64,000 nucleotides of DNA from an uncultured Methylomirabilota bacterium (lineage in GTDB: Bacteria > Methylomirabilota > Methylomirabilia > Methylomirabilales > 2-02-FULL-66-22): the NCBI GenBank assembly GCA_963845565.1, contig CAWJSJ010000005.1, positions 928,001 to 992,000 of the forward strand, given 5' to 3'. How positions within the stretch are numbered: position 1 is the stretch's first letter; each line of letters starts with the position of its first letter. The notes under the pieces are model-generated. The model did not search any database, was not told where the DNA came from, and worked only from the letters and a program-made list of their open reading frames with translations. Positions 1 to 64,000 of the stretch are shown piece by piece. A program made the position numbers and the translations under genes.

Positions 1-68
1 GCGGTCAGGACGGCCCACATGCCCCGCAGATCTTTCTTGCACACGCCACATCGGAAAGCCAGCGTCAT
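1..68 (-). CDS. N-terminus of a hypothetical protein with CxxC motif (runs off window edge)
   Basis: ATG at 68 reads MTLAFRCGVCKKDLRGMWAVLT; same strand as, and just downstream of, the 115..1290 gene. Confidence 0.35.
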   Translation of the reverse strand, partial: MTLAFRCGVCKKDLRGMWAVLT

Positions 69-114
69 CGTCCGGTGTCCGGGTCCCGTGAAATCTGTGG
101 ATTCATGACGGTGG

Positions 115-1290
115 TCAGTTCGCCGCTTCCAGGATGGCGCACTTCAGGTACTGCGTTTCCTTGGCGGCCAGCAGGATCGGGTGGTCGCGGGCCTGCGTCC
201 GAAGCTCCAGCAGGCGGAACTCCCTGTGGGCGTCCGCCGCGGCCGACCGCAGCATGTCCAGGAATGTCGGCGCGTCCACGTGGTACGAGCAGGAGCAGGT
301 GACGAGGATGCCGCCGGGACCGAGCAGCTTCATGGCGCGCAGGTTGATCTCGTTGTAGCCGCGGAGCGCCCCCTCCAACGCATCCCGCCCCTTCGTGAAC
401 GCCGGGGGGTCCAGGACGACGAGGCCGAAGTGCCGCCGTTCCCGACCGAAGGCGCGGAGCTGATCGAAGACGTTCGCCGGGGTGAACGCGCAGCGCGCGG
501 CGAGGCCGTTCCGCTCGGCCGATTGTGTCGCCCAGGCCAGGGCGTCCGCCGAGATGTCGATTCCCGTGACCGCCGTGGCGCCCCCGGATGCGGCGCTTAT
601 TGAAAATCCCCCTGAATAGCAGAAACAATCGAGGACCGCGCGGCCGCGGGCCAGGCGTCTGACGGCCTGCCGGTTCTCGCGCTGGTCCAGGAAGAAGCCG
701 GTTTTCTGGCCGGCCGCCACCTCGACGAAGAAGGCTTGGTCGTCCTCCTCGATCCAGACGCCGGTCTCCGCCGTTCCCCAGGCGAATCCCTTGCGGAGAT
801 CCAACCCCTCCAGTCGGCGCGCCGAGGAGTCGCTGCGCTCGTAGATGGCGCGCGGCTGCACGGTATTCCGCAACGCCGCGAGCACGGCATCGCGAAGTCG
901 CTCCATGCCCGCCGTCAGGATCTGCACCACCACGACGTCGCCGTACCGGTCTACGATCAGGCCCGGTAAATGGTCGCCTTCCCCGAACACCAGACGCGAC
1001 GCGCCGGCGCCCGAGACGGTCCGGCCGGCACGGGAAGCCGCCTCCCGGATACGCCGCTCCAGGAAGGCCGCGTCGACGGTCTCCTCCGTGCGTGCAAGCA
1101 GACGGCCGGCGATCTGGGACTTCAGGTTGACCATCGCCTGGCCCACGAACCGCCCGCGATGATCCTGGACGGCGGCGATCACGCCGGGAGCGGGGTCGCC
1201 CTCGATGTGAGCGATCTCGCTCCGATAGATCCACGGGTGACCGGCGTTCAGCCTGTGCTCTTTACCCGGGGCCAGCTTCACGATGACCAT
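115..1290 (-). CDS. rlmI: Class I SAM-dependent rRNA methyltransferase, RlmI/PUA-domain family
   Basis: GHPWIYRSEI start, GQKTGFFLDQRENR, VLDCFCYSGGF SAM motif, VVLDPPAF, TCSCS, YLKC. Confidence 0.88.
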   Translation of the reverse strand: MVIVKLAPGKEHRLNAGHPWIYRSEIAHIEGDPAPGVIAAVQDHRGRFVGQAMVNLKSQIAGRLLARTEETVDAAFLERRIREAASRAGRTVSGAGASRLVFGEGDHLPGLIVDRYGDVVVVQILTAGMERLRDAVLAALRNTVQPRAIYERSDSSARRLEGLDLRKGFAWGTAETGVWIEEDDQAFFVEVAAGQKTGFFLDQRENRQAVRRLARGRAVLDCFCYSGGFSISAASGGATAVTGIDISADALAWATQSAERNGLAARCAFTPANVFDQLRAFGRERRHFGLVVLDPPAFTKGRDALEGALRGYNEINLRAMKLLGPGGILVTCSCSYHVDAPTFLDMLRSAAADAHREFRLLELRTQARDHPILLAAKETQYLKCAILEAAN

Positions 1291-1374
1291 AGCTCACCTG
1301 GGGTCAGGAGTGTGGGTCTGGGGGTTGGGGAGGGGAGGGAGTATCGAGAAGGCTCGGCAGCGTTTCGCCGGCCT

Positions 1375-2490
1375 TCACGATTCCACCTTGGTCCACGGGA
1401 CGTACCGGAGGCGGTGCGCCTGCGACACCGGCTGGTGGGTGACCTGCCCGTGAATGACGTTGAGGCCCTTGGCGATCTCGGCGTTCTCGCGGGCCGCGGC
1501 CAGCCAGCCCTTGTCGGCGATCTGGACGGCGTACGGCGTGGTGACGTTGGTGAGGGCGAAGGTCGCGGTCCGAGCGTAGGCACCCGGCATGTTGGCCACA
1601 CAGTAATGGACCACGCCGTCCACCACGTAGGTCGGTTCGCTGTGGGTGGTCGGATGGGTCGTCTCGCAGCAGCCGCCCTGATCCACGGCCACGTCCACGA
1701 TCACGGCGCCCGGCTGCATCAGTTTCAACATGTCGCGGGTCACCAGGCGGGGGGCCCTCGCGCCATGGATCAGTACGGCGCCGATCAGGACGTCGGCGCG
1801 CCGGAGGCAACTTTCCAGGCTCATCCGGCTGGACATGAGGGTGGTGACGTTCTCGGGCAGGACCTCGTCCAGGTAGCGCATGCGGACCGGATTCGTCTCC
1901 AGCAGGTACACCCAGGCGCCCATTCCCGCTGCCACCCGGGCGGCGTTGTACCCCACGATGCCTCCGCCCAGGATCAGCACGGTGGCCGGGGGGACCCCCG
2001 GCACGCCGCCCATCAGTACGCCGCGACCACCGAGGGGTTTGGCGAGGTAGGTCGCCGCGATGTGGACGGCCATCCGGCCCGCCACTTCACTCATCGGCTC
2101 CAAGAGCGGCAGACGGCCGTCCGCCGTCTCGATGGTCTCGTAGGCGACGCCGACGACCTTCCGCGCGAGGAGGGCGTCGGTAAGGGTCTTGTCCGCCGCC
2201 AGGTGGAGATAGGTGAAGAGGATCTGTCCGGGACGCAGCAGCGGATACTCGGCGGGCAGCGGTTCCTTCACCTTCAGGATCAGCTCGGCACTCTTGAAGA
2301 CCTGGCGCGCCGTGGCCACGATCTTCGCGCCGACCGACTGGTAACTCTGGTCGCTGATACCGGAGCCGACCCCGGCGCCCTTCTGTACCAGGACCGTGTG
2401 ACCCCGGGACGCGAGCGCCTGCACGGTGGCGGGAATCGCGGCAACCCGGTTCTCGTTGTCCTTGATCTCCTTCGGCACCCCGATGATCAT
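1375..2490 (-). CDS. ald: Alanine dehydrogenase
   Basis: MIIGVPKEIKDNENRVA, FTYLHLAA, MSEVAGRMA, GGGIVG, DVAVDQGGC, HYCVANMPGA. Confidence 0.96.
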   Translation of the reverse strand: MIIGVPKEIKDNENRVAAIPATVQALASRGHTVLVQKGAGVGSGISDQSYQSVGAKIVATARQVFKSAELILKVKEPLPAEYPLLRPGQILFTYLHLAADKTLTDALLARKVVGVAYETIETADGRLPLLEPMSEVAGRMAVHIAATYLAKPLGGRGVLMGGVPGVPPATVLILGGGIVGYNAARVAAGMGAWVYLLETNPVRMRYLDEVLPENVTTLMSSRMSLESCLRRADVLIGAVLIHGARAPRLVTRDMLKLMQPGAVIVDVAVDQGGCCETTHPTTHSEPTYVVDGVVHYCVANMPGAYARTATFALTNVTTPYAVQIADKGWLAAARENAEIAKGLNVIHGQVTHQPVSQAHRLRYVPWTKVES

Positions 2491-2601
2491 GGACGTCACC
2501 CTCGTCGAGTGGTCAAAGAGGCAACTGGTCGATTAGTCAATTGGTCGACGGGCACCCCTCCGCATTGACCAATCGACTTCTCGACGAATTGACTGTGCCA
2601 A

Positions 2602-2753
2602 CACGATGCAGACGAACCTTCTTCTCCGCAGGCTGCTCAAAAAGGTCCAGATGCAAGGCGACACGCGATGGGCCGAGAGAGGCGTACTCCAGGTACGCCG
2701 CAACGAGTGCCCAAGCGCGTCAACGCCGCAGATGGGCCTTTTTCAGCAGCCTG
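2602..2753. repeat. Family A MITE/REP-like element, copy 1
   Basis: CAGGCTGCTCAAAAAGGTCCAGATGCAAGGCG...GCAGATGGGCCTTTTTCAGCAGCCTG; abuts nadE TAG stop. Confidence 0.9.
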
Positions 2754-3578
2754 CTACCGGCCCCAGTCGCGGGCGTACCGAAAGTCCCGATCAATCGTCC
2801 GCGACGAGATCTTGCCGATGACGGGCAGCCGCCGTTTGTACTGAGACCCTTGAATTTTCCGGGCGACCGCGCGCACGAACTTCTCATCGAAGAGATTCTC
2901 GGCGAGCAGCTCGCCGACTTCGTACCGCTGGTCTACGAGGAGGCAGAGGACTTTATCCACCGCTTCGTACGTGAACCCCAGCTCCGCCTCGTCGGTCTGG
3001 CCTTCCCAGAGGTCGGCGCTAGGCTGCTTGTCCACGATGACGGCCGGCACCCCCAGGTGGCGGGAGAGCTGGCGCACTTGGGTCTTGTAGAGATCGCCCA
3101 GCGGGTTCACCGCCGAGGCCATGTCGCCGTGCAGCGTGCCGTAGCCGAGCAGGAGTTCCGTCTTGTTGCTGGTGCCCAGGACCAACGCGCCCAGTCGCGC
3201 CGAATGGTCGAACAGGATGGTCATCCGCTCGCGGGCCATCTTGTTGCCGCGCCGCATCTGGTCGGCATCGGGGAACATGGCGAAGTAGGCGTCCACCATG
3301 GCGGTGATCTCGACCGTGAGGCTGTTGATGCCGAGCGCCTGCACCACCAGGGCGGCATGCTGGGCGCTCTCGGGGCTGGAGGTGCGGTACGGCATCAGGA
3401 TGCCCCACACGTTCTCGGGGCCCAGCGCCTCGGCGGCGAGGTACGCCGACAGGGAAGAGTCCACACCCCCCGAGAGGCCGACCACGAGGCGGTGAAAGCC
3501 GGCCTTTCGGACCTCGTTGTCGAGGAAGCCGGTCAGGACCTTGCGAACCGCCTGGCAATTGAGTTGAAGGTTGACCAT
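2754..3578 (-). CDS. nadE: NAD+ synthetase (synthetase subunit)
   Basis: [44 protein letters not shown]. Confidence 0.95.
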
Positions 3579-3582
3579 GCGC

Positions 3583-4447
3583 CTACTCCCCGTCGGTTCG
3601 GCGGGCCTGCATGATGCGCGTGACCTCCCGCAGCGTCAGTTCCAGCCGCTCGTCCCGTAGGAGGGGATTGGCCACCCGCGCTCGGCGGAGGCTGCCGGGG
3701 TCCAAGGTCGGCCAGCAGCAGTTCCTCTTCCAGATACCGGGCCTTGGCGAGTGGCTCGCCCGAGGGGGCGACCGCTTCCGACCCACCCCAGAAGCAGGCG
3801 CCGTCCTCGTAGCCCACGCGGTTGGCGTAGATGACGAACGATGTCAGGAGGTCCCCGCACGTGCGTATGGTTCGCTCCCAGGTGGACGCGTTCTGGAAGG
3901 GCCCCGTCTGACCTAGGCCCCGGCCAGGGCTGGCGGACGGACACACGATGATCTCGGCACCGTCCCAGGCCGTGATGGCAGGGACGGTCGGATGCCACAG
4001 GTCCTCGCAGATCAGGATTGCCATGCGACCCAGCGCCGTGTCGAAGGCTCGGATCCGCTCCCCGGCGGCCAGGTAACGCGCCTCGTCGAAGATGCCGTAG
4101 GTGGGCAGGTAGACCTTGCGATGGATGTGCCGAATCTCGCCGCCCTCGAAGTAGGCCGAGGCGTTGTAAAAGCGGTGCCCGGGCGCCTCCTCGACGAAGC
4201 CCAGGACGAGAGCGATGCGTCGGCTGAGTTCCCGGAGTGGCTGAAGCGCGGGGGCGTCAGGCTGCAGGGCGACCGAGGGGACCTGGTCCTTGAGAAAATA
4301 GCCGGTCAGGCTGAGTTCCGGAAAGATCAAGAGGTTTGCCGACTGTGCGATAGCGTCGCCGGCCATCTTTTCGTGGAGGGCGAGATTCTTCGCGAGATCG
4401 CCGAGCGTCGGCGCGATCTGAGCCACGGCCACACGGAATCCGCGCAT
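3583..4447 (-). CDS. Nitrilase/CN-hydrolase family protein, probable glutaminase subunit of NAD synthetase; +1 frameshift near 3703
   Basis: [29 protein letters not shown] (E-K-C triad); plausible C-terminus ([19 protein letters not shown]) lies in another frame ending at 3583. Confidence 0.85.
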
Positions 4448-4639
4448 GGGGCTCTCCAGTGGTGTGAGGTCCGGTGTTTCACGCGATCGAGAGGCATCCT
4501 ACTACAGTTCCCGCCGCAACTCAACCGGGCCAGGTCGGAGACGCCCTGCGGCGTCGATCGTGCGCGAAGGCTGCAGGACGGCCTGGGCGACCGCGCGACC
4601 GCCCCGGGTGCGCCCGGTCATTCGGCGTCGAGACGCGGT

Positions 4640-5869
4640 TCAGGGCCGACTGACGATCCATTGATACACCGGTCGGGCGGAACGGAACGTCAAGACGGCG
4701 AGAACCGTTATGGCCGCCGTCATGTCAATGAACAGGATGACCATGGTGGCCCGCGGCCCGACGGTTTCGAAGAACTGTCCGATCAGCCAGGGCAGCACCA
4801 TGCCCCCGGCGCTGGCGCCCACGAAGAACCAACCGGTCACCGCGCCGGTGATCTGCATGCGGCCCTGGGCCAGGGACAGCGCAGCGGGAAAGATGGAGGC
4901 CATGGACAGGCCCACGCCGCAGGTGCCCACGAAGGTCGCGACCAGGGACCGCGAGCCGAGCAGGACCAGGCCGAGGCTGGCCAGGCAGCCGAGACAGTCG
5001 GCGAGCAGGACGGTGCGCGGTGGAAAGCGGATCGCCAGGGGCACCGCCAGCAGTCGGCCGACGGTCAGTGCCCCCCAGAACGTCGACGTGAGATACGCCG
5101 CGACGGTGCGGCTGGCCAGACCCAGCGCGACCGCGTACGAGTAGATCCAGCCTCCAAAGGCGACCTCTGCCCCCGTGTAGAGGAAGAAGAACAGGACAAT
5201 CAGGACCACCAGTCGCCCATGGCTTTCCGGACCCGACCGCGTGGCCGTAACCGATGCGCCGGCAGGGCTCGGCACGCATCTCAGCCAGAGGGCTCCCGGA
5301 AGCAGCAGCGCCGCGACGGTCCAGTAGGCGTGAACCAGACCGCCGCCCTGGAGCATCACCTGGGCAATGATGAGGGGCGACAGGAGCGCCCCCAGGCCGA
5401 AGAAGAAGTGGAGGGCGTTCATGAACGGCCCCACGCTGTCTCCATGCACCCATACCACCAGTGTGTTGCCGCCCACGTCCAGCGCGCCCTCGGCCAGACC
5501 CAGCATGAGAATGGCGGCGGCGAGCGTCCAGAGGTGCGGGACGACCGGGGCGAGTCCCATCATGCCGGCCATCAGCAGGAGGCCTCCGCCCATCACCGGA
5601 TGGCCGGGGATGCGGTCGTACAGCCTGCCGCCAAGCAGCGAACCCGCGAGGTATCCCAGGGAGCGCGCCACGAACAGGGCGCTGATCTGGGAGAGGCTGC
5701 TGCGGGTCTGCTCCGCGAGCGCCGGCAGCGTGGGCCCCAGCGAGGCCGAGGCCATGCCGAGGGCGATGAAGGCCGCAAAATATCCGATGGTCTTGAGGAG
5801 TGCGGCGCGGTGCCCGACCGGCGAGGTGCCCGGCGGATCGGATGCGGAGAGAGCCGATGTGTCGGTCAT
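4640..5869 (-). CDS. MFS transporter
   Basis: About 12 hydrophobic segments, GGRLYDRIPG MFS motif A. Confidence 0.9.
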   Translation of the reverse strand: MTDTSALSASDPPGTSPVGHRAALLKTIGYFAAFIALGMASASLGPTLPALAEQTRSSLSQISALFVARSLGYLAGSLLGGRLYDRIPGHPVMGGGLLLMAGMMGLAPVVPHLWTLAAAILMLGLAEGALDVGGNTLVVWVHGDSVGPFMNALHFFFGLGALLSPLIIAQVMLQGGGLVHAYWTVAALLLPGALWLRCVPSPAGASVTATRSGPESHGRLVVLIVLFFFLYTGAEVAFGGWIYSYAVALGLASRTVAAYLTSTFWGALTVGRLLAVPLAIRFPPRTVLLADCLGCLASLGLVLLGSRSLVATFVGTCGVGLSMASIFPAALSLAQGRMQITGAVTGWFFVGASAGGMVLPWLIGQFFETVGPRATMVILFIDMTAAITVLAVLTFRSARPVYQWIVSRP

Positions 5870-6723
5870 GGCCTGCCGCCGCGCGGGTTCTTCGTGGGGT
5901 CACAGGGCACGAGTGGGTATCGGAGGCACGCCTCATAGAGGGCCTCCACCGAGACGCGATGTGCGCCGAAGGGGCAGTGCACCGCTTTTCGGTGCTCGAA
6001 GTACCGTCCGGTCTGCTTCCCTCCGACAGATTCCAGGGCCAGCCACGCGGGTGTCTGCGCGCCCTCGTCCGGTGTCTGGGTGCCGCCGAACCCCAGGTTG
6101 CCGCTGAGTGCGGACCGGACGTCTCCGGGATGGCAGGCGTTGACGGTGACGCCGAAGGGTTTCAGCCTCTCGGCGAATGCCACCGTCAACATGCGGTCAG
6201 CCTGTTTTGACTGGCGATAGGCGTCGTTGTTGTTATACGGGCGCCGTCGGAATTCCAGGTCTCCGAGATCGAGATCGCCCGCCCAGTAGCTGGCGACGTT
6301 GACCACGCGAGCAGGCGCCGATCGCTGTAGGTGCTCCGTGAAGGCCTGCACCATCCAGAAATAGCCCAGGATGTTGGTGGCGCACTGCAACTCGATGCCG
6401 TCCGGGGTCTCTTGTCGCGTGCGAGGTGTGACGGCGGCGTTGTTGACCAGGACGTGAAGCGGACCGCGCCAGTCCGCAGCCAACGCCTCGATCGACGATC
6501 GGCGCGATACATCCACCGGAGCGTATCGGACCTTGGAGTTTCCCGTGGCGGTGACGATCTCCCTGACGGCCCGTTCCGCCTTGGCTTGGTCCCGGCAGGC
6601 GAGCACCACCTCACAATCTGGGTGCACGGCGATTTGTCGCGCGATTGCCCGGCCGATGGCACCGGTCGCACCCGTCACCAGAGCGACCCGGCGTTCGCCG
6701 TGGTGCGGCGCCGCTGGCGTCAC
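5866..6723 (-). CDS. Short-chain dehydrogenase/reductase (start uncertain)
   Basis: VTGATGAIG, NNAA, YRQSK catalytic motif, CHPG. Confidence 0.88.
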   Translation of the reverse strand: MTPAAPHHGERRVALVTGATGAIGRAIARQIAVHPDCEVVLACRDQAKAERAVREIVTATGNSKVRYAPVDVSRRSSIEALAADWRGPLHVLVNNAAVTPRTRQETPDGIELQCATNILGYFWMVQAFTEHLQRSAPARVVNVASYWAGDLDLGDLEFRRRPYNNNDAYRQSKQADRMLTVAFAERLKPFGVTVNACHPGDVRSALSGNLGFGGTQTPDEGAQTPAWLALESVGGKQTGRYFEHRKAVHCPFGAHRVSVEALYEACLRYPLVPCDPTKNPRGGRP

Positions 6724-6725
6724 GT

Positions 6726-7235
6726 TCAAAACTCCGCTGCCAGGCTGGTCAGGGCCGCACCGGTCAGCCGGTACATCGTCCACTCGTCCATGGGGGTGGC
6801 CCCGAGCTTGCGGTAGAACTGGATGGACGGGTCATTCCAGTCGAGCACGGACCACTCGACGCGGCCGCATTTCCGTTCGTGGGCCAGCTTGGCCAGATAG
6901 GTGAGCAGGATTTTGCCAAACCCGCGACCCCGCATCTCGGGCAGGACGAAGAGGTCTTCCAGGTAGATTCCGGGCCGGCCGAGGAACGTCGAATAGTTGT
7001 GAAAGAAGATGGCAAAGCCCACCGGTTCACCGCAGTAGTCCCCGATGATGACCTCGGCGACCTGGCGAGACCCAAAGAGCGTGTCGCGCAACAACTCCTC
7101 GGTGGCGGTTACCTCTTGGGTGAGGTTCTCATACTCGGCCAGCCCCTTGATGAATCGCAAGATCAGCGGGACATCCTGCGCGGTGGCAAGCCGGATGGTG
7201 AAGTCGAGGACTCGGGTGGGAATCAGTCCTGGCAC
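6726..7235 (-). CDS. GNAT N-acetyltransferase (diamine acetyltransferase-like)
   Basis: NYSTFLGRPGIYLEDLFV, RGRGFGK, WSVLDWN. Confidence 0.92.
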   Translation of the reverse strand: MPGLIPTRVLDFTIRLATAQDVPLILRFIKGLAEYENLTQEVTATEELLRDTLFGSRQVAEVIIGDYCGEPVGFAIFFHNYSTFLGRPGIYLEDLFVLPEMRGRGFGKILLTYLAKLAHERKCGRVEWSVLDWNDPSIQFYRKLGATPMDEWTMYRLTGAALTSLAAEF

Positions 7236-7317
7236 GTGTGCCTCCCTGTCGACAGGTGTTGTGGGCAGGGGTAACCCCCGATTCGCGGCGGCGATGACGG
7301 CAGCGCCGTCAGGCCTT

Positions 7318-7731
7318 TCACTCGGAAGTTTCCTCCGGGTTGTTCGCGAAGAACTCGATCGTTTCCCAGTAGATCAGCACCTGGCTGGCGAGGTCCAGGA
7401 CCCTGACCGTCGCGCCCAGCGTTCGGGCCGGCCAGCCGTCGAGCTCGACCATCAGGTGTCGCTCGGAGGGGATCGCCCCGGCCGGCACCAGCGGTGCCTC
7501 GCCGTCTACGATCTGCCAGACCGCCTTCAGGAGCGGGGTGGGCGGCAGGCGGCACGCATTCGGTCCGCCGGCCACCTCGATCCAGCTCGGCAAGTGGGCC
7601 GCGGTGGCGAAGAAGTCGAAGGCGAGGTGCGCGTCCCAGGGCGTCCGGCGCAGGCGCAGGAAGTCGCGCTGGAGCTTGGCGAGCAGGGCGTGGGGCCGCG
7701 CCAAGCCGGCCCCTTCCTCCTGGAAACTCAT
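7318..7731 (-). CDS. Hypothetical protein
   Basis: 137-aa ORF with GGAGG RBS, co-oriented between priA and the GNAT gene. Confidence 0.55.
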   Translation of the reverse strand: MSFQEEGAGLARPHALLAKLQRDFLRLRRTPWDAHLAFDFFATAAHLPSWIEVAGGPNACRLPPTPLLKAVWQIVDGEAPLVPAGAIPSERHLMVELDGWPARTLGATVRVLDLASQVLIYWETIEFFANNPEETSE

Positions 7732-7744
7732 TTCGTGATCCTCC

Positions 7745-7785
7745 AGCCCAGAGCATTCACGAATCCTTCGTGAATGCTCTGGGCT
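7745..7785. repeat. Perfect 19-bp inverted repeat (hairpin) at the priA stop
   Basis: AGCCCAGAGCATTCACGAA-tcc-TTCGTGAATGCTCTGGGCT. Confidence 0.85.
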
Positions 7786-10213
7786 AACACACCGATGCCG
7801 GGTCCACGTCCACGTCCAACCGGACGCCGCGGAAGAGGGGGGAGGCGCGCAGGCGGCGCGCCGCCTCGTGGACGCGGGTGTGAAGTTTTCGCTGATCCTG
7901 TCCGCATACCAGCAGATGCCATCGGTAGCGAGAGCGCAGGCGGTAGAGCGGGGCGGGCGCGGGCCCGCTCACGGAATCGGCGCGCATCCCGACCTCGCGG
8001 AAGAGCCGGGCCAGCTCCGTCGCGGCCGTTTCCGCTGCCTTCTCCTGCGGGCTGCTCAGCATCGCCAGGACGGCGCGGGAAAAGGGCGGCAGGCTCCGCT
8101 CCCGGCGCAAGGGACTCTCGGCCTCCCACATCGTGGCGTACTGCTGCCCTTGCACCGCGCGCAGGATGTAATGGTCCGGGTTGAAGGTCTGGATCAGCGC
8201 CGTGCCCGGCCGTGTGCCGCGCCCGGCTCTGCCCACCACCTGAGTAAAGAGGGCGAAGGCGCGTTCCCCCGCTCGAAAGTCCGGCAGGTGAAGCGCCATG
8301 TCGGCGGAGACGACACCGACCAGCGTGACATTCGGGACGTCGTGGCCCTTGCCGATCATCTGCGTTCCGACGAGGATGTCGATCTCGCCCTGCGTCAAGC
8401 GGTGGAGAATCCGCTCGGCGGCACGCCAGTTTCCGGTCGTGTCTCGATCCATGCGGTCCACCCGCGCCTTGGGGAACCGCTCGCGCACGGCGGCCTCGAG
8501 CTGCTGGGTCCCGAACCCCAGGTACCGCAACCGGGTCCCGTGGCAGTCCGGACACTGCGCCGGCGGCCGCCGTTCGAAGCTGCACGTGTGGCAGCAAAGC
8601 CGACCGCGGGCGGCGTGATAGGTGAGCGAGATGCTACAGCGGGGGCAATCCAGCGTGGCGCCGCACTCCTCACAGAGCAGCAGCGTGGAGAAGCCGCGCC
8701 GGTTGAGAAAGAGCAGCGACTGCTCGCTGCGGGCGAGCCGCTCGGCGATGGCGTCGCAGAGCGGCGGCGAGAGCAGGCGCTCCCCCCCGTCCACCCGGCG
8801 AAGATCCACGATCTCGACCCGGGGAAGCGGTCGGGCCTCGATCCGCTCCGGCAGCCGCACCAGCGCATACCGCCCGGCCTGCGCCCGCTCGAAGCTCTCC
8901 AGGGACGGGGTGGCCGACCCCAGAATCACCGGCGCGTCCAGCGATTTCGCTCGCATGATGGCGACGTCCCGGCCGTGATACCGGGGGGTGTCGTCCTGCT
9001 TGTACGAGGGATCGTGCTCCTCGTCCACGACCAGGATGCCCAGGCGGGGCAGGGGGGCAAAGACGGCGGAGCGCGCGCCCACCACGATGTCCGCCCCGCC
9101 GCCCTTGATGCGGCGCCAGGTATCGAACCGTTCCCCGCCCCGCAGGCCGCTGTGCAGGACCGCCACCCGACTGCCGAACCGCGCCAGGAAGCGTTGCACG
9201 GCGAGCGGCGTCAGCGAGATCTCGGGGACCAGCACCAGCGCCTGCTGTCCATGCGCCAGCGCGGTCTCGATGGCCTGAAGGTACACCTCGGTCTTGCCGG
9301 AGCCGGTCACGCCGTGGAGCAGGATCGGGGCGAAGCGACGGCCGGCGAGCGCCTGCCGGATGACCTGGAGGGCCTCGGACTGGGCGGGCGCGAGCCGCTT
9401 CGGGGCGTCGCGCGGTTCCGTCGTGGCGGCGAGGGGATCCCGTGTCATTTCGACATCCCGGATCCGGACCAGGCCGCCCCGGATCAGTGCGGCGAGGGCG
9501 GCGGGACTTCCCGCGCCGGCCTCTGTCCGCGGCAGGCCGTCCGGCGCCGCGGCCAGGGATCGCAGGATGGCGCGCCGCTTCACGGCGCGCGACGGGAGCG
9601 CAGCGGCGTCGGGATCCACGCCGGGGGCCAAGACGCAATACGCGACGGAAAGCGGCCGGACACGGGGGGGCCGCAGGTCGGCGGTCACCGCCAGCAGACC
9701 TCGCCGGGCAAGGAGATGGACCAGGGCCGGTGCATTGGGCCAGCGTCGCGTCAGCGTGGCGATCGGAACGCTGACGCGCGTGCCCACCAGGGCGAGGAGG
9801 TCGCGCTCGCCCGGTCGCAGGATCCCATTGCCGTCCAGGGCGACCTGCCCCGCACTTGTCAGGCGCACGACGCGTCGAATGAGGGTATCGATGCCGGGCG
9901 GGAGGGCGGTGCGGATCACCTCGCCCCACGGGCACATGTAGTAGTCGGCCACCCAGCGCGTGAGCGCGAGGAGATGTGCATCCAGGAGCGGCTCCGCGTC
10001 CAGGATCTCGCACAGCTCCTTGGTGTCCGCCACCGGGGCATGGTCGCGCGTCTCCACGAGGTACCCGGTGACGGCGCGCCGCCCCAGCGGCGCCAGCACG
10101 CGCTTCCCGGGTGTCGCCAGGTCGCGCCAGGCCTCCGGGACGCGGTAGGTGAGGACCGACGCCACCGAGGCGGGGAATGCGACATCAACGAAAGCGGGCA
10201 GCGTGGAGGTCAT
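7784..10213 (-). CDS. priA: Primosomal protein N' (replication restart helicase)
   Basis: GVTGSGKTEVY, VDEEHD, SATPSLES, CxxC zinc clusters, GTQMIGKGHD. Confidence 0.97.
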   Translation of the reverse strand: MTSTLPAFVDVAFPASVASVLTYRVPEAWRDLATPGKRVLAPLGRRAVTGYLVETRDHAPVADTKELCEILDAEPLLDAHLLALTRWVADYYMCPWGEVIRTALPPGIDTLIRRVVRLTSAGQVALDGNGILRPGERDLLALVGTRVSVPIATLTRRWPNAPALVHLLARRGLLAVTADLRPPRVRPLSVAYCVLAPGVDPDAAALPSRAVKRRAILRSLAAAPDGLPRTEAGAGSPAALAALIRGGLVRIRDVEMTRDPLAATTEPRDAPKRLAPAQSEALQVIRQALAGRRFAPILLHGVTGSGKTEVYLQAIETALAHGQQALVLVPEISLTPLAVQRFLARFGSRVAVLHSGLRGGERFDTWRRIKGGGADIVVGARSAVFAPLPRLGILVVDEEHDPSYKQDDTPRYHGRDVAIMRAKSLDAPVILGSATPSLESFERAQAGRYALVRLPERIEARPLPRVEIVDLRRVDGGERLLSPPLCDAIAERLARSEQSLLFLNRRGFSTLLLCEECGATLDCPRCSISLTYHAARGRLCCHTCSFERRPPAQCPDCHGTRLRYLGFGTQQLEAAVRERFPKARVDRMDRDTTGNWRAAERILHRLTQGEIDILVGTQMIGKGHDVPNVTLVGVVSADMALHLPDFRAGERAFALFTQVVGRAGRGTRPGTALIQTFNPDHYILRAVQGQQYATMWEAESPLRRERSLPPFSRAVLAMLSSPQEKAAETAATELARLFREVGMRADSVSGPAPAPLYRLRSRYRWHLLVCGQDQRKLHTRVHEAARRLRASPLFRGVRLDVDVDPASVC

Positions 10214-10244
10214 GGGCGCGTGCGGTCTGTGGGAGGCAATCGGT

Positions 10245-10928
10245 TCAGGCCTGCAGATGGCGCAGGAGGAGCTTCATGTCCTCCCAGACCGTCTTCTTTT
10301 CGCTGGGATTCCGCAGCAGGAACGCCGGATGGAACGTGGGCAAGAGCGGAATCCCGTGGAAGTCGTGAAATCGGCCACGCAGACGCGAGATGGTCTCCTT
10401 GGTCTGGAGGAGCGTCTGCGTGGCGGGTCCGCCCAGGGCGCAGATGAACTTGGGCCCGATGGCCTGGAGCTGCTGCAGCAGGAACGGCTGGCAGGCCACG
10501 ATCTCGTCCGCCTCGGGTGTGCGATTGCTGGGGGGCCGACATTTGATGATATTGCAGATGTATACGTCCTCCCGGCGGAGGCCCATCGCCTCGATGATCT
10601 TGGTGAGGAGTTGCCCGGCGCGGCCCACGAAGGGCTCGCCCTGGGCGTCCTCATCGGCGCCCGGCGCCTCGCCCACGAAGACCAGCCGGGCCGCGGGGTT
10701 TCCGACTCCGAAGACGATCTGGGTGCGCCCGGCGTGCAGCTTGCAGCGGGTGCACTCGCCCAGTTCTTCTCGGACCTGCTCCAGGGTCGGGCGGACCACC
10801 GGCGTCGGGGCCGCCGGCTCCGGCCAGCGGAGGTCGGTGTGCTCCACGCCGAGCTCCTGTTGCAGGGCGAGATGGCCGCGCACCTGTCCGACGATTTCGC
10901 ACAGTTCTTGCCGGGGATCCTTGTCCAT
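10245..10928 (-). CDS. Uracil-DNA glycosylase, family 4
   Basis: [36 protein letters not shown]. Confidence 0.94.
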
Positions 10929-10948
10929 GCGTGCTCCGTATCTGTTAG

Positions 10949-11121
10949 CAGGGTACTGAAAAACCCGTTTCGCTCAGGCGGCTCAAAAAGGTCCAGATGC
11001 AAGGCGGAGTACGCATCCGTGTGGAAGGGTACCCGGCGAGGCGCGAGGCGTACTTACAGGTACGTCGCAGCGAGCGCGCGAGCGCGCCAACGACGGCAGA
11101 TGGGCCTTTTTCAGCAGCCCG
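10949..11121. repeat. Family A MITE/REP-like element, copy 2
   Basis: Same terminal motifs; flanked TTAG/CTAG; abuts coaBC TAG stop. Confidence 0.9.
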
Positions 11122-12318
11122 CTAGGTCTTCAAAAGGCTCACGATCCGATCGAGGATCCGATCGGCGACCTCGCGCTTCGGGAGAAGCGGCAACTCCTCG
11201 ACGCCGCCGGCCGCGTCCAGGATCTTCACCAGATTCGTGTCCACGTCAAAGCCCGCTCCCGGCTGCCGGACGTCGTTGGCAACCATCAGGTCCAGATTCT
11301 TCCGCTGGAGTTTTTTCCGGGCGTTGGCCACCAGGTCGTCGGTCTCGGCCGCGAAGCCGACGAGGATGCGGTTTCCCTTGCGCGTGCCGATCTCGGCCAG
11401 GATGTCCGGCGTCGGCTCCAGCAGGATCTCGGGGATGGCCTGGTCCTTCTTCAGTTTCCGATCTGCCGTGTGCTTCGGCCGGTAATCCGCGACCGCGGCG
11501 GCCTTGATCACCACCTGAGCCACCTCCAGCTTGGCCAGGACGGCGTCATGCATCTCCTGCGCCGTCTCCACCTGGATGACATCCGCGCCGGGGGGCGCCG
11601 GCAAGGCGGTCGGGCCACTCACCAGGACCACGCGGGCGCCGCGCAGGGCGGCGGCCTCGGCGATGGCGTACCCCATCTTTCCGGAGGAGCGATTCGACAG
11701 GAAGCGCACGGGGTCCAAGGGCTCACGGGTGGGTCCGGCGGTCACCAAGATCACCCGTCCCGCGAGATCCTGCCGGAGGGTCACGATCCGCTCGACCGCA
11801 GCCAGGATCTCGGACAGCTCCGCGAGGCGGCCGCGTCCCACCAGTCCCGACGCCAGGGGACCCAGGTCCGGCTCGATGAGGTGCACGCCGCGTTCCCGGA
11901 GGCGTTTCAGGTTCTCCTGCAGCGCGGGATGTTCGAACATGTCGCAGTCCATGGCGGGAGCGACCAGGACCGGGCAACGGCTGGCCAGATAGATGCAGCT
12001 CAGGAAGTCGTCGGCCAGGCCGAGGGCGAGCCGCGCGATGGTGCGGGCGGTGGCGGGCGCCACGACGAGGACGTCCGCACGCTGCGTGGCCTCGATGTGC
12101 CCGATGCGGTGGCTGTAGGCGAGTGACCACATGTCGAGGAGCACCGGCTGCCGCGTCAGGGTCTCGAAGGTGAGAGGTGCGACGAACTTCGTCGCGGCCT
12201 CGGTCATGACCACCTGCACCTCCGCCCCGCGCTTGGTGAACAGGCGAAGCAACTCCACCGCCTTGTACGCCGCGATGCTGCCGGTGACACCGAGGAGGAT
12301 GCGTTTGCCGGTTAGCAT
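11122..12318 (-). CDS. coaBC: Bifunctional phosphopantothenoylcysteine decarboxylase/synthetase
   Basis: GVTGSIAAYK, APATA, TAGPTREPLDPVRFLSNRSSGKMG, GFAAET. Confidence 0.97.
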   Translation of the reverse strand: MLTGKRILLGVTGSIAAYKAVELLRLFTKRGAEVQVVMTEAATKFVAPLTFETLTRQPVLLDMWSLAYSHRIGHIEATQRADVLVVAPATARTIARLALGLADDFLSCIYLASRCPVLVAPAMDCDMFEHPALQENLKRLRERGVHLIEPDLGPLASGLVGRGRLAELSEILAAVERIVTLRQDLAGRVILVTAGPTREPLDPVRFLSNRSSGKMGYAIAEAAALRGARVVLVSGPTALPAPPGADVIQVETAQEMHDAVLAKLEVAQVVIKAAAVADYRPKHTADRKLKKDQAIPEILLEPTPDILAEIGTRKGNRILVGFAAETDDLVANARKKLQRKNLDLMVANDVRQPGAGFDVDTNLVKILDAAGGVEELPLLPKREVADRILDRIVSLLKT

Positions 12319-12322
12319 CGTG

Positions 12323-12691
12323 TCACCCCGTCTTTCCCCAAACGCCTTGCGGCCGAGCGACCATCGGCCATAGGCCGTCGGCTAACACGACCGGTTTTTT
12401 CGCCAGGTCCTTCCGGGGGTTTGTTGGCCGTGCGCGACTGACGAGCGGGTACCGCTCCGGGTGCTCTAGAGATTCCACCGCCACGTCCGCATCGAGATCG
12501 GGCCAGTAGAGATGGTGGGGGCTCGGGAGCTCCACCTTCGTGATCTGGTCAATGGATGCTTCGCGAAACCATGGAAACTCCTTGAACGAGACGAACACCT
12601 CTCGCTCTCCAAGCAGTAGCCAAAAGCCGTGAGGCGAAATGTTGGCGACCTCAACGGCCGAAGTGCGCTTTCCAGGCGGCGTAGATCTCAT
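12323..12691 (-). CDS. DUF2442 domain protein (putative antitoxin-like partner)
   Basis: EFPWFREA...HLYWPDLDADVAVESLEHPERYPL resembles DUF2442; overlaps the upstream DUF4160 gene. Confidence 0.8.
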   Translation of the reverse strand: MRSTPPGKRTSAVEVANISPHGFWLLLGEREVFVSFKEFPWFREASIDQITKVELPSPHHLYWPDLDADVAVESLEHPERYPLVSRARPTNPRKDLAKKPVVLADGLWPMVARPQGVWGKTG

Positions 12692-12890
12692 CTTCGTGCT
12701 CCCGAATAAGCCGGAGGGCGGTCGCGAGCCGACGCGGGGTCAAACCATAATTCTGTGCCAGCTCAATCACCGGGGCAAGCCAGGACTTCGCCTCGCCAGC
12801 CGCGTGCTGAACGTGGACATGCGGCCGTCGTTCTTCCCGTGAGAAGAAAAAGAACCGATAACCGCGGGCTCGAAGAACCGTCGGGCTCAT
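12651..12890 (-). CDS. DUF4160 domain protein
   Basis: MSPTVLRARGYRFFFFSREERRPHVHV...EAKSWL...AWKAHFG. Confidence 0.85.
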   Translation of the reverse strand: MSPTVLRARGYRFFFFSREERRPHVHVQHAAGEAKSWLAPVIELAQNYGLTPRRLATALRLIREHEDEIYAAWKAHFGR

Positions 12891-13047
12891 GGTATCAGCA
12901 TGACGGACATCCCCGTCGATCGGTCGGACCTGACGTCGTAGTCGCCGGGTTCTCCATTAGAGATGGAGACGTACTGGCATACGTTCTCCTGTTGCCCCGC
13001 AGTCAGCGCATGAGAAATCATAGCGCGCATTGAGGGACTTGACCTTC

Positions 13048-13938
13048 TCACAAAAAAATTCCCACGGCCTGCTTCGGCTGCACGCCGACCACATCCGCCA
13101 CCGGCTGGCATTTGATAGTGAACAGGCAGAAGATCTCTGCGGCCAGCGCGGCGTGATGTTCGGAGAAGACGTAGTAGTTCGCCTGCCCTTTGGCGACGAT
13201 GAGACGGGCGTCCTGCATGGCGGCCCGCAGCTCAGGCGAGGCCTCTTCCCAGGAGATGCCCAGCGTGTCCGGGCCTGCCTGGATCAGCCGATCCACGGCG
13301 CGGTCTAGACCGACCGTGCGGCCGTCCTCCAGGGTGGCGTCGGAGGTGATCGGTCCGCCCCGCAGCGCCGAGGTCACGTGGCAACCGTAACGGCGAATCT
13401 CCTGGATGAAGAGCCGGTCCAGGGCAATCTCGCCGACGTTGTCGTGGATGTAGAGGACGGGCGTCCCGACCAGAACCCGCTGGTACAGGCGGTCCACCTG
13501 GTCTTGCGCCATCCCGCGCTCCACGTATGACCGCAAGTGCTGGAGCATCTGCGCCGGTTCGAAGCTGTACCCGATGCCCACCGTGCGCGAGTCGAGACTG
13601 TTGCCCGCCAGAGCCCAGAGAGCCAGGAAGCGGAAGCGGGCCAGTCCGTCCAGCGTCTCAGCCTCCGTCTGGACGGTCTCGGCGAGTTGCATGGCCACCT
13701 GGTTGAGCTGGTTCCGACTCTCGGCAAAGGGCATGGCGACGCCCGTGTCGCGCTTCAAGATCCGGTGCACCTCGGTGATGTAGTAGGACGGCACCCGCTG
13801 GTGGCCGAAGCTGTCCGCCAGGAAGGCCAGGCAATCCTTGGCCACCGCGAGTTGAACGGCCGGATCCGCCGTGACCTGCTGCACCGCGGCGTATACATCC
13901 CCCAGCACACAGGTGAGGCAGGTCGGGACCGTTCTCAT
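13048..13938 (-). CDS. DUF89/ARMT1-like damage-control phosphatase
   Basis: N-terminal CxxC, AGNSLD, DNVGE, SDAT, AKGQANY, IKC. Confidence 0.85.
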   Translation of the reverse strand: MRTVPTCLTCVLGDVYAAVQQVTADPAVQLAVAKDCLAFLADSFGHQRVPSYYITEVHRILKRDTGVAMPFAESRNQLNQVAMQLAETVQTEAETLDGLARFRFLALWALAGNSLDSRTVGIGYSFEPAQMLQHLRSYVERGMAQDQVDRLYQRVLVGTPVLYIHDNVGEIALDRLFIQEIRRYGCHVTSALRGGPITSDATLEDGRTVGLDRAVDRLIQAGPDTLGISWEEASPELRAAMQDARLIVAKGQANYYVFSEHHAALAAEIFCLFTIKCQPVADVVGVQPKQAVGIFL

Positions 13939-14753
13939 CGTCGGGCCTCCGGGGGCATGAAACCCTCGGGGAAATGATCCAGGGGACGCCGCCCGTGTCC
14001 GACGGCCGGGGCCGCCTGGATGGCGAGGGCGATGTAGGCCTGGGCTGCCGCCACGGCTTCCTGCACCTCGAGGCCCCGGGCCAGGCCGGCGGCGATGGCG
14101 GAGGACAGCGTGCAGCCTGTGCCGTGGAACTCGCCCGGTATGCGAGCGCCCTCCCGTCGGATGAATTCCCGGCCGTCGAAGAGCAGGTCCACCACTCGGT
14201 CGCCGGGCAGGTGGCCGCCCTTGATCAGGACATAGCGCGGCCCCATCGCGTGGATGGCCCGAGCCGCCTCCTGCATCTCCTCGAGCGTCCGGATCTTCCG
14301 CTCGCACAGGAAGGTGGCCTCATCGAGGTTCGGCGTCACGACGGTCGCCAGGGGAAACAGGTGCTCGCGCATGACCGGCGCGGCCTCGTGCTGCATCAGG
14401 GCATCGCCGCTGGCGGCGATCATGACGGGGTCCACCACGAGGTTGGTGAGCCGAAAGTCGCGCACGGCGCCGGCCACGGTGCGGATGATGTCCCCGGTGG
14501 CCAGCATCCCCGTCTTCACCGCGTCCGCGCCGATGTCCTCCAGGACCGCGCGGAGCTGGGCCGCGATGAAGTCGGTGGCGGGCAACTCCACACCATGGAC
14601 GCCGCGCGTGTTCTGTGCCGTGAGGCCCGTGACGACGGACAGGCCGAACACCCGAAAGGCGCAGAACGTCTTCAGGTCGGCCTGGATCCCGGCGCCCCCG
14701 CCGGAATCCGAGCCGGCAATGGTCAGCGCCTTCGGCATGGGCTTCTCAGTCAT
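13935..14753 (-). CDS. thiD: Hydroxymethylpyrimidine/phosphomethylpyrimidine kinase
   Basis: TIAGSDSGGGAGIQADLK, KTGML, TPNLDEA, HGTGCTLSSA. Confidence 0.96.
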   Translation of the reverse strand: MTEKPMPKALTIAGSDSGGGAGIQADLKTFCAFRVFGLSVVTGLTAQNTRGVHGVELPATDFIAAQLRAVLEDIGADAVKTGMLATGDIIRTVAGAVRDFRLTNLVVDPVMIAASGDALMQHEAAPVMREHLFPLATVVTPNLDEATFLCERKIRTLEEMQEAARAIHAMGPRYVLIKGGHLPGDRVVDLLFDGREFIRREGARIPGEFHGTGCTLSSAIAAGLARGLEVQEAVAAAQAYIALAIQAAPAVGHGRRPLDHFPEGFMPPEARR

Positions 14754-14804
14754 CCTGTCTCTCCTCCGTGGCCGCGCGGGCGGGCGGGGAAGGCCTGCGC
14801 GGTC

Positions 14805-17000
14805 CTATCGCCCCGCCGCCCGCTTCTTCTCGGCTTTCGGCTCTCGACTCTCGGTTGGCTGCGTCCCGTACAGCGATCGGTACCGCTCGTAGCTCCCCAG
14901 GACCCGCTTCACGTACCCGCGCGTTTCGCTGTAAGGGATATCCTCTACGAACTCCGCCTCGTCCGCGACACCGAAACGCTGGACCCAGCGCTGCACCGGC
15001 TGCTTCCCCGCATTGTACGACGCCAGGGTCAGGCTGAGGTTTCCGCCGAACTCCCGGTACAGATCGGCCAGATGATTCACGCCGATTCGGATGTTGACCT
15101 CCGGCGTCTCCAGGGCGGCCGGTGCGGCGGGCGGCAGCTTGTTCTCGCGCGCCGTCAGGTCGGCGGTCTGTGGCATGAGCTGCATCAGCCCCCGCGCGCC
15201 GGTCCGGGAGATGGCGCGAGGGGCAAAGGCGCTCTCTTCCCGGATCAACCCGAGCACCAAATAGGGGTCGAGGCCGCGTTGTGCCGCGTACGCGCGGACC
15301 AGATCGAGATAGCCCGGCGGGTAGACGCATTGCCAGAATCCGGGGATCGGAGTCTTGCCGCTCTCTTGGGCGAACAGGGGCCGCAGGACGCGCCCGCCGA
15401 CCCAGACGGCCTTGTCGTAGCGTCCGAGGTCGAGGAAGACGTCGCAGGCCTCGGCCAGCCCGGCGCGCTCCTCGGGCCGGCCCCGCACCTGCTCGCTCCA
15501 CTCCTCGACCGCCTCGTCGGCGAGGCCGAGGCCCTGCAGCGCCCGCGCCTTCTGGGCGTGGAGCCCGCTCGCCGCGCTCGGCCGCACGGGTCGCGACGCC
15601 GCCGGAGCGGGTGTGGGGGCAGCCTTCACTTTCAGGAACGTCAACCGCTCGCCCGCCCGGAGGCGGTAGTATGGCTGGTCCGGGGCCGTGTCCAGCAACG
15701 TGCGATATGCCTGGGTGGCCTCGGCGGTCCGCTTCAACGCCTCGAAGGCGCGACCCCGCCAGTAGAGCGCGGGAACGCGCCAGCGCGATCCGGGTTCCTC
15801 GGCCAGGAGTCGCCCCCAGAAGGCCACGGCCGCCGGGAATTCGCGCTGCTTGTAGGCGAGCCACCCCTGCAGCCAGAGGGCCACGTCCGTCCAGGTACCC
15901 TTGGGGTATTCCTGGAGCAGGCGGGTCAGGTAGGTGCGGCTCCGGGCCAGGTCCGCGTCGTCCGCGGCCACCTGCGCGAGGAGGTAGAGTGCCTCTTCGC
16001 TGCGGCGCGTCGGCGGGGTCGCATCCGCCACCAGGGTCAGGTACTCGGCAAACCGCGCCGCGTCGCCGGCGCGGCCGGCGCTGCGCCCCAGCCAGAATAG
16101 CGCCTCGGACCGCTGAGACTCGGCCGCGCCCTTGAGCGGTTCCAGCCACTGGGCGGCCTGAGCATACTGGCGCAGGTTGAAGGCGCTGATGCCGAGCATC
16201 AGGCGCGCCTGCCCCTCTCGGGGAGAGCCCGCGGCGGCAAAGGGCGCGAGTTCTTGAAGGGCCTGGGCATGCCGGCCGAGTTGGTACAGGGTGGTGGCTC
16301 GCTGAAACTGCTCGTCGGGTGTGAAAGGCCGGGGCGCGGGCAGGCTTGAGAGGAGGTCCTTGGCTCGCTGGCTCTGCGGCGTTCCCGGAAGCTCGATCCA
16401 GATCCGACGTAACGCGTCCTCTGCCTGGTCCGGGCGGCCGGACCGGAGGAAGATCTCGCCCAGTGTCAGGCGCACCTCGGCCCGTCCTGCCCCGTTGGAG
16501 AAGGCCGCGAGATACTTCGTGGCGGCTTCTTCGGCGTGTATTGTGTCCCCGGCCTCCAGGTATTCTCGGGCCAGCTCGCGGCTGGCCTGTTCGAGAAAAA
16601 GGCTGTGGGGGTGGTAGCCCACGAGTCGCCGAAGGGCGTCGGCGGCCAATTCGCGGCGTCCCAGTTGGCGTTGGGTCTCAGCCAGACGAAACAGGGCGTA
16701 GTCGGCCAGCAGCGGATACGATGCGGCCGCCCCCTCCAGACGGCCTACGGCCTCCTCGTGGCGCCCTTGGCGCGCGAGGAGTACCCCCAGGAGGAGATCG
16801 ATCTGCGGCTGGAGGCCGGCGGCCACGGGGGTTCCGTCCAATGCGAGTAACGCGATGATTGCACCGGCAGGATTTCCCGCCTCGGCCTGCTTGACTGCCG
16901 CCTGGAACGGCGCGTCGGCGGAAAGCGCGGTCACTTCCCCGGCGTCCGCCGATCCTCCAAAGAGGATCGCCAGGACAACCAGGATGATCTGCCTACGCAT
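14805..17000 (-). CDS. TPR-containing soluble lytic murein transglycosylase (Slt70-like)
   Basis: Signal peptide, TPR-like helices, C-terminal REESAF, GARGLMQLMP, YNAG, ETRGYV. Confidence 0.9.
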   Translation of the reverse strand: MRRQIILVVLAILFGGSADAGEVTALSADAPFQAAVKQAEAGNPAGAIIALLALDGTPVAAGLQPQIDLLLGVLLARQGRHEEAVGRLEGAAASYPLLADYALFRLAETQRQLGRRELAADALRRLVGYHPHSLFLEQASRELAREYLEAGDTIHAEEAATKYLAAFSNGAGRAEVRLTLGEIFLRSGRPDQAEDALRRIWIELPGTPQSQRAKDLLSSLPAPRPFTPDEQFQRATTLYQLGRHAQALQELAPFAAAGSPREGQARLMLGISAFNLRQYAQAAQWLEPLKGAAESQRSEALFWLGRSAGRAGDAARFAEYLTLVADATPPTRRSEEALYLLAQVAADDADLARSRTYLTRLLQEYPKGTWTDVALWLQGWLAYKQREFPAAVAFWGRLLAEEPGSRWRVPALYWRGRAFEALKRTAEATQAYRTLLDTAPDQPYYRLRAGERLTFLKVKAAPTPAPAASRPVRPSAASGLHAQKARALQGLGLADEAVEEWSEQVRGRPEERAGLAEACDVFLDLGRYDKAVWVGGRVLRPLFAQESGKTPIPGFWQCVYPPGYLDLVRAYAAQRGLDPYLVLGLIREESAFAPRAISRTGARGLMQLMPQTADLTARENKLPPAAPAALETPEVNIRIGVNHLADLYREFGGNLSLTLASYNAGKQPVQRWVQRFGVADEAEFVEDIPYSETRGYVKRVLGSYERYRSLYGTQPTESREPKAEKKRAAGR

Positions 17001-17041
17001 TCCCACCCCCGTTCCGGGATGCCAGGCCGTCCATCGGGCAG

Positions 17042-18094
17042 TCATGCTTCGCCCGCCAGGCGCGGGAGGCTTGTCTCGTACGGGGCGCGGGCGATTCCGC
17101 GTTCGGTGATGATCCCGTCGATGTAACCGGCCGGCGTGATGTCGAAGGCGGGGTTGGCCGCCCGCATGCCGTGCGGTGCCAGCCGGCGGCCGCCGATCTC
17201 GGTGACCTCCTCCGGTGCGCGCTCCTCGATCGGGATCTCCGACCCGCCGTTCAGGCTGAGGTCCAGCGTCGAGACGGGAGCGGCCACGTAGAACGGGATG
17301 CCGTGGGCCCGGGCCAGGACGGCGACGCCATAGGTACCGATCTTGTTGGCGGTGTCCCCGTTCCTGGCAATCCGGTCCGCCCCCACGACGACGAAATCCA
17401 CCTCGCCCCGCTGCATGAAATGACCCGCCATGTTGTCGGTGATGAGGGTGGCGGGGATGCCCGCCCGGGTCAGTTCCCAGGCGGTCAATCGCGCCCCCTG
17501 TAAGAGGGGTCGGGTCTCGTCCACCCACACCTTGACGCGCTTTCCCGCCTCCACGGCCGCCCGGATGACGCCGATGGCCGTCCCGTACCCGGCAGTGGCC
17601 AGGCCCCCGGCGTTGCAGTGGGTGAGGATCCGGGCCGGATCCGGGACCAGCATCTGGCCATGTGCGCCGATGGCGCGGTTGGTGCGGATGTCCTCCTCAC
17701 GCATGGCCGTCGCCTCGGCCATCAGGCGCGCCGCGATCTCGGCCGTCGGCAACTCGCGGTGCGCCTGCGCCACGCCGACCATGCGCCGGACGGCCCAGGC
17801 GAGATTCACCGCCGTCGGGCGCGTCCGCGTGAGCTGGGCGGCCATCGCTTCCAGTGCGGCGTAGAAGACCGGAAACGCTGACGCCTGGAAGGCGCGAGCG
17901 CCCATGGCGAGCCCCATGGCCGCCGCGACACCGATGGCCGGCGCCCCCCGCACCTGCATGGTGCGAATCGCGTGAGCCACCGCCTCCACGGTTCCGCATT
18001 CCACATAGACCTCTTCCGCCGGGAGCCGCGTCTGGTCGATCAGGCGAAGCGTTCCGTGCTGGGTCCAACTCAGGGTGACGAAATCGTCGGGCAT
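17042..18094 (-). CDS. mtnA: S-methyl-5-thioribose-1-phosphate isomerase
   Basis: [43 protein letters not shown]. Confidence 0.96.
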
Positions 18095-18299
18095 TCTCCC
18101 ATCCTTTGCGGGCACCGCGTGAAAAATGAGCGTAGCATGTTCACCCCATGATGCAAAACGAAAACTCGACGCGATGGCGCCGCCGGCCGCGCGGTTTGCC
18201 AGTGCCGCGTTGGTATTGCGGAGGACTTGTGGTACGGTATCTCTGCCGCATCCGTATGGTGCGTTTTCGAGGACACCCTGCTGTGAAGGAGAAACGATC

Positions 18300-18656
18300 A
18301 TGCCGTTCCAGACCAAGTACATCTTCAGCGCCGCCATGGACGTTGAGCCGAACAAGGACGCACTGTTCAACGAGGTCTACGACCGGGAGCACGTGCCGCT
18401 GCTCCTGACGGTGCCCGGCGTCATCGCGGTAGCCCGCTTCAAGAAGCGAGAGGTGACGCTGGTCGTCGGCGGGGAGCGCAAGACCATCGTCGTCGAGAGC
18501 GAGCCGACCTATAACGCCCTCTACGAGATCGAGAGCCCCGAGGTGCTGGTGAGCGACGCCTGGGCGAAGGCGGTGGATCAGGGGCGCTGGCCGGGACAGG
18601 TGCGCCCCTACACCAAGAACCGCCGGCACGTCCTCTACGAGAGGCTGGTTCCGTAG
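18300..18656 (+). CDS. Hypothetical protein (EthD-like dimeric alpha/beta barrel)
   Basis: [28 protein letters not shown]...ALYEIES. Confidence 0.7.
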
Positions 18657-19134
18657 CGGACGGACGGCGGAAGATTCCCCTCATGGAGGCGCGAGCGTCT
18701 GCCGATTACTTGAATAGAGGACGGCGACTCCTCCGGGAGAGGAGGCCCGAGTCGCCCGGAACCCTGGGGCGGGTGACGGGCCCGGGGACGGCGATCCCCA
18801 GCCGATGTCCCTCGCTGGCCGAAGAAAGGAGGAGCGGATAGCGACGCCTCCCGACGAATGGCCGACAATTGAATATGGAAACGAGACATCGCAGGGCCAT
18901 TGGCGCCTGCGACTTCTACCCCCCAAGAGGGGATAGCCGCCCGTCGGGCCGCCGGCCCGGACGGGCGTTGCTGTTCCTGCACCTTCGTTCGCGGCTTCCC
19001 GCTCCGGATGGCGATCGGGTGGCGCTGTGGAATGACCAAGCCCCCACCGTCCCGCCGGCGAGTGGGAGGGTGGGGGCTTGAGAATCGGTGTGCCGGGTGC
19101 GGAGGGGAAACGGATCCGGCGCCGCGAACGGTTA

Positions 19135-19233
19135 GGAGCCGTTACGAAATAACCTATACATCTCTTTCTATTTCGTTACGGCTCCTTATGCCGTTTCGGA
19201 ATGTCTCCGCGCAACGAATTCTTTGACGACGGC
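19135..19233. repeat. Family B MITE/REP-like element, copy 1
   Basis: GGAGCCGTTACGAAAT...ATTTCGTTACGGCTCCTTATGCCGTTTC...TTTGACGACGGC; abuts yajC TAA stop. Confidence 0.88.
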
Positions 19234-21912
<2,679 letters not shown>

Positions 21913-21924
21913 GTGAGTGCCTAG

Positions 21925-22077
21925 CAGGCTGCTGAAAAAGGCCCATCTGCGGCGTTGTCGCGCTCGCGCGGTGCTGCGGCGTACGCGCTAAGTACGCCTC
22001 GCGCCTCGCATCGCGCTCCGCCTTGCGGCTGGGCCTTTTTGAGCAGCCTGAGTCAAAACGAGTTTTTCATCATCCTG
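21925..22077. repeat. Family A MITE/REP-like element, copy 3 (CTAG on both flanks)
   Basis: CTAG-CAGGCTGCTGAAAAAGGCCCATCTGC...TTTTTCATCATCCTG-CTAG. Confidence 0.92.
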
Positions 22078-22119
22078 CTAGAGCCGAGAGCCGAGTGGTC
22101 GAAAGGCTTCGGCGGCTAC

Positions 22120-22217
22120 GCCGTTGTCAGAGAATAACTTGACCGGAGAAATTCCGGAAACGGCATAAGGAGCCGTAACGAAATTACAAAAATGGACAAG
22201 TTATTTCGTAACGGCTC
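22120..22217. repeat. Family B MITE/REP-like element, copy 2
   Basis: GCCGTTGTCAGAGAATAAC...GGAGCCGTAACGAAAT...ATTTCGTAACGGCTC; abuts the SpoIID-gene TAG stop. Confidence 0.9.
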
Positions 22218-23381
22218 CTAGTTGGGCCAGAGGGCGACCGTGGCCAGCGGGTAGTAGAATTTCAGGATGTCCCGATGTTGGTACGCCAGGTCGGCCATCT
22301 CCTTGGCCCCCCACTGGCTCATGCCGACACCGTGACCGGAGCCGCGCCCCACGAAGGTATATGCGTTTCCGTCGGTCCGCACCTCAAAGTCGGTGCTCCG
22401 CAGGACCTCGTTCCCGAGGGCCTCGCGGAATCGCCTACCCTCCAGCACCAACGCGCCCTGGGCGTGTCGGACTTCGATTCGAAGGATCCGGCCGGTCCGG
22501 CTCCGGATCAGGTCCTGGATGGCCAGAATGCGGCCGACCGGATATCCGGCCCGGGCCAGACCCCCCTCGATCTGCCGGGGCGTCAGCCGCTCGATCCACA
22601 GGGCGTGGGGACACGCCCTGCTGAAGTCGTCCTTGACGCCCGGCACGATATCGTATTCCAGGCCAAACACATCCGTGGCGTCCTCGGTGGCGCCGCCCGA
22701 GCAGGAGTGATAGAACGCCGGAAGAGGCTGCCCGCCGAAGGCGAGGATCTGCCCCCGCGTCGTCTGCACGGCCCAGTTCGTGCGCGGGTCTTCACCCTTG
22801 GCCCCCTTGTACACCTGCGAGGCGGTGGTGGCGCGCAGATGGAAGAGGGCATTGGGGTTCTGGAGCCGCTGGTAGACCGCGTAGGTCCGGGCCGCGATGG
22901 CCATGGCCTTCGACGCCTCGGCCGGCCAGCCGACGGGAATCTCGTCCTTCAACACACCCTGAAGGTAACTCTCCAGTTCCACCACATTGACGGCGGTCAG
23001 CGCCCCATTCAGCGTCACGACGTCCAGGCGACCGCGGAAGGGTTGCCCATCCAGCGTGAGGACGGCACCGTCCGCAGGCCAGGCAGCGACGCCGGGTGCC
23101 GATTGTCCGGTCTCGCGCACCAGGACGACACGCCGGTGGGGCGCCAGCCGGTATCCCCCGCCCGTTGTCCGCTGTGCCAGAACGCGCCGGCCGCTGGCGT
23201 CGGTGAGGGTCAGCGGGCCGCCGCTGCCGACAACCAAGGCCGACCGCCCCTCGGCGAGGAGGACGCGGACGGTTTCCGCCTGCACGATGCCGGGGCCAAC
23301 GAGGCCGGCGCACAGGAGCGTTGTGAAGCAAGTCATGCGCAGTCGCCGCATATCCGGCTGCCCGATGCATCCGCCGATCAT
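22218..23381 (-). CDS. SpoIID/LytB domain protein
   Basis: VNVVELESYLQGV, KAMAIAARTYA, SQVYKG, GHGVGMSQWGA, ILKFYYP. Confidence 0.92.
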   Translation of the reverse strand: MIGGCIGQPDMRRLRMTCFTTLLCAGLVGPGIVQAETVRVLLAEGRSALVVGSGGPLTLTDASGRRVLAQRTTGGGYRLAPHRRVVLVRETGQSAPGVAAWPADGAVLTLDGQPFRGRLDVVTLNGALTAVNVVELESYLQGVLKDEIPVGWPAEASKAMAIAARTYAVYQRLQNPNALFHLRATTASQVYKGAKGEDPRTNWAVQTTRGQILAFGGQPLPAFYHSCSGGATEDATDVFGLEYDIVPGVKDDFSRACPHALWIERLTPRQIEGGLARAGYPVGRILAIQDLIRSRTGRILRIEVRHAQGALVLEGRRFREALGNEVLRSTDFEVRTDGNAYTFVGRGSGHGVGMSQWGAKEMADLAYQHRDILKFYYPLATVALWPN

Positions 23382-23596
23382 CGGCGGCTGAAGAATGCGA
23401 CCAACACCGTGAGGACGATGCTGATCACGAGGCTGGTGGTCAACGGAACGTACAGACTCCAGGTCTCCCGCCGGATCATGATGTCCCCCGGCAGTTTCCC
23501 TAGGAAGGGCACTTTTCCCACGAACAGGAGGAGTCCGCCCAGCAGGGCCAACACGACACCGGCCAGAATCAGAACCTTTGCGAGCGAATCAAACAC
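23378..23596 (-). CDS. DUF2905 small membrane protein
   Basis: LGKLPGDI...YVPLTTSLVIS; usual ruvB neighbour. Confidence 0.85.
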   Translation of the reverse strand: MFDSLAKVLILAGVVLALLGGLLLFVGKVPFLGKLPGDIMIRRETWSLYVPLTTSLVISIVLTVLVAFFSRR

Positions 23597-23716
23597 GGTC
23601 AGACAACCCTTCGCATGCGCCGGTCGGCGGCGGGGCGGGGCAGGCGTGACACAATTCCAATGGCCAAGCTCGGCCCGTCGCCTGTGATCCTCGGCCCTGG
23701 GCGACCGGTCTGTGCG

Positions 23717-24760
23717 TCATCGTCCGCCGGTCCACAGTTCCCCCTGTGTGTGCGGCGGCGGCACCAGGCCGAAGTGACCGTACGCCAGGCGCGTGGCCAC
23801 CCGTCCCCGGGGAGTCCGGGCCAGAAAACCAAGCTGGATCAGGAACGGCTCGTACACGTCCTCGATGGTGTCCCGCTCCTCGCTGACGGCCACAGCCAGC
23901 GTCTCGATGCCGACCGGACCGCCGGAGAACTTCTCGATGATGGTCTGCAGGATCCGCCGATCCATTTCGTCGAAGCCGCGCTCATCCACATTCAGTCGGT
24001 TGAGGGCGTTGTGGGCCACGCGTTGGTCGATCGTCCCGTCCCCCTCGACCTGGGCAAAGTCCCGAACGCGGCGCAGCAGGCGGTTGGCGATCCGCGGGGT
24101 GCCGCGCGAGCGGCGCGCCAGTTCGACGGCTCCGTCCCCGGTGAGGCCGACGTTCAGGATCCGGGCCGAGCGGTTGACGATCTGCACGAGGTCGGCCTCG
24201 GTATAGAAGTCCAGCCGCAGCACGACGCCGAACCGATCGCGCAGCGGGGAGGTGAGGAGGCCCGCCCGCGTGGTCGCCCCTATCAGGGTGAAGTGGGGAA
24301 GGGTGAGCTTGTAGGTCTGCGCGCCGGGCCCCTGGCCGATCATGAGATCCAGCTTGTAGTCTTCCATGGCGGGGTAAAGCGTCTCCTCGACCGTGGGGTT
24401 GAGGCGGTGGATCTCGTCCACGAACAGGACATCCCGCTCCCGGAGGTTGCTGCTGAGGATGGGTGCCAGATCCTTCGGCCGATCCAGCACCGGACCGGAC
24501 GTTGAGAGGATGTTGACGCCCAGTTCTGAGGCGATGATATTGGCCAGGGTCGTCTTGCCGAGGCCGGGCGGGCCCGAGATGAGTACGTGGTCCAGAGCCT
24601 CGTTCCGGCTCCGTGCCCCCTGGATGAAGACCTGGAGGTTGTCCTTCACCTGCTGCTGGCCGACATATTCATCCCACCGGGTCGGGCGAAGTGTCTGCTC
24701 GACCTGCTGGTCCTCCGTCAGTTGAGTCCGTGCGGTGATGCGATCCGGGGTCTGGCCCAT
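23717..24760 (-). CDS. ruvB: Holliday junction branch migration helicase RuvB
   Basis: [30 protein letters not shown]. Confidence 0.98.
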
Positions 24761-24773
24761 GGTCGATGGCTCG

Positions 24774-25385
24774 TCAGGTGCGCTGGTCGCCCACGCCGCG
24801 GAGAGCCGTCTTGATCAGCTCCTCGAACGCTGCGCCGCGACCGAGTTCCGTCCGGGCGGCCTCGGCCGCCTGCTGCGCTTCTTTGCGGTTGCAGCCCAGG
24901 TTGACCAGGGCCGACACCACGTCGTCCATCGCCCGATCCAGCGTGGCCGGGGCCGCCGCCACGGCCTTGGGGGAGAGCGAGGCGCCCGCCGCTTTGTCGC
25001 GCAACTCCACTACCAACCGCTCGGCCAGTTTCTTGCCCACGCCGGGTACGGCCCGAAGCCGAGTGACATCTCCCTGGGAGAGGGCGGCCACCAGGTCCTC
25101 CACCGAGATGCCGGAGAGGATGTTGGTTGCCAGGCGCGGTCCGATTCCGCTGACCCCCTGGAGCAACTCGAAGAGCGTCTGCTCATCCCGCGTGTGGAAG
25201 CCGAAGAGCTGGATGGCGTCCTCGCGCACGTGGGTGAAGGTATGGAGCATGACCTCGCCCGGGATCTCGGGGAGCCGATAGAAGGTCGAGAGTGGAATGA
25301 GCACCAGATAGCCGACCCCCCCGACGTCCACCACGACGCGGTGCGGTTCTTTGCTGGCCAGGTGGCCGCGGAGCTGGGCGATCAT
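24774..25385 (-). CDS. ruvA: Holliday junction branch migration protein RuvA
   Basis: [29 protein letters not shown]. Confidence 0.97.
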
Positions 25386-25386
25386 C

Positions 25387-25881
25387 TCACGACGTCCTCA
25401 ACCGAGCGTGCATGCGCGCAGCGTGCTGGTGGCAGATGGCGATTGCCAGAGCATCTGCGGCGTCGGCCGGCTGCGGGGGCTCGGGCAGCCGGAGGAACAT
25501 CTGGACCATGCGCTGGACCTGATCCTTCTGGGCCTGCCCGAAACTCGTCACGGCTTTCTTGACCTCCAGGGCCGAGTACTCGTGGATCTCGACCCCCGCT
25601 TCGGCCAGAGCCAGCAGCGCAACACCCCGCGCCTGCCCCAGCCGCAGCGCGCTCTGAACGTTCCGGGCGAAAAACACCGCCTCGACGGCGGCGCAGTCGG
25701 GGCGGAGGTCCGTCAACAGGATCCGGAGATCGCGGTAAATGCGGAGCAGGCGCTGGGCGAAAGGGAGACTTGCCGGAGACGTGATGGCCCCGAAGCGAAC
25801 CGCGTGAAGGCCGCCTTCCCGCTCCTCGACAACGCCGTAACCGGTGGCCGCCGTTCCCGGGTCGATGCCTAAGACGCGCAT
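25387..25881 (-). CDS. ruvC: Crossover junction endodeoxyribonuclease RuvC
   Basis: LGIDPG, LGQARG, DAADALAIAICH. Confidence 0.97.
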   Translation of the reverse strand: MRVLGIDPGTAATGYGVVEEREGGLHAVRFGAITSPASLPFAQRLLRIYRDLRILLTDLRPDCAAVEAVFFARNVQSALRLGQARGVALLALAEAGVEIHEYSALEVKKAVTSFGQAQKDQVQRMVQMFLRLPEPPQPADAADALAIAICHQHAARMHARLRTS

Positions 25882-25957
25882 GCGACCGCGCTGTTGACAG
25901 GTGTCGGTCGCCAGAGGACGCCGCGGAGACCCGGCCGTCGGGGGGACCTGGTCTCAG

Positions 25958-26127
25958 CAGGATGCTGAAAAACCCAATTTCGCCCAGGCTGCTTAAAACG
26001 GCCCAGATGCAAGGCGGTTCGCAAAGGGCGGGGTACCCACCGAAGGTGGGTCAAGGCGTACTTCCGGTACGCCGCAGCGAGTGCCCGAGCAGACCAACGC
26101 CGCAGATGGGCCTTTTTCAGCGGCCTG
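25958..26127. repeat. Family A MITE/REP-like element, copy 4
   Basis: CAGGATGCTGAAAAACC...CAGGCTGCTTAAAACGGCCCAGATGCAAGG...CCTTTTTCAGCGGCCTG-TTAG. Confidence 0.9.
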
Positions 26128-26146
26128 TTAGGCATGGCAGGGGCCC

Positions 26147-26896
26147 TCAGGCGGTCAGGGCCGCCATGATCTCGTCGGGGATGTCGAAGTTCGCGTACGC
26201 GTGCTGGACGTCGTCGTGCTCTTCCAGTTCTTCCATCAGTCTGAGCATCTGTTCGGCCGGCTTGCCCTCCAGCTTTACCGTGGTCTTGGGAAGCTTGGTG
26301 ATCTCGGCGGAGAGGGGCTGGATGCCCGCCCTGACGATGGCTTCGCGCACCTTCTCGAAATCCCGCGGCACCGTGGTGATGGCGAAGGCCCCCTCTTCCT
26401 GCTGCATGTCCTCGGCGCCCGCGTCCAGGGCCACGGACATCAACTTGTCCTCGTCCACCTTGGCAGCGTCCACCACGATATGTCCCTTCTTCTCGAACAG
26501 GAAGGCGACGCAGCCGGCCTCGCCCATGTTCCCTCCGTGCCGGGAGAACACCTTGCGGATCTCGCCCACGGTCCGGTTCTTGTTGTCGGTCATCACCTCG
26601 GCGAGAATCGCCGCGCCACCGGGGCCGTAGCCCTCGTAGATGATCTCTTCGTAGGTGACCCCTTCCAGTTCGCCCGTGCCCTTCTTGATGGCGCGATCGA
26701 TGTTGTCGGCGGGCATGTTGACGCTCTTGGCCGTCAACACGGCGCTTCGCAGCCGCGGGTTGCCCGTCTGATCGCCGCCCCCCACGCGAGCGGCCACCGT
26801 GATCTCACGGATGAGCTTGGTGAAGGCGCGCCCGCGCTGGGCGTCCACCTTGGCCTTCTTGTGCTTGATGCTCGCCCACTTGCTGTGTCCGGACAT
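26147..26896 (-). CDS. yebC: YebC/PmpR family DNA-binding regulator
   Basis: [29 protein letters not shown]. Confidence 0.96.
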
Positions 26897-26989
26897 AATG
26901 CACCCCCTGAGTTGAGAGAAAGCTACCATAGGCCCGCGAAGCTTGCCAAGCGAAAAGTCCCGGCATGTCTGGCCACTCGGGGAATCGCC

Positions 26990-27018
26990 TTGACAGCCCG
27001 GAGGGCCTGGGCTAGAGT
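26990..27018 (+). promoter_or_regulatory. Sigma70-type promoter of the glp operon
   Basis: TTGACA-17 bp-TAGAGT. Confidence 0.7.
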
Positions 27019-27055
27019 GCCCGCAATGTTACGGGGTTGCTGAGACAAGTCGAAA

Positions 27056-27136
27056 TCCTCGCCGGGGCGGAGAAAAGAGAAAGTCCTAACGAGGGGCGAT
27101 TCGTGGGATCGCCTTTTGTTAGGACTTCGTGTTTCC
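27056..27136 (+). promoter_or_regulatory. Putative GlpP-dependent attenuator leader (GAGA-rich box plus terminator hairpin)
   Basis: 21-bp stem (with G-U pairs) 27081-27127, preceded by GGAGAAAAGAGA and followed by CGTGTTTCC, directly upstream of glpP. Confidence 0.7.
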
Positions 27137-27145
27137 GGGGGATGT

Positions 27146-27751
27146 ATGACGAACGCGCGCGAGCGGTTTTTCCAGGCCCTCAAAACCAAACCCGTCGTCG
27201 CCGGGCTGCGGCGCTCGGCGGACGTGGACGGGGCGATCCGGCACGGGATCGGGGTCCTCTTCATCCTGGGCGAGGACATCTTCGCGCTGCAGGAGAGCGT
27301 GGCCAAGGCCCACGGAGGGGACCGGCTGATCCTGGCGCACGTGGACCTGATCAAGGGCATCGGGCGAGACGAGGCCGGCGTCCGGTTCCTGGCGCGGGAC
27401 CTTCACGTGGATGGGATTTTGACCACCCGCGCGAACCTGATCGGTCCCGCCAAGCGGGAAGGCCTGATCGCCGTGCAACGGCTCTTCGTGCTGGACTCGG
27501 AATCGCTGGAAGCGGGCGTGCCCGCCGTGGAGCGGGCGGCCCCCGATGCGGTGGAGGTGCTGCCGGGGGTGATCCTTCCGCTGATCGCGCCGCGCCTCAA
27601 GGCGGCCAATCTTCCACCCCTGATCGCCGGGGGACTGATCCGCACCCGTGCCCAGGTGGAGGAGATCCTCGCGGCGGGAGCGATCGGGGTGTCAACGGGC
27701 GAAGCGGCCCTGTGGGGCTTCCGTGCAAACAAGGAGCAGACGAATCGATGA
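27146..27751 (+). CDS. glpP: Glycerol-3-phosphate-responsive antiterminator GlpP
   Basis: HVDLIKGIG, DGILTTR, QRLFVLDS, EVLPG, IAGGLI, GVSTG. Confidence 0.93.
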   Translation: MTNARERFFQALKTKPVVAGLRRSADVDGAIRHGIGVLFILGEDIFALQESVAKAHGGDRLILAHVDLIKGIGRDEAGVRFLARDLHVDGILTTRANLIGPAKREGLIAVQRLFVLDSESLEAGVPAVERAAPDAVEVLPGVILPLIAPRLKAANLPPLIAGGLIRTRAQVEEILAAGAIGVSTGEAALWGFRANKEQTNR

Positions 27752-29440
27752 AAGGCGGACTGGCGGACATCAACGGACGGATCTTCGACCTGGTCGTGAT
27801 CGGCGGCGGCATGGCCGGGGCCGGGATCGCTCGGGACGCCGCGCTGCGCGGCTATCGGACCCTGCTGTTGGAGCGGAAGGATTTCGCGTTCGGGACAACC
27901 AGCCGCTCCTCGAAGCTCATTCATGGCGGTCTTCGCTACCTGGAGCTGTTCGATGTCGGCCTGGTACGGGAGTCGCTCCGCGAGCGCGAACGCCTGGCGC
28001 GCCTGGCGCCGCACCTGGTGCGTCCGCTGCCGTTCTTGGTGCCGGTGTATCGCGGGGCCAAGCGCGGTATGCTCATGATTCGTATGGGCATGAAATTCTA
28101 TGACCTGCTGACGCCGGGGAAGCGCACGGAACACTACCGGACCATCTCCCGGGACAAGACCCTGAGCCTTGAGCGCTTTCTGGAGCCGCGGGACCTCCAG
28201 GGCGCGGGTTACTACTTTGACGACCTCCTCCTCCTGCCCGAGCGGTTGTGCCTCGAAAACGTCCTTTCGGCCCAACGATGGGGCGCCTCGATCCACAATT
28301 ACGCGGAGGTGCGTGGGCATTGCGAGCCGCGAGCCGCGAGCCGCGAGCCACGAGTGGGAGATCGAGGTGCGTGGAGCCGTGGACGGAAGCATCGCGCGGG
28401 TCACGGCGCGCGTGGTGGTGAACGCCGCGGGGCCCTGGGCCGACCAGGTGCGCCGGCTGGCGGGCGTGGACGGGGGAAAGCGGTGCGTGCGGACGACGAA
28501 GGGGATCCACCTGCTCCTGCCGCGCATCACGGACCACGCGGTGTACATCGCGGCGAAACGGGACGATCGGATGTTCTTCGTCATCCCCTGGCAGCAGTTC
28601 ACGCTGGTCGGCACCACGGACACTGACTTCAGCGGCGACCTGGACCGCCTGGCGGCGACTCGCGAGGAAGTGCACTACCTCATGGATGAGACGCGACGGG
28701 TATTTCCGGCGGCTCGCATGCGGGATGAGGACGTCTATTACACGTACGCCGGGGTCCGTCCGCTGAGCTTCGAGGAGGGAAAATCCGCCTCCGCCGTCTC
28801 GCGGGCCCACAAAGTGATCGCCGAGGGCCCGGCCGGGAATTTTCTGTCCATCACCGGGACGAAGTTGACGTGCTTCCGCAGCCTGGCGGAGGAAGCGGTG
28901 GATCAGGTGGGGCGTCTGCTGAACCGCGTCGAGCCTTGCCGCACGCACCGGCTGGCCCTCGACGGGTCGGATGGGGACGAGACGATCGCGGTGCGCCTCT
29001 GGGCGGACATCCCGGACCTCGGCCATCGGAGCGGCCTCGAGCCCGCCCAGGTGCAGAACCTCTTGGACACCTACGGACGGCGTTACCCGACCGTCCTGAC
29101 GGTGGCCGGCCGCTCTCCCGAGATGAAAGAGCGCCTCTGCCCGCAGAACCCCGACATTCGCGCCCAGCTGGCGTATGCCGTGGAGCACGAGTGCACCGAA
29201 ACGCTCGCCGACTTCCTGCTGCGGCGGACGGGGATCGGAACCAGCCCGTGCCTGGGGAAGGACTGCTGCGAGCCGATCGCCCGGTGGATGGCAGACCTCA
29301 AGGGCTGGGATCGCCAGCGGGTCGACCGGGAGATTCACCAGTACCTGGAAGAGATCGCCCTGGGGCAGCAGTTCCGGGAGTCCGGGCCGGAAGGCGCCCC
29401 GCCCTCGGGCGGTCATATTTCTGTAACGGACGCCCGGTAA
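27748..29440 (+). CDS. glpD: FAD-dependent glycerol-3-phosphate dehydrogenase, frameshifted near 28310-28350
   Basis: GGGMAG, GTTSRSSKLIHGGLRYLE in one frame; VNAAGPW, GTTD, AGVRPL, DFLLRRT in the next frame. Confidence 0.9.
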
Positions 29441-29540
29441 GCTCCTCCGGCGAGGTGACTTTGGGCGCCGGGCGGGCACCCGAGTCGGCAAGCCTGTTTT
29501 CCGCGGCCGCGGCCGGCGGGCGTGTGGTATAGTGCCACGC

Positions 29541-30431
29541 ATGGGATCGACCGGCCGTCGCCTGCAGATCGGCGCGGGATGCGCGGCTGCGCTCTGGGTA
29601 CTGACGCTGAGCCCGCTCGCGAGGAGTGCCATGACAGCCGAGACGACCCAGGGATTCCCGCCGCACCTGTCGCTCCAGGCCCACCGGGGCGCTGCGGGCC
29701 TGGCGCCCGAGAATACGCTGGCGGCCTTCCGGATGGCCCTCGACCTGGGTGCCGACGGCACCGAGATGGACCTGCAGGTCACCAAAGACGGCATCGTGGT
29801 CGTGATCCACGACGATACCGTGGACCGGACGACCGACGGTCGCGGCCGGATCGGGGATCTGACGCTGACCGAGATCAAGCGTCTGGACGCCGGCGCGAAG
29901 TTCGGGCCGGCGTTCCGCGGCGAGCGTATTCCGACGCTCCGGGAACTCATCGACCTGGTCAAGACCAGCGGGAAGGACCGGTTCCGCCTGAACCTGGAGA
30001 TCAAGTTCGCCGAAGGGCGAGAGGGGCAACCCGCGGATCTCGAGGAGCGGGTGCTGGCGGACCTCACCGAAACGAACTTCCTGGGTCGGGTGATCACCCA
30101 GTCGTTCTACCACCCCTCCGCAGCCAAGATGAAGCGTCTGGCGCCCGGGGTGCCCGCCGGCCTCCTGGTCGGGCAGAAGCGGCAGCCGGGCGACCCGGTG
30201 GCGGCGGTCCGCGACCACCGCGTGGACTACTATGCACCGCACTACTCGCTGGTGACGCCCGAACTCCTGCGGACCCTCCATCAGGCGGGCATCCCGGTAG
30301 TCACCTGGACGGTGAACGACCCGGCGGACATGCGCCGCCTGATGAGCATGGGGCTGGGCTCCCTGCCGGGGGACGGGATGATCTCGGATTACCCGGATCG
30401 GTTGGTGAACCTGCGGAAGACTCGTCAGTAG
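29541..30431 (+). CDS. glpQ: Glycerophosphodiester phosphodiesterase (exported)
   Basis: Signal-like N-terminus, AHRGAAGLAPENTL, EMDL, HDDT, WTVND, SDYP. Confidence 0.9.
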   Translation: MGSTGRRLQIGAGCAAALWVLTLSPLARSAMTAETTQGFPPHLSLQAHRGAAGLAPENTLAAFRMALDLGADGTEMDLQVTKDGIVVVIHDDTVDRTTDGRGRIGDLTLTEIKRLDAGAKFGPAFRGERIPTLRELIDLVKTSGKDRFRLNLEIKFAEGREGQPADLEERVLADLTETNFLGRVITQSFYHPSAAKMKRLAPGVPAGLLVGQKRQPGDPVAAVRDHRVDYYAPHYSLVTPELLRTLHQAGIPVVTWTVNDPADMRRLMSMGLGSLPGDGMISDYPDRLVNLRKTRQ

Positions 30432-30480
30432 TCGTGCGGACGTCTCCGACAACACGCGTCAGTCAGGGAGGAGCCAAGCC

Positions 30481-31833
30481 ATGAAAAGGATGTCTCGTTT
30501 CCGAGTAGTGGCCGTACTGGTGATCGGGCTCGGCATTGCCGCGGCGCTGGTCCCAGCGTTCGCGCAGGCCCAGCAGAAGGTTCAGGTGGACTTCTGGCAC
30601 GGTCTCACCCAGCCCCTGGGCGGCATCCTGGAAGATGTCGCCGCCGGTTTCAACGCCTCACAGGGCAAGTATCAGGTCAACGCCACCTTCAAGGGGAGCT
30701 ACCCCGAGACCATGGTGGCGGCCATCGCCGCCTTCCGGGCCGGCAACGCCCCGCACATCGTGCAAATGTTCGAGGTGGGTACCGCCACCATGATGGCGGC
30801 GCGCACGGCCATCAAGCCGGTGTACGAGCTGTCGAAGGAGACCGGCGTCAATATCGATCCGAAGAACTACGTCGGCGGGGTGCGCGGCTACTACAGCACG
30901 ACCGACGGCCGGCTGGTCTCGATGCCGTTCAACAGCTCGACCCCTATCACCTGGTATAACAAGGACGTCTTCAAGAAGGCGGGCCTCGACCCCGAGAAGC
31001 CGCCCCGGACCTGGGAGGAGACCTGGGCCGCCGCCAGGAAGATCGTGACATCCAAGGCGGCCACCTGCGGGTACACCATGGCGTGGCCCACCTGGACGCA
31101 GTACGAGAACTTCAGCGCCATCCATAACGTGCCGCTTGCCACCAAGGCCAACGGTATGGAGGGGATGGATGCCGAGATGAAGATCGACAGCCCGCTGCAC
31201 GTCAAGCACTTGCAGAACATGATGGACGCGCAAAAGGAAGGCGTCTTTAAGTACGGCGGGCGAGATGGACGGGCCGATGCCCTCTTCCCGTCCGGTGAGT
31301 GCGCCATCTTCCACGGCTCCTCCGGCATGCGCGCCCGTGTTATTCGCGAGGCGAAGTTCCAGTGGGGCGTGGCCATGCTGCCGTATTACAAAGGTGTGCC
31401 GGGTGCCCCGAAGAACGGCATCATCGGGGGCGCCAGCCTCTGGGTGATGACCTCCCCGAAGCGCACGACCGAGGAGTACAAGGCCGTGGCGGAGTTCTTC
31501 CAGTACATCTCCCGCCCGGAAGTGGACGCCAAGTGGCACATGGATACCGGTTACGTGCCCATCACGTTGGCGGGAATCAGCCTCGCCTCCGGGCAGGGCT
31601 ACTACATCAAGAACCCCGGCGCGGACGTCCCCTTCCGCCAGCTCACGCTGACCGAGCCCACCAAGAATTCCATGGGGCTGCGGCTGGGTAACATGCCGGA
31701 GATCCGGGTGATCATCCAGGAGGAGATGGAGAAGTCGTTCCAGGGCCAGCAGACCGCCAAGGCCGCCCTGGACAGCGCCGTCAAGCGCAGCAACGTGGTC
31801 CTGCGGAACTTCGAGCGGACGAACAAGCAGTAG
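30481..31833 (+). CDS. ugpB: sn-glycerol-3-phosphate ABC transporter substrate-binding protein
   Basis: QMFEVGTATMM, SMPFNSSTP, IIGGASLWV, TGYVP, LRLGNMPEIR. Confidence 0.95.
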   Translation: MKRMSRFRVVAVLVIGLGIAAALVPAFAQAQQKVQVDFWHGLTQPLGGILEDVAAGFNASQGKYQVNATFKGSYPETMVAAIAAFRAGNAPHIVQMFEVGTATMMAARTAIKPVYELSKETGVNIDPKNYVGGVRGYYSTTDGRLVSMPFNSSTPITWYNKDVFKKAGLDPEKPPRTWEETWAAARKIVTSKAATCGYTMAWPTWTQYENFSAIHNVPLATKANGMEGMDAEMKIDSPLHVKHLQNMMDAQKEGVFKYGGRDGRADALFPSGECAIFHGSSGMRARVIREAKFQWGVAMLPYYKGVPGAPKNGIIGGASLWVMTSPKRTTEEYKAVAEFFQYISRPEVDAKWHMDTGYVPITLAGISLASGQGYYIKNPGADVPFRQLTLTEPTKNSMGLRLGNMPEIRVIIQEEMEKSFQGQQTAKAALDSAVKRSNVVLRNFERTNKQ

Positions 31834-32020
31834 CAACGCCCGAAAGGCCTCCCGCCAAGAGGAGAACGAAACCACAGATTACGCAGATTGCACAGATTCT
31901 TCCGTGGCCTGTATCCCACAGACTCAGTCTTATTCGTGAAATCTGTGCAATCTGTGGTTTCTGCCTTGCTCTGAGCCTTGGCGGTGGCTTTCTGAAACTC
32001 CGGATGCCCGGGAGCCGCCG

Positions 32021-32899
32021 ATGCGCCGGCGCGTCATCTTTCCGAACAAGGTCCTTCCGTACGTGCTCCTCGCCCCCCAGTTGGTCATCACCATCATCTT
32101 CTTCTATTGGCCCGCCATGCAGGCGATTTATTATTCGGTCCTGCTGCAGGATCCGTTCGGGCTGCGCACCCAGTTCGTCTGGCTGGAGAACTTCCAGACC
32201 ATATTGAGCGACGCGCTGTATCTCGGGTCCGTACAGGTGACCGTGGTGTTTTCCTCCGCCGTGGCCGCCCTCTCGATGGGGGTGGCGCTTCTGTTCGCGG
32301 TGATGGCGGACCGGAAGATCCACGGGAAACACGTGTACCGGACGTTGCTCATGTGGCCCTACGCGGTCGCGCCCGCGGTGGCCGCCAGCCTCTGGCTGTT
32401 CATCTTCCACCCCGAGATCGGATTCCTGGGCCGCTGGCTGAACGAGATCGGGATGCGCTGGGACTACAAGCTGAACGGGAACCAGGCGCTGCTTCTGGTC
32501 ATCCTGGCTGCGTCATGGAAGCAGGTGAGCTACAACTTCCTGTTCTTTCTGGCCGGCCTGCAGGCCATCCCGAAATCGGTGGTCGAGGCGGCCTCCATGG
32601 ACGCGGGGCCGGGACGGACGTTCTGGAACATCATCTTTCCCCTGCTCTCGCCGACCACCTTCTTTCTCCTCGTCGTGAACGTGGTCTACGCCTTCTTCGA
32701 TACCTTCGGCGTCATCCATGCCATCACCGGAGGCGGACCGGCCAAGGCGACGGAGACGCTGATCTACAAGGTGTACGTGGACGGCGTGATGAATCTGGAT
32801 CTTGGGGGGTCCTCGGCGCAGTCGGTGATCCTCATGGTGGTGGTCATCGCCTTGACCGCCGTGCAGTTCCGCTTCATCGAGCGCAAGGTGCACTATTGA
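32021..32899 (+). CDS. ugpA: sn-glycerol-3-phosphate ABC transporter permease
   Basis: [37 protein letters not shown]. Confidence 0.95.
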
Positions 32900-33750
32900 T
32901 GGGCTCACGCAACGGCCCGGTGAACTGGCTTCCCCATTTCGTCCTGAGCGTCGGCGTGGTGGTGTTCGCCTTCCCGATCTATTTCGCGCTGATCGGCTCC
33001 ACCCACGAGGCTGCCACCATCGCGACCGGTCGGATGCCGCTCCTGCCGGGCGGTCACCTGCTCGACAACTACTGGCACGCCTTGACCAGCGGGACAGGGT
33101 TCCGCGTCTCCGGGACGCCGGTGGGCACCCTGCTGCTCAACAGCCTGGTGATGGCGCTGGTCATCGCCGTGGGGAAGATCGCCATCTCCATCATCTCGGC
33201 GTACGCCGTGGCCTTCTTCAGCTTTCCGGGCCGCATGTTCTTCTTCTGGATGATCTTTGTCACCCTGATGCTCCCCGTCGAGGTCCGGATCATCCCGACC
33301 TACAAGGTGGTGACCGATCTTCACATCGTCAACACCTTCACCGGACTCACCGTGCCGCTGATTGCCTCGGCCACGGCGACACTGCTCTTCCGCCAGGTGT
33401 TCCTGACCATCCCCGACGAGCTGGCGGAAGCGGCCAAGATCGATGGGGCCGGCGCCCTCCGGTTCTTCTGGCAGATCGTATTACCGCTCTCCCGGACGAA
33501 CATCGCCGCGCTGTTCGTGATCCTCTTCATCTACGGCTGGAACCAGTACCTGTGGCCGCTCCTCGTCACCACCGACCGTAGCATGGAGACCATCGTCATC
33601 GGCATCGTCAAGATGATCGGCACCAGCGAGGCGCAGACCGACTGGAACCTGATCATGGCGACCGCCGTCCTGGCGATGATCCCCCCGGTGGCCGTGGTCG
33701 TCTTTCTGCAGCACTGGTTCGTGAAGGGACTGGTCGAGACGGAGAAGTAG
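32899..33750 (+). CDS. ugpE: sn-glycerol-3-phosphate ABC transporter permease
   Basis: TLMLPVEVRI, PLIASATAT, GWNQYLWP, FVKGLVETEK; TGATG overlap with ugpA. Confidence 0.95.
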   Translation: MGSRNGPVNWLPHFVLSVGVVVFAFPIYFALIGSTHEAATIATGRMPLLPGGHLLDNYWHALTSGTGFRVSGTPVGTLLLNSLVMALVIAVGKIAISIISAYAVAFFSFPGRMFFFWMIFVTLMLPVEVRIIPTYKVVTDLHIVNTFTGLTVPLIASATATLLFRQVFLTIPDELAEAAKIDGAGALRFFWQIVLPLSRTNIAALFVILFIYGWNQYLWPLLVTTDRSMETIVIGIVKMIGTSEAQTDWNLIMATAVLAMIPPVAVVVFLQHWFVKGLVETEK

Positions 33751-33754
33751 GCGT

Positions 33755-34729
33755 TTGGGATATTGGGCGACTGGGCAACGAGGCAATTGGGTTAGGCACA
33801 GACAGGCCGGCAAGAGGACGTTGTGTCTGGCCGCGCTGATCGTCCTTCTGGCCGGGGCTGGCTGCACCCCGACCTTTGCCTCGGACGAACGGACCCACCA
33901 TGTGGTCGTCCTGGGGGACCCGCACCTTCCGGGACGACACCTGCCGGCCAAGCAGGCGGTCCTCCGGACCATCAACGGGTGGGCCGATGTCGATCGCGTC
34001 GTGGTCCTGGGCGATATCTGCGAGGACCGGGGGACGGCAGAGGAGTACGCGTTCGCCAGGCAATTCTTCGCCACGTTGACCGCGCCGACCCACTTTCTCG
34101 TCGGCAACCACGACTATATCTACGAAGACGGGCCGAATGCCCGCGGAGGTCGGACCAGGGGCAGCCCGGACAGCCGCGCGGCGAAGCTCCGGCGATTCCG
34201 GGAGGCCTTCGGCCTGGACGAGGTGTATTCCAGTCGGCGGGTCGGGAATTATCTGCTCGTCTTCCTGTCCACCGATCACCTGCTGTCGCCGCACCTTGCG
34301 CAGATCTCCGGGCGCCAACTGGACTGGTTGCGCGCGGAGCTCCGCCGGCACAGCACCACGCCAACAGTCATCTTCTTCCACGCTCCCCTCCGCGGCACGC
34401 TCCTCGACTTCAACGACCGTGTCAACAAGGACGACTACGTCGCGCAGCCGCATGCGGAGCTGCGCGAGCTGCTCCTGCGGAACCGCCAGGTGTTCCTGTG
34501 GGTCGCCGGGCACCTGCACGTGTCCGCCACCAACGAGAGCTACCGGTCGGCGATCAACCTGTTCGAGGGGCAGGTGACGACCGTCCACGTCACCGACATG
34601 CAGCGGGAGCGGATCTGGACCACGTCGCTGTTCCTCCATTCCGACCGGGTCGTCGTGAAGACCTTCGATCACCAGCAGGGCGCCTGGGTCGAGGAGGTGG
34701 AGCGGACGGTGAAACCGGGACGATACTAA
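33755..34729 (+). CDS. Calcineurin-like metallophosphoesterase, probable lipoprotein (start uncertain)
   Basis: GDPH, GD, GNHD, FFH, GHLH motifs; hydrophobic stretch ending AGC. Confidence 0.85.
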
Positions 34730-34746
34730 CCAGGGGGCTGAACACG

Positions 34747-36249
34747 ATGGACACCTACGTATTGGCCCTGGATCAGGGCACGACCAGCTCCCGCGCGATC
34801 CTGTTCGACCGACAGGCCCGGGTGAAGGCGGTGGCCCAGCGGGAGTTCCGGCAGATCTACCCGCAGCCGGGTTGGGTGGAACACGACCCGCTGGAGATCT
34901 GGGAGAGCCAGCTCGCCGTGGCGCGGGAGGCCATCGCCTCGGCCGGGGTGACGGCGGCGCAGATCGCGGCCATCGGGATCACCAACCAGCGCGAGACGAC
35001 CGTCGTCTGGGATCGGCGCACCGGCACGCCTGTGCATAACGCCATCGTGTGGCAGTGCCGACGGTCGGCCGCGATCTGCGACGCGCTGAAGGCCGGCGGC
35101 TGGGAATCGGCGGTGCGGCAGCGCACGGGTCTCGTGATCGACGCGTACTTCTCGGGCACCAAGATCCAGTGGCTCCTGGAGCACGTGCCGGGCCTCCGCG
35201 CCCGGGCGGACGCCGGCGAGGTCTGCTTCGGCACGGTGGATACATGGCTCGGCTGGAAGCTCTCGGGGGGGCGGACCTGGGTGACGGACTACAGCAACGC
35301 CTCCCGGACGATGCTCTTCAACATCCACCAGCTCGCCTGGGATGCCAATCTGTGCGGCGCCCTGGGCGTGCCCGTGCGGATGCTGCCGGAGGTGCGACCG
35401 TCCAGCTTTCGGTACGGGCACACGACCCCGGATCTCTTCGGGGCCGAGATCCCCATCGCCGGTATCGCTGGGGACCAGCAGGCCTCCTTGTTCGGCCAGG
35501 CCTGCTTCGCGCCCGGAATGGCGAAGAACACCTACGGGACCGGCTGCTTCCTCTTGATCCACACGGGGGATCGGCCGGTGGCATCGCAGGCGGGCCTGCT
35601 CACGACGATCGCGGCCAGCCCCGTCGAGGGACGGGCCGAGTATGCCCTGGAGGGCAGTATCTTCATCGCGGGCGCGGCCATCCAGTGGTTGCGGGACGGG
35701 CTCCGGGTCATCGCCGACTCGGCGGAATCGGAAGCCCTGGCCGCCTCCGTGCCGGACACCGACGGCGTGTACTTCGTGCCGGCGTTCGTGGGCCTGGGTG
35801 CGCCGCACTGGGACATGTACGCGCGCGGCACCATCCTGGGCCTGACGCGCGGGACGACCCGCGCCCACCTGGTCCGCGCCGCGCTGGAGGCGATCGCGTA
35901 TCAGAGCCGCGAGGTGCTGGGGGCGGCGCTCTCCGACGCCGGCTTGACGCTGGCGGAGTTGCGGGTGGACGGCGGGGCCACGGCCAACAACCTGCTGATG
36001 CAGTTCCAGGCCGACATCCTGGCGACGCCGGTGGTCCGGCCGGTCGTCCGGGAGACGACGGCCCTGGGCGCGGCCTACCTCGCCGGCCTGGCCGTCGGCT
36101 ACTGGGCAAGCCGCGAGGAGATCGCGCAGAACTGGGCCGCCGACCGGCGGTTCCTGCCCCGGATGGAGCCGACGCGGCGGGAAGAGTTGTTCGCCGGCTG
36201 GCGCCGCGCCGTGGCCCGGGCGGCGGGGTGGGCCCAGCCGACGGGCTGA
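34747..36249 (+). CDS. glpK: Glycerol kinase
   Basis: [44 protein letters not shown]. Confidence 0.97.
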
Positions 36250-36639
36250 TATGCCCGGAGGTGCGAGAAGCAACGCCGAGGCGGCGCACGGGATCAGGGC
36301 ACACGGATGCGTCGTGCGACGCGGAAACGAATTGGCCCCGTGCGATCAGTGGTGTCGCACGGGGCCGGTATTTTTGGAGGACGCCTTCCGGCGTCTGGCA
36401 TGCGCACGGTGTGACCCCGGATGTCACAGTGGTCGGATAGGCTGGAGCACGCGGGGACCAGGGTTGTCCTCGAAACCTGCTTGGCGCCAACAGTGGCTTG
36501 ACGGCCATGACGGCTGGCGGTAGCGTGGCCCGACAATCAGCAGCGGTCAGCCACGCCGGGAGGGGGGAAACGGGGGCGGCCGGTGTGCCTTCTGGTGTCG
36601 GACCATCACGGCCCTGCGCGACACGTGCGTCGCCCAGGG

Positions 36640-36830
36640 CCGTTTTGCGTTGTGGCGAACGCGCGTCGGGCGGTTTCCAGTGAGTTTGCGGTTTTGATAT
36701 CGCAATATGCGACATCAAACGAACAGGCCGGCCGGCGGAAGCTCTTGAATGCTTTCACGGAGCCCGGTGCGATCGTGACCGCCGACGTCCGCAACAGCGA
36801 CTGGGCCATCGAGGTCGGCGCGTATCCAGA
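36640..36830 (+). pseudogene. Degenerate ORF6N-domain gene fragment
   Basis: [47 protein letters not shown] aligns with the core of the neighbouring ORF6N proteins (..[14 protein letters not shown].., ..AFTEHGALMAANVLRS..AVDV). Confidence 0.65.
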
Positions 36831-36866
36831 GGCACCAGAGGGGCGCCTGGTAGAGTGGAGATTTCG

Positions 36867-37169
36867 ATGTCTGAGCGGAGTCTGATTCCGGTGGAGCGGA
36901 TCGAAGGGGCAATCCTCATGCTTAGAGGCCATAAGGTCCTCCTTGACACCGATCTTGCGGCCATGTACGGGGTTGAAACCAAAGCCCTGGTACGTGCGGT
37001 CAAGCGCAACCAAGAGCGCTTTCCGAGCGACTTCATGTTTCAGCTATTGCCCGACGAGTTTGAGGGTTTGAGGTACCATTTTGGCACCTCGAAGTCCCGG
37101 GGCGGCCGGCGGTACCTTCCCTACGCCTTCACCGAACAAGGCGTTGGGATGCTCTCCAGTGTCCTCTAG
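36867..37169 (+). pseudogene. ORF6N domain protein, C-terminally truncated
   Basis: [55 protein letters not shown] then TAG; the tail present in the adjacent paralog is missing. Confidence 0.8.
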
Positions 37170-37182
37170 AGCGGGAGGGAAG

Positions 37183-37800
37183 GTGTCCACACGTGAGCAA
37201 GGTCTACCATCTGCCGCGGTGCGCGTCGAAGACATGATCGTGGCCGTTCGAGGTGAACGGGTAATCTTGGACCACGATTTGGCACGGCTCTATGATGTCA
37301 CGACCAAAGCGTTGAACCAGGCAGTGAAGCGGAACCCCGGACGCTTTCCTTCCGAGTTTATGTTTCGGCTCACTTTTCAAGAGGTTGCGGACTTGAAATC
37401 AGAATCTGTGACGTCAAGAACCAGGACGAACCGGTCACAAGTTGTGACCGGTTCCAAGAAGCACCGAAATCCCCGGTTCCCTCCGTATGCGTTCACGGAA
37501 CACGGCGCCCTCATGGCCGCGAACGTTCTGCGCAGCCCCCAAGCGGTGGACGTGAGCGTGTTTGTGGTTCGTGCGTTTGTCCGGCTTCGCCGGTCCCTGA
37601 CCCACCACGCCGATCTTGCCTACCGCCTTGACAATCTCGAGAAGAAATACGACGCCCAGTTCAAGGTCGTCTTCGACGCCATCCGCCAACTCATGGCCCC
37701 GCCGCCGAAACCAAGGCGCTCCATTGGGTTCAAGGTCGAGGAGGGCCGGCCCGTATACCGGCGACGTCGTCGGCATCGGAGTAACGGCGTAACGGAGTGA
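37183..37800 (+). CDS. ORF6N domain DNA-binding protein
   Basis: RGERVILDHDLARLYDVTTKALNQAVKRNPGRFPSEFMF, YAFTEHGALM, YDAQFKVVFDAIRQLM, IGF. Confidence 0.9.
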   Translation: MSTREQGLPSAAVRVEDMIVAVRGERVILDHDLARLYDVTTKALNQAVKRNPGRFPSEFMFRLTFQEVADLKSESVTSRTRTNRSQVVTGSKKHRNPRFPPYAFTEHGALMAANVLRSPQAVDVSVFVVRAFVRLRRSLTHHADLAYRLDNLEKKYDAQFKVVFDAIRQLMAPPPKPRRSIGFKVEEGRPVYRRRRRHRSNGVTE

Positions 37801-38027
37801 CCCGCGCCACTGTCCCTGTCGAATATCCCTGTCGCCCGCCGGCTTTCGCGTCGAGCAAGGCGGACGGATGTATCCGCGTAGCCCTCGGCAGCGGAAGAGC
37901 ACGATAAAGATTTGACCTCCACCGCTGTCGCTGCCGGCCATCCCTGTCGCCCCGTCGGTACCGCACGCGGCGGCCGAGCGGCCGGCGGGGGCAGTGAGTG
38001 CGGACGCGGCACACTCGGCCGCAGAGC

Positions 38028-38119
38028 GTCGCCCCCCGCGCGGGGGCGCGGATTGAAACTGAATCATCAGGTCATGGCAGATCGTGCAGAACGGTCGCCC
38101 CCCGCGGGGCGTGAGGATT
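38028..38119 (+). CRISPR. Orphan CRISPR mini-array 1 (type I-C-like repeat, one 34-bp spacer, degenerate second repeat)
   Basis: 32-bp repeat GTCGCCCCCCGCGCGGGGGCGCGGATTGAAAC (38028-38059); spacer 38060-38093; GTCGCCCCCCGCGGGGCGTGAGGATT from 38094. Confidence 0.8.
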
Positions 38120-38325
38120 TGGCCCTGGTCCGACTCGCGGCAGATGCCGGCGACGGAGGCAATCGGGAGAGTGCGGCCGGATCTATAAGCCGAGCGTGGA
38201 GAAAAGCCGGGTGGCGGCTTCAGGGAGCGGGTAGGTCTCGACGTCCTTGAGAGCGGCAGTGATCTGCTGGTGAAAGTCGGTCAGGCGTCTGTCTTACCGA
38301 TTAAATTACCTATTACCATTACTTA

Positions 38326-39368
38326 TTACCCAATACGCCGCCATTTGGCCTGCTTTCCGCGACCAAGGCACTCGACGGACTTCTCCGAGGCCATGTCCTT
38401 CAATACCTTCCGAATCATGTCCAGGCTGACCTCCGGGCACCTCTTGTGCAGTTCGTTTACATGAAACGCCCCGACGAAACCCGCTACGGCTTGCCGGACG
38501 GCCTCGGTCTTTTCTCCGAGTGGCGGGGGGTGTTTTCATAGCGTGCTTCGAATTCCTGGTACACCTGTTTCAACGTGTAGAGAAGGTAGTTCACATACGG
38601 CCAGGGATCGTGCCTTCCGTCATGCCACCCCTGTGAACTCGCCTGAAGAGTCTCGTAGTAGCGATCCTTGCTCTGCTCAATGAGGCGTTCCAGGCTGATG
38701 TAGCGACCGGCGGTGAAACCGAGATGGTAAAGCGACTGCAGGAGCAGCAAACGCGACACACGGCCATTGCCGTCACGGAACGGGTGAATGCACAAGAAAT
38801 CGAGGTTCTGGGCGGCCCAGATGACGAGCGGAGGGACCTGTTTGTCTTGAATGGTTTGGTCCGAGAGTCTGCAAAGCTGCTCCATGGCAGCGGGGGTCTC
38901 CTTGGCGGAAAGGGGGCGGAAGCGGACTGTGACGCGGCCATCCTGGTGTTTTTCGATTATCTCGCCGTCCGCTATTTTGAAGCACCCACGGTCCCAGATC
39001 TGCGGGCGGATCAGAGCATGGAGTCGCAGGATAGTCTCCGGCGACACCGAGAGCGTGGCGTGCTGTTCATGGATCAGAGACAGCGCTGTTTGGTACCCGC
39101 GTACCTCCTGTTCGTTGCGGTCCTGTAAATGGCTCTTGCCGAAGATCACGGTGCCGACCCGTCGTTGATCGATCTCTACTCCCTCGATCCGATTAGAGGC
39201 GACCGCACTTTCGATCAGGGCGTGTTCGCGCAGCACCTTCAGTCTTTGAGGCGATTGTCTTGTAAACAGTTCCTGCTTGCCGCGGTATTCGGCGAGATCG
39301 TTCAACAGCCAGACAGTGGCCGTAGGGATCTGGGGCAGTTGACGGAAGAACTGTTCCAGTGTTCTCAT
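38326..39368 (-). CDS. Fic family protein with C-terminal HTH-like domain, frameshifted at homopolymer 38525-38530
   Basis: HPFRDGNGRVSR Fic motif, SNRIEG inhibitory-type motif; tail LGEKTEAV...SLDMIRKVLK...GRGKQAKWRRIG lies in a shifted frame ending TAA at 38326; visibly lower GC. Confidence 0.88.
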
Positions 39369-39689
39369 GTTCGTTCTTAATTCTCGATTGTTGATTTTCA
39401 GGGGCACGGTACGATGGCGCCCTGTTTCTGGACCGCAAGCCCGCCAGGGGTGGGCCCACCGGACCGACCACGGGGTGCCGGGCTCGCGGCTTGCGTCCTC
39501 GTGGGTCAGGGGGAAGTATCTGGCGGACCAGAGACGAACGTCAAGGGGAAAGACGGACCCTCGAAAGCCGGGTCATGAGGGGACGTGATCCCGGACAGCG
39601 TACAGACGCTGCGGACGGCCCGCTCGGCGCGCTACGCCCGTTCCGCGGACCGAGCCGACTTCGTCTCCTTCGATCCATCAAACTTTGCG

Positions 39690-39768
39690 AGCCTCCCCCG
39701 CACGTGGGCGTGGATTGAAACTCACCCCTGACGCCTCCCGCCTCACGATGCTGTTATCGCCCCCCGCA
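39690..39768 (+). CRISPR. Orphan CRISPR mini-array 2 (degenerate type I-C-like repeat, 34-bp spacer, truncated repeat)
   Basis: GCCTCCCCCGCACGTGGGCGTGGATTGAAAC ends at 39721; exactly 34 bp later ATCGCCCCCCGCA (39756-39768), the 5' half of the repeat. Confidence 0.65.
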
Positions 39769-39860
39769 TCGCTGCAACTTGATCTGGATCAAGGCGGGCG
39801 GCGGGGCAGTGGGGCATGATGGGGTCAGGTTTTCGGCCGATCTGCTGGAGGGCACACATC

Positions 39861-40472
39861 ATGGACGCACACGCGCCGGGTCCGGTTCCGACTTCCTCGA
39901 GCGACGACTCGCCCATCGCGATTCTCGCGGAGGAGCACGCGCTGATCCTCCGGGCCGTGGAACTCTTGGAGCGCGGCCTGGCCCGGCTGGAAGCGGGAAC
40001 GTCCATGGGCGGGCCGTTCTTCGCGGCGTTGGTGGAGTTCTTCCAGGTCTTCGCGGATCGGTACCATCACGGCAAGGAGGAGGGTATTTTGTTCCCGTTC
40101 ATGGTGGCGGAGATGGACTACCCCCAGAAGAGCGGCCCGGTCGGGGTGCTGTCCTCGGACCACACGGCTGGCCGGGCCCATGTCCGGGCCATGGCCGATG
40201 CGGCGGCCCGGCTGGAGGCGGAGCCTGCGGTAGCGTCGGAACTCCTGGAGCACGGCCAGGCGTATGCGGTGCTCCTTCGTGCGCACATTGACCGCGAGGA
40301 TCACAAGGTGTTCCCGACGGTCGAAGACTTCCTCGGGTCGGACGAGCGCGCCGGTCTCTGCGCGGCGTTCGCTCGATTCGAGTCGGCGGAAGGGGGACAG
40401 CGCACCGCGGCGCACTACGCGGACGTGGTCGGGGTGCTGGAACGTGACATGGGATGGCCGGATCGCTCGTGA
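39861..40472 (+). CDS. Hemerythrin domain protein
   Basis: LAEEH, HHGKEEGILFP, DH, HIDRED..FP. Confidence 0.88.
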   Translation: MDAHAPGPVPTSSSDDSPIAILAEEHALILRAVELLERGLARLEAGTSMGGPFFAALVEFFQVFADRYHHGKEEGILFPFMVAEMDYPQKSGPVGVLSSDHTAGRAHVRAMADAAARLEAEPAVASELLEHGQAYAVLLRAHIDREDHKVFPTVEDFLGSDERAGLCAAFARFESAEGGQRTAAHYADVVGVLERDMGWPDRS

Positions 40473-40550
40473 GGCTGCGGGCGACCGCGCGGCGACGGCC
40501 AGGACCGCAACCACATTTGGAGACGGGTGAGAGCAGAAAGGGATAGCGTC

Positions 40551-41144
40551 ATGTCGAATCACGAGCATGGACATCACCATGGCGAGGAGGGGGCGACCCC
40601 CACGCAGATCCTGATGGCGGAGCACGAACTGATCCTCCAGGCGCTCGAGGCGCTGGGGAAGCGGCTGGATCGGATGGGTGACGACCCGACGCCGGCGGAT
40701 CGGGTCTACTTCGAGAAGGCCGTCGAATTCCTGCGAGGGTTCGCCGACAAGTGCCACCACGGGAAGGAAGAGGATCTCCTGTTCAAGCGGTTGGGCGAGC
40801 AGGGCTTCCCCACCCAGGGTGGGCCGATCGCGGTGATGTTGTCGGAGCACCAGGCCGGCCGGGCCTTCATCCGCGGGATCGCGGAGGGGGCGGCCAAGAT
40901 CGGGTCGGACCCCCGGGCCGCGGAGACGATCCGGCACAACGGCTGGGGGTACATCGAGTTGCTCCGCAATCACATCGCCAAGGAGAACCAGGTCCTATTC
41001 CCGATGGCGGATCGGGCTTTGTCGGCCGAGGATCAGCACGATCTCGCGCACGCCTTTGAGCGGTTCGAAGCGCAGGAGACGGGGGCCGGCGTCCACGAGC
41101 GGATGGTCGGGCTGCTCCAGGAGCTGCGCGCTGGCGCCGGGTAG
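40551..41144 (+). CDS. Hemerythrin domain protein
   Basis: LMAEH, CHHGKEEDLLF, GGPIAVMLSEH, HIAKENQVLFP. Confidence 0.92.
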   Translation: MSNHEHGHHHGEEGATPTQILMAEHELILQALEALGKRLDRMGDDPTPADRVYFEKAVEFLRGFADKCHHGKEEDLLFKRLGEQGFPTQGGPIAVMLSEHQAGRAFIRGIAEGAAKIGSDPRAAETIRHNGWGYIELLRNHIAKENQVLFPMADRALSAEDQHDLAHAFERFEAQETGAGVHERMVGLLQELRAGAG

Positions 41145-41220
41145 CCCAACGCGAACTGTTTGAACCGCCAAGGCGCCAAGGACGCCAAGACGATTAGGGT
41201 TGAGAGCGGATTCAGGATGG

Positions 41221-41373
41221 CAAGCTGCTGAAGAAACTCACTCTCGTGCAGGCTGTTCAAAAAGGTCCAGATGCAAGGCGGTGTGCGGATGCCCGAGTGA
41301 GGCGTACTGGAGGTACGCCGCAGCGAGTGGCGAGGCGCGCCAACGCCGCAGATGGGCGTTTTTCAACGGCCTG
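41221..41373. repeat. Family A MITE/REP-like element, copy 5
   Basis: CAGGCTGTTCAAAAAGGTCCAGATGCAAGGCG...GGCGTTTTTCAACGGCCTG. Confidence 0.88.
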
Positions 41374-41385
41374 CGAGGAGGGGCC

Positions 41386-41868
41386 ATGGAGACGATGCTG
41401 ATCCAAGAATTTCGGGCCGACCACCAGCGGATCCGCGGGGCCCTGTTGCGACTCCACCGGGCCATCGAGGATGGCGACGTTCCCCTCGTGCGGACGATCC
41501 TGGGAGGCGCCGATACCTTGCTGGGAGCGCACTTCAAGTTCGAGGAGCTGCACTTGTACCCGGCCCTCTCCGGATTTCTCGGCGACGACGGCGTCCGGCA
41601 GATGTTTCACGAGCACGACAGCATCTTCCAGGGCGTCGGCGACCTCATCGGGCTGGCCCAGCAAGCCACCTGGGCCGATCCGGAACGGGATGCGGCGCTG
41701 GAACATCTCGGGCTCGTTGGCGACCACCCCGAGAACTGCGACGACCTCTGCCGCTACATCGAGCGCCTCCCGACCGCCCAGCAGGAATCGCTGCTGGCGG
41801 AGATGCACGCGATCCGGCGGGAACGTCCCGCGTTCACCGCCTACGCGACCGAACGACGAATCGCCTAA
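41386..41868 (+). CDS. Divergent hemerythrin-like protein
   Basis: GAGGAGG RBS; ADH, HFKFEELHLYP, MFHEH. Confidence 0.75.
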   Translation: METMLIQEFRADHQRIRGALLRLHRAIEDGDVPLVRTILGGADTLLGAHFKFEELHLYPALSGFLGDDGVRQMFHEHDSIFQGVGDLIGLAQQATWADPERDAALEHLGLVGDHPENCDDLCRYIERLPTAQQESLLAEMHAIRRERPAFTAYATERRIA

Positions 41869-42020
41869 CAGGCCGCTGAAAACGGCCCATCTGCGGCGTT
41901 GGGCTGCTTAGGCACTCGTTGCGGCGTACGCGCAGTACGCCTCACTCGGCCTTGCGCATCCCGCCTGGCATCTGGACCGTTTTGAGCGGCCTGGGGAGAA
42001 GCGAGTTTTTCCGCATCCTG
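41869..42020. repeat. Family A MITE/REP-like element, copy 6
   Basis: Starts immediately after the TAA stop: CAGGCCGCTGAAAACGGCCCATCTGC...TTTTTCCGCATCCTG. Confidence 0.88.
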
Positions 42021-42133
42021 CTGGTCATTCGGTCCGCATCCTCCGATCCGCATCCTTACGGCACCACCGCCACGAAGATTTGATGGTTCCGCTCGGCGTC
42101 CGTGCGGTATTGACGCGACACGAGACGCGGGGC

Positions 42134-42162
42134 TTGACACTCCCTGGGGTTCCACATAGACT
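42134..42162 (+). promoter_or_regulatory. Sigma70-type promoter of the ABC operon
   Basis: TTGACA-17 bp-TAGACT; near-identical copy at 46759. Confidence 0.7.
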
Positions 42163-42189
42163 GCCATCGAACTGATCGCCGTTCCCCCG

Positions 42190-42270
42190 TCCTCGTCGCG
42201 GAGGGCAGAGACCAGGAGAAAGCCCCAGCGGTCGGCGGGTCGTCGTCCTGCGCTGGGGTTTGGTGTTTCT
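42190..42270 (+). promoter_or_regulatory. Putative GlpP-type attenuator leader
   Basis: TCCTCG..GGGCAGAGACCAGGAGAAAG + stem AAGCCCCAGCG/CGCTGGGGTTT + GGTGTTTC; same layout as the glpP leader. Confidence 0.6.
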
Positions 42271-42305
42271 GAATGGGCAGATCGCAACAGACAAGGAGGG
42301 AACCA

Positions 42306-43430
42306 ATGAAGAATCTCTGGAGGCTCCTCGGAGTGGCGGTTGTCGCGGTTCTGCTGCTGGGGGCGCCGGCGGCGGCCCAGCAGATCGAAAATGAATTCTA
42401 TCTCATCACCCCGGTCTCCAAGGATGTCCATGATCCGGCCCTGAAGGCCTTCGCGGCGTATGTGAAGAAGAAGTATGACGTGAATCTCAAGACCAGCGCC
42501 ATGCCGCAGGGTACACCGGTCGCGTATGGCCAGATCGTCGAGTGGAAGGGGAAGCCTCAGGCGGACGTTTTCTGGGGCGGAGAGGGGACGCTGTTCGACC
42601 TGCTGGCCGACCAGGGCCTCCTGGACAAGGTGACCATCCCCAAGGCGATGTGGGATGAGATCCCGGCCACGATCGGCAAACCCGTCGGGCTTCCCCTGAA
42701 AGACCCCAAAGGGTTCTGGGTGGGGACGACGCTGGAACCGTACGGCCTCATCTACCAGCCGACGCTGCTCAAGCGCATGGGCGTGGAGATCAAGGACTGG
42801 GACGATTTGCTCAATCCCAAACTGAAGGGTCATATTGCCCAGTGCACGCCGGACCGGTCGAGCTCGAGCCATGCGAGCTACGAAGTCATCCTGGCCATGC
42901 ACGGCTGGGAAAAGGGATGGGATTGGCTGACCAAGCTGGCGGCCAACACGGGAATCTTCACGGCCCGTTCCCGTGACGTGCCGAGCGTGGTGGCCAAAGG
43001 CGAGTTTGCCGTCGGTGTGGCAGTCCCCAGTTATATGGCCTTCGCCGAAGTTCTCGGCGGTTATGACGTGATGTTCGTTTACCCCAAGAACGCCTACGTG
43101 ACCCCCGAACCGATGGCGGTGCTCAAGGGCGCCCCCCACCCCAAGGCTGCCCACGCCTTCATCGAGTTCCTGCTGACCGAGGAAGGTCAGCGAGTCTTCA
43201 TGGAGCGCGGCCTCTACCCCATCACCTCCAAGTACAAGGTGCAGGGCGCCCCCGGCTCTGCCGCGGAGAAGGCGGTCCAGTTCACCGCCGGCATCCGCTC
43301 CTTCTATGACATCCAGGTCGGCAACGTCTACGACCCGAAGATCGCCGGCGAGAAGAAGCGGAACGAGGACGTGAACGCCTACTTCCGGAAGGAGATCGCC
43401 GAGAAGCACAAGGAAATCATCAAGAAGTAA
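42306..43430 (+). CDS. ABC transporter substrate-binding protein (Fe3+/sugar-phosphate AfuA/PgtC-like family)
   Basis: AAGGAGG RBS, signal peptide, PQADVFWGG, PDRSSS, GWEKGW, AHAFIEFLLTEEGQ. Confidence 0.88.
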   Translation: MKNLWRLLGVAVVAVLLLGAPAAAQQIENEFYLITPVSKDVHDPALKAFAAYVKKKYDVNLKTSAMPQGTPVAYGQIVEWKGKPQADVFWGGEGTLFDLLADQGLLDKVTIPKAMWDEIPATIGKPVGLPLKDPKGFWVGTTLEPYGLIYQPTLLKRMGVEIKDWDDLLNPKLKGHIAQCTPDRSSSSHASYEVILAMHGWEKGWDWLTKLAANTGIFTARSRDVPSVVAKGEFAVGVAVPSYMAFAEVLGGYDVMFVYPKNAYVTPEPMAVLKGAPHPKAAHAFIEFLLTEEGQRVFMERGLYPITSKYKVQGAPGSAAEKAVQFTAGIRSFYDIQVGNVYDPKIAGEKKRNEDVNAYFRKEIAEKHKEIIKK

Positions 43431-43443
43431 TATCCGGTTGCCT

Positions 43444-43585
43444 CAGGTTGCTCAAAGAGGTCCAGATGCAAGGCGGTTAGCCGCAGGCGGGGTACCCAGG
43501 CCGCTGGGTCCAGACGTACTGGAGGTACGTCGCAGCGAGTGCCGAGGCAAACCAACGCTGCAGATGGGCCTTTTTGAGCAGCCTG
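43444..43585. repeat. Family A MITE/REP-like element, copy 7 (intra-operon, outer unit absent)
   Basis: CAGGTTGCTCAAAGAGGTCCAGATGCAAGGCG...GGCCTTTTTGAGCAGCCTG. Confidence 0.88.
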
Positions 43586-43599
43586 ACATGGGTCGAGCG

Positions 43600-44679
43600 A
43601 TGAATATCCGATTGAAGGACATGGTGAAAAGGTTCGGAACCCTGGAGGCGGTGAGCCACGTGTCCCTGGATATACGGGACGGCGAACTTTTCACCCTGCT
43701 GGGGCCTTCCGGGTGCGGTAAGACGACGATCCTCCGGCTCATCGGCGGTTTTCACAAGCCCGATTCCGGGGAGATTTACTTCGGCGACCGAGAGGTTTCG
43801 GCCATCCCTCCCTATGAGCGGAACATCGGCATGGTCTTTCAGAACTATGCCCTCTGGCCACACATGACCATCTTCGACAATGTGGCCTACGGCCTCAAGA
43901 TCAAGAAAACGGCCCACGCGGAAATGGAGAAGAAGGTAAACCGCGCCCTCTCGCTGGTCAATCTGACGGGCCTCGAAAAGCGATATCCCGGTCAGCTCTC
44001 GGGCGGTCAGCAGCAGCGCGTGGCCTTGGCGCGCGCCCTGGTTCTCAATCCGGACGTGCTGCTGCTCGACGAGCCCCTCTCCAACCTGGATGCCAAGATC
44101 CGCCAGCAGGTGCGCGCCGAAATCCGGAAGCTCCAGAAGGATCTGGCCATCACCGCCATCTACGTGACCCATGATCAGGAAGAGGCCCTGACCCTCTCGG
44201 ACCGCATCGCGGTCCTCGATCACGGGAAGCTTCAGCAGCTCGGATCTCCCCGGGATCTCTATCAAAGACCGGCAAACCCCTTTGTTGCCGATTTCATCGG
44301 CATCAACAATCTGATCGCCGGCGAGGTGAAGGAGATCCAGGAGGCGAAGGGCTGGATGGCCGTGCAGACCCGCTTCGGTCTGCTCAAATGCGTCTATGAG
44401 GGCCGCTTCAAGACCGGGGAGGCCTGCAAGGTCACCGTCCGTCCCGAGGTTGCTACCATCTGCAACACCGACGAAAAGAACGACGAGATGAACCTGATCG
44501 CCGGGAAGGTCAACTTTGCTTCCTATATCGGCAACACCATCCGCTACGACATCGCGCTGGATCCGGAGACCCTCTTCAAGGTGGACGTGCAGAATCCCTG
44601 GAACCAGAGACCTTTCCCCATTGACGAGAAGGTGAATGTGCGCTTTCCCATCCAGATCACCCTGGGGATTCCCGCCTGA
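43600..44679 (+). CDS. ABC transporter ATP-binding protein (PotA/AfuC-like, TOBE-type tail)
   Basis: GPSGCGKT, FQNYALWPH, LSGGQQQRVALARA, LLLDEP, VTHDQEEA. Confidence 0.95.
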   Translation: MNIRLKDMVKRFGTLEAVSHVSLDIRDGELFTLLGPSGCGKTTILRLIGGFHKPDSGEIYFGDREVSAIPPYERNIGMVFQNYALWPHMTIFDNVAYGLKIKKTAHAEMEKKVNRALSLVNLTGLEKRYPGQLSGGQQQRVALARALVLNPDVLLLDEPLSNLDAKIRQQVRAEIRKLQKDLAITAIYVTHDQEEALTLSDRIAVLDHGKLQQLGSPRDLYQRPANPFVADFIGINNLIAGEVKEIQEAKGWMAVQTRFGLLKCVYEGRFKTGEACKVTVRPEVATICNTDEKNDEMNLIAGKVNFASYIGNTIRYDIALDPETLFKVDVQNPWNQRPFPIDEKVNVRFPIQITLGIPA

Positions 44680-44707
44680 GACGACCTGAGAAGAGAGGGC
44701 CCTGAGT

Positions 44708-46420
44708 GTGAAAACAGAAACCACCATTGCCCTGCGCAAGTCTAGCGTCTGGTCTGAGATGAAAATCAGCGGCCTGCTGGCGTATGGCGCCGTCTGGGCA
44801 TTTTTCGTCGTTTTTCTCATCTATCCTCTGATCCGTCTGTTCTACGACAGCTTCACGACCGAGGCGGGGGCCTTTACTTTTTCGAATTTCCAGGATTTCT
44901 TCACAGACGCCTTCTATCTGAAATCCCTGTTGAACTCCATGATCCTGGGCGTGGCCACCGTGATCACGACCTCCATCATCGGCATCGCGATCGCGTTTCT
45001 TCTGCTGCGGTACGATTTTCCCGGGCGGGGGCTCTTCTCGTACCTGACGATCGTCCCCATGATCATGCCCCCCCTGGTCGGCGTCATGGGTTTCGTCTTC
45101 ATCCTGGGCCGCGCCGGAACCGTCAACATCATTCTCCAGGATTATCTCGGCTTTCAGAAGCCGGTCAACTTCATGTACGGACTCCACGGGATTCTCCTGG
45201 TGGAGACGCTGCATCTTTTTCCGCTGATGACGCTTTCCATCGTCGACGCCATGGGAAAGATATCGCCCTCCCTGGACGAGGCGGCTGAGAGCGTCGGGTC
45301 CCGGGGGATCCGCAAATTCTGGGACATCACGTTCCCGCTGACCACTCCGGGTTATGTTTCCGGGGCGCTCCTGGTCTTCATCTGGACCTTCGCCGACTTT
45401 GCCACACCGCTGGTGGTCGGAATCTCCGACCTGCTCGCCTCCCAGGCCTACCTGAACATCGTTCAGTTCGTGGACCGGCGTCTCTTCAAGATGGGGATCG
45501 TCATTTCGGCCATCATGGTGATCCTGGCCATCCTGTTTCTGATCATTGCCAAGAAGTACGTGTCGATCAAGGATTACAGCTCTCTCTCCTATTCGGTGAT
45601 CGAGCGGAAGAAGCTCTCCCCCCTGGCGCAGGTGGGGGCGATCGCCTTCCTGGGGTTCATCCTGATTTTGGCTTTCATTCCCTATCTGGGCCTCGCGCTG
45701 GATTCCTTCGGCAAGGGGTGGGCGCTGACCCCCTTTCCGGTGAAGTACACGCTCCAGTATTTCGAACGGGTGGCCTTCGAGACGCCCAAGTTCATCCTCA
45801 ACAGTCTGCTCTTTTCGGGGATATCGGTCGTGATCTGTATCGCCGTGGGGGTGCCGGTGGCCTGGGTGATGTCCCGGACCAAACTTCCGGGGCGCGACGT
45901 CCTCGACTCGCTGACCACGCTGATCCTGGCCCTGCCGGGGACCGGCATCGGCATCGCTTATATGCGGGCCTTCCGGGACCCCTTCCCCTTCATGGCCACC
46001 GCCCTGATCGGCATGTGGATCATCATTCCCATCGTCCTGGCGGTCCGGCGGCTCCCCTATACGGTGCGGGGGACCTTCGCCTCGCTCTTGATCGTCCACC
46101 GCTCCTTCGAGGAGGCGGCCGAGAGCGTCGGCGCCACCAAGCCCAGGACCTTCAAGGACGTCACGCTCCCCCTCATCTGGAAGGGGGTCCTGGTGGGGTC
46201 CCTCTACTCCTTCATCCTGGCCCTCCAGGAGGCGTCGGCCACGTTGCTGCTGGTCATCCCCGGCCATGAGATGATGACGGTGGGCATCTTCAACTTCTAC
46301 ATCGGCGGCTCCGTCAACGAGGCGGCCGCCCTTGGGTTCATCCTGATCATCCTCGGCGCCGCCTGCCTCTTCATCATCAACCGGATGGCTGGCTCCAAGA
46401 TGGGGGGCGTCTTCGGCTAG
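44708..46420 (+). CDS. ABC transporter permease, fused two-domain FbpB/AfuB type
   Basis: About 12 TM segments, two EAA motifs (LDEAAESVG, FEEAAESVGA). Confidence 0.92.
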   Translation: MKTETTIALRKSSVWSEMKISGLLAYGAVWAFFVVFLIYPLIRLFYDSFTTEAGAFTFSNFQDFFTDAFYLKSLLNSMILGVATVITTSIIGIAIAFLLLRYDFPGRGLFSYLTIVPMIMPPLVGVMGFVFILGRAGTVNIILQDYLGFQKPVNFMYGLHGILLVETLHLFPLMTLSIVDAMGKISPSLDEAAESVGSRGIRKFWDITFPLTTPGYVSGALLVFIWTFADFATPLVVGISDLLASQAYLNIVQFVDRRLFKMGIVISAIMVILAILFLIIAKKYVSIKDYSSLSYSVIERKKLSPLAQVGAIAFLGFILILAFIPYLGLALDSFGKGWALTPFPVKYTLQYFERVAFETPKFILNSLLFSGISVVICIAVGVPVAWVMSRTKLPGRDVLDSLTTLILALPGTGIGIAYMRAFRDPFPFMATALIGMWIIIPIVLAVRRLPYTVRGTFASLLIVHRSFEEAAESVGATKPRTFKDVTLPLIWKGVLVGSLYSFILALQEASATLLLVIPGHEMMTVGIFNFYIGGSVNEAAALGFILIILGAACLFIINRMAGSKMGGVFG

Positions 46421-46426
46421 ACCCGA

Positions 46427-46617
46427 CAGGCTGCTGAAAAAGGCCCATCTGCGGGGACCCATCCTCCGGATGGGTACCCCGCCGGCCTCGGCACTCGCTG
46501 CGGCGTACCTCCAGTACGCCTGGACCCAGCTGCGCTGGGTACCCCGGCCTCCGGCGTGCCGCCTGGCATCTGGGCCTTTTTGAGCAGCCTGAGTGAGACG
46601 AGTTCTTCAGCAGCCTG
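46427..46617. repeat. Family A MITE/REP-like element, copy 8
   Basis: CAGGCTGCTGAAAAAGGCCCATCTGC...GGCCTTTTTGAGCAGCCTG...TTCTTCAGCAGCCTG. Confidence 0.9.
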
Positions 46618-46758
46618 CTGATTCCCGGGGAACCCCCCAGGCGGGCTCTACCCCCGTTCCCGCCGGCTCTCCTTGCCCGCCCCCTGACTGGCGCCTTTCC
46701 AACTTCCTATGGGTCAGACCGTGGCGCAGTGGGCCAGGGAAGGCGGGCCAAGGAAGGC

Positions 46759-46787
46759 TTGACACCTTCCGGGGTTGCACTTAGACT
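46759..46787 (+). promoter_or_regulatory. Sigma70-type promoter of the methyltransferase gene
   Basis: TTGACA-17 bp-TAGACT. Confidence 0.65.
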
Positions 46788-46924
46788 GCCGGCAATTCCG
46801 GGTGGCGGGGACGCGGATGGGGGAAATGCTCGGGTAGAGCAGCGCTCGGCCGTCAGCATTCAGCGTTCAGCCACGAGACTGACCGCTGTTCGCTGATCGC
46901 TGACTGCTCGAATAAGGACACGCC

Positions 46925-47524
46925 ATGCACCATAAAGGGAAACCGGTCGACCGGCCCAAGTCGGGGCCCGGCGGCGGAAAGCACGATTTCTTCGGTCACG
47001 GGGACGAGATCCGGGCGGCACTGCTGACGCGGCTGCCCACGCAGGCCATCCGGGCGCTGGACGTCGGCACGGGGTTCGGGCGGAACGCCGTCTTTCTCGC
47101 GCGCCATCTGGCGCCGGGGAGCCACGTCTGGTCGGTGGATCCGTCGGAGGAATCCCTCAAGCAGGGCGCCGCGGCGGTCCAGGAGGCGGAGTTGACGGCG
47201 ACCGTCACGCTGGGGCCGGGATCAGCGGAGCGACTGCCGTTCCGGGACGACGAATTCGACCTGACCGTCGGGGTCATGCTGTTCCATCACCTGGTGGAGG
47301 TCCCGGCGGCCCTGCGGGAGATGGGGCGCGTCACCAAGCCAGACGGGAAGTTGCTGATCGTGGACTGGGGGCCGACCGCGCACTTGCTTCCGTTTGCGAT
47401 CGAGCACCGCCCCGAGGATTTCTTTACGCCCCGTGCGGTGGAGAAGATGCTGATGGAGTCCGGGTTCGGGGCCTCGGTGGAACAGCATCCGATGTGGTAT
47501 GTCGCCGAGGGGATGAAGGTCTAA
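46925..47524 (+). CDS. Class I SAM-dependent methyltransferase
   Basis: ALDVGTGFG, AERLPFRDDEFD, RVTKPDGKLLIVD. Confidence 0.9.
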   Translation: MHHKGKPVDRPKSGPGGGKHDFFGHGDEIRAALLTRLPTQAIRALDVGTGFGRNAVFLARHLAPGSHVWSVDPSEESLKQGAAAVQEAELTATVTLGPGSAERLPFRDDEFDLTVGVMLFHHLVEVPAALREMGRVTKPDGKLLIVDWGPTAHLLPFAIEHRPEDFFTPRAVEKMLMESGFGASVEQHPMWYVAEGMKV

Positions 47525-47675
47525 CAGGCTGCTGAAAACGACCCATCTGCGGCGTTGGACCGCTTAGGCACTCGTTGCGGCGTACCTGGAGTACGCTCAC
47601 TCGGCCTTTCGCGTTCCGCCTTGCATATGGACCGTTTTGAGCAGCCTGGGCGAAGGTGGGTTGTTCAGCAGCCTG
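47525..47675. repeat. Family A MITE/REP-like element, copy 9
   Basis: Directly after the TAA stop; fills the gap between convergent genes. Confidence 0.9.
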
Positions 47676-47680
47676 CTGAT

Positions 47681-48481
47681 TCACTCGGGCGCGGCCCCGA
47701 GCAGGGTGCGGATGTCGCGCCGCAGTTGCCGCATGCTCGAGTCGTCCTCGGTCCGGTAATACCCGCGGATGCGTGCCTTCCGGTCGCCCAAGACGAACCA
47801 GGAGCTGTGCAGGAACGGCGGGGCGAGAAACTCCGAATCGGAGTGCGCCCGCGCCAGGTCCGGCTCCAGCAGGTGCCGGAGTGCGCGATCGACGCCCTTC
47901 GCGCGCGGGAGCGTCCACCATCCTGTCGAGCGCTCGGTCTGGTTTCCCCGCGGCGACGAGACCGGGGCGGGCGCGGCCGTTTCCGTCGGGTCCTCCACGC
48001 TGAGCCGGAATCCCTCCTGAATCAGGGCGTAGATCGCCTGCTTGTCCCCGGTGAGAAACCACCACTGGCTGCGGTCGGCCTCGTAGCGGGCGGCGTACTT
48101 GGCGAGGACGGCGGGGGTATCGCGCTTCGGATCCACCGTGATCGAGAGGAATCGCAGCCCCGATTCTCCGGCAAAGTCCCGCTGCAAGACGGCCATGCGG
48201 GCGCTCTGGAGCGGGCAGGTATCGGTGCACTGGGTGTAGATGAAGTTGGCGACCCACACTGTGCCGACGAGGTCGGACCGGGTCACCGTCCGGCGGTCGC
48301 GCTCGGTCAGGGAGAAATCGGGGAGGGTTCCGAAGAGCTGTAGTCCCCCAAGCATGGCACTCACCGGCGGTCGGCCCGGTCGCAGGAGGTACCACGCCCA
48401 GCCGCCCGCGATGGCCGCCAGCGCGACGGTGAGGGCCAGGACCAGAACCAGCGTGTGACGCGGAGGGGACGTCTTGGGCAT
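47681..48481 (-). CDS. SCO1/SenC family copper chaperone
   Basis: N-terminal TM anchor, FIYTQCTDTCP (CxxxC), SITVDPKRDT, conserved His in FLHS. Confidence 0.9.
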   Translation of the reverse strand: MPKTSPPRHTLVLVLALTVALAAIAGGWAWYLLRPGRPPVSAMLGGLQLFGTLPDFSLTERDRRTVTRSDLVGTVWVANFIYTQCTDTCPLQSARMAVLQRDFAGESGLRFLSITVDPKRDTPAVLAKYAARYEADRSQWWFLTGDKQAIYALIQEGFRLSVEDPTETAAPAPVSSPRGNQTERSTGWWTLPRAKGVDRALRHLLEPDLARAHSDSEFLAPPFLHSSWFVLGDRKARIRGYYRTEDDSSMRQLRRDIRTLLGAAPE

Positions 48482-48714
48482 GGGCGCAATCCTTCGCCCG
48501 GGCAGTGAGGGCGAGCGTGCGAACTCCGTCGGAATGGCGACGACTTGCTGCCCACCGGCCGACGGATCATCCGGTCAGAAAAGCCAGCGATACACCACCA
48601 CGCCTGCTCCTACCAGGAGCAGCAGCCACGCGGACGGTCAGAGGCGAAACCGCATCGCGACACCCTCCGAGATTCACGCGCCAGGCGCAAGACGTCGTTC
48701 TGGACGAGGCCTGA

Positions 48715-48905
48715 CACGATGCTGAAAAACCCGCTGGCACACAGGCTGCTCAAAAAGGTCCAGATGCCAGGCGGCGGGCAAAGGGCGGGGTACCCGCCGC
48801 AGGTGGGTCAAGGCGTACTCCAGGTACGCCGCAACGAGCGCCCGAGCACGCGGGGTACCCGTCCGGAGGATGGGTCCCCGCAGATGGGCCTGTTTCAGCA
48901 GCCTG
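48715..48905. repeat. Family A MITE/REP-like element, copy 10
   Basis: CACGATGCTGAAAAACC...CAGGCTGCTCAAAAAGGTCCAGATGC...GTTTCAGCAGCCTG. Confidence 0.9.
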
Positions 48906-48918
48906 CTCCCCGAGCGGC

Positions 48919-50817
48919 TTACCGGCGCCGATCCGATAAGAAATCGAACAGGGTCGCCACGCTCTCGTCGAGGCCGGACGCCCCCGTGTCGATCGTCAGT
49001 TCCGGCGTCAGGGGCGGCTCGTACGGCGCAGAGACCCCGGTGAACTCCGCGATCTGTCCGGCCCGCGCCTTGGCGTACAGACCCTTCGGATCGCGCCGTT
49101 CGCACACGTCAACGCTGGCGCTCAGATACACCTCGACGAACCTCGCGCTGCCGATGATCTCCCGCGCGGCGTTGCGGTCCTCCCGGTAGGGGGAGATGAA
49201 CGCCGTGATCACGAACAGCCCCGCGTCGTTGAAGAGCTTCGCCACCTCGGCGATCCGCCGGATGTTTTCCTTGCGGTCGCTCGGCGAGAAGCCCAGATCC
49301 CGGTTCAGGCCGTGCCGGATGTTGTCCCCATCGAGCACGAAGCACGCGTGCCCCGCCTCGATCAGCCGTTGTTCCAGCTCCATGGCGATGGCCGATTTAC
49401 CCGAGCCGCTCAGCCCGGTGAGCCAGATGGTGGCCGCCTGCTGTCGGAGCAGGCGCGCCCGGTCGTCGGGGGTGACCTTGCTGCGCTGCCAGGCGATGTC
49501 GCGGCTGACAGTCTCCTGCGCGCCCTGGCGCGAGACCTGGTCGGCGCCCGCCCGGGCGATCACCATCGCCGCCCCCACGGTGACGTTGGTGAGCGGATCG
49601 ATCACGATGAAGCTGCCCGTCTGCCGGCTGCGCTGGTACTCGTCGACGAAGAGGGGCTTGAAGAAGCTGAAGCGCGCCCGGCCGATGTCGTTCAGGCCCA
49701 GCTGCGGGCCCTCGTCGCGGCGGAGCGTGTTGGGGTCGACGCGGTACTGGATCTCCGCGCAGCTGCCTTTCACGACGGCGGAGCCGTGCTTGACCAGATA
49801 CGTCTTCCCAACCGCCAGCGGCTGATCGCTCATCCACACCACCATCGCCTCGACCGACCGCTCGACGCGGGGCAGATTCTTGGGGTGGGCGATCATGTCC
49901 CCGCGGCTGATGTCCATGTCGTCCGCGATGCATAGCGTCACGCAGAGCGGCGCGAAGGCGTAGGCGAGATCGCCGTCGTAGGTCACGATGCGGGTGATCT
50001 GCGAGCGCTTACCCGATGGGAGCACCACGATCTCGTCCCCCGGGCGCACCACCCCCGCCGCGATCTGCCCGCTGTACCCCCGGAACGTCTGGTCGGGCCG
50101 CACCACGCGCTGGACCGAAAAACGGAAATCGATCAGGTTCCGGTCGCCCCCGACGTAGACATTCTCCAGATGGGTCAAGAGCGGGATGCCGTCGAACCAC
50201 GGCATCCGGCGGCTCTTGTGCACGACGTTATCGCCCCGCAGCGCGCTGACCGGGATAAATGTGAGGTCGCCGAAGCCCAGCCGGGTGGCGAAGTCCGTGT
50301 ACTCGTCCTTGATCCGCTCGAAGACCTCCTGGTTGTACCCCACCAGGTCCATCTTGTTGACCGCCACCACGAGCCGCGGCACGCCCAGGAGGGACGAGAT
50401 GAACCCGTGGCGCTTCGATTGGGTGAGCACACCGAGCCGGGCGTCGATCAGGATCACGGCGAGGTCGGCGGTCGAGGCGCCGGTGGCCATGTTGCGGGTG
50501 TACTGCTCGTGGCCGGGCGTGTCGGCGATGATGAACCGTCGTTTCGCCGTGGCGAAGTAGCGGTAGGCCACGTCGATGGTGATTCCCTGCTCGCGTTCGG
50601 CTTTGAGGCCGTCGGTGATGAACGAGAAATCGATCTCGTCGCCCCGGCCCCCGGCGGCCTTCTTCAGCGCCTCGATGTGGTCCTCGTAGAGGGCGTCGGC
50701 GTCGTGCAGCAGCCGGCCGATCAGCGTGGATTTTCCGTCGTCGACGCTCCCGGCCGTGGTGAATCTGAGCAGATCGGGGTCGCCGTCACGGTGGAGCAAG
50801 GCATGCTGGGCGTTCAT
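48919..50817 (-). CDS. cysNC: Bifunctional sulfate adenylyltransferase subunit 1 / adenylyl-sulfate kinase
   Basis: TAGSVDDGKSTLIGRLL, ADTPGHEQYTRNM, C-terminal WLTGLSGSGKS, DGDNIRHGL, RDPKGLY. Confidence 0.96.
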   Translation of the reverse strand: MNAQHALLHRDGDPDLLRFTTAGSVDDGKSTLIGRLLHDADALYEDHIEALKKAAGGRGDEIDFSFITDGLKAEREQGITIDVAYRYFATAKRRFIIADTPGHEQYTRNMATGASTADLAVILIDARLGVLTQSKRHGFISSLLGVPRLVVAVNKMDLVGYNQEVFERIKDEYTDFATRLGFGDLTFIPVSALRGDNVVHKSRRMPWFDGIPLLTHLENVYVGGDRNLIDFRFSVQRVVRPDQTFRGYSGQIAAGVVRPGDEIVVLPSGKRSQITRIVTYDGDLAYAFAPLCVTLCIADDMDISRGDMIAHPKNLPRVERSVEAMVVWMSDQPLAVGKTYLVKHGSAVVKGSCAEIQYRVDPNTLRRDEGPQLGLNDIGRARFSFFKPLFVDEYQRSRQTGSFIVIDPLTNVTVGAAMVIARAGADQVSRQGAQETVSRDIAWQRSKVTPDDRARLLRQQAATIWLTGLSGSGKSAIAMELEQRLIEAGHACFVLDGDNIRHGLNRDLGFSPSDRKENIRRIAEVAKLFNDAGLFVITAFISPYREDRNAAREIIGSARFVEVYLSASVDVCERRDPKGLYAKARAGQIAEFTGVSAPYEPPLTPELTIDTGASGLDESVATLFDFLSDRRR

Positions 50818-50819
50818 GG

Positions 50820-51734
50820 TCAGAAGTATCCCTCGCGCTTCTTCTGCTCCATCGACCCGTCCTGGTCGTGGTCGATGATCCGGGTGATGCGCTCCGAGTG
50901 CTTGGCCGTTTTCAGCTCCTCGATGATCGCGCCGACCGTCCGGGCCGTGGAGCGAACCGCCCCGGTGCACGGGTAGCATCCGAGCGTGCGGTAGCGGCAC
51001 ATGACGCGCTGCGGGGTCTCGCCCGGCATCATCCGGGTGGCGTCCCCGACCGGGATCAGATGGCGACCCCGCACCACGACCTCGCGCTCCCGGGCGAAGT
51101 AGAGGGGCACGACGGGGATGTCCTCCAGCGCGATGTACTGCCAGATGTCGAGCTCGGTCCAATTGGAGAGCGGGAAGATGCGAATGCTCTCGCCGGGGCC
51201 CACCCGGCCGTTATACAGGTTCCACAGTTCCGGGCGCTGGTTCTTCGGGTCCCACTGGCCGTGCTCGTCGCGAAACGAATAAATGCGCTCCTTGGCGCGG
51301 GAGCGCTCCTCTTCGCGGCGCGCGCCACCCATGACGCCGTCGTACTCCCCGAGCCGGAGGGCGTTGAGCAACCCCTGAGTCTTGAGCAGGCCGCAGCACT
51401 TCACGGTCCCCAGATCCCACGGATTGGTGTTGGCCTGCAGCGCCTCCTGGTGCATGTACACCCGCAGCTCGGCGCCGATCTCGCGGCAGAAGCGGTCGCG
51501 GAACTCGTACATCTCGGGGAACTTGTACGAGGTGTCGACATGGAGCAGCGGAAAGGGAATCTTCCCCGGGAAGAAGGCCTTCCGGGCGAGGCGCACCATG
51601 CACGAGGAATCCTTCCCCACCGAATACAGCATCACCGGCCGCTCGCATTCGGCGACCACCTCGCGCATGATGTGGATGCTCTCGGCTTCCAGTCGCCGTA
51701 TCACGGAAAGCGAATAACTCTCGCCAGTACTCAT
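50820..51734 (-). CDS. cysD: Sulfate adenylyltransferase subunit 2
   Basis: [50 protein letters not shown]. Confidence 0.97.
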
Positions 51735-51799
51735 GAGGTGCCTTTCCAGTCTCGAACCACCGATGTGCCCCTCGCGCCCCGCTCGTGCGCCGCACCGGG

Positions 51800-53083
51800 T
51801 TACAGCCGGAAGCGCTCCCGGTAGGCCGCATACCGCTGCGTCTCTTCCGCGACGTTCATGCCGAACTGCTCCAGGCTGTAGCGGTGCGCCCCGAACCGAT
51901 CCTTCGGGTTCCGCTGGAGGAACGCGCGGACCGCCTCCTCCAGTCCCGGCGGGAAGGGGAGGTCGAAGTGGGCGTACACCGTCCGGACGGCGCGGATCGG
52001 ATCCGCCACCAGGTCGAGGTAGAGCAGGTCCAGGAAACGCTCGGCGGGCACGCCGCCCTGGTCGCGGAAGCGCATGGCTCTGGTAATAGCCTCCGCCCAC
52101 CGGCGGCTGCATTCCGGTCCGACCTCGAGCGGATCGATCTCATCGCTGAAGGCGCCCCGGAGCGTCGCCGTCAAGGACGCGTTCGACGCCGTCACCTGGT
52201 TGGGATCCCGGTGGGTCATGACGACGCAGGCGTCCGGGTAGGTCGAGAACATCGCCCCGAAGTCGAACATGTGGGCGGGCGCCTTGAGGACCCAGCGTGC
52301 GCCCGGGCACCGCCACTGGAGGTGCTGCAGGAATCGCCGATGCGCCTGGTAGGCCGGGCGGAGGTCCTGCCCCTCGAGCCAATCCAGATAGGACGGCAGG
52401 CGGTGGGTGGTCTCGAACTGATAGCTCAGGAAGGAGTGGCTGAAGATGACCAAGCACTCCTCGGGCAACTGGGGGTCGACGGGGTGGATCCGGTTGAAGC
52501 CCTTCACCAGGCGATGGAACCAGCGAATCTGGCCGTTGACCACGCCGATGCGGCGGTCCGTGCGATACGTCGCGGCGTCGGGAGGTGGCGAGGGGTAGAC
52601 GGTTTCCCACGTCAGGGGAACCCGGTTGGCCGGGTCGAGGGCAAGGAGGGCGTGCAGGAGGGTGGTTCCGGTCCGGGGCAGCCCGGTGATGATGATCGGC
52701 CGTCGCGTCTCCTGCGCCGCGATCCCGGGGTTCCGCTTCCGGTCCTCCTCCATGCGGAGCCGGTTGACGAGGAGGCGGATCAGGTCATGCCGCGTGGCCA
52801 AGCGCCCCATGGGATTCAGCCGCGCCTCGCTCTTCACGGATGCCAGAAGCCGGCGGAAGGGCTCGCGGAACGACGGGTCGCCGAAGTCCTCGAGCGCCGC
52901 CTGCCGGCGCGCCGCGCGGAGGAGCCCCTCCTCCTGGAGTCCATCCGGCATGACGTGTTCGAACAGCCGGCCACCGGCATTGACGGCGCGGATCAAGGCG
53001 GAACGTTCCACCTTCCAGCGCTTCGGGTCTTCTACGGTCACGGTAGCTCCTTGGGCTGCGGGGGCGACTGGCGGGTCCGGCAT
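51800..53083 (-). CDS. PAPS-dependent sulfotransferase
   Basis: [14 protein letters not shown] 5'-PSB loop, [13 protein letters not shown] 3'-PB motif. Confidence 0.92.
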
Positions 53084-54153
53084 GAACCGTCCGTCACGAC
53101 GCCCCCGGGGGTCTTACGGAACGCGCGGCGGATCGCCGAGGCCTGCCACGAGGCCAGCCCGGGGAGGCCAAGGAGCAGTTCCCGCACCCGCCGGACCAGG
53201 GAGAGGCCGAGCGCGACGCCGGGCTCGATGCCGAGGGCGCCTCCCACCAGGACGTAGCCCCCTTCCTGGATGCCGAGGGCGCCGGGCACCGCGAAGGCCC
53301 CGGTCCGGATGGCCTGGCCGAGGCTCTCGAACAGCAACGCCGTCCGGAGGTCCACGGGATGGCCGAGCAGGTGCAAGGCGTACCAGACCTCGGCAATGCC
53401 GACGAACCAGGCCAGCATGTGCCAGCACCCCGACGCGAGCACCACCCGGCGCTCGCCATAGAGCCGGAGCACCTCGCCATCCATGGTGGTGGCGCCGTCG
53501 GAGAAGGGGACCCATTCCGGACCCCCCAGGATCCGCTTCGATAACCGCACGAGCAGGCCGAAGAGTCCCCGCCGCTGGACCGCATAGAACCCCGCCAACA
53601 GGATCGCCATGATGCCGGAGCCGACCAGCACCACCAGCAGCGCCCGTCCCAGGCCGAGGCTCGGAACCAGCACGCTGACGCCGAAGAGCGTGAAGAGGAT
53701 CTGCGTCAGCACGACGAGGGTGATGTCGACGACGACGCTGGCGCCGGCCGGTCCGACCCGGACCCCACGGTCCGCGAGGAGCCAGGCCTTCACCACGTTG
53801 CCACCCATCTGGAGGACGGGGAGCAGGTCGTTGATCGACTCCCCGATCCAGCGGGCCCAGATCATCGTCCGCCGTTTCGGCTGCTGCCCCGACGGGAACA
53901 GGGCCCGCCAGCCCATGGCGTCCGCCCACACCTGCGGAAGATGGAGGAGCGCGACGGCGAGAATTCCCCATCCTGCCTGCCGGAGGGCTGCCGCCACGTC
54001 GTCTATCCCCTGCCAGGCGATGACGGCAACGAACAGCACGACGCCGACTGCAAGGCCGCCGTACGCGGCGCGGGAGCCGAGGAACCCACGGAGCAGCGTC
54101 ATCGGAGTCGGAGGCAGAGACGGGCTCCGCTCCGGATTGGCGTCGGGATTCAT
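53038..54153 (-). CDS. Lysylphosphatidylglycerol-synthase TM domain / HpnL-like flippase
   Basis: RWIGESINDLLPVLQMGG, FAVPGALGIQEGGY, LSLVRRVRELLLGLPGL; multi-TM. Confidence 0.82.
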   Translation of the reverse strand: MNPDANPERSPSLPPTPMTLLRGFLGSRAAYGGLAVGVVLFVAVIAWQGIDDVAAALRQAGWGILAVALLHLPQVWADAMGWRALFPSGQQPKRRTMIWARWIGESINDLLPVLQMGGNVVKAWLLADRGVRVGPAGASVVVDITLVVLTQILFTLFGVSVLVPSLGLGRALLVVLVGSGIMAILLAGFYAVQRRGLFGLLVRLSKRILGGPEWVPFSDGATTMDGEVLRLYGERRVVLASGCWHMLAWFVGIAEVWYALHLLGHPVDLRTALLFESLGQAIRTGAFAVPGALGIQEGGYVLVGGALGIEPGVALGLSLVRRVRELLLGLPGLASWQASAIRRAFRKTPGGVVTDGSCRTRQSPPQPKELP

Positions 54154-54182
54154 GATTCGAGCATGCCGCGAACCCGCCCCAC

Positions 54183-55562
54183 CTATCGGAGGGCCGCCTT
54201 CGCCAGGCGGGAGCCGACCTCCCAGATCGGTCCCGGCAGCCGGTGCGCCGCAGCGAGGACCTGATCGAAGGCCTCGACAAATCGGTCGGCATCGGCCTGG
54301 TTGAAGACCAGGGGCGGGATCAGCTTGATGATATCCCTGCCGTGGCCGGACACCTGGGCCAGGACGTGGTGGTCCATGATCAGGGGCACCAGAATCGACT
54401 GGCAGAAGAGATCCTGATTGATCCCATGGATCATCTTCCAGCCGGTCTTCAGGGCGAGCGATCGGGGCTGCCCGAACTCGATGGCGATCATCAGACCCCG
54501 GCCCCGCACCTCCCGGATGAGCTCGTACTTGGCCGCGAGGCCGCGCAGTCGGTCCACCAGGTACGCCCCCATCCGCGCGCTGTTCTCGACGAGACCCTCC
54601 TCCCGGAGCACCTCGAGGGTGGCCAGGCCGCAGACCGCGGCCAAGTCATTCTGCCCGAAGGTGGTGGAGTGGACCATGCACCGATCCAGGGAGGAAAAGA
54701 CCTTGTCGTAGACCTTCCGCGGGTACAGGATGGCCCCGATCGGGCAGTAGCCGCCGGAGAGGGACTTCGAGAGCGCCATGATGTCGGGCACCACATTCCA
54801 GTGCTCGCAGGCGAAGAGCTTTCCCGTGCGGCCGAAACCGGTCTGGACCTCATCGGCGATCAGCAGGGTGCCATAGCGGGTACAGAGTTCCCGCGCTCGC
54901 GGCAGGAAGTCGTCCGGGGGGATAAACACCCCGTGGCCGATGACAGGCTCCACCACCAGCGCGGCCACATCGCCCCGCGACAGCTCAGCCTCCAGTCGCG
55001 TCGCATCGCCGAAGGGAATCTCCGTCCCACCGGCGAGGATCGCCTCGTAATCCGACCGGAACTCCCGGCAGCCGTTGACGGCAAGGGTTCCGAGCGTCAG
55101 GCCGTGGTATCCATGGTCGCAGAAGAGATTCTTCCGTCTCCCGGTATAGGCGTGGGCGAACTTGAGTGCGCCGTCGACGGCCTCCGCCCCGGAGTTGCAG
55201 AAGAAGACCGTGTCGAGGCCCGGCGGGGCAAACTCGTCGACCAATTTCTTGGCGAGGAGGCCGGCTAGGAGCTGCGTTCCCATCTTCACCAGGTTGGGGC
55301 TGTCCAGGTCCAGGTACTGGTGGATGGCCGCCTTGACCTTGGGATGGGACCGGCCCACGGCGAACACGCCGAAGCCCGAAAGCATATCCAGATAGTCGTT
55401 GCCCCGGTCGTCCCAGAGGTGGGACCCCTGCCCCCGCACATACACCGGGTCGAACCCGAGAATCTTCAGGACCTTGGCCATCTGGGGGTTGATATACCCG
55501 GAGAGCAACGAGAACTGCTCCCCCTGATGGCGCTGAATGATTTCGTGCAGGTCGAAGGACAT
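54183..55562 (-). CDS. Class III PLP aminotransferase, HpnO-like
   Basis: YLDMLSGFGVFAVGRSHP, CNSGAEA, DEVQTGFGRTG, SKSLSGG, HSTTFGQNDLA. Confidence 0.85.
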   Translation of the reverse strand: MSFDLHEIIQRHQGEQFSLLSGYINPQMAKVLKILGFDPVYVRGQGSHLWDDRGNDYLDMLSGFGVFAVGRSHPKVKAAIHQYLDLDSPNLVKMGTQLLAGLLAKKLVDEFAPPGLDTVFFCNSGAEAVDGALKFAHAYTGRRKNLFCDHGYHGLTLGTLAVNGCREFRSDYEAILAGGTEIPFGDATRLEAELSRGDVAALVVEPVIGHGVFIPPDDFLPRARELCTRYGTLLIADEVQTGFGRTGKLFACEHWNVVPDIMALSKSLSGGYCPIGAILYPRKVYDKVFSSLDRCMVHSTTFGQNDLAAVCGLATLEVLREEGLVENSARMGAYLVDRLRGLAAKYELIREVRGRGLMIAIEFGQPRSLALKTGWKMIHGINQDLFCQSILVPLIMDHHVLAQVSGHGRDIIKLIPPLVFNQADADRFVEAFDQVLAAAHRLPGPIWEVGSRLAKAALR

Positions 55563-55808
55563 GGAGACTCCGGCGAGTACTGCCGAGCACGCAAAAAACG
55601 AAAAAAAATCATAGCGGTCCGCCAAGACTCTGCCCGTTCCGGCAGGACGAGAGGTCCTGGCAAACCTCGCTCTAACCAAGCGCCGGTGATTATCGGCGGC
55701 CGAGCGAAGACCTGTCAAGCGGAAAGGAGGCTCACCGTATCGTGCCGACGCACTGGGGACGACGTCCGGTAGCGACGGCGGTGCGCGCGCCGTTCTCGAA
55801 ACCATGCG

Positions 55809-55838
55809 TTGACACCTCTCCGTTGCCTCCAGTATAAG
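55809..55838 (+). promoter_or_regulatory. Sigma70-type promoter
   Basis: TTGACA-18 bp-TATAAG upstream of the ABC permease. Confidence 0.55.
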
Positions 55839-55902
55839 GGGTCGTGTCCGGCGCGCTCCACCGACCGGGACACGCGATTGAGAGCTCGCGCGAAGGCGTC
55901 TG

Positions 55903-56072
55903 CAGGCTGCTGAAAAAGGCCCATCTGCGGCGTTGGTTTGCCTCGGCACTCGCTGCGACGTACTTCCAGTACGCCTGGACCCAGCTGCGCTGGGTACCCC
56001 GGCCTCCGGCAAACCGCCTTGCATCCGGACCATTTTGAGCAGCCCGAGCGGAACGGATTTTTCAGCAGCCTG
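55903..56072. repeat. Family A MITE/REP-like element, copy 11
   Basis: CAGGCTGCTGAAAAAGGCCCATCTGC...TTTTTCAGCAGCCTG-TTAG; lies between promoter and gene. Confidence 0.9.
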
Positions 56073-56126
56073 TTAGCGATGGATACGACCAATCTGGACC
56101 GGCACGACGCCTGATGACGACTTGGG

Positions 56127-57282
56127 GTGACGGGTATGCTTGCAGTGATCGGCCACGTAGCCAAGAAGGAGTTCCGGCAGCTCCTGCGGGATCGCCGGAG
56201 CCTCGTCCTCATCCTGGTGATGCCGATCCTCCTCACGGTCCTCTTCGGCAAGGCGCTGGAGACCGGCGAACTCCGCAACATTTCTTCGGCGATCCTGAAT
56301 CTGGACGGATCGCCGGAATCCAACGTCATCGCCACCGCGTTCAGCACCTACGACGAGGTCCAGATCCGGCACGAGTTGACCTCCCTCGAGGAGGCCCAGG
56401 CCCTCCTGGCGCGGGGGAAGATCAAGGCGGCCATCGTCATTCCCCAAGGGATTCATGCGCCAGATCGAGTCGGGCGGGGAGGCACAGCTTCAATTGCTCC
56501 TGGATGGAACGGACAACGCCTCGGCGCCGATCGTCGAGGGCGTGGCGAAGCGCGTCATCCAGCGCTACAACACCGAGCGGGCGGTCCGGGGTTTGTGGGC
56601 CCAGGGGGTCAAGCCCGCCCAGAGCCTGCGGTTGATCCAGCCCGTCTACGTGCAGACCGAGATTCGCTACAATCCGGGGCTACAGTTTCTCAGTTATGTC
56701 ATGCCCGGCGTCATCGGCCTGACCCTGCAGCTCCTGACCGTGATGCTCATGGCCATCAGCATCACGCGAGAGCGGGAGCGGGGGACACTGGACCAGCTCA
56801 TGGCGTCTCCCATCAGACGGGCGGAGCTGATCCTGGGGAAGGTCCTTCCCTATTTCGGCATCTCGCTGGTCAACGTGGTCACCATCCTGTTCGTCGCCGA
56901 TCGCTGGTTCAACGTGCCCGCAGGGGAGAACCTGCCACTCCTGCTCGCCCTGTGCTGCCTGTTCGTGCTGACCTCCTTGGCGACGGGACTGCTCATCTCG
57001 GCCGTGTCCCGTTCCCAGTTCCAGGCGGTCCAGATCGCCGTGTTCTACGTGTTGCCGGTTTTCTTGCTCTCCGGGGCCTTTGGCCATCTCGAGGCCATCC
57101 CGGCGTATATCCGACCCATCTCTTACTTCTTTCCGCTGATGTATTTCTCCCGTTCCGTCCGGGCCGTCACCCTGCGCGCGGCCGACTTCGCCCAGGTGTC
57201 GAATGACCTGGCCGTCCTCTCGGGATTCGTCGTGATCCTCTTGTTCGGGGCCGTCCTGAGCTTCCGCAAACGCACCGCCTGA
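56127..57282 (+). CDS. ABC-2 type exporter permease (YbhR/YbhS-like), frameshifted at about 56445-56452
   Basis: KKEFRQLLRDRRS..AAIVIP in one frame; MRQIESG..DGTD..YNP..RERERGTLDQL..LSG in the next. Confidence 0.88.
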
Positions 57283-57645
57283 GCAGAGACCGCATTCGCG
57301 CGACGGTCGTCTGTTATGCAAGCAGAGTGGCGAGGGACACCCGCGTCCGCCACCCCGCACGCCGCATCCGCCATTTCGAATCGTCCGATTCACTGGGTGA
57401 TTCGCCGGTCGTTGTTTGGAAACGCCAATCGAGTGGCGACGAGTTCGAGTCCTGAGTAGGGAACCGGTCAGGACTCGAACCGCGCCATCGCCACGGATCA
57501 TGGACCGGCCGCCCCCGAAAGGTCGCCGTGGGCGAAGCCATCCCCTGGTGCGCCACAAGGGGAGCGGCTGTCACCACCGCCATGGATATGGTATATACGG
57601 CGGGAAGATTGGTCTCCAGACGAACGAGGTCGCGCCCAGCGCAGC

Positions 57646-58542
57646 ATGCCGAAACGACGGACGAACGCACCAGCAGCTGGGACCAAGGCGGCGCGAGCCC
57701 GGTCCCGCGTCTCCCAACACTCGACCCGCCGACCGCGCCGCCGGGCGGGCCGGGTCTCTGCGCTGCGGCGATTCACTCGGGCGTGCCGGCGGACGCTCAG
57801 CGCCATGGGCACTCTGCCCTTGCCCCTCCGCGTGCTCGTCGGGGTAGTTGGCCTTCTGGCGGTGGGGGCGGTGATCAATGGGGGTTACCAGGTGCTCCGC
57901 AAGCCCGCCGAGTTGTTGTTTCCGGTCAGCGGCGTGCTTGCCAAACGCCCGCCCGAGACCTGGCGGACCTACGGTTCGCTCTTCCGCGCGCATGCGACCG
58001 CCGCCATCCCTCCAGAACTGCTGGCCGCGCTTGCCCAGGTCGAAAGCAGCGGGGACCCCGTGGCGCGGCCCCCCTGGCGGTGGCGCCCGACGGCGCACCC
58101 CCTGGACTGGTACCGCCCGGCGTCGAGCGCGGTGGGCATGTACCAGATTACCGATGGGACGTTCGAGGCGGCGACGCGGTACTGCATCCACGACCACGTG
58201 GTGGTCGAGGACGGCCCCTGGGACGACCCGCGGTCGTGTTGGTTCAACCGGCTGTACACGCGCATCGTGCCGACCCATGCCATCGAGTTGACCGCCGCCT
58301 GGCTGGATCTGGGCGTCGCCCGAGCGTTAGCGGGTGCGCGCGGCGCGCGGGCCAGCCTCCAACAGCAACAGGATCTCGCCGCCGTGATCCATCTGTGCGG
58401 CGCCGGCGCAGGGGCCGCCTATGCGGCCCGGGGCTTCCGCCTGACACCCGGCCAGCAGTGCGGCGCGCACGACGTCCGTGCCTACCTCGTCCAGGTCGCC
58501 GCGTTGACGCGGCAGTTCGCACGTCTGGCGGCCGCCGGCTAA
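57646..58542 (+). CDS. Membrane-anchored lytic transglycosylase (SLT domain); start uncertain
   Basis: TM segment, ALAQVESSG catalytic motif, AVGMYQIT. Confidence 0.75.
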   Translation: MPKRRTNAPAAGTKAARARSRVSQHSTRRPRRRAGRVSALRRFTRACRRTLSAMGTLPLPLRVLVGVVGLLAVGAVINGGYQVLRKPAELLFPVSGVLAKRPPETWRTYGSLFRAHATAAIPPELLAALAQVESSGDPVARPPWRWRPTAHPLDWYRPASSAVGMYQITDGTFEAATRYCIHDHVVVEDGPWDDPRSCWFNRLYTRIVPTHAIELTAAWLDLGVARALAGARGARASLQQQQDLAAVIHLCGAGAGAAYAARGFRLTPGQQCGAHDVRAYLVQVAALTRQFARLAAAG

Positions 58543-58584
58543 CGGCGGGGTGCGCGGGGCCGTCCCGGCACGGAGGGACTCCTG

Positions 58585-58914
58585 ATGGCCGGACACGTCA
58601 TCGGCCTCATCGCCGATACCCACGGTCTCCTGCGCCCCGAAGCGGTCCAGGCCCTCCGACGGGCCGAGCGGATCATACACGCGGGGGACATCGACACGCC
58701 CAACGTCCTCCACGCCCTCCAGGTCCTGGCCCGAGTCACGGCCGTCCGCGGCAACGCGGATACAGGGGGCTGGATGACGGGCCTCCCCCAGACGGCAACC
58801 CTGGCGATTGACTTGGTTCAAATTCCCAGCTCCCATGGTACCCGCTGGCCGTTCACCACAAGTGTTGATGGAGTGACGATACCTGGTGTGATTCCAACAA
58901 GTGGAGTAGTCTGA
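58585..58914 (+). pseudogene. YfcE-like metallophosphoesterase, truncated after about 75 aa
   Basis: IADTHG, HAGDI, VRGNAD present; later HG/GHSH motifs absent; composition shifts to lower GC near 58810. Confidence 0.75.
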
Positions 58915-59155
58915 GGGTCGAGAAGAAACTTTCCACACTCAGTGCCGATCCATCGATGAACGGAACTTTCGAAACCAACCGGTGCATTTACGACTGCTCG
59001 CGCTCCGTCCCCGGCAATTTTCGACACCTTTAATAGACGGCTGATATGGAAACCCGGCTGCCAAGGGGTGCATTTCAATGAGGGTCCTCTCTGCGACTGC
59101 CCCGCTAAGTCCGCGAGAGTGCGCAGCGCGTTCAAGGGTGTTAGGCCGACCTGGC

Positions 59156-59998
59156 ATGGGCAGTGCCAATCGAATGTACATACGACCGCTTCTGGCGTTA
59201 GCGTGCGCGCTAATCACGCTTTGCATACCAGACGCAATTCAGGCCCAGGTTTCCGTGCGGGAGTTCTCACCAGCGCGAGCCACTATTGACGCCACTGGAT
59301 TTGCGGGGACCGTCCTCGTCTACGATGCAAACCAGAACTCGTACGCGGCTGGGCACGCCGAGCGCATCGATCGCCGACTGATTCCGGCGTCGACGTTCAA
59401 GATTCTCAATTCCCTCGTGGCACTTGAGGCCGGCGTTATCGCCGACCAGCGCACAGTAATCAAGTGGGATGGAGTCGCCCGAGAGCGGACCGAGGTGAAT
59501 CGGGACTTGGATCTCCAGGCGGCGTTTCGGTTGTCGGCGGTGCCGCACTACCAGGCGCTAGCCAGGCGTATTGGTCCCGAGCGGATGCAGCAGTTCATCG
59601 ACGCGGTCGGTTACGGTAATCGAGACACCTCCGGTGGGATCGACACCTTCTGGTTGACCGGTGGGCTACGCATCTCAGCCCGAGAGCAGGTCGATTTCCT
59701 CCTCCGCCTGTGCCGAGGAAGTCTGCCGTTTTCGGCGGCGACGATGGCAATAGTCAAAGAGATGATGGTGACCGAACAAACGGCCGAGCACACCATCCGT
59801 GCGAAAACAGGATGGACCACGCTACCGGAGGCCGCACATGTAGGCTGGTGGGTGGGATGGGTAGCGCGCAAGGCCGGAGTGCACATGTTTGCGACAGCCC
59901 TGGAAGCCACGGCGCCCGGTCCGACGTTTGGCCCCGCACGGCAAGCCGTGACTCGAAGAGTGCTCGAACAGCTTGCCGTTCTGAAATCCGCCCAATAG
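59156..59998 (+). CDS. Class D beta-lactamase (OXA-like)
   Basis: Signal peptide, PASTFKI, SAV, YGN, FWL, KTG, GWWVGWV. Confidence 0.92.
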   Translation: MGSANRMYIRPLLALACALITLCIPDAIQAQVSVREFSPARATIDATGFAGTVLVYDANQNSYAAGHAERIDRRLIPASTFKILNSLVALEAGVIADQRTVIKWDGVARERTEVNRDLDLQAAFRLSAVPHYQALARRIGPERMQQFIDAVGYGNRDTSGGIDTFWLTGGLRISAREQVDFLLRLCRGSLPFSAATMAIVKEMMVTEQTAEHTIRAKTGWTTLPEAAHVGWWVGWVARKAGVHMFATALEATAPGPTFGPARQAVTRRVLEQLAVLKSAQ

Positions 59999-60168
59999 GA
60001 CGGCTGCCAAGCCACTGCCGCCGATGGACGCCGCTCGCGGCTGAGCGGCGGGGGGTTCGCCATCACACCAGCGGTACCCTCTCCTCCCGGGGACCAGATC
60101 GTCCCCGCGTGTCGCGCATATCGTTTGTTCGGTCCCGCGTCCGTTTCGTGGTGAGGGGATCGTCTCGC

Positions 60169-60203
60169 TTGACATCTGGACTCATGGTCTGATAGTAAGA
60201 CCA
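60169..60203 (+). promoter_or_regulatory. Promoter with FadR/PdhR-type operator overlapping the -10 region
   Basis: TTGACA at 60169; palindrome TGGTCT-N7-AGACCA at 60185-60203, 8 bp before the ATG. Confidence 0.6.
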
Positions 60204-60210
60204 ACAGCAT

Positions 60211-61017
60211 ATGTTCACTCCAGTGAAAGCACGCAGCGTATCGGATGAGATCGTCGAACAGATGATCTCGGTCATCTGCAGCGGAAAGCTGGCCGCCGGG
60301 GCCAAGCTGCCCGCCGAGCGCGCGCTGTCCCAGGCGTTCGGTGTCGGCCGTCAGGCGCTACGCGAAGCCATCCAGAAGCTCCAGGGAATGGGGTTATTGG
60401 AGGTGCGAAAGCCCCAAGGAACCTTCGTGAAGGTCCTGACGACCGAGGCGCTCCATCAGTTCTTGACCCGAATCCTCAAGGGGGACGTGGGGAGCTTCCT
60501 GCACTTCCTGGACATCCGGAAGTGGATGGAGGCGATGACCGCCGCCGAGGCGGCGGAGCGGGCGACCGACGAGGATATCCGGCAGATCGAGGCCACGCTT
60601 CCCAGGCTGCGGCTGGCGGCGGCCCAGAACGATCGGGAATCCCTGGACGAGGCGGATGTCTCTTTCCACATGGCCATCGTCACGGCGACCCACAATAACC
60701 TCATGGCCCACCTGGTGGGGACCTTCGGGAGTCTGATGTGGTCGTCCCACGGCTTGCGGCTGGCCGTACTGCGGGCCCAGAATCTGGAGACGATCTATGA
60801 GGAGCACGCCGCGGTGTCCGCGGCGATCCAGCGGCGTACGCCGGCTCGTGCCCGAGATGCGATGCTGCACCACATCGAGATGATCCGCAGCCGGGTGGAG
60901 GGCATGTTCGGGCAGGGGGACACCGACGTTCCGGCGAACCGGATCCCGACCGTCGAGGGCGCAGGCGAACGGGGCGTCGCCACGTGGCGGGCCGTCGCGC
61001 CTCGTCCGGGCGGTTGA
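60211..61017 (+). CDS. GntR/FadR family transcriptional regulator (PdhR-like)
   Basis: KLPAERALSQAFGVGRQALREA..GTFV wHTH; D..FH..I, THN, EH FCD domain. Confidence 0.92.
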   Translation: MFTPVKARSVSDEIVEQMISVICSGKLAAGAKLPAERALSQAFGVGRQALREAIQKLQGMGLLEVRKPQGTFVKVLTTEALHQFLTRILKGDVGSFLHFLDIRKWMEAMTAAEAAERATDEDIRQIEATLPRLRLAAAQNDRESLDEADVSFHMAIVTATHNNLMAHLVGTFGSLMWSSHGLRLAVLRAQNLETIYEEHAAVSAAIQRRTPARARDAMLHHIEMIRSRVEGMFGQGDTDVPANRIPTVEGAGERGVATWRAVAPRPGG

Positions 61018-61115
61018 GCCGTTGTCAAAGAATAACTTGACCAGAGAGATTCTGGAAACGGCATAAGGAGCCGTAACGAAATTATAACGATGGTCAAATT
61101 ATTTCGTAACGGCTC
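61018..61115. repeat. Family B MITE/REP-like element, copy 3
   Basis: Begins right after the TGA stop; GCCGTTGTCAAAGAATAAC...GGAGCCGTAACGAAA...ATTTCGTAACGGCTC-CTAA. Confidence 0.9.
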
Positions 61116-61218
61116 CTAAGCCGACCCGTACCCGAAACCGCGATCGGACGCGGTCTGGTGTGAGGTGGGGCCGATGGACCCCACTCATCTTTCCTTTCTT
61201 AACCCGTCGAGGTGACCC

Positions 61219-62184
61219 ATGAAACCTTTGGACAAACCGTTGCTGTTGGAGATCTACCGCAAGATGGTGTCGGTGCGGACGTTCGAGGAGACCGCGGCAG
61301 ACCTGTTCCTGAAGGGACAGATCCCCGGCTTCCTCCATGTCTATGTCGGCGAGGAGGCGGTCGCCGCGGGCGTCATGGCGCACCTGACGGATCAGGATTT
61401 CATCTCCAGCACCCACCGCGGTCACGGCCACGCCGTGGCCAAGGGCGCGCGCCTCGACATGATGATGGCGGAGCTCTACGGCAAGAAGACCGGGTATTGC
61501 CACGGCAAGGGCGGCTCGATGCACATCGCCGACCTGGACCTCGGGATTCTGGGGGCGAACGGGATCGTCGGCGGCGGCATCCCGATCGCCACGGGCGCCG
61601 GCCTGGCGCTGAAGATGAAGGGCACGGACCGGGTCTGCGTCTGCTTCTTCGGCGACGGCGCGAGCAACACCGGCGCCTTTTACGAGGGGGTCAACCTGGC
61701 GGCGGTGTGGGGCTTGCCCGTGGTCTTCCTCTGCGAGAACAACCAGTACGCCGAGTCCACGCCGCGCGCCACCCACCAGAAAGTGAAGTACGTCTCCGAT
61801 CGGGCCGCCGCCTTCAACATCCCGGGCGTGTCCATGGATGGGATGGACGTCTTCGACGTCTACCAGAAGACCGGCGAGGCGATCGACCAGTGCCGCAAGG
61901 GCCAGGGGCCGATCCTCTTGGAGGCCCGCACCTACCGGTTCCTGGGCCACTTCGTGGGCGATCCGCAGCCCTACCGCACCAAGGACGAGGTGGAGGAGTG
62001 GAAGAAGCGGGACCCGATCAAGATGTTCCGGGCGCGCGTGATCACGGAGGGGAAGATCACCGCCGCGGAGATGGATGCCATCGATGCCAAGATCACGACC
62101 GACATGGCCGCCGCCGTGGAGTTCGGCCGCACCAGCCCGGAGCCCGGGGTGGAGGTGGCGCTGCAGGACATCTTCACGCAATGA
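61219..62184 (+). CDS. TPP-dependent pyruvate/acetoin dehydrogenase E1 alpha subunit
   Basis: GFLHVYVGEEA, STHRGHGH, GKGGSMH, FFGDGA, ENNQY, TYRFLGH. Confidence 0.93.
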   Translation: MKPLDKPLLLEIYRKMVSVRTFEETAADLFLKGQIPGFLHVYVGEEAVAAGVMAHLTDQDFISSTHRGHGHAVAKGARLDMMMAELYGKKTGYCHGKGGSMHIADLDLGILGANGIVGGGIPIATGAGLALKMKGTDRVCVCFFGDGASNTGAFYEGVNLAAVWGLPVVFLCENNQYAESTPRATHQKVKYVSDRAAAFNIPGVSMDGMDVFDVYQKTGEAIDQCRKGQGPILLEARTYRFLGHFVGDPQPYRTKDEVEEWKKRDPIKMFRARVITEGKITAAEMDAIDAKITTDMAAAVEFGRTSPEPGVEVALQDIFTQ

Positions 62185-62238
62185 CCGCTGACTATTAACC
62201 GATGACCATTGCCATTCAGTGGTCAATTGGAGGATGCC

Positions 62239-63213
62239 ATGCGCAAGATCACCTATCGTGAAGCAGTCATTGAGGCGTTGCGGGAAGAGTTGCAGCGCGA
62301 CCCGTCGGTGTACCTGCTCGGTGAGGACATCGCGGAGTTCGGCGGCAGCTACAAGACCACCGTGGGGCTCCTGCAGGAGTTCGGCAAGGAGCGGGTGCGG
62401 AACACGCCCATCTCCGAGGCGGCGATCATCGGCTGCGCCCTGGGCTCCGCCCTGTTGGGGATGCGGCCGGTCGCGGAGTTGATGTACGTCGACTTCGCCG
62501 GAATCGCCATGGACCAGATCGCCAACCAGACGGCGAAGGTCAAGTACATGTTCGGCGGAAAAGCCAAGGTGCCGGTCACGATCCGGACCCAGGGCGGCAC
62601 CGGCCGTTCGTCCGCGGCTCAGCACGCGCAGAGCCTGGAGGCCTGGTTCCTTCACGTGCCCGGCTTGAAGGTCGTCATGCCATCGAACGCCTACGACCTG
62701 AAGGGCCTCCTCAAGGCGTCCATCCGGGACGACAATCCCGTCCTCTTCATCGAACACAAGCTGCTCTACGCGACCAGCTGCGAAATCCCCGAGGAGGAGT
62801 ACGTTCTGCCCCTCGGCAAGGCGGATGTCAAGCGCCAAGGGAAGGACGTGACGATTGTCGCGAACTCACGGATGGTGCAGCTCTCTCTGGCGGCGGCGGA
62901 TCGGCTGGCGGCGGAGGGGATCGAGTGCGAGGTGATCGACCCCATGACGCTGGCCCCCCTGGATGAGGAGACGATCCTGAACTCCGTGGGGAAGACCAAC
63001 AAGCTGGTGGTGGTCTGCGAGGCGGCGCCCCACTGCAGCTTTGCCTCCGAGGTGGCGGCGATCGTGGCCGAGAAGGGCTTCGACCTGCTGGACGCGCCGA
63101 TCATCCGGGTCACCTCCATGCACACCCCGATCCCGTTCGCGCCCAAGCTGGAGAAGTTCGTGACCGTGAGCGAGGAGAAGATCATGGCGGGCGTCAAGAC
63201 CGTCTTGGGATAG
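62239..63213 (+). CDS. Pyruvate/acetoin dehydrogenase E1 beta subunit
   Basis: LLGEDI, NTPISE, DQIANQ, AQHAQSLEAWF, DDNPVLFIEHK. Confidence 0.94.
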   Translation: MRKITYREAVIEALREELQRDPSVYLLGEDIAEFGGSYKTTVGLLQEFGKERVRNTPISEAAIIGCALGSALLGMRPVAELMYVDFAGIAMDQIANQTAKVKYMFGGKAKVPVTIRTQGGTGRSSAAQHAQSLEAWFLHVPGLKVVMPSNAYDLKGLLKASIRDDNPVLFIEHKLLYATSCEIPEEEYVLPLGKADVKRQGKDVTIVANSRMVQLSLAAADRLAAEGIECEVIDPMTLAPLDEETILNSVGKTNKLVVVCEAAPHCSFASEVAAIVAEKGFDLLDAPIIRVTSMHTPIPFAPKLEKFVTVSEEKIMAGVKTVLG

Positions 63214-63411
63214 GCCGTTCGCCGGATGCTGCAGCCGCCGGCCCCGACCCAGGGGCCGGCCGGTCTGTACGGTCCCCCGAACTTCTGCGGGGGGCCTTGA
63301 CAGTCTGTGGCGGCGGGGGCAATAATCCTCGGACAGTCTGGGCCAGGGGTCCGGCGGTCCTGCACCGAGCAATGTGCCTGCCGACGCACGGAATTTTCAC
63401 GAGGAGCCTAC

Positions 63412-64000
63412 ATGGCAACGCGCGTGGATGTGCCGCAGCTTGGACTGACAATGGAGACGGGTACCATCCTGCAGTGGGTGAAGGCCGAGGGCGAGACGGT
63501 CGAGAAAGGGCAGCCGGTTGTCGTGATTCAAACCGACAAGGTGGAGTACGAGGTGGAAGCGCCCGTGGCGGGGACGGTCCTGAAGATCGCTGCCCGAGAG
63601 GGGGAGGAGCTTCCGGTCGGGAGCCTGATGTGCGTCATCGGGGCTCCCGGCGAGGATCTCACGGAGCTGCTCGGGGCAGGGGTAGCGGCGAAGCCTGGAG
63701 CCCAAGCTCCGGTCGGCGAGGCGCCTCGGTCAGGCTCTTCCCAGTTGACCAATCAACCGGTTGACCAGTCGACTCCTCAGGCGCCGGTGCGTGCGCCGGG
63801 AGAGCGCGTGAAGGTGTCGCCGGTGGCCAAGAAGCTGGCCCAGGAGCACGGGATCGACGTCGGGACGCTGCGCGGCACCGGCCCCGAGGGCCGCATCGTG
63901 CGCGAGGATGTGGAGCGGGCGATTGCCGCGATGAGCCGCGAGCCGCGAGCAGCGAGCGGCGAGGGGAAGACGGCGACGCCGGAAAGTATTCCGCTGAGCG
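63412..64000 (+). CDS. Dihydrolipoamide acyltransferase E2 (5' part; runs off window)
   Basis: MATRVDVPQLGLTMETGTI..QTDKVEYEVEAP lipoyl domain; SPVAKKLAQEHGID..GTGPEGRI E3-binding domain. Confidence 0.92.
   Translation, partial: MATRVDVPQLGLTMETGTILQWVKAEGETVEKGQPVVVIQTDKVEYEVEAPVAGTVLKIAAREGEELPVGSLMCVIGAPGEDLTELLGAGVAAKPGAQAPVGEAPRSGSSQLTNQPVDQSTPQAPVRAPGERVKVSPVAKKLAQEHGIDVGTLRGTGPEGRIVREDVERAIAAMSREPRAASGEGKTATPESIPLS

Follow-up and report, generated by a model that had tools for sequence, protein, structure and literature searches.

Stand-alone mini-arrays and orphan or degraded CRISPR arrays were treated by Shmakov et al. (10.1101/2023.03.03.530964), who regard mini-arrays without positional conservation or a target as degraded and non-functional—a statement made there for type III loci. 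The CRISIS units are found between the genes cas3 and cas5c and base-pair with the promoter of their cargo beside TTC or TTA (10.1101/2024.12.27.630466); for the published type I-C regulator, this pairing extends over 16 bp beside TTC. Among Fic proteins, an N-terminal (S/T)xxxE(G/N) motif defines the self-inhibited class II (PMC3667792).

In the locus described here, two type I-C-like repeat units stand on either side of a Fic gene. They resemble the mini-arrays of Shmakov et al. in their near-canonical first repeat, 34-nt spacer and degraded distal repeat, and both signs of degradation given there apply to them. Unlike for those mini-arrays, no cas locus was found nearby or elsewhere in the genome, and one distal "repeat" is fused to a restriction–modification pseudogene. 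With CreA/CreR and CRISIS they share the type I-C repeat, the conserved 3′ handle and an adjoining defence-type gene—Fic genes being named as likely type I-F cargo in 10.1101/2024.12.27.630466—whereas cas genes and a TTC- or TTA-flanked target in the linked promoter, as described for CRISIS, are missing here. Like the RNA anti-CRISPRs of PMC10651486, the repeats lie distant from cas genes; unlike them, they come as two-repeat units with no recognisable prophage or plasmid, no identified acr neighbour and no matching host system. The Fic protein carries the HxFx(D/E)GNGRxxR and N-terminal (S/T)xxxE(G/N) motifs as does the class II protein SoFic (PMC3667792), to which it is a distant relative only (its NCBIfam SoFic score is 42 bits, the cut-off being 550), and is a putative class II member. 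We think it likely, with good confidence, that the units are what remains of a lost type I-C array, left without function amid broken defence genes, and not a working regulatory module.

Anatomy of the Two Repeat Units

The window is a stretch of 64,000 nucleotides from a 5.36-Mb genome assembly (G000; 98.7% complete, 6 contigs). It was compared with 40 relatives, including the closest relative G009 and the genomes G026, G030, G033, G036 and G039 of the sister genus g7; the intact type I-C array of G030 served as the reference repeat. The features are, in window positions:

36855..37169, plus strand: ORF6N-domain gene of 104 aa with its stop just past the domain (Pfam ORF6N, E 7.7e-32)
37081..37800, plus strand: second ORF6N-domain ORF (Pfam ORF6N, E 3.2e-28, residues 52–149)
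37922..38027, no strand: non-coding element trailing the ORF6N genes, cut at the first base of repeat 1
38028..38059, plus strand: repeat 1, near-canonical type I-C with intact hairpin (1 mismatch to the G030 repeat)
38060..38093, plus strand: spacer 1, 34 nt, no target found
38094..38106, plus strand: 5′ half repeat fused to the restriction–modification remnant
38104..38284, minus strand: remnant of codons 1–60 of a type IIG restriction–modification gene of ~1,325 aa (tblastn)
38326..39368, minus strand: Fic gene (Pfam Fic)
39391..39558, minus strand: fic upstream element with a sigma-70-like promoter match at 39544–39515
39690..39721, plus strand: repeat 2, decayed type I-C (6 mismatches) with damaged hairpin and 5′ end and intact 3′ handle
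39722..39755, plus strand: spacer 2, 34 nt, with a simple repeat of three heptamers at its core
39756..39768, plus strand: half repeat (5′ half) of unit 2, its first base canonical in runs X8 and X9; recognisable in G009
39779..39792, no strand: palindrome bounding the variable region on the right, ahead of three hemerythrin-domain genes

The original prediction of two type I-C-like units, both on the plus strand and with 34-nt spacers, is borne out by these coordinates—as is the order of repeat, 34 nt and 5′ half repeat at 39690–39768. Their assignment to type I-C likewise holds: repeats 1 and 2 differ from the G030 repeat at 1 and 6 of 32 positions, the G030 locus of this array bears Cas3, Cas8c (Csd1), Cas7 and Cas1 by Pfam, and 34 nt is the modal spacer length of the array (29 of 42 spacers). 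Sites within 8 mismatches of either repeat number only these two in the 5.36-Mb genome; the next best site has 9 mismatches to the G030 repeat, and the tail expected by chance begins at 10. Repeat 1 scores 25.7 bits with Rfam CRISPR-DR9, under the gathering score of 45, and its predicted fold is −16.2 kcal/mol. For repeat 2, the predicted fold is −8.4 kcal/mol (z 0.43), compared with −15.1 for the canonical repeat. The 3′ handle is intact in the first repeat of both units; judged by its sequence, unit 2 is drifting.

Contigs of X8 and X9, from two different studies, contain unit 2 and carry canonical bases at positions 39705 and 39756, which are non-canonical in the G000 assembly. Unit 1 is spanned by one X8 contig with a single difference and no gaps; the X9 contig has 18 differences in all, with positions listed for 6. 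In run X1, little of the locus was covered in the share read. A joint of 38063 to 39695 in X8 is read as an array of another organism because its sides measure 28 nt with a foreign spacer in between. In the RNA run X19, the cover over repeat 1 carries foreign spacers, and thus stems from arrays of other organisms and is uninformative on expression; unit 2 is without cover there, which has no bearing on expression either.

The heptamer run in the core of spacer 2 is one of six such runs in the genome, and the core is matched within 2 mismatches in 9 of the 21 genus genomes (control hits 0). The reading of spacer 2 as mere host DNA beside a lone repeat was rejected because a half repeat follows at 34 nt, is canonical in X8 and X9 and recurs in G009.

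Junctions of Unit 1

Unit 1 is bounded by two junctions, each of which falls at or within a repeat; that on the left coincides with base 1 of repeat 1. On this side, the element that trails the ORF6N genes (37922–38027) matches C2:674435–674541 of the same genome at 81%, the match ending at 38028; both this copy and the copy in G009 run on without any repeat.

On the right side, a 36-aa frame downstream of fic matched nine proteins, one of which, used as a query, led to enzymes of ~1,325 aa of the Eco57I/N6-MTase/TaqI_C type (domains Eco57I, N6_Mtase and TaqI_C found in two scanned homologues and precomputed for others). Against five full-length proteins, tblastn gave 54–78% identity (E 6e-15 to 3e-13) and placed codons 1–60 at 38284–38104 on the minus strand. 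This remnant has lost its start codon, is frameshifted after codon 32 and is truncated inside the second repeat of unit 1. Hence, the "degenerate 3′ half" of unit 1 is coding sequence of a dead gene. The degenerate repeat of the original prediction is repeat-like from 38094 for ~13 nt, while the remainder is antisense of the restriction–modification gene, which, on this alignment, resembles the 3′ arm of the repeat by chance. A deletion guided by microhomology would be the simplest reading of the right junction. A restriction–modification gene lies directly downstream of fic in one of 49 Fic loci (L025) and nearby in three more.

The Fic Gene and Its Neighbourhood

The Fic gene differs in GC content from the window (57.5% versus 66.0%), and with its Pfam match the predicted lower-GC Fic gene between the units is recovered, together with the adjoining ORF6N cluster in the form of two ORF6N ORFs upstream. 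The second of these probably starts near 37234, as suggested by where its domain begins. The catalytic motif of Fic is canonical (residues 195–206) and the N-terminal (S/T)xxxE(G/N) motif is present (residues 58–63), which places the protein in class II at the motif level; the N-terminal motif also occurs in 38 of 49 homologous loci. In the G000 assembly, the ORF is frameshifted near 38524–38530 (the intact homologue has 347 aa), and the G009 fic is frameshifted at another place. At 38524, the run has one more base in X9 and in one X8 contig, so the frameshift is likely an assembly error or a strain variant.

The promoter match upstream of fic is the sole match in the region and lies on the minus strand. 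Its ~170-nt element recurs at several unrelated loci of the genus; at L068, the same promoter-bearing element precedes a gene for a four-helix bundle (23S_rRNA_IVP). Judged from these motifs, Fic would be independent of the repeats, with its own promoter and its own inhibitory helix. The original prediction had asked whether Fic homologues keep flanking mini-arrays: a repeat within 9 mismatches or an array was found at none of 52 other Fic loci (49 from the homologue search and 3 from relatives, many of them short; G009 treated apart). Likewise, none of 15 further loci, taken from upstream of other hemerythrin genes and from other copies of the fic promoter element, has a repeat. At other places, the fic cassette and the promoter element are thus free of repeats.

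The palindrome at the right edge, which we take to be of FNR type, is identical in G009 and is one of five such sites in the genome. It precedes three tandem hemerythrin-domain genes (Pfam Hemerythrin; 39779–41868), possibly an operon for the response to NO or oxygen. An intergenic repeat of ~145 nt occurs in direct and inverted copies, 79–91% alike, at 41234–41378, 41864–42008 and 43441–43585 of the window, around the hemerythrin and ABC transporter genes. At 12654–12890, a solitary DUF4160 gene lies amid housekeeping genes.

Searches for CRISPR Machinery and Spacer Targets

The absence of cas genes noted for the window also held in searches of the genome: no profile match to Cas7c, Cas1, Cas5, Cas2 or RAMP was found in the 98.7% complete assembly, the control genomes being positive. 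With 11 Cas proteins of relatives, tblastn of G000 reached a best E of 0.04 (ABC-F control 1e-179), and Cas8c and Cas3 of G030 gave no hits. The Pfam search for Cas8c was uninformative because no control genome gave a match; two Cas3_HD matches were both below the cut-off. By profile searches and tblastn there is hence no Cascade found anywhere in the genome, which the original prediction had counted among the outcomes that would speak against it. The type I-C operon and further arrays that it proposed to look for were not found either: there is no array or third repeat in G000, and the four hits of a periodicity scan were all coding-type tandem repeats by eye. These searches cover the six contigs of the assembly. 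In the genus, where many genomes are incomplete, none of 21 genomes gave a Cas7c match, and 2 of 20 others gave one to Cas1. The stretches upstream of either unit match the CRISPR loci of relatives in nothing beyond the repeat itself. With the ORF6N-downstream element in front of unit 1 and no cas genes in the genome, the units do not qualify as a functional array.

For the spacers, the best PAM-flanked seed in the local 11 kb measures 5 nt each; among 40 shuffles, 15 and 19 reach as much. In the whole genome, no PAM-flanked 11-nt seed exists for spacer 1. For spacer 2 there is a single one, a perfect TTC-flanked match of 11 nt (C2:1463173, minus strand) immediately ahead of a ribosome-binding site and a start codon; 4 of 60 shuffles equal it. 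It makes the strongest case for regulation, and a weak one given that two spacers were tested. Across 36 candidate units (some weak) in 12 regions, no local PAM-plus-seed target exceeds the shuffles, and the best seed has 8 nt.

In the phage collection, spacer 2 has no match, and spacer 1 has no record covering 80%—its 26 partial matches reach 21 nt at best. Exact patterns in IMG/VR returned 0, 1, 11 and 0 loci. The 11 hits match 19–24 of 34 nt and lack TTC, and the single hit of spacer 2 covers 20 nt and has GAG beside it; as protospacers, all were judged to be chance. Of the targets with a TTC-flanked seed that were to be looked for, especially near fic, no local one was found, and the viral matches are partial and without TTC.

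The Locus in Relatives

Among the 40 relatives, G009 bears the only orthologous locus, ~90% identical on both flanks. It is without unit 1. At the position of unit 2 it carries a repeat with 13 mismatches, a 34-nt spacer unrelated to spacer 2 and a half repeat that can still be made out, followed by the same FNR-type box. The geometry of repeat, 34 nt and half repeat thus survives in G000 and G009 despite the differing spacers, and these different surviving spacers would fit an independent collapse of a longer array. As a mark of simple decay, the original prediction had named a cas operon or long array in related genomes at the same place. None was found at the exact position among the 40 relatives, and the sole ortholog, in G009, is also cas-less. 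The unit 2 spacer of G009 (L065:4602–4635) contains an operator-like inverted repeat of 8 bp with no second copy in five genomes searched. In the same assembly, the stretch from glycerol kinase to ORF6N appears twice (C18:27000–31072 and C19:3500–7000), probably as an assembly overlap.

The repeat pattern was found in 9 of 41 genomes. A graded series is seen in the sister genus g7 at the ABC-F loci of G026, G036, G039, G030 and G033 (L104, L106, L107/L108, L112 and L113, respectively). G030 has type I-C cas genes, 43 repeats and remnants around toxin–antitoxin genes beside the ABC-F gene; G033 has the same array end beside ABC-F, its type I-C cas genes being located on a different contig. In G026, leader and first repeat persist (78.5% over 396 nt), together with mini-units between toxin–antitoxin genes, and no cas1, cas2, cas7c or RAMP gene was found. 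G036 and G039 bear several repeat remnants between PIN and AbrB/Doc cassettes; the former has RAMP genes elsewhere and the latter type I-E genes, neither with a type I-C Cas7 above the cut-off. Across these five genomes, PIN, AbrB/Doc and other toxin–antitoxin cassettes between array and ABC-F vary in combination and order, many of them separated by type I-C repeat remnants. This series from intact array to remnants, with no local seed above 8 nt, makes mini-units bracketing toxin-like genes an ordinary end state of type I-C decay in this order.

Some details of these loci are recorded here in their own right. In G030, one cassette lies between a repeat without its 3′ end and a repeat without its 5′ end. 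In G036, solitary repeats at L106:8578 and 9802 share identical 8 upstream bases, which suggests a duplicated leader end plus repeat. A three-repeat array with a 33-nt repeat variant adjoins cas6 in L085 (G004:C107); no Cas7c was found in G004.

Origin of the Repeat Units

The third option of the original prediction—the relic of a deleted CRISPR-cas locus—is the one supported by the absence of cas genes, the fusion of unit 1 with a dead gene and the divergence of G009. The small chromosomal region between the glycerol-kinase gene and the hemerythrin operon would then be a hotspot, in which an array was formerly resident or into which it was carried. Self-contained defence cassettes, namely the ORF6N genes and fic followed by the restriction–modification gene, would have come among the repeats. 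The cas genes would have been lost from the lineage, and deletions would then have collapsed the region: one may have brought the ORF6N-downstream element up against base 1 of a repeat, and another may have fused the next repeat, at its middle, with the restriction–modification gene at codon 60, probably via short microhomology. Such deletions, in an order and by a mechanism that we infer, would leave the junctions seen at unit 1. With no Cas5c to cut the transcript and no Cascade to load it, the repeats would drift. Transcription of fic would start at the gene's own promoter, and the protein would be kept in check by an inhibitory helix of its own, as its motifs suggest, independently of the repeats.

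Several observations do not sit easily with decay of a lost array. No relative has an intact array or cas operon at the exact position, repeat 1 is still one mismatch from canonical, and the geometry of unit 2 is kept in G000 and G009 though the spacer differs. The TTC-flanked 11-nt seed of spacer 2 on C2 (equalled by 4 of 60 shuffles) points in the same direction, and as the assembly has six contigs, cas genes may lie in one of its gaps or on a plasmid that was not assembled.

The repeats might instead be landing or recombination sites for small defence cassettes, the trailer end of the array acting as an integron-like platform. We hold this to be unlikely, and equally that in this order a type I-C repeat platform for toxin–antitoxin, Fic and restriction–modification cassettes outlasts the cas genes, or that the fic cassette between the units and the base-1 junction of repeat 1 are products of such a platform. 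The differing combinations and orders of PIN and AbrB/Doc cassettes in the five g7 genomes, many separated by repeat remnants, would fit, as would the ends of unit 1, and the reading can be combined with cas loss. However, cassette homology mostly ends tens to more than 100 bases inside the repeats, short of their edges, one pairwise match (G036/G039) ran through a repeat, and some cassette boundaries in G033 are without a repeat. The fic cassette with its promoter element needs no repeats at its other sites, no recombinase was found in the window, and insertion into dispensable DNA followed by deletion yields the same picture. Among the papers listed by literature searches, none deals with repeat-bounded defence cassettes.

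A Cascade-dependent regulatory or addiction module, the first suggestion of the original prediction, has become very improbable. Here, crRNA-like RNAs would guide a type I-C Cascade, in trans or recently lost, to repress fic or another promoter in the manner of CreA/CreR or CRISIS. The anatomy of repeat, spacer and degraded repeat does fit the mini-arrays of 10.1101/2023.03.03.530964, Fic genes under likely control by type I-F crlRNAs are mentioned in 10.1101/2024.12.27.630466, the 3′ handle is intact in both first repeats, and the seed of spacer 2 lies before a gene start on C2. Against this stand the failure to find a cognate Cascade, which for such regulators is usually encoded in the same locus, and a best local seed of 5 nt, compared with 16 bp beside TTC in the published type I-C case; a TTC- or TTA-flanked seed of 10–16 nt was not found in the linked promoter. 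Moreover, the units are not conserved—the spacer differs in G009—the hairpin of repeat 2 is damaged, and Fic has a class II inhibitory motif of its own.

The decoy island of the original prediction, with the units acting as RNA anti-CRISPRs (Racr), is hardly credible. Solitary repeat units do inhibit type I-C in the published tests (PMC10651486), and read-through into unit 1 from the co-oriented ORF6N genes upstream is possible. Racr repeats, however, are solitary copies on mobile elements, often preceded by a promoter or acr gene, whereas housekeeping and transport genes make up the flanks here, the 49 + 9 window ORFs scanned include no integrase, phage gene or other mobile element, and no plus-strand promoter match was found in 37750–39900. 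Both units also possess a spacer and a further half repeat, and a host type I-C system as the object of inhibition was not found, Cas7c being absent from the matches of all 21 genus genomes.

Conclusions and Perspectives

As a relic of a type I-C array, the locus matters little by itself. If repeats did attract or shuffle cassettes—the unlikely case of landing sites—this would be a new role for CRISPR repeats in the building of defence islands. For screens of mini-arrays, the locus provides a caution: a unit of repeat, spacer and "degenerate repeat" can be a deletion junction. The series in the sister genus, in turn, shows stages of type I-C loci decaying to mini-units between toxin–antitoxin genes.
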